Of a stretch of 64,000 nucleotides of DNA, positions 1 through 64,000 are shown one piece after another; within the stretch, counting starts at the first letter, position 1, and the number at the start of each line of letters is the position of its first letter. The stretch is from Hyaloraphidium curvatum SAG 235-1. Its lineage: Eukaryota; Fungi; Monoblepharomycota. The notes under the pieces were generated by a model. The model was not told the DNA's origin, ran no database searches, and was given only the letters and a program-made list of their open reading frames with translations. Both the position numbers and the translations under genes were made by a program. The stretch is taken from positions 434,001 to 498,000 of the forward strand of contig JAIVFI010000010.1 in the NCBI GenBank assembly GCA_025558095.1, read 5' to 3'.

Positions 1-348
1 CGGCCATGCCGGGGCCTGAGATTCGGAGAACCGTGAGCCCTCCATCGCGACAACTTCTAGCAAGCTGTGGGCACCTTTCGTGTAGCAGATCACGTCCACA
101 TCGATGGAACTGATCCCGGCCTCCTTCAATGCTTCCTGCGTCACGGCAAGGATGACGCTCCGGTGGTGCGCGGCCGTCTCGCGCGGCAGGAAGCCCTGCC
201 CGGGCGGGGTGATGTAGGTCCGCCGCACGTTGGCTAGGGCGTGCGAGGTGCCGTCCGGGTCGTGTCGCAGGATGCCGACGCCAATTTTGTTGGCGGAGCC
301 CTCGAAACCGATGGCGATGAGGGACCCGGCGGGCTTGGTGTGGACCAT
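1..348 (-). CDS. KAE1: tRNA N6-threonylcarbamoyladenosine (t6A) synthase Kae1/OSGEP, 5' part (runs off window)
   Basis: Reverse strand from ATG 348 reads [26 protein letters not shown]...[19 protein letters not shown]...DVICYTK|GPGM, the hallmark Kae1 motifs. GT-AG intron at 74-16. Confidence 0.95.
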
Positions 349-411
349 CACGGACGGGCGAGTCGTCCCGGTTTCTGAGAGTGATTCATTTGCGCGCGAC
401 GCCACAAGGTG

Positions 412-2342
412 TTATTTGAGCATCTTGGACATGTACGGGCCATCGAGCTGCGAGAAAAGGGTCAGGAGAACATCCTCCACCATCTGCCGGGGTTGGAGCC
501 CACCTCGTAGCCGAGCTTCCGGTAGTAATGCCGCGTACCGACGCCCGAGATCACCGAGATCTTGACGCTCCCGTGCTCCTCCTTCGCTATCCGCTCCGCC
601 TCCTCCATGAGCAGCGTCCCGAAGCCCTGGTGCTGGAACTTGGTCGGATCCCGCGAGTGCACGGGCACCGCCGTCCCGTACACGTGGAGCTCGCGGACGA
701 TCGAGGTCTGCCCCGCGTCCTTGAGCTCCGGGCGAAAGGTCGTCTCCGCGGAACACTTCCTCAGCCGCAGGAGGCCGATCAGAACGTCCTGCTCCGGGTC
801 CTCGTAGGCCAAAAACGTCTCCCAGCCGCCGTTGGCGACGTAGTCCCTCCGCACCAGCTCCACCTCCTCCACGCGCACCTTGTTGTGCACCTCCTGGATC
901 CCGACCTCGCGGGTCCGCACGTCGCGGCACTCTGTGCCCAGGTCCTTCATCCGCTGCAGCGCCAGCTCCCGCACGTTGCCGTGCTCCACGCCCGAGGTCA
1001 CGAGCGGCATCGGGATGTCGCGCTGGATCCGGTACACGCGCGTCCACGGCGGGATGAGGGCCAGGATCTTGGCCACGAGGTCCACGAGCACGTTGGGCGG
1101 GTAGTTTTTGTAGCGGCCTGTGCGCCAGAGCTCGTACAGCCCCGTCCCGCGGATCACGAGGGTCGGGTAGAGCTTCAGTCCGTCCGGCCGGAAGGCCGGG
1201 TTCTCGAACAGCTCCTTGAACTGCTCGATGTCGCGCTCGATGGGCACGTTGGGCAGGTTCGGCATCATGTGCGTCACCACCTTGTACCCGGCGTCCTTGC
1301 TCAGGGCAAAGGACTCGCACACGGCCTTGACCGTGTGCCCGCGGTTCGTGTCCCTCGCAACGTCCTCGTACACGCTCTGTACCCCGATCTCGAGCCGCGT
1401 GCACCCGTACCGCAGCATCTGGCCCAGGTGCTGCTTCATGCAGTAGTCCGGGCGGGTCTCGATGGTGATGCCGATGACCTTGCTCCGCCCCTGCTCCGAC
1501 ATGCGCACGGCCTCGTCCACGTCGGCGCTCTGGAACCCCGAGCACGCGTCGTGCAGCCGCGAGATGAACCAGTCGCGGTACTCCTGGTCCAGGCTCATGA
1601 AGGTGCCGCCCATGATGATGTACTCGACCTTGTCGACCGAGTGGCCCAGCGAGCGGAGCTGCTCCATGCGCGCGCGCGCCTGCTCGTACGGGTCGTACCG
1701 GGCGCGGATCGCGCGCATCGAGGTGGGCTCGTAGCCCGTGTACGACTGCGTCGAGTACTCAAAGTCCGAGTCGGGGCCGCCGGGGCTGTCTCGCGTTAGG
1801 CGGGCCCGCGGCGGGAAAAACAAGGCGCTCGGCGCTTACCAGTAGACGCAGATGTTGCCCGTCGTGGCGATGTGCGGACACCGGTGAGGCTTGCACATGA
1901 CGGCGACGACGGCGATCTAGACAGAGGTGGGCCAGCTGTCAGTCCGACTCCACACTCCGCGGTATGTCAACGCACCCCGCTTGCGGTCCGCACTGGCCTG
2001 ACCAGGAGCCCGCTGATCTTGTCCCTCTCCTCCGGGGGCACAGCCGCGATAATGTCCACGAGCTTTGGCATGAAGCTGATCCCGTACTTCTTGGCCACGC
2101 GGGCGCGCAGCGCGTTCAGGTTCAGCGGCTTGGAGTCCGGCGGCCGCGGGGCCAGCAGCTCGCGCACGATCTCTGCGGTGCATTTGACCAGCCGCGCGTG
2201 CGCGTCGGAGGAGCCCTGCGGCTCTGTCGGGGGGAAGGTGACGGCCGGTGCGGGGCCGATGCCGGCCGGAGCGGGGCGGAGGGGCGATGAGACCGGGCAG
2301 ACGATTCCCGCGGGGTCGACGCCTGCCTTTCCGCTGCGGCAT
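412..2342 (-). CDS. ELP3: Elongator subunit 3 (radical SAM + KAT domain), spliced
   Basis: PVRTASG|[15 protein letters not shown]...CVYC|[50 protein letters not shown], final exon [11 protein letters not shown] at 412. Four introns; the first (2326-2224) needs a GC donor. Confidence 0.97.
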
Positions 2343-2545
2343 GGCGCCGTCCGGCCGGGAGGACGGAGTGGAGTGGATGAAGGGATTGGATTGGATTGGG
2401 TTAGCGCGAGGGTAGGTGACTGTGCGTCCGTCGACCTCGCCCGCTGCCCGCACTTCCACCCCTCCTCGACCGCGCCGGTTCCCTCCGGAATCCGCCGCAT
2501 CGGTCTATACCTCTTCCTCCTCGTCTCGAACCCGTCTCAGAGGAT
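2343..2545. promoter_or_regulatory. Compact bidirectional promoter ELP3/RPL8 with three tandem CCAAT-type motifs
   Basis: Only 203 bp separate the divergent start codons. GGATTGGATTGGATTGG at 2383-2399 is CCAAT x3 on the minus strand. Confidence 0.45.
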
Positions 2546-3794
2546 ATGCCGCCGAAGAAGGCCGCCGGGAAGAAGGTCGCGGCCGCGCCGTTCCCCGCAA
2601 AGGGCGGCAAGGCCGCGAAGGAGCCGGCGAACCCGCTGTTCGAGAAGACGCCCAAGAACTTCGGCATCGGTGGGCGCGGCCTACCCAGCGACCTCGAGAC
2701 GCGCTCACGCCGCGGTTGCAGGCCAGGACATCCAGCCCCAGCGCGACCTGTCCCGCTACGTCAAGTGGCCCGAATACGTCCGCCTGCAGCGCCAGAAGGC
2801 CATCCTGAAGAAGCGGCTGAAGGTGCCGCCGGCAGTCAACCAGTTCACGCGCGTGCTGGACAAGAACACCGGTGGGCACCGGCGGCGCGCATCGGCACCG
2901 GAGGAGAGGGCTCACGCGGGTCGCGTCTGCAGCGACGCAGCTGTTCAAGGTCCTGAACAAGTACCGCCCCGAGACCAAGCAGGAGAAGAAGGAGCGCCTG
3001 AAGGCGACCGCGGAAAAGGTCGCCGCCGGCGGCAAGGCCGAGGCGGACAAGAAGCCCCTGTTCGTCAAGTACGGCATCAACCACCTGACGGCGCTCGTGG
3101 AGAACAAGAAGGCCGCCCTGGTGGTCATTGCCGACGACGTCGACCCCATTGAGGTGAACAGTCGCTGCCAATGACCGGTCTCGCGCGAATGGCCCTCCGG
3201 GTGCCCTCTTTGCCGGACCACTGTTAGGCATGCCCCCGCGCCGGGTGCGGACGCGTTGCCGAAGCCGCAAGGCAGAGGCCGCGCAGATGCAGGCAGGGGT
3301 GCATTATTGCGACCAAGTAGCTGATGAACCTGGCCGTTCTCCTCCCCTTCCCCCCGCGCTGCGCCCCACCTCGACGCTTGCTTCCGGACCGGGTGCGTAC
3401 CTTTGCTGCGTCCGCCTGACCTCCCACAGCTCGTCATTTGGCTGCCCGCCCTCTGCCGGAAGATGGGCGTGCCGTACTGCATCGTCAAGGGCAAAGCCCG
3501 CCTCGGCACCGTCGTGCACAAGAAGACGGCCACCGCCCTCGCCTTGACCGAGGTGCGGCCCGAGGACAAAAAGGACCTTGCGGATCTCGTCGGCGCCATC
3601 AAGGCGAACTACAACGACAAGGACGCCGAGATCCGGAGGAGCTGGGGCGGCGGTGTCATGGGCCAGAAGAGTGGGTCGCGGCGTTGCGTTCGGGCGGACG
3701 ATGGTCTGACGCCGTGGTTCTGTCAGGCGTGCACAGGACGGAGGCGCGCGCAAAGGCGCTCGCGAAGGAGGCGGCCGTCAAGGCCAGCGCCTGA
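2546..3794 (+). CDS. RPL8: 60S ribosomal protein eL8 (L8/L7a), 5 exons
   Basis: [14 protein letters not shown]|[24 protein letters not shown]...DVDPIE|[26 protein letters not shown]. Introns at 2670-2721, 2872-2932, 3154-3429 and ~3671-3726. Confidence 0.98.
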
Positions 3795-4002
3795 GCCGGT
3801 TCTTTTGGGTCGTGCCGCTGCGCGGATGCTTCGCTTGGATGTATTGGGCGGCTCCGCGCGGAAACACGTCTCTTGCCTGGCTTTGTTTGCCCCTGCTTCC
3901 TTCGAATTGTGTCCCGCGGTGCCGGATATGAAGATGGCCGGCCACGCCGCCTCGATCACGCGCTCCGCTCCTTCTGGCCTTCAGCCTAGTCGACGCAGCG
4001 TC

Positions 4003-4515
4003 TCAGTGTCCAGCGGTGTCTTCTCCACGAGGCACTTCGAGCACTTTGTACGCCTTCTCCCCGCCGGCCGCGATCATGGCTTCCGCGATCTTGAGCTCGT
4101 CGCGGAGCGCGTCCAGCCTCTTGTTCCCGTTTGAGTAGCCGCTCCTCTCCGGGTGCCCGTCCAGCTTGCGGATCATCGCTTCGAGCACGGGCTTGACCTT
4201 CCTGGCGAGCTCGGGGTGGCTGAACACCCTGCGCGGGCTCGAGCCCCCGGCGAGCATGTTGAGGAGGCCCGACGGGACGCCGTGGCGCGCGACGAGCATG
4301 AACATGGCGGTGTTGCCGGGCATGAGCTCGGAGACCATGTCGGCGACGAGGTGGAAGTTCTTTTCCACCCAGTCCTGCTGCTCTTCGTACGACGCGTCGT
4401 CGTCCGACCCGGGCGGCTCGCGGCGCGGATCCTCGGAAAGGAGGCGGCTGACGAGCTCGTCCCAAGTGTCGAGCGCGTCATCGTTTTCGTCGCAATAGAA
4501 GCCCCAGGCGCCCAT
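4003..4515 (-). CDS. Hypothetical protein with a bacterial DUF4259-like N-terminus
   Basis: Intronless. Starts [16 protein letters not shown], resembling the MGAWG...NDxAxD start of DUF4259 proteins (recognised by eye). Confidence 0.6.
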
Positions 4516-4603
4516 TTTGATGGAATGGAGGCGGAAAGAACCGACACGTGTGCGCGCGATCAAGTGGTCACCTTCAAGGCGCTTGAACCGCTGTGACTAC
4601 AAT

Positions 4604-5416
4604 TCATGTAGTCGACAGATCTAATCCGCCGCGCGCCTCCACCTCGCGCTCCAGATCCAAGATTCTGGAGTAGTCTGCCTCCTCCACGTCCGAGAACCCT
4701 GCGATGAGGAGCTGCCTCCGAACATCCGCCAGCTCCGGATCATCTACCGCGGCATCCAGCGCCTGACGTATCTTTACCATATCTTTCGACCGCGCCAGTG
4801 ACGTGATGTACGGCAAAGAAGGGACCTGCGGAGAGCGAGCGACCTCGACGAGGTCCGCCAGGAGCTCGGGCCTATGTCGGACTGCCAGTGCGACGCACAC
4901 GGCGTCCACGGCTGCCACATCTGCACGTCCCTCGTTCAGTGCCGCGAGGGACAGAAGGTGTCCGCCCGTCATGACGGTCCGGGAAAAGAAGCGGCCCCGA
5001 TCGGCGAGCGGTCCAAAGACCAGCTTCAAGGCCAGCATTCCAGACATGGAATCAGTATTGTTCACTGCCGCCACGCGTCCGCGAAAGTCCTCAAGGCGCG
5101 TCGCTCCGTTCGACCTCCTGGCCAGGACGATGCTAGAGTAACGTCCCACTGAGCACCCGTCGGCATCGTAGGTCGGCGCTGCGACAAACGACACGCGATC
5201 CCGCAGGGCGTGGGTCAACGGGTATCCGCACGTCTGACTGAGGATGAGTTCCGGGTCGGTCCAGACGCTTTCAATGTCGCTGTAGTCGGGTCGCGTCGGC
5301 CCGGCGGGAGCCTCGATGTGCAATCGGCGCAAATGGCGCGCGATGCCGCGAATCCATAAGTCCGTCGCCTCATGGAGCTCGGGCCAATCATACATGGGCA
5401 GAGTGAGCGTGGCCAT
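4604..5416 (-). CDS. PhnD/SsuA/transferrin-family substrate-binding protein (bacterial type, no signal peptide)
   Basis: Intronless, 270 aa. Motifs LPMYDW, SQTCGYP, YSSIVLAR, AAVNNTDSMSG, TGGHLLSL, ADVAAVDAV, LPYIT. Confidence 0.88.
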   Translation of the reverse strand: MATLTLPMYDWPELHEATDLWIRGIARHLRRLHIEAPAGPTRPDYSDIESVWTDPELILSQTCGYPLTHALRDRVSFVAAPTYDADGCSVGRYSSIVLARRSNGATRLEDFRGRVAAVNNTDSMSGMLALKLVFGPLADRGRFFSRTVMTGGHLLSLAALNEGRADVAAVDAVCVALAVRHRPELLADLVEVARSPQVPSLPYITSLARSKDMVKIRQALDAAVDDPELADVRRQLLIAGFSDVEEADYSRILDLEREVEARGGLDLSTT

Positions 5417-5715
5417 ACGTCTAGCATGTCACGGCGGTGCCAGCGGCGGAGCAACCAGGAAAGACCCCGCCCCCGCCCCAAATGATGTGTCCCCGTCCCC
5501 GGGCCAGAAAACTCCTCCGGAGTTCCCGATGGAAACGGAGTGAGCGTCTGGGACGGCCGGCCCCGCCGCCGATTGGCGGGGGTCGCGAGATTCCGGATGA
5601 CGCGATGAGTTTGGTGCAAGCGCAAAGCACAACATGCGGGCGTCCCTGAAACTCAAAGACCCCCCGGTCAATCCCGAAAACGATGACCATTCGACGAGAG
5701 AAAACACCCGCCGCC

Positions 5716-6768
5716 ATGTCGTTACGTCTGGAATGGGCGACCCTGGGACTTATCGGCGCAACGTGGGGCGCTTTCGTCACGTTGACGCTTCTGCACGCCG
5801 CGATCCCCCTTTGGACCATGGTGCTCGCCGGCGCCTATATCGTGGCGCTTCACAACTCGCTGCAGCACGAGGCGACCCACGGGCACCCGACGAGCAGCAG
5901 TACGCTCAACGAGGCCCTGGTTTCCGTCCTGCCTATCAGCCTCTGGTTCCCCTTCCGCCGTTTCAAGAAGTTGCACCTGCAGCACCACCGCGACGAGAAT
6001 CTGACGGATCCGGCCCAGGATCCCGAGAGCTACTACTTTGACCCTCAGGCCTGGGCATCAACGCCCGGCTGGCTCCGCGCCGTCTACACGGCCAACAACA
6101 CTCTTGCCGGGCGCCTGATCCTCGGCCCTGCCCTGGTTGTTATCAGGTTTTGGCCCGCCGAGCTTCTCAAAATCCTGCAGGGCGACGGCGAGATCGCCCT
6201 CGCGTGGGCAGTGCACCTCGCCGGGATCGCCCTGCTCCGTCAGTTGCTCCGCTTCTGCGGCATGGACTTTGCCTACTTCATCCTCGCCGTCGCATACCCC
6301 GGCAACTCCCTGACGCTGCTTCGATCATTTGTCGAGCACCGCGCGCACCATCTCCCCGGCGGGCGGACAGCCATCGTCGAGGCCCACCCCGCCATCTCCC
6401 TCCTCTTCCTCCACAACAACCTGCACGCGGCGCACCACGAAAAACCCAGCATGCCATGGTACGAGATTCCGCGGTACTACCGCGAGAACAAGGAGCGGCT
6501 GCTGGCCGAGAACTCGGGATACTTCATTGATGGTTACTCTGCGATCGCGCTCCGCTGGCTTTTCGTGCCAAAGGAGCCCATCGAGCACCCGCTGCTGGCT
6601 GCAGCCGCCCGTGGAGGCGAGGAGAAAAAGCCGCTTGCGAGCGACGTGGGCAAGAAGGCGTTCTTGGGGACGCTGCGCGGCCCGGTGTACGAATCGAGGA
6701 GCCGGGAGACGATACCGACGACTTTGAGAAGGCTCGGAAGGCGGGCATTCCGCATCGATGTACGCTGA
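5716..6768 (+). CDS. Membrane di-iron fatty-acid-desaturase-family enzyme (bacterial type)
   Basis: Intronless. His boxes QHEATHGHP, HLQHH, HNNLHAAHH plus LTDPAQDPES and LLRSFVEH; hydrophobic segments. Confidence 0.9.
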   Translation: MSLRLEWATLGLIGATWGAFVTLTLLHAAIPLWTMVLAGAYIVALHNSLQHEATHGHPTSSSTLNEALVSVLPISLWFPFRRFKKLHLQHHRDENLTDPAQDPESYYFDPQAWASTPGWLRAVYTANNTLAGRLILGPALVVIRFWPAELLKILQGDGEIALAWAVHLAGIALLRQLLRFCGMDFAYFILAVAYPGNSLTLLRSFVEHRAHHLPGGRTAIVEAHPAISLLFLHNNLHAAHHEKPSMPWYEIPRYYRENKERLLAENSGYFIDGYSAIALRWLFVPKEPIEHPLLAAAARGGEEKKPLASDVGKKAFLGTLRGPVYESRSRETIPTTLRRLGRRAFRIDVR

Positions 6769-6795
6769 CTCTATACACGCTCAAACATGGCCTTG

Positions 6796-7437
6796 CTACT
6801 TGCCGCCGAGGATCTTGAACGGCCCGCCCTTTTCCAGCGCCCTCTTGTAGGCCGGCCTCGAATGGATCCTCTCCAGCCAATCCAGCAGCTTCGGGAACCG
6901 CTCATCCAGCCCCCCGCGGACCACCGCCGCCTCGAGCGGGAAGCTCATCACCACGTCCGCCGCCGAAAACTCGTTCCCCGCGAACCACGGCCTCGACGCG
7001 AGCTCGCCCTCCAGAAAGTGGAGCTGCGCCTCGATGTTGGGCCGCACGAACGCGTCGGACATTCCCGCACCCCCGGGCACGCGGTCCAGGAGCAGCTTCA
7101 TCACCAGCAGGGGTTGAGCCGAACCCTCTGCGAAGTGCAAGTAGTACGTGTAGCGGCGCCTGTCCTCGCCCGCGGGGGGTTTGAGCTTGCCCCCGGCGAG
7201 CTCATCCACAATGTACTCGATTATGGCACCCGTCTCGGCGACGACGACATCGCCGTGCTTGATCACTGGGCTTTTGCCGAGGGGATGGATCTCCTTGAGC
7301 TCGGGCGGGGCGAGGTTCGTCACGGGATCCCGCGAGAAGCGGAGGACCTCGTAGGGAATGTCCAGCTCCTCGAGGAGCCAGAGCACGCGCTGCGAGCGCG
7401 AATTCTCCAGATGATACACCTTGACAGGCTCCATCAT
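6796..7437 (-). CDS. Glutathione S-transferase, GTT1-like
   Basis: HLENSRSQRVLWLLEEL, HPLGKSPV, AETGAI, HFAEGS, FSAADVVMSFPL. Intronless. Confidence 0.93.
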   Translation of the reverse strand: MMEPVKVYHLENSRSQRVLWLLEELDIPYEVLRFSRDPVTNLAPPELKEIHPLGKSPVIKHGDVVVAETGAIIEYIVDELAGGKLKPPAGEDRRRYTYYLHFAEGSAQPLLVMKLLLDRVPGGAGMSDAFVRPNIEAQLHFLEGELASRPWFAGNEFSAADVVMSFPLEAAVVRGGLDERFPKLLDWLERIHSRPAYKRALEKGGPFKILGGK

Positions 7438-7553
7438 CCCGAGTGGAATGCTCCCCGGGAGACAATCGGCCGGCTGTGTTTATGGTTATTGCTCGCAAAC
7501 TCGACCTTCTCAGAAATCGGACCCCGGCCATGCTTGTTCGCCGACAGAGAGCG

Positions 7554-9204
7554 ATGGCGGAGTCCATCGAGCAGCCTGAAGCAGCTGGCTCCGTCTTTTC
7601 CGAGTCCGGCGTGCGCCGCTCCGCCCGCGCCGCCAAGCCCCGTCTGCCCCCGCCCGCGCCGGAGCCAGCCCCGGAAGCGGAGTCTGCCCCCCGGAAGCGG
7701 CGCGCCAAACCCGCGCCGAAGCGCCCCGCGGCCGAAATTGGGACGCACGATGAGAAGGAGCCCGTGGCTGTGGGGAACGAGGGCGCGGAGACCTCTGCCC
7801 GGGCCGATGGGGAGGGGGTGACTCAGCGTGCCCCGACCAAGAAGCGCCGCAAGGCCGCGGCGAAGGAAGACGAGCCCCCGGCCTACAGGCTGGTGCAGGA
7901 GACGGTCACGCTGGAAGGCCTGCCGGTCGAGATACTCGAACAGATCGTCGGGTACGTGCCACCTTCGCATCTTCCAACTCGTCCTTCGTGCGACCCCTCC
8001 TCCCCAGCCTCCTGGCGAAGCACGACGTCCGCGACGCCCTCAACCTCTCCGAATCCTCGGCCTACATGAACTCGGCGGTCAAGGACAGCCCCGTGTGGCA
8101 CTCCATCCTGCGCGCCGCCGGGCTGCCGGAGCCCAAGAAGCGTAGCCGGGTGTACGGCACGTGCTTCGCGGTGGTGGGGAAGAACTGGCACCGCATGTGC
8201 GAGGGGTGCTACGCCGTCAGGCGCGGTGGGTTTCCTGGCCCGTGCGTGCGTATTAGGTGCTGACCCCGCGCCGCGGAAGACCGCGCGCCGTACGACGTCG
8301 ACGGGACGACCTTCAGCCTCTGCACCACCTGCCGCGTGTCGCTCTGGGACCCCGCGGACGACGAGGAGCTCGACGCGGCGGCGATGAAGCGCATCACCAA
8401 GACCGAGGCGCTCAACACCTACCGGCTTTCCGAGGGCGACCTCGAAGGCTTGGACGTGCAGTTCAGGGTCAACCCGCACGGGTACTTTGCCGCGCCGATG
8501 CAGCTCTTCCTGGAGCACGAGGTGGTGGAGGTCGCGAGGAGGCTGCACGGGGGGGATCGGGGCATCGAGGTCGGCGGCGACGCCTGGCATGCACCACGAG
8601 GTCGGACTGACGCCCCGACAGGCGGTCCAGAGGTTGCACCGCGAGCGCTCGGGCAAGGTGCAGGAGAAGCGCGCGCAGGCCCGCAAGTCGCGGAAGGAGG
8701 AGCTCGAGGCCGAGCTGGCCAAGCACGGGCTCCAGGTACGCGGGGATTCGAGGCTGTGCGAGGACTACATCAAGGGCGGCAAGGGCAGGGGCCTTCGCGA
8801 GGTGGTGGACGCGATGGTCGAGATGGACTGGTACTTCAAGCACACGGTGGGTCGTTTGGTCGCCGGGAGGCCGCCGATCGGCCGGCTGACGTTCCCGTCC
8901 GAAGAACTACGAGACCTTGCGCTACGAGGAGACCGTGCCGGCGTTCGTCGACTACCGCGGGCGCATGCGCTACGGCCGCCGCACGGTCAACTCGGAGCTG
9001 GGCAAGCAGCGCGCGCTGGAAGAGTTTGTGCGGAAGCGGCGCGCGGCGGGTCGGTCGTTCTTGCGCCGCCTACGTTTCGAGATCCGCTGACGTGCGTTTG
9101 GGACAGGGATCGACCGGTCGCCGGCCGAGGATCCGCCGTCGCCCGCGAGGCCGCCCGAGACGCTGTGGCCGCGGATCGAGGCGATGATGGGCATCCGGGG
9201 CTAG
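7554..9204 (+). CDS. F-box-like protein with CxxC motifs and an XPA-C-terminal-like region, spliced
   Basis: LEGLPVEILEQIV (F-box-like), CEGC/CTTC, ITKTEALNTYRLSEGDL...NPH...MQLF...HGG, RGDSRLCEDYI. Several ~50-nt introns; stop TAG at 9202-9204. Confidence 0.7.
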
Positions 9205-9377
9205 AAGCCGTGCAGATCTGCCGAGACATCTTCCGTCATGCTTTGTCCTTTTCCAACCCTTTCCAACACGGTGACGCTCGGACGTCGGACGAATGCCGCA
9301 ACACCAGTCCAGTTCGATCGATCTACCGCTTCCTTCCACCGTGCACAAGACCGAAGCTCCATGACGCCGGCTGGGGA

Positions 9378-10492
9378 TCACCGCACCGCAGCCTCCGCCT
9401 GCACGGCGCCCTCCCCCCTCTCCAGCTCCCCCGACGCCCTCACGCTGCTCGGAAACGGGAACCCCTTCCTCGGCCTGCCCTCCTCCTCGTCCCCCTCGTC
9501 CTCCTCCTCGGGCGGGTGCCCCTCGCCCGACACCTTGGACGCGTAGTAGGCGCCGCCCTCGCCGCCGGGGGAGGGGGAGAAGGGTAGGTAGTCCGCTGCG
9601 GCGGGCGGGGCGGGGGCGTCGTCGACGGGGGATTTGTCCTTGATGACCGTGTCGACGAGCCAGAACTGCGGGCGGGGGAAAGGTGAGCGCGGAGAGGGGG
9701 TGGAGGAGGGTGGAAGCGGCCCACCTGCACGACGTTCATGATGATGGGCACGATGAACATGACCAGCACGACCTGGCCGCGCTCGCCGGGCACCCAGGAG
9801 AGGAACCACGCGCCGATCTCTGCCCAGATCGGCATGGCGGCCATCAGAAAGACGACGGTGCCCTTCATCCCCATGAGCACGGCGGTAAAGACCAGCAGCT
9901 GCTTGAACCAGATGTACATGTCGGGCCGCGGGCCGTGGCCGTAGTTGCCCGTGGCCAGGTCGGTGACGCCCAGGGCGACGAGGGCGGCGGTGAGCGCGCG
10001 CAGGTACAGCCAGACGATGCCGACGCCCAGCGTGGTGTCGAGCATGAAGTTGCAAAAGTACCACACGCACGGGTTGCCGTGGTCCTCGGAGGCGCGGCCC
10101 ATGGCGAAGGAGAGCAGCAGGTTGGAAGTGTGCATGAGCGTCTGGCCGGCCACCTGCTTGCCGGTGTCGAGCGCCCACACGGCCCACGGGCGGCGCGGGT
10201 GCTCGCGGTGGCGCTTGTAGACGAGGGCCGACAGCGCGCAGCAGGCGAGCAGCAGCTGCACCAGCAGGGCGAACCCGGACATCAGGTGGCAGCGCGGTCC
10301 GACGGGGTCGGGCGGCGGCAGCGGCACGCCGGGGGGGATGTCCGGCGCGTCGGGCGGCGGCGAGGGCGCGAGCGTGGGCAGCGGGTCGCCGGCCGGGTCC
10401 GAGAGCAGCGCGGTGGCAAGCAGCAGCAGGTCCGTCGGCGTCGGCAGCTCGCCCGGCCCCGCCACCCCCCGCCGATACCGCGGCTGCAGCAT
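9378..10492 (-). CDS. STIMATE/TMEM110 (YPL162C-like) membrane protein
   Basis: LVYKRHREHPRRPWAVWALDTGKQ, NPCVWYFCNFMLDTTLG, VMFIVPIIMNVVQ|FWLVDTVIK. One intron at ~9667-9724. Confidence 0.88.
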
Positions 10493-10804
10493 TGCGCCGC
10501 CGCCGGTGCGAACGAGGTGCGCCGCGCGGATCTGAGAGAGTGGCCGGCCGCAGGCGGTGCTCCGGCCGGGGCGGACAGGGAGGTGAAGGGTCGGCTGGCC
10601 GCGGCTGGCCGCCAAAGGCACAGCACGGTTGCTGAGGTCCACAGGCCGCGGGACCGGATGCTGTTACGCAACAGGCAGCCCACGATGATCGGCGGCGATG
10701 GACCGCGATTCGGCACCGGCGCTTGAGATCGAGGCAACGGGAAAGAGTGATGATCGCGGGCGGTCAAGCCATTCACACCGCAACCAAAAGCCCCATTCTG
10801 CAGA

Positions 10805-11990
10805 ATGACCGACGGCGCGAACGCTGCCGCGGTGCTCGCGCATGCCGTTGCTCCGAAGGGATCGGCGCTGGCCGCCGTCGTCGGCGAAACGCCGGTGCAG
10901 GACGCGCTCTTCCCCCGCCTGCCCCCCGACGCGCTCTTCCGCCTCGCGCGCGCCTCCAAGCTCATGCACGCCGTCGTCTCCGCCTACGCCGTCCGCGCTT
11001 TCGATCCCGACCCGGCGATCGCGCGCTTCTTCGCGGACCCGGCGCGCTTCCGCCGCGTCCTCGGCAAGGCGCGCGCCGCCGTCTCGGGCTCGTTTCCGCT
11101 GCAGATCCTCGGCCGCGTGATGTACCCGGGCTCGGACATGGACATTTACGTGCACGCGTCAGGCGCGGTGGATCTCTGCGCATTCATGCTCGCGGAGGAA
11201 GGCTACGCCTACCAAGCCGAGGCCGAGGAGCTCGCGCGCGCGAAGGGGAATCCGCTCGAAGCACTCAGGCGAAGGCTTTCGAACATCGAGCACGAAATTG
11301 AGAGTGGATTGGGACGCGAGGCCTGGGAGACGTACTTCGGGTGGGCGGCCCTCATGCGCGGCTAGCAGCAAACTCGCTGACTCGCACAACTTGCTCTGTA
11401 GGCACTTTGCCCTCCTCCACTTTCAGCGCACGGCACCCGCCGGCGAGCTCACCGTCCAAATCATCGTCTGCCGCGGAAGCCCCTTTGCCAGCATCATGCG
11501 GTTCCACTCGAGTAAGCACCTCCGATCGTGCCCTTGGCCGCCTCCCACTCAACCCATTCCCGATCCGGCAGCCTGCGTCATGAACATCCTCACCCACCGC
11601 CACCTCTTCTCCTTGTACCCCAGCACCACCTTTTCCCGCCTAGCCGCGCTGGAGCTCGTCCACCCCGCTCTGCGCACGGCCCGCCAGAGGGAGCTGCACG
11701 CCGCCGCGATCCGCAAGTACCGCGACCGCGGGTTCTCGATCGTGCAGGGCGACGAGGATGCCGGGGAGCTCGCGCTGGGGCCGCGGACGGTCGGGGACGG
11801 GATGACGTGGGCGGTGCCGCTGCGGGTCGGGTCGGACGTGCCGGTGGATGCGGTCAAGGGGAGGGCGTGGAAACTCGAGCGGGCCGTTTGGCCGCCGGGA
11901 CGGGTGCGCGTCAGGGACGGGGATCTCTTCTACCAGCAGGAGAAGGAGTGGGATTCATGGGATGGCCCGGTCGGCGAGGAGGCTTTGTTG
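10805..11990 (+). CDS. Uncharacterised F-box-like + nucleotidyltransferase-like protein, paralog 1 (3' end unresolved)
   Basis: LPPDALFRLARASK, VSGSFPLQILGRVMYPGSDMDIYV, VQII, FHS|ACVMNILT...SLYP...KYRDRGF. Two introns. Closely similar to 15528-16769. Confidence 0.75.
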
Positions 11991-12026
11991 CAGCTCGGAG
12001 AAGATTCACTGCCTCAACCGTACGCG

Positions 12027-13575
12027 CTACACCCTGTGCCACGGGCACCCACGCTCCGCGTGCCCCGTCACGCCGCACCGCCCGCACTCGACCCACGCGT
12101 CGCCGTCCTCGTCGTCGTCCATCGTGTCCAGCGCGCGCTCCAGCACCGCCTCCTTCCTGCTCTGCTGCACGCACGCGCGCCTCCAGACGGCCTTGACGAT
12201 TTCCGCGGGGAGATCGAGCCGGACGACGCTGATCCCGACCCATCCCTCGCCCGCGGGGAAGTCGTCTTCCGCCTCCACGATGCGCAGCGTGGCCTTGGGC
12301 GACCCGCGCATCCCGCCCACGTGCTGTGCCCGCCAAACAACAGTCAAGACGTCAGCCCACTGGCAACGTCAGACCGGCGATCGCGCAACGCACCGCCAGC
12401 TCGACCTCCATCTCCCTGCCCACCAGCTCCCCCTCCTTCCCCGCCCTCGGCCTCCTCATGCGCACCTCGAGCGCCCCGTCCGGCGGCAACCACCCCCTGT
12501 CCCTCGCCCACGGCTCCGCCTCGTCGTACCGCCGCAGCCAGCCGAGGTGCGAGAGGAAGATCCACACGCCCAGGCGCGCCGAGGACGGGCTGGCGAGCAG
12601 GTCCGAGGCGCGGATGTGCGCGGTGGGGAGGTCGCGGGCCGAGGCGGGGCCGGAAGCGTCGGCGTCGGCGAGGAAAACGATCCTGTTGGGGAGCGGCGCC
12701 TCGTCCGACGAGTCGTCCGAGCCGTCGTCGCCGACGTCGGGGTAGAAGACCGCGGTGCGCACGCCGGCGTCCTCTCCGAGGGTGACCGGGGAAGCGGGCG
12801 CCTTGGGCCTGTGGGCATTCGGTCAGCACCTGCGATTGCCACCCCGGCCGCCGCCCGCCGATCGGAACACCCACCCTCCGATGCGGTTCATCACCAGCGC
12901 CACGTGCATCTCCATCCACTGCACCCCGCTCCCCGTCACGTCGCTCCTGAACCGCGCGTCCAGCGCGCATCGCAGCTGCCTGCGGAGCTCCCTGCACGCA
13001 GAAGCGAGCCTGATCGCGTCGGCGGTCGCCAGGAACCCGGCGATCCGGAGGCGCAGGTGCACGGCTAGGTCGGCAAAGGTCTTGGGGGGCTTGGCGGGGG
13101 CGCGAAGCCTGGCGGCGGGGGCGCTGGCGGCTGGGGACCTGGCCGCAGGGGGCGCGGCGGCGAAGAAGAGGCCCTTCGGGTGCAGCCAGGGGCACCGCTC
13201 GCCCTTCTTGCACGATCCTTTCGTCACGAAGAAGTAGCACACCACCGGCGGACCTCTCCCGCTGAGCCTCTGCACGAACTTTTTCCTGCGCCTCGGCCCG
13301 GGCTGCGCGGGAAGCGGGGCTTGCGCGGGCGCCCGCGGCGGCATCGCCGGCATCCACCCGGCGAGCGGCGCCTGATGCACCCTCGGCACGTGCGCGAAGC
13401 GGCAGTCGGCCCCTCTGGCGCACCCGCCGGCGTCGAAGAAGCGGCATCGCATCGGTGACGTGGTCGGCCGGCCGGCGGGCGGGGCGGGGGCGCCGTGCGA
13501 GAAGGGGCAGGCGGCGCCGTTGCGGCAGGCGCCGAGGGCGTGGAAGCGGCACGGGGCGTCGAAGGAGGCGGGCAT
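12027..13575 (-). CDS. Protein with three CCCH zinc fingers, an F-box-like segment and a C-terminal CCHC knuckle
   Basis: CRFHALGACRNGAACPFSH, CRFFDAGGCARGADCRFAH, CYFFVTKGSCKKGERCPWLH; FADLAVHLRLRIAGFL...LASACR; CGRCGVTGHAERGC. Two introns. Confidence 0.8.
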
Positions 13576-13829
13576 GGCGGGCGGGGCGGGGGGAACGTTT
13601 TTGTTTGAAGAGGCGTCGACTCGTCGGCCAGCAAATGGCAGCGCAAGCACCTTGCAGACTGACGGACTGGTTGGCGCCGGACTACGAATGGAAATGCCTT
13701 GAAAAGCTCAAAACACGCAGAGGCATGTCGTGTTCGATTTACAACCGCGGGCGAGGTGCACGGGCCACGGGCCAGCCGGGGTCGGAGTCTTGTCCGCATA
13801 CACTTCTTTCCCTGCGTCTGTTTCACGCC

Positions 13830-15043
13830 TCACGCCGCCATCCCCAGCCCCCGCCCGGCCCTGTGCAGCGCCGCCGTCGCCGTCCGCCCCACCTGATCGG
13901 CGGAGAACGGTCCGTCGTCCTTCTGCAGCGCCCACACGAACAACCCTGCCCTGCCCGGGTGCCGGAGCACCGCCGCGGCGGCGTGCTCGACCTCGGGCAG
14001 GGTGAGCTCGTGGCCGGGGTGGCCCTCCTTGCCGGGCTGGACGCCGACAAAGACGCGGCCGGGGAAGTGCGCCGAGAAGGCGGCGATGTACTTTTCGTAG
14101 TCGACGAAGCCGGCGACCCCGAAATCGTACGACATGACGGCGACCTGGATGGATCCAATATCGGATGAGATCGGGATGATGGAAAATCCGGCGATCGATG
14201 GAGACCCACCATGTCGAGATGGCCGCTCTTGAGCATCGGCACGACGTTGCCCGTCTCGACCCCATTGGCCATGGATGCCAGCGTGAGCACGTAGCGTGGT
14301 CGGGGGAGCCTGCTCCTGAACTGCTCGGCGAGCTTGGGCAGGAAGTCGGTCACGTGCGGGGCCGGGCCAAATGCGTCGTGGGGCTCGTAGTCGATGTCGA
14401 GGCCGTCGAGGTGGAAGTCTTCCACGAAGGCGACGATGTTGTCGATGTTGTACGACGCGGCCCTGCGCCCGGGAGGCTCTGATCAGCGTGTCGCCGAGGT
14501 GATCACCGGCCTGGATGGATGACGGCCACGCACCAATCGCCGTGGGTTGCACCTCCCACGGAAGCAATGATCAGCGGCGGAGGGCTCCTCGCGCGAAGCG
14601 CTGCGAGCCCCTTCTTGAACTCGTCGTCGGCCATGGCCGCGAATCCGGTGTCGAGCCCCGAGCGCGCGAGCGACAGGCTCCCCTTGACGTATGCGCACGC
14701 GGGCGACAAGAAAAGACACCCAGACAATGTCGCAGTAGTCAGGAACTCCGCAGAGGCCCCCCTTTGGCGGCTTCCACGCCTGGAAGTACGCCCCGTACGG
14801 CGAAGCCCCAAGCCTCAGCAGGGGCTCGTTGACGTGAGCCGGGTGGTGCTTCGGCGAGCGCATCCACGCTTCCGGCGCCTCCTCCGCGGGACCGAGGTCC
14901 TTCCACGGCTGGGAGCCGTCGGCAGCAGGCGTGCCGGGGACGTGGGCCTGCGACCAAAAGGCGGCCTCGTAGCCGTTGCCGGCGTGGAAGACCTTGTCGC
15001 CGGCCGAGTAGGGCTGAGCGCGCTTCCAGGGGAGGTACGACAT
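13830..15043 (-). CDS. GH18 chitinase with N-terminal CBM5/12 module; one +1 frameshift (error or pseudogene)
   Basis: W..AQPYSAGDKVFHAGNGYEAAFWS...PW (CBM5/12), SVGGA, catalytic LDGLDIDYE, VMSYD, GLFVW. Extra base in the A4 run at 14711-14714; two introns. Confidence 0.88.
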
Positions 15044-15527
15044 GCTGCGGACGTTGAATGGAATGCCGACTTCGGATTGATGTCCCAGCTGCACTTGCTT
15101 GCGTCCCTGAAGAAAGGGTCCGTTTCCTTCTCGATTCTAGGCCCAGGATTGCTTGGCCGCCGCCGCGAAAGTGGCCTTCCAATCCAGACACAAGGGGTGC
15201 ACTCCTGGACTCGTCCCTTTCGGGATGCTACCTGGGTTATACTTAGCTCACATCCCGTGGATATCGCGCTGGTGCGTGCATCGACATATGGAACTGAGGA
15301 GGTGCGTTCATCGACTTGTGGAACCGTCGGCGGTAACGGAGGCCCGAGTCTCCATCGCAGCTCAATCGTACTTCGCGAAGCATTTGGTTGGCATGAGCAA
15401 GCTTTCCCGGCCTTCTGATGTACGAGCTAGATGCGCTCTGTGGGGCGGCAGTCGCAAATCACGTGCAAAAGCGAGAGAGCCGCGTCATCGGTTTGGCAAC
15501 AGCAGCGAAGCCCACACCTCCCACGAA

Positions 15528-16769
15528 ATGACCGACGTGGTGGAAGGCGCCGCGCCCTCCGAGCCGCTTCCCGCCGCCGCCGCTCCTGTGCCTCCTTCGG
15601 CTCTGCCGCTGCATGCCGTCGTGGGGTACATGCCCGTCTATGAAGCCCTGCTCTCGCGCCTGCCCCCCGACGCCCTGTTCCGCCTCGCACGCGCCTCCAA
15701 ACCCATGCACGCCATTGTCACCGCCTACGCCGCCCGTGCCTTTGACCCCGACCGGGCCATTGCTCGCTTCTTCGCCGACCCGGCGCGCTTCCGCGCCACA
15801 CTCGCCGAGACCGGCGCCATCGTTTCGGGCTCTTTCCCGCTGCAGATCCTCGGTCGCGTGAGGTACCCGGGCTCCGACATGGATGTCTACGTACTGCCTC
15901 CCAACGCGAGGAAGCTGTGCGCGTTCGTGCTCTCGCAGAAGGGGTACAAGTACATTGCCAGCGATCGCGAGCTCGTGCGTTTCGGTAGCCCGCAAGAGTC
16001 GCTGCGGGGCATGCTTCGAGCGCCCGAGAGGGAGTGGAACGACGGGCTCAGGGGCCCGGAACTGGCGGATTTCGAGTCGTACAGCGAGTAAGTCGACTTG
16101 CTCCCCAACCCTTCGCGAAAGGTCCGGCAGCTAACCACGATTGGACAGGAACCAGGTAACGAAGCACATCCTTCGCTTCCGCCGCCAAGGTCGCGACGAG
16201 GACCACGAAGTCCAAATCATCGTGCCCCGTGGCGACGTCTTCGCCACCGTCATTGCGTTCCATTCCAGTGAGTCCGGGAAACTCCGACTCCAGAGGTGCT
16301 GCAGATCGATAACGAACTCACAGCGTGCGTCATGAGCATCCTCACGCACCGCAACCTCTTTTCCCTCTACCCGCGCACCACCTTTTCCCGGGGGGCCAAC
16401 CTCGATCTCCACAGCGGCATTCTGATCGGCTTCCAGTACAGTAAGAGGCACCGTGCGGCGATCGAGAAGTACCGCGACCGCGGCTTCGAAGTGCTCAAGC
16501 ATGCGGAAGAGACGGGGGAGCTCGCGATCGGGCCGCGGAGGGTGGGGGACGGGATGACGTGGACGGTGAGGCTGGCAGGCGCCCAGGGTTTACCGCCGGA
16601 TGCGATCGAGGGCAGGGCATGGGAGCTCAAAGGCGCCAGGGTTGCGGGGCTCGTTTCGACGAGGACGACCGATCTCGCCGGGACCGAGAACTGGGAGGCG
16701 GGAGAGTGGGGTGATGAGGCCGAGTGGGGAGCTATCGTGGACTGGGAAGAGGACGAGGAGACGGAGTGA
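15528..16769 (+). CDS. Uncharacterised F-box-like + nucleotidyltransferase-like protein, paralog 2
   Basis: LPPDALFRLARASK, IVSGSFPLQILGRVRYPGSDMDVYV, FHS|TACVMSILT...KYRDRGF. Two introns at the same positions as paralog 1; acidic tail and stop at 16769. Confidence 0.8.
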
Positions 16770-16877
16770 TGCGGCAGGAGGCGGCGGTTGGGTTCTTGCA
16801 GCCAAGAGTGATATCCTCCTGAATTTGAACGAGTCTCCGCGACACAAAATGAAAATCATGTCGAACCGATCACAGCC

Positions 16878-17562
16878 CTAGAACCGCATCATCTTCGGCT
16901 TCTCGATGAACTTGTCGAGCTTTTCTTTCCAGACTCCGTACGGCGGCGGCTCGGTGCTTCGCGCGTAGTCGGACAGCACAGAGCGCATCTCCTTCATCCG
17001 TTGCACGGCGAGCTCGCAGGCAAGGGATGGCTTGGAGCCGGCGACGCGGTCGAGCACCTCTTCGAACAAGTCCTGCGGCGCGGCAAGCAGCTTGGCCCTA
17101 GCAGCGGCGACGGTCCTATCCATGCCTGCCGCGGCGGCCAGCGCGAAGAGCTCGCCGACGTGCTCGGTGAAGGGGCGCTGCACGCACCGGGCCCAGGAGC
17201 ACGCGGTCGGCCTCCTCGGGGAGCTCGTCGACGCCCAGCTTGTCCCCCAGCTCGAGAAGGCCGCCCAGCTCCTCCGGCGCGAGCTCCTCGATCCGGAACC
17301 CGGGGTCGCGGTAGATGAAGCGAAGGAGCAGCAGCACGACCGACGCGTCCTCGTCGGGCAGCTCCCATCGGCCCGAGCGGCCCTCCTTGAACGAACCCCC
17401 GGCGGCGGCGGCGAAAAACGGCGAGAAGCGGGCGAGGAACACGCGATGCGCGCGGAACTCGGCCGCGTCGGCGCCAGTCCCGACGACCAACGTGTAGTCG
17501 GGCGCGCAGCCGGGCACGGAGAGGAAGGAAGGGACACCGTTGGGGGCCGGCGGCGGGGCCAT
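16878..17562 (-). CDS. BTB/POZ-domain protein with one +1 frameshift
   Basis: DYTLVVG...EFRAHRVFLARFSPFF...FKEG...ELPDED...LLRFIY. The frame changes at the C3 run 17192-17194 into a helical C-terminus ending at 16878. Confidence 0.8.
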
Positions 17563-17956
17563 CGTTAGCAGAAGGATGCGAGCGACGAACGACGTTGAGA
17601 GCGCGCCCCGAATCCGAGTCCGAGCCCGCCAGTCCCTGTCGCGATCACCACTGATGGATGATGATAGATGCTCTGCTCGACGTTGTTACTCTACCGACAA
17701 GTGACCTTCGGTGCGTCATCAAAGCCTGCGTGGTTCTATTCACGCCCGTGCACGCGACTAGCATTTCGTCCTTTCATACCACGATGAGTGGTCCTCAGAC
17801 CGAGTAAGATGTAGCTATGCCGGCGGCCGTGCGGGGTATTGCGCGATCCCGCCTCCAGTCCCGCCTCCGGAAGTTCCGCACGCGGTGAAACTCTGGATCC
17901 ACCTTCTCTCCGCGTTCTCGTTCCCGCGCCCACCCCACCGGTCCGCGCATCTAGCA

Positions 17957-19246
17957 ATGATGTGGACGCCCGACCTCGCAGCGTACGGCATCTCGCCCAC
18001 GACGGGGTTCGCCGCGGGCATCCCGCCGCCCCTGGCCGCGCCCTTCGACGCGTGGGAGGCACTCGCGGCTTCGATCCCCGCGGCCACGGTCTCCGAGGAA
18101 GCGGCCGACGCGTTCCGCGCCAAAGTGCGCGCGCTGGAGGTGCTCGACGCCTCGCCGCTCGACGGGGAGGGCGTCCGCCGCGCGTGCGTGTTGCTTGGCT
18201 TCCTCGCCAACGCGTTCGTCCACGGCCCTGGGACGAAGCCGGACACGCTGCCTAAAGGCGTCGCCGTGCCACTCGTCGCCGTATCCCAGAAATTGGGAAT
18301 GAGGCCCGGTTTCGGCTACTGGCACGGCAACCTTTGGAACTGGCGGCCGACCGGCAAAGCGGAGGGCCTGGACGGGATGGAGGCCGTGTTCGGCTTCACC
18401 GAAGCGGCCCGCAAGGACGAGGACCATTTCGCGCTCGTGCCGGCGGCGATCGATGCCCTCGGAGGGCCGGCTTTGTGCCGCGTGCGGGGCTGCTTCGAGG
18501 CTGCGGAGGCTGGCGACGTCCAAGCATTCGCGAAAGAGTTGGACGAGCTCAAGGGGATCATCGAAGCCATGGTGGCGACCCTGGGGAGGATGGGAGAGGG
18601 CTGCTCGCCCGACGTGTTCTGGAAGGGCTTCCGGCGGTACCTGGGAGGGCTTGCGGGGACCGAGTTCGAGGGCGTCAAGTCGTTCCCGGCTCTGGAAGAT
18701 GAGGCCGACGAGACCGCCGGCAGCCTCGAAGGCAGAGTCAAGGCAGCGAACGGCATCGACGCGCAAGCCAACGGGAGCGGCGGATGGGTCAAAAGCACCT
18801 TCGGAGGATCCACTGCGGCACAGTCGCCCATAATCCAAGCCCTCTCCGCCTTCCTTGGGGTCGATCACCGCCCCACGCGTCCTTCTTCGCAGGGAGATCC
18901 CAACTTCCTCGTGGAGATGCGCAACTACTCGCCCCTGAACGCTAGGCGCTTCCTCCGCGACCTGGCTGTTGGCTCCGCGCCCGTGCGCGAGTTCGCCGCC
19001 GCGCAGCCAGAGCTCAGGGAACGGATGGATGGATTGCTGGCGCTGCTGGCACGGTTCCGCGAGCGTCACCTGGGCCTCGTGATGACTTATGTGCTTTTGC
19101 AAGCAAAAAAGGACGCTCGCGACAGGGGCGAACCGGAGGACGGGGACGAAGCGAAGGGGACGGGTGGCTCGGCATTGCTGCCGTTCCTGAAGCAGGCAAA
19201 GCAGGAGACCCTGGAGGCGAGGAGCGGATCGTCGAAGACGGTATGA
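17957..19246 (+). CDS. Indoleamine 2,3-dioxygenase family heme enzyme
   Basis: LWNW, EDHFALV, FWKGFRRYL, GGSTAAQSP, EMRNY, FRERHL, KGTGGSALLPFLKQ. Intronless. Confidence 0.92.
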   Translation: MMWTPDLAAYGISPTTGFAAGIPPPLAAPFDAWEALAASIPAATVSEEAADAFRAKVRALEVLDASPLDGEGVRRACVLLGFLANAFVHGPGTKPDTLPKGVAVPLVAVSQKLGMRPGFGYWHGNLWNWRPTGKAEGLDGMEAVFGFTEAARKDEDHFALVPAAIDALGGPALCRVRGCFEAAEAGDVQAFAKELDELKGIIEAMVATLGRMGEGCSPDVFWKGFRRYLGGLAGTEFEGVKSFPALEDEADETAGSLEGRVKAANGIDAQANGSGGWVKSTFGGSTAAQSPIIQALSAFLGVDHRPTRPSSQGDPNFLVEMRNYSPLNARRFLRDLAVGSAPVREFAAAQPELRERMDGLLALLARFRERHLGLVMTYVLLQAKKDARDRGEPEDGDEAKGTGGSALLPFLKQAKQETLEARSGSSKTV

Positions 19247-19667
19247 ATCTGCTCCCTGCATCAGATCCACCGATGAGCTCAATGGCAGCAATATTGTCGG
19301 ATTCATTTCATTCTATTGGTCCAGAATAGAGACGCATCCTGCATTCCCACACTCGCTGGTGAGTTGAGGAGCCGAGGTGTCCCAGTGATGACTCGGCCGA
19401 CGTAAACAGACACGGTCAGGCGCCTGGACAACGCGGCACACAGCGGGGGCGAAAGGCGCAAGAGCAAATCGGAACTTCGTACGATGGAGTCCAGTGGCCT
19501 GCCTCGGAAATGACCGGCGAGCTTCGGGCGTGTCGGCGTGGCGGCGGCTGCTAAGCCGAGCACGGCCTCGGCCTCAACGGCTTCGGCGCCGCCGTGCTCG
19601 CCTGCTTGGGAGCTCTTTGGCGTCGTCTCCCCGGGCGGATTCTCTTCGAAAGTTGGGGATCTTGCCA

Positions 19668-22224
19668 ATGGCGTCGGAGACCTTTGGGAGCCGGATCCGC
19701 GGAGCTCTGGCTTGGACGGGCGACCAACTCCATTCCCTCATTGCCTACCTCTGGGACTGGGACCTCCACGACCCGTGGCATGAGGGCGAACCCTTCTTTT
19801 TCGGAGCGCTATTTGCTGTGGTGTCTGCAACTTCGCTCATGAGAGTCAACGCGGACCAGACGTGGATCGTTGGCGTCCCTGAAGAACCGGTGGCGACCAA
19901 CATCATCCTCGAGGCTCTCGTCGATGCTGGAGCGACCTCCATTGCCATTTTCGCTGCCGCTCTCGCTGCAGGGCTCGTCTCCTGGACTGGGATCGTCCTT
20001 CGGATACTGGACAAGTGGCCACGGCCCGCGGCGAAGGTGGCGGTCATCGCGGCAGCGATACAGACCGTCCTCTCTGCCGGCGGGCTTGTTTCCTTCCTGA
20101 CTCTGGTGACCTATCCGCAAAAGGAGTGGTGGTGGAACAACACCTATTTCGCCGCCATCGAAGCTATCGGGGCGGGCACCATTTCGACCTGTCTCTTCCT
20201 CATCGACGTGCTTTACCTCCACATTCCGCTGGAAACGGTTACGGTTGCGCGCCGGAAGCTCATTTTCGCCGCTTTAGGTGCGATGTCCTACCTGGTGCTA
20301 ATGGCTCTCGTCTTCGAGCATGTGGAACCGGGCTGGGATTTCTCGACCGCCTTCATCTTCAGTGCCGTCACCTCGTGCACCATCGGGTACGGACAAAACA
20401 CCACTCGGACGGTCGCGGGCCAGATCCTCCTCTTCTTTTTAGGGCCCATCGGGATCGGCCTCATCGGCTTCCTCTTGTTCTCGATCAGGGACAACTTGCT
20501 CGAGTCGGCGAGGGAAAACATGAAGCGCCTGGTCGTCCGCCGACGACTCAGCAGGCAGCTCGGACGCGACGGAGATGCCGCGAGCATCCTCAGCGGCGTA
20601 ATAAGGGGCGAAAGGAGGTACAGCGCCGCCAGCGAGCTGGAAGGCTACGGCGGGATGCAAGAGCTTTCGGCCGTGCCTGGTCTCGCCGAGGCGAAGCTTG
20701 CGGAGGAGATGGTGGAGCGGAATCAATACGAGGAGCAGGACGCGGAGACAGAGTCCGTTGTTGGTGACAGTGCAACGGCATTGGAGCCCGGTCTGGCCAG
20801 CTACCGGGACGTTGACCCGGACAGGGACTCAAACGTGGAGTCGGACTTGGAATCTGCCGAACGCGTGGATGGAGGCACCGGCCAGATGGTGGAAGATCGA
20901 GCGCACGTCGCCGACAATTCTGTCGATTTGCAGAAACAGCGCGCAAGATCTCCGTCTAGCGAACGCAAGCCGAAATATCCTTATCAGCGGACATGGTCGG
21001 AGCGTATTCTCGGCAGAGACGCCGAGTCCGTGTCTTTGGATCCACGCTCGATCACCACCCCAGCGAGGAGGACTTCGCTCGTCATTGACGGACGAATGAC
21101 CTCGCTCACGCCGATTCCACCTAACGAAGCACGATCGGCATCTTTCCAACCCGCATCCATTCTTGCGCCTGCTGCACCTCAGGGTACCGTTTCCCTCACC
21201 TTTGCCGCTCCCCCCCGTTCCGTAACCCCGGACATGGAGAACATGCGGAGCCTGACGCCCTCGCAGGGCCTTCGGCGCCGGGATTCCGCGACCCCGACGC
21301 CGTGGATCAAACCACACAATCTCGGATCCGGTGTTCCACTGCGCCATTTCATCACCGCACCGGCCGAGACGGCAGGCATCGGAGCCATCGGCAGGGGGAA
21401 CGCTGTCGCGCCCTCTGTCGATGGGCCGCGCTTCAGCGGAGAGAACGGAAGCCGGCTGCTTTCCGCCGATCAGGCCGTGCTGGAGCGGGGCAAGCACGCA
21501 TCGCAGGATTCTATGTTTGCCAACCCCATCACGCTCCGGATGACCCTTCCAGACGCGACGGCCGGCCAGCCCGGATTCGGCGTCGCGCTGACGGCTGGGC
21601 TGTCGCGTACCCTGACGATCGACCCGGCGACGCTGTTCACGCCCGAAGAGGCTCGGCAGGAGCGCAGAAGGATAGAGATGTGGAGCATCGCGAGGATCGG
21701 TGTCATTTTCTTGATCTACTGGTTCATCGGGGGCGTGCTTTTCTACGTTCTAGAGCCGCCGTGGGATTATCTCGAAGGCCTTTACTTTGCGTGGTCGACG
21801 CTAACCACCGTCGGGTACGGAGATCTCGTGTGGTGAGTGGGACGCCATTGCTGCGACCGACTTCGCTCATCTCCTTGTCCAGCATCAAGCCGGCGTGCTG
21901 GGAGTGGTGAGTGCGGCAAGACCAATACTCGATCGCAGCTTACTCTTTTCGTCTAGGTGGCTCTACTTCGTGTACATAGAAGTCGCCCTGTTCGGTGCGG
22001 AGCTTCTTTGCGCGCACCGGTTGCTCGCTGACCTCTTGCACCTTCACCCAGCCTACCTGATTGCGCTCGTGGGGGATTTGATCAACCAGCGGATGGACAC
22101 GAGGCTGGAGCGCACCGTCTCGCGGGATCCGCGCCCAAAGGGCGGGGGGACGGTGACCGCAATGGGGACGGCAATGAGTTTGATGCCGAGGGTGGAGATT
22201 GAGGAGGACGATGAGCGGCAGTAG
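19668..22224 (+). CDS. TOK1-like two-pore potassium channel
   Basis: Multiple N-terminal TM segments, pore 1 TSCTIGYG, long cytosolic linker, pore 2 TLTTVGYGD, short 3' exons. Confidence 0.87.
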
Positions 22225-22452
22225 ATGAATCTGGACGCTAGTGCAAGGTGGTGGTGTATCGTTCGTGACAAGTGCTGGATGCAATCGTGAGAAATGCAAT
22301 CAGATGCTACCTTTTTGCTCGCCAAGAGCGGACAGGTGATGGGGCGGAGTTTGGATGTGGCGTGGTCCCTGACTCGCCACCAGGGACGCCACATTCAGTC
22401 GAGTCATAAAAGGCGACTTGGAACCGGTCCTCCCGCACACCGCAGATTCGCG

Positions 22453-24498
22453 ATGCGCGCCGCATTAGCCTCCGCGCTCCTCGCGCTCCTCGTGGCCTCC
22501 GCCGCCGCGCAGGATCCGACGACGTACGAATGCAACACCCTCGGAGATTGGCTCCGCCAGCGCAAGGCCTCCGGAATGGGCGACATCGGTTCCACGCCCG
22601 ACAACTGCTGCGCGTGGGATTATAGTGCTTTGTCACCCTCCGGCGGCACCCGCAAGGCGTCCTGCAACGCTGCCAGCGAGGTGCAGGTCCTGACCTGGCG
22701 CGGCGAGCTCAACGGCACCTTCAACTTCGCCGGCCTGTCGCCAAAGCAGACCCTGGACCCGGGGCAACTCTCGGCACGCTACGAGACCATCGACCTGTCG
22801 GGAAACCCGAACCTCCATGGCCCCATCATCCCCGGATCGCCGTCCACCTACGCCAGCATGAAAAGCCTCAACCTGTCGAACTCGGGCCTTTCCGGCCGCC
22901 TGCCGCGGATGGACGCCTGGATGCCGCAGCTCACGAGCTTCGACGTCAGCAACACCTTCCTCACCGGCTTCCTGCCGCAGATGCCCTCGGGCCTGGCCGT
23001 GTGCCGCATCCCGCCCTCGGTCTGCTACTACGCCGATGCGCCGTGGACCGCGTCGACGCCCAAGGCCTGCCTCGAGGGCCTGCCGCAGTGCCAGGGCACC
23101 TACCCGGCGCAGCGGCCCGACCCGACCATCCTGCCCCCGCTCCGGCCGCACTGGGGCGACGTGCCCGACCCTCTGAGCGCCAACGGGCTGGCCACCATCA
23201 GGGGGCAGTGCCAGGCGCTGCTGACCTGGCTCACGGCGCACGGCGCATCGATCAACGAGACCGAGTTCATGGAGTTTGCTGGAAATTCGTCATGCTGCGG
23301 GTGGGGCGTCGCGGGCCCAAACCTCAAGCGCATCTACTGCGCCCGCAACGACCAGGCCATCGTCCGCCTGGAGCTGCAGAACATGGGGCTCACGGGCGAC
23401 GCCGCCCAGCCACCGGACACGATGGCGCAGATCAAGGCCCTGGGCATCCTCCGCCTCGACAACAACCGCCTCACGGGCTTCCCGAGCTGGATCCTCAACA
23501 TGTCCGACATCGGGCAGCTGCTCGCGTCCAACTGCGAGCTCACCGGGCCGGTGCCGAACCTGACGCCCCTGGAGTCGCTCACGCAGATATGGCTGACCAA
23601 CAACTCGCTCACGGGGCCCATTCCCGCCGTGCGGGGGGTCACGGACAACTACTGCTTCCTCAACCCGCAGCGCGGGGCCGGGCCGTGCTACCAGAACGAT
23701 CCGCAGTGGAGCGAGCCCACCTGCCTCTGGGGTTACGGTAACCGTTGGGCCGAGTTCTGCACGGAGACGGTCCCCAGTGTTCCAGATGTCGTTCAGCCCC
23801 AGACCGATTGGGCCTGCGTTAAAACGGTCTGCGGCGAGAACCTGGTCGTGAGGCGCGTCTGGAGCTTCCAGCAGGGCATCACGATCCAGTGCAAGGGCGA
23901 CGGGAACGCGCCGTACGGGACCAACAGGCTCGCTTGCCAGTTCTGTGGGTGATCGATCCGCTGCATTGGACTGCGACAACTCTGACGCCCCTACGATGCA
24001 GACTCGGACGACAAGTGCACGGTCCCGACGACCATCACCAAGCCCCAGAACCGGCGGCTTGCCTCGCGCGCTCCCGCGGACGACGGCCCCGTGTGCATGC
24101 AGGAGGACACGTACACCGAGAGCTCGTGCATGTGCCCGTGCGCAAACTGGTGCGCCGCGGCGTGGGAGAGCTGGGGGCAGTTCCAGGCCAACTCGACGGC
24201 CGCGACCACGGCGACGGCGAGCACGGCGACGGTTACGGGCAGCGTTGTTCCGACTTCTCCTGCGACCACCGCCAGCGCGACGAGCGTGCCTGCAACGAGC
24301 ACGGCCGTGCCGACGTCGTCCGTGCCGGCTACATCTACCGTCGCGACTTCGAGCGCGGCTACAAGTGCGGCCACGAGCTCGGCGACGACTTCGGTGCTGC
24401 CGACGTCTACCACGTCGAGGCCGTCGGGTTGCGACAGGCTCGCAATCGGCTCGATCGCCGGGCTCATCGCGGCCGGCGCGTGCATGGTCGTGCTCTAG
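22453..24498 (+). CDS. Secreted LRR protein with Cys-rich module, Ser/Thr stalk and probable GPI signal
   Basis: Signal peptide MRAALASALLALLVASAAAQ; plant-type LRRs (LNLSNSGLSGRLP, LRLDNNRLTGFP, WLTNNSLTGPIP); intron 23945-24001; T/S-rich tract; hydrophobic C-terminus. Confidence 0.85.
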
Positions 24499-24639
24499 AA
24501 AATCCAGATCTATTGTAATGTAGAATGCCCGAATGTCGTATGTAGTGCTGGATGTAAGTGCACCTCACAACCGATGACGCGCCCAAACAAGTGCGAAGCG
24601 TCGGAGTTCGCTCCGCTGCCCCGCGCGTCCCCCACCACA

Positions 24640-27359
24640 ATGGCCGACCCGCAGCCGCTCAACGTGGTGTTCACGGTCGCGCCCGGCGGCAACGGCGTGC
24701 TGGAGGGGCTGTTCGGGGCGCTGGGCGGCGGCGACGCGGGCGACGCGGGCGGGGCCGCCGGGGTCGCGGGCGCCGTCCTGGGCGCGTTCGGGGCCGTCGC
24801 GGGCGGCGACCTGCTGGGACTGCTGCCGGGCATGCCGGGCATCGCCGCCCCGCCCGCCACGCTGCCCGCCGAGCCGTGTTCCGCGTTCCTGCCGGGGGGC
24901 GGCCGCGGGGCGCGCGTCACCGCAGCCGGCCTGCCCGCGCACACGAAGGCGCTGTCGGCCCCGCCCGAGCGGCGGCCCGCGGCGCGCAGGCTGCTGTCGC
25001 CGCTGCTCTGCATGCCCGACGAGCTGGTCACGCACGTCGCGGCTTTCGTCGACGCACCCGCCAACCTGTTTCGCACCTGCCGCGCGCTGCACCGCCTCTC
25101 GCGCCGCACGTCGCTCCGCGTCGAGTTTCTCGCCGCACGGGGCATCGACGCCGCGGGCGACTCGGCCGCTGCTTTCCTCAGAATCGTCTCGCCCGACGTC
25201 CTCGCCGGCCTGTTCGCCCGCGCCCCGGCCATGGCCCCCGTGCCGCGCTACCAGCTGCAGATCCTGCAGCGTCACCTGCTCTCGGCCGGGCGCGCGGACC
25301 TGCTGCCCGCGCTGCTGGCCTACCACGGTCGCACATACCCGTCGCCCGCCCCCGCCCTCCGCGAGCAGTGGGCCGTTCCCTACGGCGGCACGAGCGCGGC
25401 GGTCACCGATGCGGAGCTCTTTGGCGTGCTGTTGGGATCGCACCGCGTGCCGGAAGGCTGCGAGAGCCTCGTGATCGAAGGAATGGACGGCGGCTGGGCC
25501 GTCGAGGAGGTTTGTTCTGTATGCACCTCTCCTGCGTTTAGTGACTAATCAATCTTGTTCTGTGATCAGGACTCGGTGCTCACCGCGCTCCTCACCCTCC
25601 AATCCAAGTACCGCCTCCCGGCCTCGTTCGCGCAGCCCGGCTTCTCCCCCCTGTCAAAATCCCTCTCGAACCTCTCCCTCCGCCCCACCGCCGCACTCCC
25701 CCTGGCCCCCGGCAACCCCAACATCATCGACACCTTTCCCTTTGCCGGCGACCGCGCGTGCGACGTCCGCCGCGACGCCAACGTGCCCGGCACCGACGAG
25801 CCGCACGCGCTGCTGGTCCGCAAGGCGCACGAGGGCGACGCAGTCGCGTGCTCCCGCCTCGCCGCGCTGGGGGTCCGCGCGGCTAGGCTGCCGGACCCGC
25901 TGTACGCGCGTGCCGCCGCCGAGGGCCTGCTCTCCCAGACCGAAGTGGCCCGCAACGCGCTCGCCAATCCCGCAGCGGCGGCCGAGTTCCTCCTCTCCAC
26001 CGATGCAACCAAGCCCGCGGGGCAGCTCACGGCCGCGGGGGTCGAGGCCGGGCTGTGCTCGCGGTACGGCGTGCGCGTGAGGGACAGGGCGCACGAGGAC
26101 GCTGTGGCGGCGGCGGCAGCGGCGGGGCGGGTCGAGGCGCTGAGGGTGCTGCTGGACAGCGAGAATGCGTACGGGAGGTGGGAGACGGGGGAGGGAAAGG
26201 CGCTGCTCAAGAAGCTGCTGCAGGTGGGTCTATGAGTGCAGTGGCCGAGCCCGGTCTGACGGATCCGTTTTGACAGGCATGCAAGAGCAACACCGAAACC
26301 TACAACCTCGTCAAGAGCTACTGCGGCGTTGGAATATCCGAGGACAAGGTGCGTTTGCGGTCCCTGCGAGACATTGGACCTCCCTCAAGCACCGTCTCCA
26401 CAGTCCGTCGCCCTCCTCGCCTCGTTCCTGGCCGCCGACGAGCAAGCCATCCGCAACCAGGTCGCCGCCGGGGCCAAGCTCACGACCGCGCAGTTCGCCG
26501 CCGCGATGCGCTCCCCCTCGGCCCGCCCCGCGCTCCCGCTGCTCTTCTCGCTGTGCCCACTCGACGCGACCGCCCTCGAGCAGGTCCTCAAGCTCGTCCT
26601 CCCCGCCTCCGCGGCCCTCGCCATCTTCGGCAACGACCCCAACCCCGCCGACCCCGCCTTGGTCGCGGCCGTCTCGGGCCTGCTCGCGCACTACGAGGCG
26701 CACTGGCGCCGGCCCGCGGGCCGCCGCGTGCTCAACAGGCTGTTCGAGCGCGCGGGGGAGGCGTGGAGGACGGTGCTGCGGCCGTTCATGGGGACCCCGG
26801 AGGAGTGCGGCGTCGCGAGCACCGCGGCCAAGTGGGATCTGCGGAGGGCGGTGCGGGCCGGGGACGTCGAGGTGGGCATCCTTCTTCGCTCGCATATTCA
26901 TGCAAAGGAACTGACGATCTGCAGGCGGTCGCCGATCTCCACGCCCGCGGCGTGCGCGTCTACCTCGACCCCGAGCTCTTCGGCGCGCAGCGCCCCCCCG
27001 CCGTCGCGCACGAGGACGCCCTCGTGGCGCTGTGGGACCTCGCCGCGCGCGAGGCCCACCCGGCCGACCGCACACGGTTCCTCGGCGAGGCGGTGTACAT
27101 GATGGCCGACCGCACGGCGATGCACGCGCTGCGGAACGGCGCGGCGCCGGACGAGGGGATGCTGCTGGAGTGCGTCAGGAGGGGGGACGAGGGGGGGGGG
27201 GAGCTGTTCGCGGCGGCGCTCGAGGCGGCGAGGGCGGGGCGGCACGCGCTCACGCTCGAGGCGGCGCATGCGGCCATCGTCTCCGCGGGCGGATGGTGGG
27301 CCGAGAAGTGGGGCGAGTACAGGAGCGCGGTCGACGCAGATGGTGAGGAAGGGGCGTGA
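24640..27359 (+). CDS. Large hypothetical protein with F-box-like motif and helical repeats, spliced
   Basis: LLCMPDELVTHVAAFV...LFRTCRAL. Consecutive coding-like ORFs joined by ~4 short GT-AG introns; exon structure approximate. Confidence 0.6.
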
Positions 27360-27546
27360 GCTTGTGCAAGGTCGTCAATGGCGTGCTGCGGACTGCAGGT
27401 CTTCTGGACTGGCCATGGCTTTGTCGATCGTGATACCTCTTTCGATGTGATTCTTTGACATGCGATACACTCCTCTAGCGTTTCGCCCAATGCTCCAAGT
27501 ATGTGTGCACGTCCCAATTCATTCAGTTCGATCTTTGGCATCAAGA

Positions 27547-29179
27547 GATCTTGCCGATGCTTGCCGATTGGCACGGAGCAGCGTGCGACCTCGTGCCATC
27601 GCGCCTCGCGGCGGAGCGGTAGGAGCGTCGTGGCTGGGGCCGAAGCCGCAGGGGCCCTCCGGGCCGCCCCCCTACCCGGACTTGCCGTCTTGCCGCCCTG
27701 CCGACGCTGTCGATGCCGAGCTTGTGCGATGCGCTGCGCTGCGAGGAAGGGTGGTCGTTAGCATGCGGCCGGCTGGCCGCATTGTGCTTGAGGTTGAACG
27801 TTGTCGCTTGGAGCCGACCTTGTCCGCCTTGCTGTTGGGCCCAGGGCAGCTCGCGTCCCCACTGCCGCCCACGCCTTGCGGCGAGACGGCTCACCGGGCG
27901 ACGCTGCTGGGGCCGCAGCCGCAGAGGTCCTCTTTGAACCGCCCCCTTACCCGTTGCTGACCTTGCCGAGGTGCCGACGTGCCGAGGCCGGCCTTGCCCG
28001 CCTTGCCGTTGGGCCCAGGGCAGCACACGACCCCGCCGCATCGCACCTCCCGGCGGAGCTGGCAAAGGGCGTCGTGGCTGGGGCCGCAGCCGCAGAGGCC
28101 CCCCGGGCCGCCCCCTTACCCATACCTGCGCGTGCCTGGCAAAAAGGCCGCGGTCTTGGTGCGGAGCAGCCTGCGACCCCGTTCCGCATCGCGCATCGCG
28201 CCTCGCGGCGGAGCTGGCAACGAGCGTCGTGACTGGGGCCGAAGCCGCAGGGGCCCCCCGGGCCACCCCCCTACCCGGACTAGGTCTTGCCGAGGGCCGG
28301 TGCTGTCGAGGCCGACCTTGAGCTGCGCTGCGCTACGAGGAAGGGTGAAAGTTAGGATGCGGCAAGCCGGCCGCCTTGTGCTTGAGGTTGACGTTGCCGC
28401 TTGGAGTCGACCTTGCCCGCCTTGCTGTTTGGCCCAGGGCAGCTCGCGTCCCCACTGCCGCCCGCGCCTTGCGGCGGGACGGGTCACCGGGCGGCGCTGC
28501 TGGGGCCGCAGCCGCAGAAGTCCTCCACGGACCGCCCCCTTACCCGTCGCTGACCTTGCCGGGCCCAGGGCAGCTCGCCTCCCCACTGCCGTCCGCGCCT
28601 TGCGGCGGGGCGGATCACCGGGCGACGCTGCTGGGGCCGAAGCCGCAGGGATCCTCCGCAGACCACCCCCCTACCCGGTCCTGTCGCCCTGCCGCCCTGG
28701 CGTCCGATCGGCCTGAAAGGAACGCAATATTAGCGCGATATCTCTGCGTCGACGGGTGCCAACCTGCCTTGCCGTGCGCCCCCACGCGTGGACGGCACCC
28801 CCCCTCCCGACGCCCTCCCAAACAATGGGCCGTGCGCCGCCGCCAGCGCCGCCCCGCGGGCGCCCCGCCGCGCACGTGTCCGCCCGTGCACGGGCAACAG
28901 CCGGGGGGCACGCCGGCCCGGGGCGGCGCGGCGCGGGGGCGGGGGAGGGTGCCGTTGATTGAGGTCCAAATTGCGCAAGTCTCAGATTCGGATGCCGCCG
29001 GCTTATATACTTCCTAACCCAGCTCTACCCTAGCGCATCGCGATGCGGCGAATCGAGTACTCTCCACAGCTAGCTCGCTGCCCGGGCTGCCGCCTCCGGG
29101 GGGTCACGCATTTGCATTCGCCCTTTTCGGCACCCGTTCCGGCCGCCGCAACCGCCGCCCCGCCGCCCTGGGAGACAGG
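27547..29179 (-). repeat. Unclassified dispersed repeat, copy 1, with internal degenerate tandem subrepeats
   Basis: The reverse complement matches 49948-51329, closely over ~28570-29130. Recurrent CTGGGGCCG(A/C)AGCCGCAG core; no credible protein. Confidence 0.85.
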
Positions 29180-29684
29180 ACGAATGCTTCGTCGATTCGT
29201 GTCGGTTTGCGCGATTCCCGCTCCAAGGTCAATGATTGGACTTGGCACAACGTGCTGCGGGCACCTGGCATGCTTTCCTCATAAACTGGAGCAGTTCTAT
29301 ACCCTGCGTCCTTCGCCCTGTCCGCTGCCCGCCGCTCTGCCGCGCCAGTTTGCACAGGGGGCCACGGAATAGCCCTTGCCGGACAAAGTGCTAGCTGTCC
29401 AAGCTCCAGCGTGCAACGACCGGTCTGCTGAAGGAAGCCCGGTGGTGAAGTCCCTGCGAACCATCCGCGGCGTGGCGGTGTGGGGCGGCGGGCCGGCCGC
29501 AGGTCCCCCACGAAGGTTCCACTCCGCCCCCCGCGCCGCCCGCTCCAGAACAGCCGTGCGCAGATAAGGCGTGCTGAGTGCCCGCCGGAAGCAACATCGC
29601 AACCGAGCAGAGAATCCCCGCCGCGAACCCGCGCGGCAGGGCCCGTGTTAGCGCCGCCCCACGAACCCGCCCGCAAACAGCGCG

Positions 29685-31439
29685 ATGTCGGCGCCGCCCG
29701 CCAAGGACGAGGAGTTGATGGACGCCGCCGCGCCGCCTAAGCAGCGCCGCATTTGGCCCTGGGTGCTCGGCGGAGTGCTCGGAGCCGCCGCCATCGCGGG
29801 CATCGTCGCCGGCGCGGTGGTCGGCACCCAGAACGCAAAGGCCGCCTCCGCGGTCAAGACGCCGACGCCGACCGCAACAGCGACGCCGACCTCCTCGTTT
29901 ATTGCGACGCCGACGCCCTTCCCCGTCTCATTCGCGAACCGCACCTCCCACCGCCTGGCTGTCATCGGCTGCCTCGCTCGCTACTTCCCCTCCTCACGCA
30001 TCGTCGATCCTTCCGATCCGAACTTTGACGCACTCGCAGAGGACTTCAATTCGTACTGGAACGCCATCAACGAGCCCCTGGTTATCGTTCTGCCCGTCGA
30101 CCCTTCGGAGGTCGGCGGCGCAGTCCTGTGCGCGCGCGCCGTGGGCCCAAACACGCCGATCGTACCTCGTTCAGGTGGGCACAGCTATGAGGGCTACTCG
30201 CTGGCCCGCGACGGCATCGTCGTGGACCTCAGGCGAATGAGCGATGTGCGCGTCGTCAACGACGCCGAGCGCATCGTGGACATTGGAGGCGGCGCGTGGC
30301 TCGGCAAAGTCTACTACGAGTTGCTGCGTTCTCGCGGATGGGTGCTGCCTGGCGGCGACTGCCCGTCCGTGGGCATCGGCGGGCACGCCCAGGGCGGCGG
30401 CTTCGGCGTGATCTCGCGCAAATGGGGGCTCGTCGTGGACACGATGGTCCAGGTCCAGATGGTGGACGCCGCCGGAAAGGTGGTCAACGCCAGCGCGGAC
30501 GAAAACCCGGAGCTGTTTTGGGCAGTACGCGGCGGCGGCGGCGGAAACTTTGGCATTGTCACACGGTTTCGCGCCAAGGCCGTGCCTATCACGCCCACGG
30601 TGTCGTCGGCTGTCTGGAGTTTCCCGAGCGCAAATGCCGTCCCTGCCATCGATGCGCTCGTGCGCACCGGCTGGACCTGGACCGAGAACGTCACGACGAC
30701 ATTCTACGTGGACAACCAGGGCAGCGTGTCGCTCACTGCTTTTTTCTCCGGCCCCGCGGCCGACTTCCCGATCGCCGAGATCGACGCCAGCTTCCCGGGG
30801 CTGAACGCCACGCGGTCTGGCCCCAACGAGTACAACGGCACCTTCGCTTACCTCCAGATGTTGTATCCCGACATGAGTAACTTTGCCCTACTGACGGACA
30901 AGAGATACGTCGACTCGGCCCGCATGGGCTGGACGAACGACAACTATTTCAAAGCCAAGAGCTTCTACTTCGCCCAGCCCTCCTTCGGCACCTCGCAGGG
31001 CTCTGCGGCCCTCCTCGACGGCCTGCGCGCTGCCCCGGACCCGATCCGTCAGGCGACCTGGTTCCAACTCGATTCCTACGGCGGCCGCATCGCCACCTGC
31101 GGCGCCCCGGGCTACCCGATCTACACGGCCAACGCCTCGCAGTGCCAGCAGAGCACAGCGTTTGTGCACCGCGCCCCGGACCTGGTCAACGTGCAGATGT
31201 ATACAAGTTGGAACAACGACTCCTTCTCTTCCCTTGCGCTGGACTACATGCGGGCTTGGGGCGACCGCGTGGCCCCATGGAGCACGGGATTGGCATACCA
31301 AAACTACATTGATAATGATCTTGGGACGAACTTGACGGCATACTACGGAGGGGCGCTCCCGGCGCTCGGTCAGGTCAAGGGGCGGTGGGATCCGAGCAAC
31401 GTGTTCAGGTTCGCGCAGTCGATTCCTCCGAGCACTTAA
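29685..31439 (+). CDS. Berberine-bridge-enzyme-like FAD-linked oxidoreductase with N-terminal membrane anchor
   Basis: RSGGHSYEG, GGDCPSVGIGGHAQGGG (His/Cys covalent FAD sites), LFWAVRGGGGGNFGIVT, YQNYID...YYG...KGRWDPSNVF. Intronless. Confidence 0.93.
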   Translation: MSAPPAKDEELMDAAAPPKQRRIWPWVLGGVLGAAAIAGIVAGAVVGTQNAKAASAVKTPTPTATATPTSSFIATPTPFPVSFANRTSHRLAVIGCLARYFPSSRIVDPSDPNFDALAEDFNSYWNAINEPLVIVLPVDPSEVGGAVLCARAVGPNTPIVPRSGGHSYEGYSLARDGIVVDLRRMSDVRVVNDAERIVDIGGGAWLGKVYYELLRSRGWVLPGGDCPSVGIGGHAQGGGFGVISRKWGLVVDTMVQVQMVDAAGKVVNASADENPELFWAVRGGGGGNFGIVTRFRAKAVPITPTVSSAVWSFPSANAVPAIDALVRTGWTWTENVTTTFYVDNQGSVSLTAFFSGPAADFPIAEIDASFPGLNATRSGPNEYNGTFAYLQMLYPDMSNFALLTDKRYVDSARMGWTNDNYFKAKSFYFAQPSFGTSQGSAALLDGLRAAPDPIRQATWFQLDSYGGRIATCGAPGYPIYTANASQCQQSTAFVHRAPDLVNVQMYTSWNNDSFSSLALDYMRAWGDRVAPWSTGLAYQNYIDNDLGTNLTAYYGGALPALGQVKGRWDPSNVFRFAQSIPPST

Positions 31440-31606
31440 GCGGCTCTTTGTGGCAATTTCTTAGGTATATTTGTCACTCGATAGTAAATGCATTGATGCT
31501 GAATTCATGAATCGTATTCGGTATACAATGCAATGACATTCTTCGCGTCCCTCCATTGGAACACAAATCCCCGCTCCACGTCCGCAAAGGTGGACCCGCC
31601 GTCGCC

Positions 31607-33565
31607 TCAAGCAGCCACCTTGATCCCGTTGGCCTCGCCGTCGTCGAGCAGCTTCCGCGCCCTGTCCCTCCCGAGCCTCTTGGCCGCATCCCGCAGCTTC
31701 TGCTCCTCCATGCCCTCGCACTCGGCGACCAGCCGATCGAATTCGGCCTGGAAGAGCTCGCACACGCGCTGCGCGTCGCCTTCCGAGAACCATTCGCCGG
31801 GGGCGCGGGGGGAAAGGGTCTTGTCGATGTCAGTGTACAGCGTCAGGGCGACCGAGTCGCCGTACTGCGGTCATCGACGAGTCCATTAGCGTAGGTAGTA
31901 GCGAACCATCGACATGGTACTCACGGAGAGAATCGTCATGTTCTGACCCTGGGGTCCGTTCGGCGGACCAATCGGCCACATGTTCTCGATGACCGCAGGT
32001 CCAAACACTGCACGGGGTAGAGTCAGCAAAACAACGAGGCACGAAGCAGGCTTGTTTGTGCAACTCACTGAGCTTCTTCTGCGGCCCGGGCACGTTCGAG
32101 ATGACACCGTGGAGCTTCCCCATTGACGTCAAGGTGATGCTTCGGCTAATGAGCCACGGGAACATCAAACCACGTTGAGAATGAAGCCCAACATAAGGTT
32201 CAACCGATCGTTTGAGCAGGGACATGCGCTGGTTGACGTCCAGGGCGCGCTGCACCGGCGAAGCGATGTGCGTGGGAACGCTAAGAAGGTATCCGGAGCT
32301 CTGATTGTTGATCGCGAAGTCGCTATTAACAAAAAGATCAGTTTCGGTCAAATTGTGCAGACGTAGACACCAACCGATCGGCGCGGTAGCTCGTGGGCAC
32401 AAGGAACACAAAGTGCCCGTCCTTCAGCTGGCCCTTCTCACGCAAGGCTTCCTGGAGGGCGCCGACGAGGAGCGAGACCATGAGGTCGTTGACGGTAGCC
32501 GACCCCACGCTATCCTTGGCCCGCCGGAGGGCGGCGAGGGACACGGGGGCCGACCAGGCGATCTGCTTGTCCGGCAGGCCTTGAGCGCGCTTGGTCGGGC
32601 TGTTGGCCCACGGGCCACGCCTCCGCGTGGTGTTGACGAGGATGCCGACCCAGACAAGGTTCTGGATGTACAGCAAGATGCTGTAGAGGAGGACGACGAG
32701 CTGCTTGATCGACTCCGCGGCGCGGGTGAACCAGGTTTTGGTCTCCTCGGCGATGCTCTTGCGCCTTCCTTTGACGGCCGAAGCCTTGAACTGCAGCGCA
32801 GCGACCTGGTCCGTAGAAGCTCGGTTCACCGCACGTCCGACAGCCGGATCAAAGTTTGCGGTCCACTTTAACAAAGCCTTGGTCGATCCCTGACCGTCCG
32901 TGATGGCATGGTGGAAGCGCCAGACCACGTAGCTCTTCCCGTCCACGTCCAGCAGCATCATCTGCCACAAGGGATGCTGCCAATCGTAGCCACTCGATAC
33001 GAAGGAGCACACAGCCTCCTGGAGGTCCTTGTCCGTGGAGCCAGGCGGCAATCGCTTGAAAACGTAGTGGTTGTTCACGTCGAAGCTCTCGTCCAGCTCC
33101 CAGTAGGGGCGGCCCAGAAGCCATTCGTTGCGAACCAGCCGCTTGATGTACCGGTCCCCAGTGAAGCGAGCAAAGTCGTCGGCGAGGACGCGGCCTTGTT
33201 CCTCTGTAATAGGCGACTGGAGCAAGTAGAGGCCGCCGCAGGTCATCGTCTCGTTGGGGATCTCCCTAGGGGCCAGTTCATCCGTTAGGCATTGAATGGA
33301 AGAGAGAGGTTCATCCGAAAGGCAGATCGGATAGCGATGGAATGATACGGGAAGGAGAGAGCAGACCGCGTGGAAAGATGAGCTTTCTGGTCGCCGGCGT
33401 TACAACCGAGCGACGCGACCAACCCAATGAGAAAGCCGTTGTCATTGCCTCGCAAGTAGTCGCGCTGAGGCGGGAGTCCGTAAGGAAACCTGTAGGCAGA
33501 GCGGGGTTCGTTCCGCTTAGAACCCTGACGCTGTCTCCCGCTCACAAACGAGCTGGCCGTACCAT
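31607..33565 (-). CDS. Wax ester synthase/diacylglycerol acyltransferase (WS/DGAT) family, spliced
   Basis: PLWQM, catalytic HHAITDG, ATVNDLMVS, ISNVPGP. N-terminal exon boundaries approximate. Confidence 0.85.
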
Positions 33566-33806
33566 TGTTTGACGTCCGCGAGGAACGCAGGCAGCTGAAC
33601 GGTTGCAGCGTGAAGAAGAAAATCCGCCATCGTGCAGTCGCTTCAAAAAGTCGCCGACGGTTCCGTTTTTGAGCGATGCGCGTCGAGCGCGGGATGGCTG
33701 ATCACAGGCCCGACGAGTCGCTTTTGTCGGCCCCGAGTTCCGATTCGGCTCGCAAGCCGCCGCCGCTCTCCTAAGGCTATCTACCACTCATCGTTACGAT
33801 CTAGAA

Positions 33807-34811
33807 ATGGGGCTGGATGAATTGCTGGCCATGGATCGCGCGGATGACCGGAATGGCGCCGCGTTCAGCGGTGTGTTTGGCCCCGGGCTGCTGAACCAAT
33901 GGGGAGGCGTGCAGGGCGGCATCTTGATGGCATTAACGGTCAAGGCGCTCTGTGATACTTGTAGAGGATCGCCACATCCGGACGTGAGGCACTACCACGT
34001 TACCTTCTATTCTGCTCCGAAGGGCGGCAGCTCCTTTGTGATTGAAGTACGAAAGCTCCATCAAACTCGGAACTTTACCTTTCTGGAGGGAGAGATGCTC
34101 GAGAACGCGGATGGAAACGTACCATATCTCCGGTTCCAAGCCGTGGCCTGCGACTTTTCGTTGGCGACTTCATTGGATGTCTTGCCATCTCCCACTGGGC
34201 CTCCGGTCAAGGCTCAGCGTACGTCGGATTGGCTCAATCCATTTTCAACCGCAACAATCGGCTCCTTGAAGGACTTGACTCGCATCGAGGACTTCTCCGC
34301 CTTGCCGTCCTTCTGGGATTCCATTTCGTTCGCCCGTCACGTGTTTGCTGCAACGCCAATCTTCGAACAGCTTCTCGATCTGCGACTTTACCCCGATTCT
34401 GCAGCTGCCATAGCTGCAGGGGTGGCTCGTAAACCCCCAGTAGGAGGAGTCAGCCCGGCATCGGCTTCCTTCGATCAGCCCGTTTCTTTCTTTGCCGGTT
34501 CCCCGGATCGCCGGCCAGTTGATCCCATATTCCTTGCGCTTCTTTCGGAGACCCCGGCTTGCATCAATGCTCTGCTGCCGCCGCGACAGATTGTTACTCG
34601 GAACATCACCGTTTCCGTTCTCTCCTTCACCCTGGACTTTTTCGCGAGAGTTCCGTCCCGCGACTTCTTGCTCGTGAGGAATTTCCACCAGGGCTATTGT
34701 GGTGACGTGGGGATGCCCGAAACAACGGTCTGGGATCAAGAGACGGGACGCCTCATCATGACCGGTCGGGGAGTCGCGCTGATGCGAAATTTGGATAGGG
34801 GAAAGATCTAG
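33807..34811 (+). CDS. Acyl-CoA thioesterase-like double hot-dog protein
   Basis: WGGVQGGILMAL, VTFYSAP, VLSFTLDF, TTVWDQETGRLIMTGRG. Confidence 0.75.
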   Translation: MGLDELLAMDRADDRNGAAFSGVFGPGLLNQWGGVQGGILMALTVKALCDTCRGSPHPDVRHYHVTFYSAPKGGSSFVIEVRKLHQTRNFTFLEGEMLENADGNVPYLRFQAVACDFSLATSLDVLPSPTGPPVKAQRTSDWLNPFSTATIGSLKDLTRIEDFSALPSFWDSISFARHVFAATPIFEQLLDLRLYPDSAAAIAAGVARKPPVGGVSPASASFDQPVSFFAGSPDRRPVDPIFLALLSETPACINALLPPRQIVTRNITVSVLSFTLDFFARVPSRDFLLVRNFHQGYCGDVGMPETTVWDQETGRLIMTGRGVALMRNLDRGKI

Positions 34812-34988
34812 ATCTAGACAATACACGGGCAGGCGTCAATGTTGCCTCCAGCTTTGCTCGCTCGCTCCTTCGCTTTTTTCATAGACGTAGATAGTCTGGG
34901 GTGATCGGCAGCCTGCAAGGGGAGGAGGAGGAGTGATCGTTCCTAGCCCCCAACGTACCCCTCGCAACCCATCGGAGCGTGCATCACG

Positions 34989-36473
34989 ATGGCCGCGCGG
35001 CGCGGAGGATTCGCGAGCCCGACGGATCGCGGCCTGCTCATCACGGCCGGGTCGACGGTGCTGTCACGGGCCTTGATCCGGGAGCTGGCGGAGCTGCGGG
35101 ACGCGTTGCCGACGCCGGACGCGGCGGGGGACGCGCCGCAGGCAAACGGTCGCCTTGCGGGCCTGGGCGCGCACGGCATCGAAGTTCTCCGTTCGCTTCG
35201 CGTCGTCGCCTCGTACAGGAGCGCGCAAAAGATGCCGGAGCCGCCGTTGCCTGGGGTCTCGCGGAACGTCGTCCTCGAATACGACCATCAGGAGACCTTC
35301 GATTCCTTTGAGTTCGCTTCCGGGGGCGTAACGGAGCTGGTCTGGATCGTGCCCCCGACGAACGCGAACAGGCTTCAGCAATTCAAACGGCTTATGGACT
35401 TCTGCGTTCGATCCGCTAGACCGTCTCGAGGAACTCGGTACATCGTGATGGTTTCTGCCCTCCAGCCTTCCTCCAAGTCTGGTTTCGCGTCATCAGATGA
35501 TCATCCATTCTTCAGAGCCTACTTGGAGATGGAACGCCAGGTGCAAAAATCGGGCAGTGGGTCCGTCGCGGTCTGAGTGACGGCTCTGGGGCTGACACGG
35601 CCTTTCCAGTCCCATTTACAATTCTACGCTGCTGTCTGCCTTACCAGCACACTTTGCTCGACTTTGTCAAGGCCGGTGCCCTCGCGGCGGAGCCAGGGCA
35701 GCCCATCCCCTTCAAGATGCCGCTGGGGGCTGGCTCCTTCTCCCCCGTCTCGGTATGCGCCGGCTTCACGCTTTGCAGAACCCTGTCTAATCGTCTTTCT
35801 GCTACCAGTCCCGCACTGTTGCCAGCGTCGCTGCTCATCTGTTCCTCAACTTCCCGAACCGATTCATGAACAGGACGCTTGATTGCGTTGGACCCGAGTC
35901 CATGTCAGGCTTGGCGATCGCTTCCGCGGCGAGCCGTGGTCTCGGCGGTCTGCCTATCCGTTTCTCAACTTGCACCCGGGAGGACTTTGCGAAGTGGATG
36001 ATAGAAAACGGAATCGCACGCAATCCGACCAACGTGGACAATGTGCTCGCGGTGCTGGAGCGGATCGCCGACGGCAGGTTCGCCAGCATGACAGATGCCA
36101 TAATCAAAGATGTGTTGGGGTCGGGCTACAGACCGTACCGGTTGGCCGATCACTTCGCGGAGCGGAAGGAGGAGGTCATTCGTGCGCTCGACACTCCGCC
36201 GCTGAATGCGGACAAGACCGCTCACGGAGAGAAGCCGTCGCCGCAAGATTTTGACCCGGATCATCCCTCCACTTTGTGGTGGACCCCGCTCCCTAGCAAG
36301 GAGGTCGGTGTCGCGATGAACACCGCACAGTGGAACTCCGTGAGTTTGCTGGCAGGCATCTTCATCTCATGCTTTACTGATGGCGCCGGCTACAGTTGTA
36401 TGGACCTCAGATGGTCCGCAAATGGAGGGATCAGGCTTCAACGCAGGACGAGAAGGACGGACCAAAGCTCTGA
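34989..36473 (+). CDS. NmrA-like / atypical SDR NAD(P)-binding protein, spliced
   Basis: LLITAGSTVLSRALIREL, ERQVQKSG, SPVS, TLDCVGPESMSG. Predicted last exon ends ...DGPKL*. Confidence 0.65.
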
Positions 36474-36568
36474 GGGCACAAAAAGAGGGCTGCATTCGTT
36501 GCTCTATCTGCGCAAGACTTCGTCACAAATCAAAAAATGTCAATGAGCATCTACAATTGCAAAACTCA

Positions 36569-38951
36569 TCATCTGCCCCTGAGCTGCAGGATCTCGGGTC
36601 CGTCCGTCGCCAACGGAAGAGAAACGTCCGCCAGCAGCCTCTTGAGGAGGTCCGCGAGCAGCGGCTCTCCTTTCCACGCCCTCGCCATCTCGTCCAGGAA
36701 CCTGCGGTGCAGCTCCACCTTGGCTTGTGCTTCCTCGGCCAGCTTGGCGATTCCTGAGTCCGTAGCCTTGGGTTTGAGATTGCGAACAATGAGCAACTCA
36801 ATCAAGGCCGCCTGGAACGCGAGGAACATGGTCGACGGAGGGAGGCTTGCCAGTTTTCGGTCGGGCTGCGCGAGAAGGCTGGCAACGATGCCCGCGACAG
36901 TTTCTGCGCTCTCGGCACACCTCACAAACGATTCGCTGACCAACCAGACCGAGTCCCGGGCCATCTCTTCAAGCCGGCGGGGCCGGTGGAGCACAATGCG
37001 AATCCCGTGGTAGAAAAGATGCATGTATGCCGTGTGGTAGGAGTGCACTTCGTCGCTTTCCACGGGGAGACCGTCGGGATCGTTCGGAAGCACGAGGAGG
37101 CGCGAACGAAACACGGCATTCGGCGCAATGGTGCGGCAAAAGTCCGGCAGCGCGGCCAACCAATCCATGAGCGCGGCGTCCAGCGTTCTCAGGCGCGTGA
37201 CAATCTCTTGCGGCGCTTCGGGAGAAAAGGGGTTGATGCCGGATTCCGCACATTGCGAGTGGAAGCCATGAACTTTCCCGTAAAGGTTGGTGAGCAGGAT
37301 GTAGTAAGTGAATGGGTCCATTCGCTCCCTGCCCCTTCGGATGGGGTTCAGCTTTACGATGTCCTCCTCGGGCGCATCGATCCAGCTGAGCACCTGCTCG
37401 GCAAACTCCTGGAAAGAGGCAAGCGGGCTTGAGCTCCTAAAGTGCAAGTAGAGCCCGCCCACAACCCACCTGCATGTCGCTCTCTGGAAAGAGAACGAAT
37501 GCGCCTTCGGGGCCGGCCACGCCATTCAGTGTACGCGATCCGAGCGCCTTGATCGCTTGGTACGCTGCCATTCGGAGCTTCACCAGCCCTGCTTCCTCTC
37601 CCAGGAGCCCTTGCCAGACGATCTCGCCAACCGGCAAGCGAAGCTGACACTCCGAATCCTTCACAGCGAGAGGCCGGTTTCCGGCCACCGTTTGCAGGCG
37701 GTCGGTTCCGTAAATCACCCAAAAGACGCGGCGCCGGGTTTCCGCGGCAACAAAGCCGAGATCCGACGGCGGCTCACGGTTCAGACCGAGCTCGAAACAC
37801 ATCCGAGTGCCAAGGGCAGCGTAAATGTACGACAACGATCCTAGGCCTCCAGAAGACATCGAGTAGAGGGTCAGAACGTGGAGCGCCTGTGCGAGCTCGA
37901 CACTGGAACCGATTTCAAGTTCCCGACCGAGCTCCTCCTTCGCCCTTTCGAAAAACTCCTCCGGCTTGGCGAGCGGGTGCGTCGAGCTCTTGGCAGCCAG
38001 AGCCATCATGGCCAGCAGCAAGACCGGCGGATTCCGATCCACCGAGGCAAGGAAAGTCGTGGGCTGGAAGATCGGAGCGAGACTGTAGCACGAGGTGAAA
38101 AAGGTGGCCATCAAGGACTGAATGAGCTCGGCCGGGTAAGCGGCGAAGACGGGGTTTTGTGACGATCTCGGAAGCGAGAAGGTGACGGCGAAGCCAGGCA
38201 ACACGGTCACAGGGGATAGCTGCCCAGATTCGGCGGTTCCCGAGCTCCCATCTTCCGACGTTCCGGTTGCCGACAAAGTCATTTCCAGGTAATCGTCGTA
38301 GGATTCCGGCGAGGCGCCCGGGAAGAGCCCCGACAAAGCGTCGTCGACCGAAAAAGTCGGAATCGCTTGAGGCGGAGCAGCAAACTGCAGCGGCTGCGCC
38401 CCGGTGAGCGACCGGGAAATCTGCTCGGCAAGAAGTGTGAAGTTGGCACCGGGCGCATCGAAAGTTCCGAGCAGATCCGGCACGAAAGGGTACGAAGGGG
38501 GTGGAGACGCCGTCGAACGCGTCGGGAACGCGTTTGGAGCGGGTCCTGCGATCTGCAAGCCGATTGGAGCCACACCGAGTGTTGCAGAAGCAATTCCTTG
38601 TCGTGGTTGACGAGATGTGATGGCGAACGGGGCCAACGCGGCTTCCGCGGCGGCAACAGCGGCCGGGGCCTCAGCAAGACCCGCACCAAGGCCGCCGGCG
38701 AGCATCGCGCGGTTTGCCTCCATGTTTGCTCGCAAGAGTTCCTCCAGCTGCCGCAGCCTTTTGTGGACTGCGCTCTCCGTCCCCTTCGGCACACCCCGCT
38801 TCTTCGCGACTCGATCGTATTTGCACTCATTTGGCGACCGACGTCCGATGCACGCGGAACACGGCTGGTTCCCGTCGCACTTTGTCCTTTTCGCGTGGCA
38901 GACGTTGCAGGCCTTGGACGTCGGGCGCGCCCGCGATTCCGAATCGGCCAT
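36569..38951 (-). CDS. Zn2Cys6 transcription factor with fungal middle homology region
   Basis: ACNVCHAKRTKCDGNQPCSACIGRRSPNECKY; ELGLNRE...ETRRRVFWVIYGTDR. One intron at ~37420-37469. Confidence 0.95.
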
Positions 38952-39316
38952 GGTGGTCGTTCGCGGGCACGGCCGTGCGGCCTACGAGAGGCTCAAAGCT
39001 CAACACAGGGATGCCGGATCGAGCCGTGCAGTAGGGCAAATGCCGAGTCGCGAGGCAGAGGATGTCCGGATGTCCAGAAAGCGTATCAACTCGGACTGGG
39101 GCCACGTCGAGCTCCAAGAGCCGCGAACGCTCGCCGCGGCCAAAGGCCAAGGTTGGGAGGGCACGCGACGACAGGAAACCACGGCAATGTCCTCGGGGCG
39201 GGCTCTGAGCTCGGAGTTTTTCCTTCCGTGAACCGATAGCGGCGGGTTCGTCCCGAGATCGCGAGCAACCGCGGCCACGCAACGGCGGCGGACCGAAATC
39301 CCCCGATGATCCGACA

Positions 39317-40570
39317 TCAATCAAAGCCGTTCTTTTTGTAGATGTACAGCGGAAAAATAGAATGTTTCCATGTCGATATGCCTGCTTCCCCAGCTTGCGA
39401 CGGGAACCGAAGAGGAAACTCGTACGTCGCGACCATACGACGCCTCGCTTCTGGGTCGACCACCTCCCCCACGGCCTCTCGCACCGAAGCTGGTAAACCT
39501 CGAAGAAACTCCAGGAGCATGGGCTCCAGGATCCGCTGCTGCTTGGGCACCAAATACGAGTACACGACCGTTGCACTTGAGTTCAGCAGATCGGCTTCCG
39601 CGAGGTCTGCATGCCATATGTCAACGAGATGCTTGACGCCAGCCTCCTCGACATTGATCTTCGCTTCTGCCACGAGCATCGGGTCGATCTCGTATCCAAC
39701 GCACGTGGCTCCCCGGCGCGCGGCCGCAATGAGTATGTTCCCCGAGCCGCAGCCGAGATCGACAAGGGCATCGGACGCAGATAGGTCCAATTCGGCAAGG
39801 AGCGCGTCGATCGCGGCCGGCGGCGTCAACGCCAGCGGTGCCGAGGAAGAAAGATTCCCGTACGAGATCTGGGAGTCCGAAAAGGGCAGGCAATCGGCAC
39901 CGTCCAGGGGTCCAACGCCTTCATCGTCGAATCGCTGTCCAAATGGCACTGTGTCCACCAGCTCGTGGTCGTAGAGGTGTCCTGACCTCCATACGGCCAC
40001 GATGTCCACGTGATCGACGAGAGAAGAAGCTCCGGTGTGTTGAACTGACGCGACAGCTTTGCGCACCGGCTCCGCCTCGCCGTCCGAGTTGCAATAAGCG
40101 AGTGCGACGTGCGGGAAGAAGGATCCAGCCTCCAGCTCCGCATTCCCAAGAGATCCGAGCACAGCAGCATGTAGAGCGGCGTGCAGGTCGACGAATGCCT
40201 GGTACGGATCGGCCGGAAGCCAGACACCCTCCGTCCCAACCGCCGCCGGAGCGAGTTCCATTCGGAAGGCCTTCCACGAAGATAACTGTGATCCTGCGGC
40301 GCGAACGACGCGTTTCAGGCTCTCTGGAGGCATGTCATCAGCGAAACCGATGCCAAGGAGTGTCAAGTGCAGGCCATCGTCCTGGACCAAGTCCAAGATT
40401 CGGAGCGAGTCCAGCGCGGTGCGCTGCAGCGCCGCCAACTCCCGCACATCGTCGCCGCCGGGCGAAGGGAAAGAGATGCGGAACTCGAGATGCTTCCGGC
40501 CGGGCCTCCATCCCGGACGAAACCACCAGTGATTTTGCATGATGAAGGAGCACGAATCGTCGTACGCCAT
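39317..40570 (-). CDS. Fusion of a 2H phosphoesterase (2'-5' RNA ligase-like) and a class I SAM methyltransferase
   Basis: Single intronless ORF: MQNHWWFRPGWRPGR...LHLTL...PHVALAY, then LVDLGCGSGNILIAAARRG...GYEID...ATVVYSYL...VATYEFP. Start codon uncertain (40570 or 40540). Confidence 0.85.
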   Translation of the reverse strand: MAYDDSCSFIMQNHWWFRPGWRPGRKHLEFRISFPSPGGDDVRELAALQRTALDSLRILDLVQDDGLHLTLLGIGFADDMPPESLKRVVRAAGSQLSSWKAFRMELAPAAVGTEGVWLPADPYQAFVDLHAALHAAVLGSLGNAELEAGSFFPHVALAYCNSDGEAEPVRKAVASVQHTGASSLVDHVDIVAVWRSGHLYDHELVDTVPFGQRFDDEGVGPLDGADCLPFSDSQISYGNLSSSAPLALTPPAAIDALLAELDLSASDALVDLGCGSGNILIAAARRGATCVGYEIDPMLVAEAKINVEEAGVKHLVDIWHADLAEADLLNSSATVVYSYLVPKQQRILEPMLLEFLRGLPASVREAVGEVVDPEARRRMVATYEFPLRFPSQAGEAGISTWKHSIFPLYIYKKNGFD

Positions 40571-41368
40571 CCGGACCGCGCCGGGCCCGGCCGTCCGCCC
40601 CCGCGCCGGCCCCGTCCGAATCGCCGCCGCCCGAAAAAAATCCACGGCCGGAAGCGAGCTTGGCCCCTTTGCCGGGCCACCCTCGTCCTCGTCCGCGTTA
40701 TCCTCGTCGCCAGAAGATCCGCCGGGACGGTCGTCCGCGCGCGCCTAGACGACCTTGCCCACCGGGCTTCTCCTCGCGCCGGATCCCCCGATCTCCGGCC
40801 AAGAACCCTTCTTGTCCCGGCGCCGAAGAGATGCATCGTTTTCAGTTCCGGCGGCCGCCTTTTCGGCCAGCGCCGCCCCCCGATGGCCTCCCGTCCGCGC
40901 CGCGTCATCGGTCGATCCCCGCGAAACCTTCCGTCCGCCCTTCTTCGATCAGCCTTTCCCGCGTTTTCCGCCGTCCGCGCAATCGTCCGAGCTTTCTTGA
41001 TCCGTCCCCGCCGACGATGGAGCCCGCCGGCGCCCGGGCCGGGCAAGCGGGCCGGAATCCGACTCTTCGTCCCCGTAGTCCCCGGCGTCCCCGTCCTCCT
41101 CGTCCTCGCTCGACGTCTCTTCTGGCGCCATCAGCTTTTCAAGCGCGGCCGTGGCCACCACCCGCTTGCCCATCGCTTTGGGCGCGGGACAAGCGGTGTT
41201 CGAGTCACCGATCAACGGTCACAACCCCTCTTTCCTTTTCGTCCACCAACTTTTCTATTCGATGCTCGTAACCGGCCGCCATCGCATCCGGCGACGTTTC
41301 TTCTAACGCGAAACACTCTTTGCTCTTTGCTCGTCCCGGCCAATGGCAAAACTCTGCGCGATCTCCGT

Positions 41369-42684
41369 TTAGATGCCGAAGATGACCTGCGCCGCGGCGG
41401 AAGCGCATCAGCAAACGGGAGACGAACGAAAACGAAGCGATTCCAACCTTGATACGGTCGTATGCGACGATGACAACACTGCCGCCGACGCCACGGAACA
41501 GCTCGGGGATCATGCCTGGGGGAGGAGAAGGGGGAGGGGGGAAGGGGGGCAAAAGAAGGAAAATGAACGAGGGGGAAGAAAAGCGATCAGAACCTGAAGA
41601 AACACGATGCCGCGGTGATCCGTACCCTTGTACATGCCCCTGAGGCCCTCCTTGGCGAGCACCTCGCGGAAGCAGTGGATGGCGCTCTTGTACATCCTCT
41701 CGGAGACGGGCTTCTCGGACTGAAGCATCATCCGACGGCGGACGGTGTCGAAGGGCTGCGCGGAAGAGACAAGGTGTCAGATGCGCGGAAAGGCGGCGCG
41801 CGGCGGATGCGGCCCACGTAGTTGAAGGGCATGACGACCGAACGGGCGACGGTGACGGCGACAAAGGCCGCGACGGCGCCGGCGGTGCCCTTGTCGTTCT
41901 TGTAGGGGTTGAGGTCCTGGATCTGCTTGAACAGACCGAGCTGGCCGGCACGGTACACGAAGGCACCCATGACGGTCACGCCCCAGCCGGTGTAGAGGCC
42001 GGTGATGCCCTGCTTCTTAACCTGGATGGCGGGCGATGCGATAAGGCGGCGCGGCCGGCGCGGACGCACTAAAATAAACTAACCGTGGACGAGATGCAGT
42101 CCCAGATGCCGTTGAACTGGCCCTTGCCGGCCTTGACGTCCGAGGCGAGACGGGTACGGGCGTAGTCGAAGGGGTAGCTGCAGCGCCGTGATGGGATGCC
42201 GGCGACGAGGGATGCCGAAAAAGAGCAAATGCAAATGAGCGCATGCGGCGGCGGCGCGGCGGAGGCGCACGTACGCGATGGTGTTTGCGGCGGCGCCGGC
42301 GAGACCGCCCGAGAAGAGCTTCGAACCCATCGACTTCCAGAAGTCGACGCGCGAGTCGTACTTGGGGAACATGGCGTTGATCGCATCGTTGAAGGCGAGC
42401 GCCGAGCCCTGCTGCGGCGCGTAGCGCAGGATGTTGACGAGGTTCCCGCGCCAGAAGGCGGCGAGGCCCTGCTCGGCGTACACGCGGCGGAAGCAGTCGC
42501 CGATGCCGGAGTACGGCTTGACCTTGCCCGAGATGACGTCGGGGTTCGAGTCCATGGTCTGCAGCAGCAGCTTGACCCGCTCGACCGGCGCCATGGCCGT
42601 CTTGGAGATGGCGCCCGCGACACCACCGATGGTGAAGTCGGTCAGGAACTGCATCAGGCCGCTCTTCTTGCCGTCCTTGGACAT
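41369..42684 (-). CDS. AAC: Mitochondrial ADP/ATP carrier (divergent type), spliced
   Basis: GGVAGAISKTAMAPVERVKLLLQT, FWRGN, YPFDYARTRLASD, PFDTVRRRMMLQS; ends YDRIK|VIFGI*. Confidence 0.93.
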
Positions 42685-42924
42685 CTTGGCGTCGGTGGCG
42701 GATGGAGGGCGGCGGCCGGGCGGGTCGTGAAAGAGAGAATGGAGGACGAGGAAAAAAGCGCCACGCTCGGCTCCCGCTTCCCGGGCGCTCCCGATCGCGT
42801 TCCCTTATCGGGCCCAGCAGGCCCCTTCCCGCGTCACGGCCATAAATCATGATCTGACGCGCCGTAGCCCCCTCTTGTCGGCTGCTGGCACGTTTCGGGG
42901 GGCAGCCAGGCCGGCCGCAGGGCC

Positions 42925-44121
42925 ATGGGAGGCACCAGCTCGGCCTTCCACAAGGCCGCCGAGGCCGGGGACGTCAACCAGCTGCGGGAGCTTCTCGACG
43001 GCCCAAACCCGCCTCACGTTGACTCGGCGTGTGACACTCGCTACAAATGGGCCCCGCTTCATTACGCCGCGTGGGCCGATCGCAGGGAAGCGGTCGAGTT
43101 CCTCCTTTCGCGGGGCGCCGACATCGAGAGGCGTTCCGGCACCGGGTGGACATTCACCGGGGACCAGAGCCCGCTCTTGGTAGCTGCAGCAAAAGGCTGC
43201 GCTGCCGCGGCGGACATTCTCCTCGCCGCCGGGGCCGACACGGCCGCGCGGGACGACAGTGATCACACATCACTGCATTATGCCGCGGCAGCGACGGGAT
43301 CGGAGCGCCTGGTCGCCCTCCTGCTCGCACGGGGCGCGTCGGCCGACGCCAGGCGGAAGCCCTCGGACACCACGCCGCTGGACGACGCCCTCGAGGCCGG
43401 CGCGATGGAGAACGCGCGGCTGATCCTCCGGCTGTGCTCCCCCGAGACGGCGCTGCGGGCGCTCGAGGCCGGCGTCCGCGGCCTCAAGGCGGCCCGCGTC
43501 GCTTTCGTGTGCGCAAACGCCACGGGCGCCTCGCTTCCTCCCGAACGCCTGCTGGCGCTGCGCGACTCTATGGAAGCCGACGAGACGAGGGCGCTCGCCG
43601 ACGCGGCGGGCAAGGCCGCCCGTGCCGCCGAATCCCGCCGCAAGCTGAGCGAGCTCTCGACCTCTGCGATTGGCGAGCCCAATCCCGCGCGCAAGGCGCT
43701 GCTCGAGGCGCAGGCCGCGGCGGAAGCCCAACGCGCCGCCGCGCTGTCCGAGAACCAGGCGCGCGACGCCGAGCGGTCCGTGGACAGGCGCAACATCATC
43801 CGGTCCCTGGACTCCGCCTGGCGCGCGCGCAGGAACCCCGCCCCGCAGGCTTCCCCGCAAGCCGCCTCGCTGCCCGACGCCCCGCCGATCACCCCGCCGG
43901 CCCCCGCCGATCCCGCACATGCCGCGGCACCCTCCGACCCCTCGCGGCCCCCGGACCTCGCCTCGCCCTGCCCCGTCTGCCTGGACCTCGCCAAAGACGC
44001 CGCGATCGTGCCGTGCGGGCACCTCGTCTGCGCCCGGTGCGGCGAGCTGTGCCGCGCGTCGGGGCGGGGGTGTCCGGTGTGCAGGGGGGCCGTGGGGGCC
44101 GTGATGAGGGTGTACGGGTGA
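42925..44121 (+). CDS. Ankyrin-repeat protein with C-terminal RING-HC finger (E3 ligase)
   Basis: APLHYAA, SPLLVAA, TSLHYAA, TPLDDAL; CPVCLD...PCGHLVCARC...CPVCR. Confidence 0.9.
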   Translation: MGGTSSAFHKAAEAGDVNQLRELLDGPNPPHVDSACDTRYKWAPLHYAAWADRREAVEFLLSRGADIERRSGTGWTFTGDQSPLLVAAAKGCAAAADILLAAGADTAARDDSDHTSLHYAAAATGSERLVALLLARGASADARRKPSDTTPLDDALEAGAMENARLILRLCSPETALRALEAGVRGLKAARVAFVCANATGASLPPERLLALRDSMEADETRALADAAGKAARAAESRRKLSELSTSAIGEPNPARKALLEAQAAAEAQRAAALSENQARDAERSVDRRNIIRSLDSAWRARRNPAPQASPQAASLPDAPPITPPAPADPAHAAAPSDPSRPPDLASPCPVCLDLAKDAAIVPCGHLVCARCGELCRASGRGCPVCRGAVGAVMRVYG

Positions 44122-44377
44122 TGGTTGACGGCGTGCGGGAGAGAACTGCAAGTCGGCGATGGACGCCGAGACACCCGATTGATAGTTCGTTCTTGAAGTG
44201 TAGCCGATACGATGTTGCGTGATGCGATGTGTGTTCCTTTTCTGCAAATGATCATTGTCAATTGAGCAATCGAGTTTGATGGATCCATTCAATGGTCTTT
44301 TTGGCTGTTAGGCGTCCGCTGATGACTCGGCATCCGAATCACCGCCCACTACTTTCCCTCCCTCCCTCCCTCCCGCG

Positions 44378-44735
44378 ATGGCCAACCAAGCCGACGACAA
44401 CCTCGAGCACGAAATCCGCCGCGCCGAGCGCGAAGCCCAGGCCGGGGAGGTCCGCTTCCTCCACTCCCCCCCGCAGGTCCGCCCCTCTGACGCGCCCCGC
44501 GCCGAACCGACAGGCCCGCGCCGCGCAGCTCGACGCCGAGATCCGGAGCCACCCCGCCGCGCAGCCGCACGCGGAGCATCACCGCCGCGGGGTGCACGTG
44601 CCGCATCCGCATCTGAACCTGCACCTGGGAGGGAAGCGCGAGGCGTCGGCGGACAGGGGCAAGGGGGACGCCAAGCCGGGGGAGCACACGCGGGAGGAGG
44701 CCGAGAGCGCGTTCAGGGGCGACGACATGCGGTGA
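44378..44735 (+). CDS. Small hydrophilic His-rich protein, 2 exons
   Basis: MANQADDNLEHEIRRAEREAQAGE|ARAAQLDAEIRSH...FRGDDMR*, joined by a GT..AG intron at ~44450-44513. Confidence 0.55.
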
Positions 44736-44779
44736 TTCCTTGCGGACTACGGGACCCACGAGGAAGCTTCTTAGTAATG

Positions 44780-46778
44780 TCACGCCGACGCCCACTCGGC
44801 CCGCCCCCGGACCTCCCTCCCCCCGCCCTCGACGCGCACCTCGACGCCCTTCCCATCGGCCGACACCGCCACCCTCCCCGGCCCGTCCCACCCCTCCGTC
44901 CCCGCGCACACCTCCAGCAGCACCCTGACCGAATCCCCGTCCCGTTCGGCGAGCCGGACCAGCAGCCTGTCCGCGCCCTCCGCAGGCGCGACGGGGATCA
45001 CGACGCGCGCGGGGAGCGCCGCGAACCTCGGCAAGACCCACACCGGCTTCCCTGCCCCGTCCAGGACCGCCAGCGCCCTGGCCAGGTGGTCCGCGGGCGC
45101 GGCGGGGGGGAACCCGCCCTCCCCCGCGAGGGAGAGCAGCAGCGAGGCGTGCAGTGCGCAGCCCTGCGCGATGAGCTCGTCGGGTTCCAGGCCCTCGGCG
45201 TTGGGCAGGCGCAGGGGGAGGGCGGGGGGGAGGAGCGAGCGGAGGTGCGATTGGAGGCGCGGGATCCTGAGTCGGTGACGGAGGTTAGCAAGAGCATCGG
45301 AGCCAACAAGGAGAGGCGAAACGGGACGGAGCTCCGCGGGATCAGACAGCGCTGCCGAGCAGGCGGGTGTCGTCGTGTCGCGCCGGGGGCGGGAGGGTTC
45401 CCCCCGCTCCTCGGAGCGGAGGTCCCGCCTGGTCCGGCGGTCCGGGTGTGGTCTGCATCGCTTCCCGCGGAGCCCCGCATGTTCCCCAAAGGGGGCGACG
45501 ATGCTGGGAGAGGTAGCTCCCGACGGGTTGGGGGAGAGAAACTCACTTGGATCCGCCGCCGATGAGGACGACCTCGGCCACGTCCTCCCATCCCCCCTCC
45601 TCCCAGCCCTCCACGGCCGCCACGACCGCCCTCCCCACGTCCTTGATCCACGGATCCGCCAGCGCGTCCCACCTCGCCCTCGCGATCGACCCGCGCAGGT
45701 CCACCCCGTCCCACAGCGACTCGACGTCCACCACGCCCGCCGACGCGCCCGGCGACGACAGGCTGCGCTTTGCGGCCTCGCACGCCAGCAGCAGGCGGGC
45801 CATCCCGCGGCGGCCGATCTCCTCGGGCCCGCCGAGGCGGTACTTGCGCACGAACTCTGCCGCAAAGTGCGCGGCCAGGGCGGCGTCGAGGTCCGCGCAG
45901 CCCAGGGGCAGGGAGCGGTGCGACAGGACGGTGTAGAGCGCGCCGGCGGGGGCGGGCGAGGCGGCGAGCAGCGCGCACGAGGTGTGGCGTGCGCCGACGT
46001 CGGCGACGAGCACCACGCGGGCGGTCTCCCCGGGGGGGGCCGGTGCGGGCGGGCGCAGGGCGTCCAGGGCCAGCAGCGCGGCGGCGGGCTCGGCGACGAG
46101 TGCGGACAGGTCGGGCGGGCAGCCGGCGTCGGCCATTGCAGCGCGCAGGTCGTCGAGCTGCGGGGGGGCCCAGCCGGGCGGGTGCGCGAGCACCAAGCCT
46201 GCGGGCGCGCGGCCGGCGTAGCCCGCGGCGGACGCGAGCAGCCGGCGCAGGTGGTGGGCGGCGGCGTCGCGCGGCGTCATTGTCGCGGGCGGCGCGAAGG
46301 GCGAGTCGGGGTCGGCGGCCACGTCCAGCTCGAAGGCGGGCCGCGCGGGGTCCTCTGCAGATGGCCCGATGCGCGGCGCGAGCTGGCGGGCGACGCGCGC
46401 GACCTCGCCGTCGTCGATGCGCCTGCCGAGCAGCTCCCTGAAGCGCACGAGCGTGTTCGCCAGGTTGCCCGCCTGCTGCTGCCGCGCCGCCGCCGCCGTG
46501 ACGATGCCGTGCGGCGCGACGGCGACGACCGACGGGATGCGGTGGTCGCCGTCCTCGTTGGCAATCACCGTCGGCGCCACCGGCACCCCGGTCGATGACG
46601 TGGCACCCACGGGGGCGGGCAACGCCAGCACGGACACGTCGGTGCCGAACGACGCGCCGACGACCAGCGCGGGCTGCGCGGCACCGCCGCCCGCGGACGA
46701 CGGCGTGTCGGGCCGGACGGGCGGCGTCGACCGGCCGCCGTCGGGCGCGGGCGTGCCGCGCCGCTGCTTCGGGCCCAT
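44780..46778 (-). CDS. SSZ1: Atypical Hsp70 of the ribosome-associated complex (Ssz1/HSPA14-like)
   Basis: IANEDGDHRIPS, VAEPAAALLA, VADVGA, CEAAKRSLS, VESLWDGVDL, VVLIGGGSK|IPRL, PDELIAQGCALHASL; short C-terminus; intron 45546-45267. Confidence 0.85.
45328..45476 (-). ncRNA. Candidate intronic structured RNA (box C/D snoRNA-like)
   Basis: A 14-bp terminal stem GGGGCTCCGCGGGA/TCCCGCGGAGCTCC closes a C-like GCGATGC and a D box CTGA, inside a 280-nt intron. Confidence 0.5.
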
Positions 46779-47216
46779 GCCTGGCGCGGGTTGAAAGGGA
46801 GAAGGAAACGTGTGTTTACGGCGTCGCGGGCGTCGGCCGCGGGCCGCACCTGCTACCTTCCCTGCCTGGCCTGAAAGGTGCACGGCTGGCGCCGGCTGCA
46901 GCATGTGCCGATGGATGGCAATCTAATGTGCGGCCTGGATGTTGCTTTCCATGCTTGCCTGCCCTGACTGATGAGGCAGCGAGGGCAGCCATCTTCCACC
47001 TTCGACTTCCATCCATCTGCCGGCGGCCTGAGGCATGGACCAATCCACCCCACTCGTATGCATCTGCCACTTTCCATCACGTCTGGATGCCCTCGTCGGC
47101 GTCGCGGGGTGTCATTCCGCAAAAGTCCGCAGGCGGAGCCCTCAGCCGACGAGGCGATGCCGTTGCCCTCGTCCCATTCCGGACATGCCGCCGCACAACA
47201 CGAAATGATACCGACC

Positions 47217-49667
47217 ATGCCTCGAAGCATGCCCATTCTCGCAATCTCCGCCGCACTCCTCCTCCTCGCCGCGCCTCCCCCGGCCTCGGCCGCGCTCCCG
47301 GCCCCCGGCGGCCCCCTCGCCGCGGCCCTCGCCAACAACGCGCACTCCCTCGCGCTGCTCAAGCGGCAGCGGCCCGAGGACTGCCAGTGGTGCCCCGACA
47401 GAGAGACCGGGATCTGCGTGTACCTCTCGTCGAACGTCGCCCACTGCGGGAAGTGCGGCGCTCCGTGTTCAGCGGGCGAGTTCTGCTACATGGGGAGGTG
47501 CAGGACGAACGAGGGTGCGTCTCCGGCGGCACACGGCCGGCACGGATGAAACTGACCCCCCTCCGCGATGGTTAGCCTGGTGCGCCGAGCAGGGCTACCA
47601 GTCCTGCCCCGGCACCCCCGACTTTGCCTGCCTCTCCGACACCACCCCCGAAGCGTGCGGCACCTGCGGCACCGTGTGCTCCGGCGCGACGCCCTACTGC
47701 CAGGGCGGCCGCTGCACGCAGTGCCTCGACGGCGACCTCGTCTGCGGCGGGGTCTGCACCGCCCTGGGCACCGACAACTGCGGGTCCTGCAACCGCGCGT
47801 GCCCGAACGGGACGTACTGCAACGTCTACGTGGACGGCAAGATGAACCCCGGACCGTACGAGTGCGTCCCGCTCGAGTGCGGGTTCGGGACGTCGTGGTG
47901 CCCCGGCCTCGGGTGCGTCGACTTCCGGAACAACGACCGGCACTGCGGGGGCTGCAACGCCGCGTGCGCCGCGGGGGAGCAGTGCCTCGCGGGCGAGTGC
48001 CGCCCGTGCAACGCGACCGAGGGCGGCGCCTCCTGCGGCGGCAGGTGCACGAGCCTGCGCACCGATTCCAAGAACTGCGGATCTTGCGGACGTGCTTGTC
48101 AGTTCGGGGAGATGTGCTGGGAGGGCGAGTGCGGGTGCCCTTCATATGCGCAGGGCCCCGCGCCGCCGAACGTCGTGGACTGCCCCCTGGGCAACGGCAC
48201 CGTCGAGCGGTGCGTGGACCTGGCCAACAGGGGCGACCACTGCGGCGCATGCGGGGCTCGGTGTCCCTCGAAAGAGACGGGGAGCCAGTGGATGGGGTGG
48301 TGCGACAACGGGCGGTGCGACTGCTACCCCCCCGGGACCGGGTCGCGGTACACGCCCTCGCTCACGCTGTGCGGATCGGTATGCACGCCCACGGAAACGG
48401 ACGGGGAGAACTGTGGACGGTGCTCCAATGTCTGCGGGCCGGGGCGGGCGTGCCACAAGGGCGAGTGCTTCGCGTGCGAGAGGCTGGGCATGCTGGCGTG
48501 CGCGGGGATGGACGGGACGTGCATGGCGCCGGGCGAGTACGATTACCGTTGCCCTGCGGGGTCGCTGTACACGAGCACGACCGCGTCGACGGCGGGGACG
48601 GCGACCGCGACGGGGAGCGCGACGACCGCGCGGCCGACCGAGACGGTGGCGCCGCCGGCGTTTGCGGTGCCGCCCGGCAACGCGACCTGCATGCGGTCGT
48701 GCCCGGACAAGGGCAACTTCCTGCTCGTGCGGCCCGTGCTGCTGGAGGGATCTAGGCTGGCGACGGTGCAGTGCATCGGGCCGGACGGGGGCAAGTGCGC
48801 GTGGTGGGTTGCCTGCGGGTCCTCTTCGTGGGCCGTTGAAGGAACGTCGCAACTGATTCGCTGCTCTGATAGGTTCACGGATGCGGAGTGCCGCAGCGTC
48901 GCGCCGGGCGAGTCCGCCCCCGCGCCCTCGTACGACGTCGGCTACCTCTGCTCGCAGAATACGGCCGGATGGTGCGGCGCCGCCTACGGTTACCTTTGGA
49001 CCGCGCCCGGCACGCCGATCCCTGGCAGCTGCCCCGCGCCGGCGCCGCCTACCTCGACGGAAGCGGCCGTTTCGGCGGGTTCCTTTACGTGCGTGCGGTC
49101 GTGTCTGGACAAGGGAAACTACCTGCTGGCAAGAACGCAGGTGGAGAGGGTGTCGTCGGTCATGACGGTGCAGTGTTCGGGGACCTCGCCGACGTCGTGC
49201 GGATGGTGGGTCCGCCGTCGCCCTTGTCTCGACCTCGATTGACCATGTCGCTGCCCAATTCCAGGTTCTCGGACGCCGCGTGCACCCAGGTCGTACCCGG
49301 CGAGACGGGCGGCGGCGCCTCGGGCGTGGCCTGCGCGCAGGTCGAGGACGGATGGTGTCGCGCGGCGTGGAACGTCGCCGCGCTGGGGCTGCCTCAGCAG
49401 AACTGCAGCTTCGTGCCGACGGCGACGGATTCGGGGGCTTCGGCGACGTCGGCGCCGAGGGAGCCGACGAGGGGGAGCGGGGCGACCGCGGCGGGGACGC
49501 CTTCTTCTACGGGGGCGCCGACGGCCGCGGCCACGCCGTCGGGCTCGCCAGCGGCGGTTTTGACGACGACGAACGGGAGGCCGAGCTCGGCGGGCAGGGT
49601 GCTCCGGGGCGCAGGGTCGTGGGTCCCCGTGCTGCTTTCTCTCGGCGCCCTCATCGCGTGGCCTTGA
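47217..49667 (+). CDS. Cys-rich secreted protein with STIG1-like repeats, two Cys modules, S/T stalk and probable GPI signal
   Basis: Signal peptide, KR processing site, repeated (N/H)CGxCxxxC, three introns, hydrophobic C-terminus VLLSLGALIAWP. Confidence 0.85.
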
Positions 49668-49947
49668 TTTCGGGTCTGTTTATGGCACATCTATGGACAT
49701 GGACATTGCGAGCTGACTATCGTGGCCATCATGTAATACCTATGACTATGAAGCGATTGTTCATGAGGCCTGCAGTGTCGGAGAACTGTCCGCGTACGTC
49801 CGCTAGTCCGGGAGCTGTCATCGCAGAGCGAGCATCTTCCATTTGAAATGCAATGCGGCTGCCGGGCGGGCATCGCACTCTCCTAAGCGCTGGTAATGAG
49901 CGCAGAGACAAATATCGCAATCCGCCTTCAATCGATGGAGAGCCCGC

Positions 49948-51329
49948 CCTGTCTCCCAGGGCGGGGGGCGCCCGTTCCGGGGGCTCAAACGGCTGCCAAA
50001 AAGGGCGAATGCAAATGCGTGACCCCCCGGAGGCGGCAGCCCGGGCAGCGAGCTAGCTGTGGAGAGTACTCGATTCGCCGCATCGCGATGAGCTAGGGTA
50101 GAGCTGGGTTAAGAAGTACATAAGCCGGCGGCATCCGAATCTGAGACCTGCCCAATTTCGACCTCAATCAACGGCACCCTCCCCCGCCCCCGCGCCCCGC
50201 CGCCCCGGGCCGGCGTGCCCCCCGGCTGTTGCCCGTGCACGGGCGGACACGTGCGCGGCGGGGCGCCCGCGGGGTGGCGCTGGCGGCGGCGCACGGCCCA
50301 TTGTTTGGGAGGGCGTCGGGAGGGGGGGTGCCGTCCACGCGTGGGGGCGCACGGCAAGGCAGGTGCGCACGCATCAACGCAGAGATATCGCGCTAATATT
50401 GCGTTCCCTCCAGGCCGATCGGACGCCAGGGCGGCAGGGCGGCAGGACCGGGTAGGGGGGTGGTCCGTGGAGGATCCCTGCGGCTTCGGCCCCAGCAGCG
50501 TCGCCCGGTGATCCGTCCCGCCGCAAGGCGCGGGCGGCAGTGGGGACGCGAGCTGCCCTGGGCCCAACAGCAAGGCGCGCAAGGTCGACTCCAAGCGCCA
50601 ACGTCAAGCTCAAGCACGAGGCGGCCAGCTTGCCGCATACTAACCACCACCCTCCTCGCAGCGCAGCGCACCGCATCCGCATCCGTCGACGAGGTGGCAA
50701 GGCATCCAGCAATCCAGCATCTCCAAGTGTCGGATGTGGGGTCGGCTGCGGCCGGCGGGCTCTGCCCGGCACCCTCCACCACGCGTCCGGCGCGGCGTCG
50801 TGGGGACGGTGCAGCCCGAGACCGGCTCCGAGGCAAGCGGCAAGGCGGCAAGGCCAAGTGTCGGATGTGGAGTCGGCCGATGGGCTCAGCCCCGACTGTC
50901 CGCGCCGGCGAGCGGCGGGCAATCAGTCGTCCGAGACCGGCTCCAAGCGACCACCTTCGGCCCTCAAGCACAAGGCGGCCGGCTTGCCGCATTCTAACTT
51001 TCCGCCCTTCCACACAGCGCAGCGCCCCGACCTCGGCAAGAGCAAGACCGGGTAGGAGGGTGATCCGCGGGGGACCTCTGCGGCTTCGGCCCCAGCGCGC
51101 ACGCCCGCTCGACCCTCCTGTCTTTCGGCTAGGAGGCACCGGGGTGCACAGCTGCTCCGGACCCGCGAAGAACCGGCCTTTCCAGCAGGCACGCGCAAGA
51201 ATGGGTAAGGGGGCGGTCCGCGGGGGACCTCTGCGGCTTCGGCCCCAGCGCGCACGCCCGCTCGACCCTCCTGCCTTTCGGCTAGGAGGCACCGGGGTGC
51301 GCAGCTGCCCTGGGCCCACCGGCAAGATC
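49948..51329 (+). repeat. Unclassified dispersed repeat, copy 2 (inverted relative to copy 1)
   Basis: Same termini as copy 1 (CCTGTCTCCCAGGGC...CGGCAAGATC). Internal ~90-bp near-perfect duplication at ~51065 and ~51217. Confidence 0.85.
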
Positions 51330-51596
51330 ATCTCTGTATGTAGATCAGAACAATAGAGTTAAGCCGTCACTACTTCAGAATCTATGCGATGTCCGCTTTA
51401 CCAACGTCGTGTTGCACAAGTCTGGGTTGTCGAGGCTGTATTATCAATGGATACGAAGGAGCGGCTTTCCGAGACGATCTCCGAAGCAGTGCATGGAAGT
51501 CCGGCGTGATCGCGGCAGAGGCCCGTCATCATTCGCGGAGCTGCTTTCGCAGCTGTCAAAGCGCTGCTCGGCGAAGTCACTGCATCGCCGGCACAA

Positions 51597-52868
51597 ATGG
51601 GATCGCGCCTGACTGAAGCGGAGGCGCGCGCGATACCGCCGCTGCTCGAGCTGCCGCCCGAGGTGCTGCGAATGGTGCTGGACGAGCTGCCGCGCCGCGA
51701 CGCCGCGGTGCTGCTGCGCGTGCACTCTGCACTGCTCGCGGCAGCCTGGCCGGCCGTGTGGGCGCACGTGGACGCGACCGACCGGGCGGGGCGCGGAACG
51801 CTGCGTGGCGTGGTGCGGACCGGCGCGCGGGAAGCACGGCGGACCGGATGCGCCCGTACCGCGCGGCGCCGTGTCCTCCGTCACATACCGCGGCGGCCAC
51901 GTCACGGATCTTGCGCCATTGCTGGAGTTTTGCGGCACACATCTGCGAATGCTGGACGTGGGAGACTGCGAGCTGGGACGCGTCGCGCTGGGCACGGTCT
52001 TGGCCCTCGTGCGGCCCGATCTCGACGAGCTTGCGATGCCGCTGTCGCCCGCACGTGCTGCAGCCGGGGTCGAGCCGGATGCCGGGGAAGTCGGCGTTGC
52101 GTTGACGCGTTTCCGGAGCCTGCGGCGCCTCAACGTCGCCGGGCGGATGCTGTCTGCCCTCGAGATGGCCGCCGTGCGGGCACTGCCGCTGCAGTCGCTG
52201 ACTACGAGCGAAGAATCGTGGATTTCTGAGAATGCTTGCGTCGCTGCACGTTCGTTGGTGGGCCTCGCTCTCGACCGTCCGCTTCGCGTCTTGTTACGAT
52301 GTCGGCATCGTCGGCCTGCTGCCGGCCGCCCTGGTCAGCCTGGAGCTCATTGTGCCCATCGATGCCGACCGCATGGAGGGGCTCTGCACGCTGTTGCGAC
52401 AGGTTGCCGAGCTGCCGGCTCTTGAAGCTATGATCCTGGGCGATTCTCTGAAGAACGGGCTCTTCCAGCCCGGCAAGCTCTTCTTTGGACAGATTCGCGA
52501 CCTGCTGAAGAAGGAGCGGCGAGGCGCAAGCGTACGCCGCCCTCAAGGCCCTGCCTGCCGGTGCAGTGCCGCATCTCCGCTGGCTCGAGATCCGTTCGCG
52601 CGGGTTCAAGATGGAGTGGCTGCAGGGTATCATCGAGGCCATGCCGAAGCTGTCCCGCTTCCTCTGCATCGATCCCGCCGTGACGACGAAGGCAAAGGAC
52701 AGGCTGATCCGCGCAAAGAAGGAGCTCGACGACCGCAGCATCCGCTACAACATCGATACCAACCTCGGAACGGGGCGTTTTGAAGCCTGGGAACGGCAAG
52801 GCCTCCGCGTCCTGGCCAGCGATCACTTGATCCGCGTGCGGCTTGTGGAAACCGGAAGCCGCCGGTGA
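51597..52868 (+). pseudogene. F-box/LRR-like gene broken by about three frameshifts
   Basis: LLELPPEVLRMVLDEL...WAHVD, then LRR-like segments (LRMLDV, LRRLNV, LVSLEL, LRWLEI) spread over different frames with no intron-sized gaps. Confidence 0.7.
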
Positions 52869-53961
52869 TCGGAGGACGGAGGCGGTCTGATGTGCGAGGC
52901 TGGATTCGAGCAGGCTGGTTGCCTCCGCAACGTTCGGCAAGTTGCGCCGACCGGACACACAAAAGAGCGACGGGCCAGACACCGCATTCGTGCCAACGAG
53001 GCTGTGTTCGATTGGTGATGGCTGTTTCAGGATGCGTCAGTTCGAGAGCTAAGTTCGAGAGCTCAGTTGGAGAGTCTGTTGCTCACCTCCGAATTCTGGT
53101 CTCTTCTCCCCGCGTGGCAGGAATACATTTCTCAACCATTGCTTCTCTTATCCGCCTCGAAAATGCCTTTCGTACCCAGGATCTTCCACCGTGTCCGGCA
53201 ACCGCCCACCACCTCCACCCGGGGATCGAACGTCCGACCACCAAAGGATTTCCTGCAAGTCTAGACAAATGCCTCCTCGAATTGGGGATCGCTCCAGCAT
53301 TAGAATGTGTGCTGTGCGGAAGTGCGCGGTGGTGCTGCAAGCTCCGATCCCCTCGGCTGCCTACGCGTTCCCGGTCAGCGGCAGCATTTCCGTGACGCGT
53401 CGCCGAATCCATGGCTCCGGCGCTTACGGGCTCTGGATCTTCAAGCTCTGGGCAGCGCGAAGTGGCGACGCAGCAGAAATGTGCGACCGCAGAAGGATCT
53501 GCGACCGTGCGCGGACTTCGCTCGGGCGCTGAGCCGCAATTGGAGGCCATCGCGGAGGCTACTTCCCGAGGGGTCGCGCTCTTCCTGGCCTGGGATCTCA
53601 AATCGCTCGATCCCGCACCCGCATCCACCGAGGACTGCGCCTGAGCTGCATCGCGCTCTACCTGCGCGAATCCCGGCATGGTAGACCGGGAACCAGTCGT
53701 AACGTTGTCCAACGTGGTTTCCCCAGGTGCTCGTTCGGGGTCGAGGATGCGAGATGGTAGATCGCCGGATGTACTTCAACTTTCAAGCACGTGCGTTCAC
53801 CATCACAACAACCCCCGAATCCTCGCCCAAACACAGGCCCGCGCCGGTTCCTCGGGCCCGCGAAAGCCCCGCACGGCGCTCGCGCCGGCATCGTCTCCAT
53901 CTGGGCGGCAGCGGGGGAGCGGCTGCGGCTGCCCGGGCGCAACGCCCTCCGTTGTTTGCGC
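52017..53961 (+). repeat. Long inverted repeat, left arm (visible part)
   Basis: Reverse complement of 62056-64000. Mirrored ORFs have identical translations and coordinates summing to 116017. Confidence 0.97.
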
Positions 53962-54038
53962 TCGCAGACACGCAACCACTCCGAAGCCCTGCCCGGTGGA
54001 GCAGTGTACCTCGAAGTTGTTTCACTTCTTACGGACCC

Positions 54039-54971
54039 ATGGATCCATTAGGACAACCTTTTACGGAGGATGTGGGCGGACTGCGCCCTGCTTCTGGCGT
54101 AACTCACTTCAAGACCAGGTATCCCAGCCAAACCAGCAGGGAGCTGTGATTGCCCGACTTCTCCAGCGAAACGCTTCGCTCAACGCTTCTTTGTCCGCGA
54201 AAGAACAGACCATCTCTGAACAAAGGCAGACCATACACGACCTCGTACAGCAATTGAATGAGCAAGGAAGCTCCATAGCAAAGCTCAAGACTGATGCGAC
54301 GACGGTCCAACTGGAGCACAACAAGGAGAAGGCGCATTTACAGGAATGCATCTACAATCTCAGGAATCGTGTGGCAGAGCTGACCGGCGCTTGTTCGCCT
54401 GTGGTGCTGCGAACGGTCCTAGGTAAATCAACGTTCACTTCCTTGCTTTGCTTCCTATTGATGCGCTGATCGACAGAGGACCTTTTCGGGCGCTTGTTCG
54501 CCTGTGGTGCTGCGAACGGTCCTAGGTAAATCAACGTTCACTTCCTTGCTTTGCTTCCTATTGATGCGCTGATCGACAGAGGACCTTTTGAGAATAGTCT
54601 GTGAAAACGATTATGGTCCTGAGTTGGCCGCCAAAATGACTAAGACCGACCGCGCGCACTACGTTTTTGGAGAGAACCCGCCGATGGAAAGCGCCGCCTC
54701 AAAAGTTCAAGAGTATCTGGGACACAAATTCGCGAAGATCGAGTGGGAGGATTTTCAAGGGCCCTACGCGGAGTTCAATGCCCTTCAGTCAAGGCGGGAA
54801 TTCCTGAAGTGGTTGTACAGCGACCTCTCTGCCGGATGCCACACTACCCCATTCGAAACATCGTGGGAGAAGATAAAACCATTCTGCACAAAAGCGATTG
54901 AACGACTCTTCTTCCCGTTGGCGATCGACCTCATCAACGATCTCAACAACGTGGAGGAAGTTGATGTCTGA
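54039..54971 (+). CDS. Orphan coiled-coil protein (gene A), spliced
   Basis: MDPLGQPFTED|VSQPNQQG...heptad-rich...RTVL|EDLLRIVCENDY...EEVDV*. Start may instead be ATG 53678 inside the inverted repeat. Confidence 0.6.
54386..54589 (+). repeat. Perfect 101-bp tandem duplication spanning an intron
   Basis: 54386-54486 equals 54489-54589; each unit contains a 54-nt GTAAAT...GCTGATCGACAG intron. Confidence 0.95.
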
Positions 54972-55036
54972 AGGGGACTTTGTTTGAACATAGGCTGGCT
55001 TCGTGCCATCAGCATCGTGAACTCGCATTTAGCCCT

Positions 55037-58000
55037 TTACATCGTTTCGTATTGGTACAAATGCTCCGGATACGTCGCTTGGAACTCCAGAATGAGCGCT
55101 CGGAGGGCGTAGTTTGGCGTCAGCACGATCTTTGTCTTGCGACCATCCTTGTCGTGAGTGAGCGGGACCTGCGTCATCGGCGACGTGCCGTTCTGCTTGA
55201 GCCAGTTGCGGATAGCATCTTCTTGATACGTGTATCCATCCGGAGCGACGACGGGATGAGACATGATCTAAGGCACAGTTCCGTCAGTTTAGATCCGCGA
55301 TAGCGCTGCCGAAACGTACCGTCCGGGTGATGGGGCAAACAAAGTGGCCAGGAACCTTGATTGGTTGCCTTGCGATGTGCATCTGAGCCATCGTAGTAAA
55401 AGGCTGGTATGCTTGCTGGACGATGTAGGCGGAACCGTCGGCCGCCGTCATGTAAACTTGTCTCGACAGATCCGGCTGCTGCGACACGGCTTGGCCGTGT
55501 GCGATCTGTTGCTGCGATCCAAAGAAGTGCTGCTGACCTTCGACGGCTTCACCGGGCTCTTCCTCGCTCGCTTCTTCGGAGTCACCGTAACCGCCTGCGT
55601 CAGACATGCCGTTCGTCGAGTCCTCCGGCAGGGACTTCATCGACTCGCGCAGCTTCTTGATCCCTTCCTTCAGCTTCAACATGGGTCCCAGAGGGAGCTT
55701 CAAAGCACGGAAGTCCTCATCTGATGCCAACATGAGCGACTCCATATCGAATTCGTGCTCCTCAAAAAGCTGGACGAATCGAGCGAGCCCGACGGTTCGA
55801 AGAAAGTCCGACAACTTCGTTTCGCCCGAAGAGGGGGCCGGAGGAGGCGCACTACGCCGAGGAGCAAACTCGGATGCACGCTTCGCCTGAGCCTCAGGAG
55901 GAACAGCCGGTTTGGAGATTCTCTGCGGAGACTGCGAGGCCGGCTGCTTTTGCTGCGGTGCAGAAGGCTTGTCGAGGGGATGCTTGAGACCAGGCGGCGC
56001 CGCCAACGGCCGGCGGGCTTCGACATTCTTCTCTTCGGTAGTGCGAGATCCTGCGTCGTCATTTCGCCGGCTCAGGTTGGGAATGGTCGGGGAAGGCATG
56101 TCCCAAAGCGCGGCAATTTCCTGCGATTCGATAGGAGAGACTTTCTTGGCGACTTTGACCGACTCGGTCTCGTCAGCCACGAACGATGCCGTCTTCTCGG
56201 CAGCCTTGTCCACTTCCGAGGGAGCCGGCGCTGCGATCGGAACGACGGGATTCTTCGTGATGATAATGTTCAGTCCGTTCAAAACAGAATCGCCATCGGT
56301 CCGCGCGAGCGGTGTCGGAGGAGCTGTCGGCAGGGCGGGCGCGGCACTGCTTCCAGGCTGAACGGGCTGCGCTGGCTGCCAAGTGTGCATGCTCGAGAAC
56401 CAGCATCGCACCGCGTGAACACAGGACCCGTCGGGATTGACGCGCGTGCACTTCTTCGACGCCTTCCAGATACCTGATCTTTGCTGGCTTGAGTGCGGCG
56501 ATGCCTTCGGGGCGCCCTTCGCCGACTTGGGACTCTGGGCCGTTGGGACGTTTCCGCTTGCATAACGGTCTTCCTCCACAGGCAGCGAACCAGAATCAGA
56601 TTCCGGTTTCGACAAAGGCTCCTGCCTCCGTGACGGTGTCTCGTGGCGCGCTGCCGGCTCCTCGATACGGTTCGCTTGCTGCGCGATGCTCGGTCGCTCG
56701 ATCGCGCGCCGTTCAGGAGACAAAACATCCGACAGCTGAGACACTTGCTCCGAAGCAACAGTAGAATCCGGCAAAAGCGCTGAAGTCGTATCCTGGGGTG
56801 CAACGACGTGTTGTGCCGACACGGACGCCTCCGCAGTAGAATTCTGCTGCCGCAATGGCGCAACCTTAACTTCGCGATCCGCACTCTCAAGCTCGGCAAA
56901 GTCATGCTCCTCAACCGGGATCTCCGCGACGTCCACGACCGGAAAGGGTGGGCTGAATGATGTCGTTGCAAAGGCTTCCCCATTTGCCGATCCCGATGCG
57001 GAGGCAACTCCTTCGCTCTCAGTCGTGTCGCTGCTTTCCGAAACCCTTGTAAACTCGGAGATCGAGGTGTCGTTGCGAGCGGCGTCCTCGCCAACGGTCT
57101 CGGAAGAGTGCTCCGGAGTCCAGGATCCCATGCGCGCCGCCACTTCCAACGAGGCAAGCTCGGCTGCCTTTTCGGCCGCGCGCTTTTCCTTGGACACCTT
57201 GGTCTTCCATTCTGACTCGCGCCGTTTCCGTTCCCTCTCCATCTTGGCGTGCATCCCCGAGATCTTTCCCAGCCACGTCCCAAACAGCTCCGGCCGCAGG
57301 TGGCATGCGCGCAAAACCTCGATTGTCCTGTCGTACGGCTGAATCTCCCGCCATTTCGGCGCGTAAACCATCTCTGCGGTATCACCCTCCACGTCCGAGC
57401 GCTCAAAGTCGCTGGCCCCCAGCGCAGCAATCTCTGACGGGGTCAGCAAGTTCTGCACCTCCTGATCCATTACAATCTGCAACAATGGCACCGATTCGGC
57501 AAGGTTGACGATGGTTTGGTAGATAAGATTACGAACGGCCGGGGCCAGTTCGTTCGCAGAAGGCCACTCGAGCACGTCCTGCGCGAAATCGGAACCGGCG
57601 TCATCGGGCCTTCCTGCACCCGACAAAATGTCCCGGACGCCCTTCTGAAGCATAGTGCGCCACGTCGCGAGCTCCATTTTGGCGTACTTGGCCCTCGAAA
57701 GCTTCGTGTGCACTGCCTCTGCGCGGTCCATGAAGGTCCGGTTAGCGCTGTTGCGCTTCATGATGGCAATGATCCCCCGAATCTGCCCGATGAGTTCGTC
57801 CAGCTTTGTCATGGACTTCGAGCCCGTCGAAAGCTCCGCTTCAATGCTGGCAATTTCCCGATCCCACTCGTCCCGCAGAGCAGCGCGCCGCGATTCCTCC
57901 TTCTTGGCGTATTCTCGCTCCCTCTCCGCGCGCTCTTCCTCCAGATCCGGGACGTAGATCCTAAGCGGTTGCGACGGTTCTCCTGCGGCGTGATCGTTCA

Positions 58001-59265
58001 CGGCCGTCACCGAGAAATCGTAAAGTCCGGGCATCAGCGGCGAGGTCTGGTACTGCGGATGCTTGACGGATCCCATGTTGTTCGTGGTCGACTTCCCGTG
58101 CCCAATCGGGTGCACAGTCATGGTGACGTTGTAGAACTTGACGCCAAGCTGCGCGTGGAACAGTCAGGAGCGGTTGAAACGATGGAAGCAGTGAGAACCC
58201 ACGTTCTCTGCTTCTGAGCACGTCCACCGGAGCCAATAGATGGTGTCGCCTCGATGCCGGTCCGTGACCTTCGTTCCGAATATCTAGACGTGACCCATAA
58301 TGGCATCAAGCGCCTCGGGAACAAACAGGACACAAGCACACCTCTGGCTGCGTACACCTGTGCGGAACGCCGCCCATGAGCCTGAATCTGGGAGCTTGCG
58401 GCCCGTCCGGAGTTGCAGGCGTCGCCTTTTGCTGCGCCCGGGTCGCGCGCTGCTGATCGCTCTTCGAGTCGTAGTGGTCGTCGGTCTTTGGCCGATGAGC
58501 TTTCACGAACTCCGCATGGTCATTCAGCTGCAGGTATTTCTTCCGCAACGATGTGTCCGAAAGCACGGCGTAAGCTTCCTTTAGCTCCTGGAAACGGCGC
58601 GTGTCGGCCTCGGTGCTATGCGGGAGCCTGTCGGGGTGCATCCGAAGCGAGAGGGAACGGTACGACTTCTTCACGGCTTCGAAAATGGCAGCGTCCAACG
58701 ACTCCTCCTCCTTTCGCAACTCTTCCATTGCCTTGTCGAGCGTCTGCACCTGCACGCGAGCCGAGTAGAGATCCGAGTTCGTCTTGGCAAAGGCCTGCAG
58801 CGGGCTCATCCCCGGATACAACTCCGCCATGGTCTGCACGGTTTTGGAGAGCGTTTCCTTCTGCTTATCTGCTCAGATCAGTTCCAAAGGCAGATCTTTA
58901 TGAGAAGAGTCCACCAGACAGGAGATCAGACGCCTACCGAACTTGGTCCTGTCTCCTACCTCGTCCCGCGAAGTCGCCTTCTTCTTCGCGGCGGCCGCCT
59001 TGACCTCTTCCTCGAGTTGCTTCCATTTCGTCGTTGCCTTGTGCCGTTCCTCCGCGTCCTTGGCCGCCTGCCTCGCGGCGACGTGCTCATGGGCGAGTTT
59101 GAGCTGCGAGCTTACAACCCCGAAAAGCTTCCGATACGCGTCCGAGAAAGCGGCATCCGCGTCAAGCTCCAACGTGCGAAAGTACGGAAGAACGGCCGGC
59201 TCGCTGCCGTCCCCCGCCCGGGCGGTGGGCCCATCGGACCGAGCGGAGCTCGCGTTCTTTGACAT
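55037..59265 (-). CDS. Multidomain protein: J-domain, FN3-like, CCCH-like, SAM, U-box
   Basis: VKKSYRSLSLRMHPDR...FQELKEAYAVLSD; PGLYDFSVTAVN...GEPS; LSDFLRTVGLARFVQLFEEHEFDM...LPLGP; FVCPIT|IMSHPVVAPDGYTYQEDAIRNWL...TSPMT...LTPNYALR. Confidence 0.82.
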
Positions 59266-59561
59266 TCTGTCCCGGCTCTCCCGACCCTCGCCGGCACCGT
59301 TCAGACCTCAAATCAGCGACAGCTGTCAAGCAAAAAGGCGCATCGCCCTGTGCCGTTCTTCTCTCTCTACTTGAGGCGGGTGGGGCGCTTCTTGCTCCAT
59401 GCTCGCGGAGCCGCAGGTTTGATCAATTCAAATACCGCGCCAATGACAAAGATTTCATTCATAATCCAATGAGAAAACCAACTGGTTTGTACAGACGGCT
59501 CCTGCAGCCATCGCAGGCTCTTGATCTGCCGCAGCGTCTCCCTAAGCATGGCGTCGTGCGG

Positions 59562-60780
59562 CTACCGTAGGCTCTTGAGCATCCGCGTCGTCTCCCGCAA
59601 CATAGAGGCCTTGTCGTTCCAGTCCCTCCTCAGCCCGGCAAGCTGCTGCTGCGCCTGGCTCTTGCGCCACTCGTTGTTGCCCCTCGCCACATCCTCCTTC
59701 TCGGCGATCTTGCCCTGCAGCTCCGCCAGCTCCGACTCGAGCCGGGCCAGCCGCTCTTGCAGCTCCGCGCGCCTCGCCGCCTCCTCGTCCTCGCCACTCT
59801 CGTCTTCCTCATCCTCGTCCTCGTCCTCCGATCCGTCCCGGTCCTCGCCCGAAGCTTCGTCCGCAATCCCCATCTCCAAGTCATTCGCCAGCCTGTCCTC
59901 GTCGAAATCGTCCGAGTCGTCGCCGCCAGCTTCAGTGCCACCATCCTCGACCACGTTGCGGGGAACGGCGCGCCACTGCGTCGTCACCTCGAAGGCGAGC
60001 TTGTCCTTGCGAAGCAGACGCTCTACCTCCTTCTCCACCGATTCGATTTGCTTGGAAAATGAGGCGGTCAGTACAAAGAGTCTCGAGCAACGAAAGCAAT
60101 CAGCGCACCTTCTTGATCTGAGGTTTCCGAAACCGTCTGTTCACCACGTTCTTGAGCGGAGGCGTCAGCCCATCCTTCAGCTCGTATTCCTCTTTCCCCG
60201 GTTCCGGCAGGTCCTGCGCGGCCGGCGGCTCCATTCCTTCGACCACAAGCACCTGGTGCACGTCCGCAATCTTCCACCATTGCACCCTATCGTGGCTTTT
60301 CCACGACTCGACAACGGCGGGCAGGTCCTTGAGCGTTGCGCGGTAGCTGTGACCGTCCAGGGAGACAGTTGCTCGGCGATCCGAATGGAAGCGCACACGA
60401 AAGGTTTCCGGAGGCGGCGCCTGGCCGTCTGCGATCAGGGAACGGAAGCGGTCCGCCATCTCGGGGTCCGGGAGGCGCAAGACAAAGTGCTGCTCGGCGC
60501 GGTCTTCGTCGCCGCCGATAACGCGTCCGCCGACCTTGAGCTTTATGTTTGTGATCTGTTTCGGCTGCCTCCGCGCCTGACGCTTGGGTTTCGGGCCCGA
60601 CGGTGGAGATGCGCCCACAGGAGGCGGGGAACGCGGGGTAGGAGCCGGCTTAGCCCGCGTCTGCCGCACTGTCGAAGGCAGCGCGCGCGCATATTGGCCG
60701 CCAGGCGTGGCCGCACCGCCTTCTACGGGCCACGGCGAACCCGGGACCGCCGATGGGCTGAACGGCGCTGGGCTCTCCAT
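59562..60780 (-). CDS. TAF7: TFIID subunit TAF7
   Basis: EQHFVLRLP, LKDLPAVVESWKSHD...KIADVHQVL, GLTPPLKNVVNRRFRK, VEKEVERLL, acidic tract and coiled coil; one intron. Confidence 0.93.
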
Positions 60781-60953
60781 GCTGGCGACCCTTCCGCGCG
60801 TTCAAAAGCAATCCCAACGACGAAGATTGTAGCGGTTACTGGCTCAAAGGTGCCGAATCCATAGCATTGAGGCAAAGTAAAGCGGAGTAGAGGATTGCGA
60901 TTTCCTGGTTTGGGGACCTGCACCCAGACTCATACAGTATAAATGGGTAAAGG

Positions 60954-61973
60954 TCACCATAAGGTCCCCAGAGCGGGGTCGGGTCGGGGCGTCCGCAAAA
61001 GAATCGACAAATCTAAAAAGAGAATTAAGGTCAAATCTACAGAGAGAATTAAAGTCATACATGTCTGTCTCTGACTCTGTCCGCGATGGACGCCCCTGTC
61101 GGCGTTAAGGAGTTCAAATACTCGGGAGAGACGCTCGAGCTGCGGCTTCAGCGAAGCGGAGCTGAAAGATTTACTGCTCAACGTCATCCGAAAGATCCTG
61201 GATGTTCAAGAGCATGTTTTTTTCCTTCAGCGCTAGTCCCCCAGCATCCATGTCATCGCGGACGCTGGGCTTCGCAAGAGTCGAGCTCAAAACCCCCTTC
61301 GTCGCATTGATGCACGTGGAATGGTCGAGCGGTACTTTCCGCCCGGGTCCTTGTTCAACGTTGTACCTGTCGTTGACGATTCTCTGCAGACGCCAACGAA
61401 CGACACCTTTGTCGAGGTCCGCGAGGCTTTTCAATTGGAATACCGGCGACTTGGTTTGGTCATGAAGAGGAGCATGCAAGAGGAATAGCTTCAGTGCCAA
61501 GTGTGCTGTTTTGAGCATTGTTAGCGCCCCAACTGCATCGCCTACGGCTGAAACTTACTAAACAATGCTTGATACAGGGCGATACGAGCAATCTCTTCGG
61601 CTTTCTCCACGACGTCGTGCATCTCGTCCAGCAGAATGCATTGGTCCTTCTCACTTGGCCAAGAGTTGGTTCTCGCCATCAGTTCGACTTGCTCTGCGAG
61701 GGGCAAGGCCCTCCGAAGGCTCCCATGTGCGCCAGTTTTGGACAATCGAGGATCCGTAGCGACGTGGATTAATGAGGTGATGTGACGCTGGTGTTCAAAA
61801 GTGGATTGGAAGTCCATGCTGTTCCCCCATAGCTTCGTGGTCGGTGCCTGGGGTCGGACTTTTCTGAAGCGTCCTAAAAGCCTTGACTGCACCACGACGC
61901 TTCTGTCCGGTGCGCCGCCCGTGGTCTGGTAGCGGGGCCCGTCATTGCGCGCACGGTAAAGTGAGCCCGACAT
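60954..61973 (-). CDS. Orphan helical protein (gene B), spliced
   Basis: ORF segments joined by a canonical intron (GTAAGT...GCTAAC...CAG at ~61559-61507) and probably two more. Start may instead be ATG 62339 inside the inverted repeat. Confidence 0.5.
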
Positions 61974-62055
61974 GGGCGGAACGTGGGAGGAAGTAGTTGG
62001 CAGAAGAGGGTGCACCAACTCGCTCGACGCAAGCGAAGGCCTTGGAAAGAACGGG

Positions 62056-64000
62056 GCGCAAACAACGGAGGGCGTTGCGCCCGGGCAGCCGCAGCCGCTC
62101 CCCCGCTGCCGCCCAGATGGAGACGATGCCGGCGCGAGCGCCGTGCGGGGCTTTCGCGGGCCCGAGGAACCGGCGCGGGCCTGTGTTTGGGCGAGGATTC
62201 GGGGGTTGTTGTGATGGTGAACGCACGTGCTTGAAAGTTGAAGTACATCCGGCGATCTACCATCTCGCATCCTCGACCCCGAACGAGCACCTGGGGAAAC
62301 CACGTTGGACAACGTTACGACTGGTTCCCGGTCTACCATGCCGGGATTCGCGCAGGTAGAGCGCGATGCAGCTCAGGCGCAGTCCTCGGTGGATGCGGGT
62401 GCGGGATCGAGCGATTTGAGATCCCAGGCCAGGAAGAGCGCGACCCCTCGGGAAGTAGCCTCCGCGATGGCCTCCAATTGCGGCTCAGCGCCCGAGCGAA
62501 GTCCGCGCACGGTCGCAGATCCTTCTGCGGTCGCACATTTCTGCTGCGTCGCCACTTCGCGCTGCCCAGAGCTTGAAGATCCAGAGCCCGTAAGCGCCGG
62601 AGCCATGGATTCGGCGACGCGTCACGGAAATGCTGCCGCTGACCGGGAACGCGTAGGCAGCCGAGGGGATCGGAGCTTGCAGCACCACCGCGCACTTCCG
62701 CACAGCACACATTCTAATGCTGGAGCGATCCCCAATTCGAGGAGGCATTTGTCTAGACTTGCAGGAAATCCTTTGGTGGTCGGACGTTCGATCCCCGGGT
62801 GGAGGTGGTGGGCGGTTGCCGGACACGGTGGAAGATCCTGGGTACGAAAGGCATTTTCGAGGCGGATAAGAGAAGCAATGGTTGAGAAATGTATTCCTGC
62901 CACGCGGGGAGAAGAGACCAGAATTCGGAGGTGAGCAACAGACTCTCCAACTGAGCTCTCGAACTTAGCTCTCGAACTGACGCATCCTGAAACAGCCATC
63001 ACCAATCGAACACAGCCTCGTTGGCACGAATGCGGTGTCTGGCCCGTCGCTCTTTTGTGTGTCCGGTCGGCGCAACTTGCCGAACGTTGCGGAGGCAACC
63101 AGCCTGCTCGAATCCAGCCTCGCACATCAGACCGCCTCCGTCCTCCGATCACCGGCGGCTTCCGGTTTCCACAAGCCGCACGCGGATCAAGTGATCGCTG
63201 GCCAGGACGCGGAGGCCTTGCCGTTCCCAGGCTTCAAAACGCCCCGTTCCGAGGTTGGTATCGATGTTGTAGCGGATGCTGCGGTCGTCGAGCTCCTTCT
63301 TTGCGCGGATCAGCCTGTCCTTTGCCTTCGTCGTCACGGCGGGATCGATGCAGAGGAAGCGGGACAGCTTCGGCATGGCCTCGATGATACCCTGCAGCCA
63401 CTCCATCTTGAACCCGCGCGAACGGATCTCGAGCCAGCGGAGATGCGGCACTGCACCGGCAGGCAGGGCCTTGAGGGCGGCGTACGCTTGCGCCTCGCCG
63501 CTCCTTCTTCAGCAGGTCGCGAATCTGTCCAAAGAAGAGCTTGCCGGGCTGGAAGAGCCCGTTCTTCAGAGAATCGCCCAGGATCATAGCTTCAAGAGCC
63601 GGCAGCTCGGCAACCTGTCGCAACAGCGTGCAGAGCCCCTCCATGCGGTCGGCATCGATGGGCACAATGAGCTCCAGGCTGACCAGGGCGGCCGGCAGCA
63701 GGCCGACGATGCCGACATCGTAACAAGACGCGAAGCGGACGGTCGAGAGCGAGGCCCACCAACGAACGTGCAGCGACGCAAGCATTCTCAGAAATCCACG
63801 ATTCTTCGCTCGTAGTCAGCGACTGCAGCGGCAGTGCCCGCACGGCGGCCATCTCGAGGGCAGACAGCATCCGCCCGGCGACGTTGAGGCGCCGCAGGCT
63901 CCGGAAACGCGTCAACGCAACGCCGACTTCCCCGGCATCCGGCTCGACCCCGGCTGCAGCACGTGCGGGCGACAGCGGCATCGCAAGCTCGTCGAGATCG
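62056..64000 (-). repeat. Long inverted repeat, right arm (runs off the window)
   Basis: Mirror of 52017-53961; identity continues to the last base of the window. Confidence 0.97.
63149..64000 (-). pseudogene. Second copy of the frameshifted F-box/LRR-like gene (3' part)
   Basis: Same ORF fragments and same frame breaks as 52017-52868. Confidence 0.7.

Follow-up and report, generated by a model that had tools for sequence, protein, structure and literature searches.

Two adjacent, intronless genes of bacterial type are arranged head-to-head on a contig of the fungus Hyaloraphidium curvatum, which raises the question of how the pair came to be there and whether its two products, a soluble binding protein and a membrane enzyme of the desaturase family, work together. 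Bacterial gene transfer into fungi is well known, and the transfer itself would be ordinary. Its content is less so, being a conserved alphaproteobacterial module without a known literature that includes a cytoplasmic relative of arsenic-oxyanion sensors. The reading favoured here, to which we give a probability of about 60%, is that the two genes were acquired together and have been kept under constraint without the XRE regulator of the bacterial module, their proteins working together. The features lie in a window of 64,000 nucleotides (positions are counted from its first letter) and are as follows.

3403..3794, plus strand: 3′ exons of eL8 (RPL8), a host gene matching eukaryotic eL8 chains (E 3e-36)
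4003..4515, minus strand: 170-aa ORF with a faint DUF4259-like N-terminus, a same-strand neighbour of the binding-protein gene, 88 bp downstream of it
4604..5416, minus strand: binding-protein gene, intronless, 270 aa, PF12974 (Phosphonate-bd), without a signal peptide
5417..5682, no strand: divergent spacer, 266 bp between the start codons of the pair
5683..6768, plus strand: desaturase-family gene, intronless, 361 aa, PF00487 (FA_desaturase)
6796..7437, minus strand: bacterial-type GST gene, convergent with the desaturase gene, the stop codons being 28 bp apart

The preliminary description had reported two intronless, bacterial-type genes lying head-to-head across 299 bp. The genes, their lack of introns, their type and their geometry were all as described, but the spacer measures 266 bp if the desaturase gene is taken to start at its first ATG (Met1) and 299 bp only if translation starts at Met12 (5716); counted from Met1, the N-terminal length of the enzyme matches that of bacterial proteins. 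Both ORFs are uninterrupted, full length compared to their bacterial homologues, and each occurs once in the 31.9-Mb genome. The pair is located mid-contig, at 438 kb of 818 kb, with an intron-bearing eL8 gene on the left and an F-box-like gene on the other side. The eL8 ORF at 3403-3794 represents only the C-terminal part, earlier exons lying upstream, and its exon ends 0.8 kb left of the pair and 0.2 kb from the four-gene block formed by the 170-aa ORF, the pair and the GST gene. Besides the eL8 exon, the contig carries a Zn2Cys6/Fungal_trans gene as a further host gene physically linked to the pair. The GC content and codon use of the block are the same as those of the host, host and donor-like genes both being GC-rich and too alike in codon use (RSCU r 0.89) for codon use or GC3 to separate them. 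A scan of 3700-7700 for sigma-70 promoters and terminators gave no more matches than shuffled sequences, and a search for flanking repeats as insertion marks gave only short, chance-like matches.

The binding protein scored well above the gathering cut-off of PF12974 (E 2.5e-19, 70.1 bits against 27), and its best matches were Hyphomicrobiales-type proteins with 55-59% identity. The earlier label "PhnD-like" thus holds at the Pfam level, but not below it, because the solved structures nearest to it are those of the AioX/ArrX sensors and the PhnD equivalog and subfamily cut-offs were missed (TIGR03431, 55.4 against 261 bits; TIGR01098, 48.7 against 112 bits). When the family profile was compared with solved structures, ArrX/AioX were matched with an E value of 1e-18 and PhnD with 7e-7; likewise, the AF2 model of the protein (pLDDT 97) had AioX/ArrX as its top Foldseek matches (TM 0.77-0.82). 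The AioX/ArrX/ArxX sensors (PDB 6esk, 6eu7, 6x6b) are therefore the best matches in both sequence and fold, although identity to the fungal protein is only 21-24%. The pocket of AioX consists of Tyr88, Cys106, Tyr131, Ser161, Ser163, His192 and Asp210 (PMC5908839). A HMMER alignment placed these residues, in the same order, at Y45, C63, Y93, S123, S125, H153 and D171 of the window protein, so that all seven are present in the fungus and the predicted oxyanion pocket of this class-II binding protein, including the Cys and the Asp, is shared with the sensors. C63, S123, H153 and D171 do not vary among 64 members of the family, and two further pocket residues are at least 90% conserved. The phosphonate and phosphite ABC binding proteins PhnD, PtxB and HtxB share with the fungal protein the Pfam family, the fold and the Ser-x-Ser-Gly/His/Tyr anion-binding elements; however, the fungal protein differs from PhnD in being cytoplasmic, in having no permease in the genome and in carrying the Cys and Asp in place of Gly65 and Asn175 (PMC5908839).

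The sequence of the binding protein opens at the first beta-strand (Leu-Pro-Met-Tyr-Asp-Trp, residues 6-11) and hence has no signal peptide, in agreement with the preliminary description. Its bacterial homologues, mostly of 254 aa, also open at the first strand, suggesting that the protein was cytoplasmic already in the bacterial donor. The AioX/ArrX/ArxX sensors, in contrast, are periplasmic and are encoded together with a sensor kinase and a response regulator, whereas the fungal protein and its whole bacterial family are without a signal peptide and the genes of this family adjoin neither; no arsenic genes were found among the called neighbours in the bacterial neighbourhoods examined. The absence of an ABC permease, first noted for the window, extends to the whole fungal genome, in which a search for the importer permease PF00528 returned nothing while the control search was positive in 14 of 14 genomes. 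It had been argued that retention without signal peptide and transporter makes the binding protein a cytosolic partner of the enzyme, but this argument is not supported, since neither trait arose in the eukaryote and the bacterial homologues start in the same way.

The 5683-6768 product is predicted to be an integral-membrane di-iron enzyme of the desaturase/hydroxylase family. It matched PF00487 with an E value of 4e-26 (92.7 bits against a cut-off of 29.7) and bacterial proteins with 45-56% identity. The histidine boxes (H62/H66/H68, H98/H101/H102 and H248/H251/H252) and E218/H219 are conserved; H62, H66, H98, H101, H102, H219, H248, H251 and H252 do not vary among 74 sequences, and H68 hardly does. 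With the membrane di-iron desaturases and hydroxylases (acyl-lipid desaturases, AlkB, CrtR/CrtW and GntB) the enzyme shares the three histidine boxes and a four-helix membrane core. It differs from the characterised PF00487 enzymes in having no equivalog match and no solved structure by sequence: the scores for CrtR, CrtW, GntB and AlkB were all far below the cut-offs (CrtR, 44 against 475 bits), and the family profile matched no solved structure. The best fold matches of the AF2 model (core pLDDT above 90) were one chain from the Ycf2-FtsHi complex of Chlamydomonas (TM 0.54), then AlkB (0.38) and SCD1 (0.31-0.33).

The top relatives of both proteins are of Hyphomicrobiales/Aestuariivirgaceae type, with 45-59% identity, and among the 120 best matches listed for each protein those that were named and context-checked were all bacterial, none exceeding 59%. 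These data support the view that both genes are of bacterial type and fall within bacterial sequences, the named matches including no closer homologue from a eukaryote. In phylogenetic analysis, both trees placed the fungal protein with the same three bacterial genomes (L036, L038 and L074). For the desaturase this placement is strong, the four-member clade having an SH-aLRT value of 99.6 and an alternative placement being rejected (p-AU 3e-7), whereas for the binding protein, whose maximum-likelihood tree shows the same clade, it is weak, with SH-aLRT values of 80 for the large tree and 14 for the small tree. Given this common placement, the simplest reading is that the pair was co-transferred as one piece of DNA from a Hyphomicrobiales/Aestuariivirgaceae-like alphaproteobacterial donor; the co-transfer proposed earlier is thus supported. 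Known bacterium-to-fungus transfers, including desaturases acquired by Podila, likewise show an intronless bacterial-type gene among bacterial sequences with intron-bearing fungal flanks (PMC11291939). The present case differs from them in that two adjacent module genes kept their divergent order while the regulator is gone, and in that the small block is shared with other bacterial-looking genes of different affinity.

A linkage of the two genes in bacteria, which the preliminary description had stated, proved to be real. In a sample of 201 evenly drawn Alphaproteobacteria, the binding protein was found in 26 genomes and the desaturase in 27; both were present in 22, against 3.5 expected by chance, and adjacent in 16 of these, with the same head-to-head geometry in many. 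Roughly one sampled genome in nine carries the module. Neighbourhood analysis by tblastn, with called genes as seeds, revealed three geometries: divergent with an XRE gene between the two genes, directly divergent, and, in four genomes, a same-strand operon with the desaturase gene followed by the binding-protein gene. The desaturase gene is divergent and adjacent in 58 of the best 80 bacterial loci. Co-occurrence at this level, together with adjacency through three gene orders, is a pattern typical of functional coupling. The pairing is not obligatory: no adjacent desaturase gene accompanies the binding-protein gene in the remaining 22 of these loci, the two genes lie 130 kb apart in Aestuariivirga litoralis, and in 9 of the 201 genomes one gene occurs without the other. 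The bacterial unit is larger than the two-gene module described earlier, usually including an XRE regulator gene between the two and, in the closest relatives, a co-operonic GST gene. No paper on the gene pair was found in the literature, and the survey as a whole suggests a module that is conserved and widespread in Alphaproteobacteria and whose function is apparently undescribed.

In the closest bacterial relatives the XRE gene lies between the two genes. No copy of this regulator was found in the fungal genome, nor any remnant elsewhere in it or, by tblastn, in the 266-bp spacer, so the fungal arrangement requires either a deletion or an unsampled donor. The binding protein retains 18 of 18 invariant bacterial alignment columns and 59 of 63 that are at least 95% conserved, and the desaturase 29 of 29 and 58 of 60, respectively. 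Since every strictly invariant column is kept, the pair is, on the alignments, evidently under purifying constraint in the fungus, with the head-to-head order of the donor maintained. In the fungus, nature has thus pared the module down to two genes without regulator, which points to the pair as the working unit.

We infer that the two proteins act jointly. In the cytosol, the soluble one would bind either a small anion or a lipid-like substrate by its anionic head group, and would present it to the membrane enzyme, take up the product of the enzyme or gate it; as a precedent, a PhnD-fold protein binds a lipid in the bacterial sterol transporter 7t1m, which is among the fold matches of the binding protein. 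The enzyme would carry out an O2-dependent hydroxylation or desaturation, and in bacteria the XRE protein would control the module while a GST would often handle a downstream step. A cytosolic partnership with the di-iron enzyme remains plausible because of the four genomes with the same-strand operon. A more specific proposal, offered tentatively, is that the pair may constitute an undescribed two-protein oxygenase system, in which a cytoplasmic AioX-like binding-protein fold would act as substrate carrier or specificity subunit of the membrane enzyme; such a system would work without the bacterial regulator and could for that reason have entered a fungus intact. A functional pairing would represent a new intracellular use of binding-protein folds and a new type of partner for membrane di-iron enzymes.

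It is also conceivable, though unlikely, that the binding protein is a cytoplasmic ligand sensor acting through the XRE protein, in the way that AioX signals to AioS/AioR, with the desaturase merely a regulated target; in the fungus it would then be orphaned, having taken on a new role or arrived too recently to decay. Since AioX and ArrX are sensors and the bacterial binding-protein gene is usually co-operonic with the gene for a DNA-binding protein, a regulatory role would fit no less well than a catalytic one. Among solved structures the nearest relatives are signalling binding proteins (PMC5908839), and an XRE/HTH_3 gene accompanies the pair in 12 of the 16 adjacent cases, mostly directly before the binding-protein gene (with 4-bp overlaps at locus L108) and always facing one operon of the module divergently. 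However, the pair is directly adjacent without XRE in 44 of the closest 80 loci, XRE being present in only 17; two loci (L093 and L103) have the desaturase-then-binding-protein operon without it; and the fungus, which has no XRE gene, keeps 59 of the 63 highly conserved positions and the whole pocket.

Less likely again is that the functions are unrelated and the pair travelled together through adjacency in the donor, each gene being retained for separate reasons or having yet to be lost. The genomes with one gene only, and the 6 of 22 in which the two are unlinked, are consistent with this, but the excess of co-occurrence over chance and the adjacency across three gene orders, including co-transcription, argue for the favoured reading of joint function.

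The GST gene of the window is most similar to Burkholderiales (Rubrivivax) GSTs (60-64% identity), while its nearest paralogue in the same genome is 31-32% identical; it was ruled out as the orthologue of the GST of the bacterial module (27-28% identity). Its Burkholderiales likeness points to a probable separate transfer outside the transferred pair. The 170-aa ORF is single copy, with a Pfam E value of 0.17 at best (DUF4259-like) and no match in 301 Pseudomonadota or 96 bacterial module loci; being absent from every bacterial locus tested, it was rejected as a part of the module. By these affinities the four-gene block draws on two donor lineages or more, which argues against one contaminant fragment. 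That the block stems from a chimeric assembly or from bacterial contamination and lies outside the fungal chromosome is very improbable, because, although its spacings (88, 266 and 28 bp) are bacterial-like and each protein of the pair is on record from one contig only, it lies in the middle of a contig, no more than 0.2 kb from fungal genes on either side, resembles the host in composition, combines alpha- and betaproteobacterial affinities with a missing donor regulator, unlike any single bacterial fragment, and is no nearer than 59% to the closest known bacterium, in an assembly whose complete lack of an ABC importer permease makes bulk contamination unlikely.

A CYS-3-type sulfur element had been proposed at 5597-5606, inside the spacer. 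The window contains 10 one-mismatch decamers of this type, against 11.6 expected, and the match was rejected as a chance-level one; CYS-3 control and the suggested role in sulfur or phosphorus scavenging are unsupported. Finally, the fungal desaturase has a C-terminal tail of about 45 aa that is absent from its bacterial homologues and is predicted to be disordered (pLDDT below 50 for residues 318-361).

The preliminary description reported two uninterrupted ORFs at 4604-6768, and both were found at exactly those coordinates in the window, which has a GC content of about 65%. They lie within a four-gene block (4003-7437). The block and the other features discussed here are as follows.

3403-3699, just upstream of the block: C-terminal part of ribosomal protein eL8 (matches eukaryotic eL8 chains at E 3e-36)
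4003-4515, minus strand: 170-aa ORF, on the strand of the binding-protein gene and starting 88 bp past its stop; N-terminus faintly DUF4259-like (E 0.17)
4604-5416, minus strand: binding-protein gene, 270 aa (PF12974, Phosphonate-bd, E 2.5e-19)
5683-6768, plus strand: desaturase gene, 361 aa (PF00487, FA_desaturase, E 4e-26)
6796-7437, minus strand: intronless GST gene, product 60-64% identical to Burkholderiales (Rubrivivax) GSTs
First ORF of the right flank: low-complexity, with only a faint, below-cut-off F-box-like match (E 0.21)
32338-33246, minus strand: 302-aa ORF with a wax ester synthase/diacylglycerol acyltransferase catalytic domain (PF03007, E 4e-15)
37437-38951, same contig: Zn2Cys6 and Fungal_trans transcription factor

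The start codons of the binding-protein and desaturase genes lie head-to-head with 266 bp between them, counted from desaturase Met1; the 299-bp spacer described earlier holds only if translation starts at Met12, and Met1 is preferred because it matches the N-terminal length of the bacterial homologues. Each gene is present in one copy in the fungal genome (31.9 Mb, 55 contigs), at about 438-441 kb on a contig of 818,743 bp, and each protein is recorded from one contig only.

The bacterial linkage of the two genes stated in the preliminary description proved to be real: in 58 of the 80 best genome loci the binding-protein gene has a divergent desaturase homologue immediately upstream, arranged as in the window. 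In 14 of these 58 loci an XRE-type gene sits between the divergent pair on the binding protein's strand. It encodes a protein of about 290 aa with an N-terminal HTH_3/XRE domain, whose approximately 200 C-terminal residues matched no Pfam or NCBIfam family. The XRE-type regulator (L088:4974-5858, L089:5016-5870, L090:4833-5732, and 17 of the bacterial loci L006-L085) exceeds the binding protein in conservation, with 57-71% identity among Hyphomicrobiales loci and 45-56% across the wider class.

Of 201 Alphaproteobacteria sampled evenly across the class, 26 had the binding protein and 27 the desaturase; both were present in 22, compared with 3.5 expected under independence, and lay no more than 1.6 kb apart in 16. 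The commonest order among these 16 was a desaturase divergent from an XRE-then-binding-protein operon; the others were directly divergent genes and, in four genomes, a same-strand desaturase-then-binding-protein operon, faced by an XRE gene in two of the four. In L108 and the P0125 contig, the bacterial sequences closest to the window desaturase, an operon of XRE, binding-protein and GST genes, which overlap by 4 bp in L108, is divergent from the desaturase. The bacterial unit is larger than two genes, with GFA-family proteins, a DAO-family oxidoreductase and an amidase as occasional further members. Adjacency that outlasts rearrangement, including co-transcription, is good evidence for functional coupling. 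This coupling is not absolute: the desaturase neighbour is absent from 22 of the 80 best loci, just one of the two genes is present in 9 of the 201 sampled genomes, and in Aestuariivirga litoralis the two lie 130 kb apart on one contig.

A classical PhnD identity was rejected for the binding protein, its score being far below the PhnD equivalog cut-off. Its family profile matched ArrX and AioX (E 1e-18) ahead of PhnD (7e-7) and PtxB (3e-6). A fold search with the very confident AF2 model (pLDDT 97) likewise ranked AioX and ArrX first (TM 0.77-0.82), with XAC2383, PtxB, PhnD, HtxB and a bacterial sterol transporter lower. The AioX pocket comprises Tyr88, Cys106, Tyr131, Ser161, Ser163, His192 and Asp210, of which Cys106 and Asp210 are absent from PhnD (PMC5908839). 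In the HMMER alignment these correspond, in order, to Y45, C63, Y93, S123, S125, H153 and D171 of the window protein. Across 64 family members with identities as low as 34%, C63, S123, H153 and D171 are invariant, and conservation at Y93 and S125 is 90% or higher. With an AioX-like pocket retained, the protein has most likely kept the ability to bind a small oxyanion or an anionic group. Binding would take place in the cytosol; the sequence of the protein, like that of all its bacterial relatives, opens with the first beta-strand. Among the called neighbours in the bacterial neighbourhoods examined there were no arsenic, pho or ssu genes.

The desaturase has three histidine boxes and a helical membrane core, and matched neither characterised subfamilies nor, by sequence, solved structures. 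The closest fold was that of a chain in the Chlamydomonas Ycf2-FtsHi complex (TM 0.54), followed by AlkB and SCD1. Judged by residue conservation, both window proteins look functional: the desaturase keeps 29/29 invariant and 58/60 at least 95%-conserved columns (173 desaturases), and the binding protein 18/18 and 59/63 (196 bacterial homologues). A desaturase C-terminal extension of about 45 residues (318-361, window 6637-6768), predicted to be disordered (pLDDT <50), is absent from all 73 aligned bacterial homologues and may represent read-through beyond the ancestral stop.

The binding protein's best relatives (49-59% identity, mostly 254 aa) are, where named, Hyphomicrobiales, Aestuariivirga or 'Alphaproteobacteria bacterium'; those of the desaturase share 43-56% identity across about 80-90% of its length. 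No closer relative of either was found among 5.8 billion clustered proteins, only part of which carry names and from which records of very near genomes may be missing. Trees were run at a quick setting. Among 102 desaturases the window sequence fell within a 34-member clade (SH-aLRT 99) including the bacterial loci L036, L038 and L074, and in a reduced set of 53 genomes having both genes it grouped with these three (support 99.6). The window branches are long in both trees (0.7-1.0 versus a median of 0.2), so the AU test was applied to the key desaturase placement; constraining the window sequence to the core Aestuariivirga clade cost 63 log-likelihood units (p-AU 3e-7). The best binding-protein tree, poorly resolved, recovered the same clade with a support of 14, and in a larger tree the window joined L019, L036, L038 and L074, which share its insertions (support 80). 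The proposed common donor clade is therefore strongly backed for the desaturase but weakly for the binding protein, the placements being concordant. The long branches imply an unsampled donor, long residence or faster evolution after transfer.

An XRE gene lies between the pair in all three bacterial genomes nearest the window. None was found in the fungal genome, nor any trace in the pair spacer, implying that the regulator was lost after transfer or that the donor pair was directly divergent. Taken with the conserved linkage and the co-transcribed gene orders, the survival of exactly these two genes without the regulator makes a working pair the likeliest single reading: the soluble protein would bind an anionic ligand or head group and act with the membrane oxygenase as a carrier, specificity factor or gate. 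We estimate a chance of about one in three that the two form a genuine two-protein oxygenase system. In the chief alternative, the binding protein would be a sensor acting via the XRE protein; this agrees with its relatives and its usual operon but fits poorly with the many bacterial loci that lack XRE and with a conserved orphan binding protein in a fungus.

PF00528, the permease of bacterial ABC importers, was absent from the whole fungal genome, although the same search was positive in 14/14 control genomes, which leaves the binding protein no ABC importer to serve in this fungus. This absence and the single PF12974 gene in the genome argue against bulk bacterial contamination, and the mosaic make-up of the four-gene block speaks against its being one contaminant fragment. 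The block lies in a fungal genome and is flanked by host genes; the ORF at 3403-3699 contains no more than the final part of the L7Ae domain, implying earlier eL8 exons upstream.

The GST, Burkholderiales-like and distant in sequence from both the module GSTs (27-28% identity) and its nearest paralogue in the same genome (31-32%), looks like a bacterial acquisition separate from the pair. With 28 bp between its stop codon and that of the desaturase, the two transcripts must either terminate very tightly or overlap. The 170-aa ORF is single copy and had no match in 301 Pseudomonadota or the bacterial module loci tested. The 302-aa ORF could be another transfer candidate, since the wax ester synthase/diacylglycerol acyltransferase family is mostly bacterial. 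In several Alphaproteobacteria (L090:4399-4836, L100, L101 and L104), a GFA-family (glutathione-dependent formaldehyde-activating-like) gene is inserted beside the binding-protein gene and, with the co-operonic GST elsewhere, forms a recurring glutathione theme around the module.
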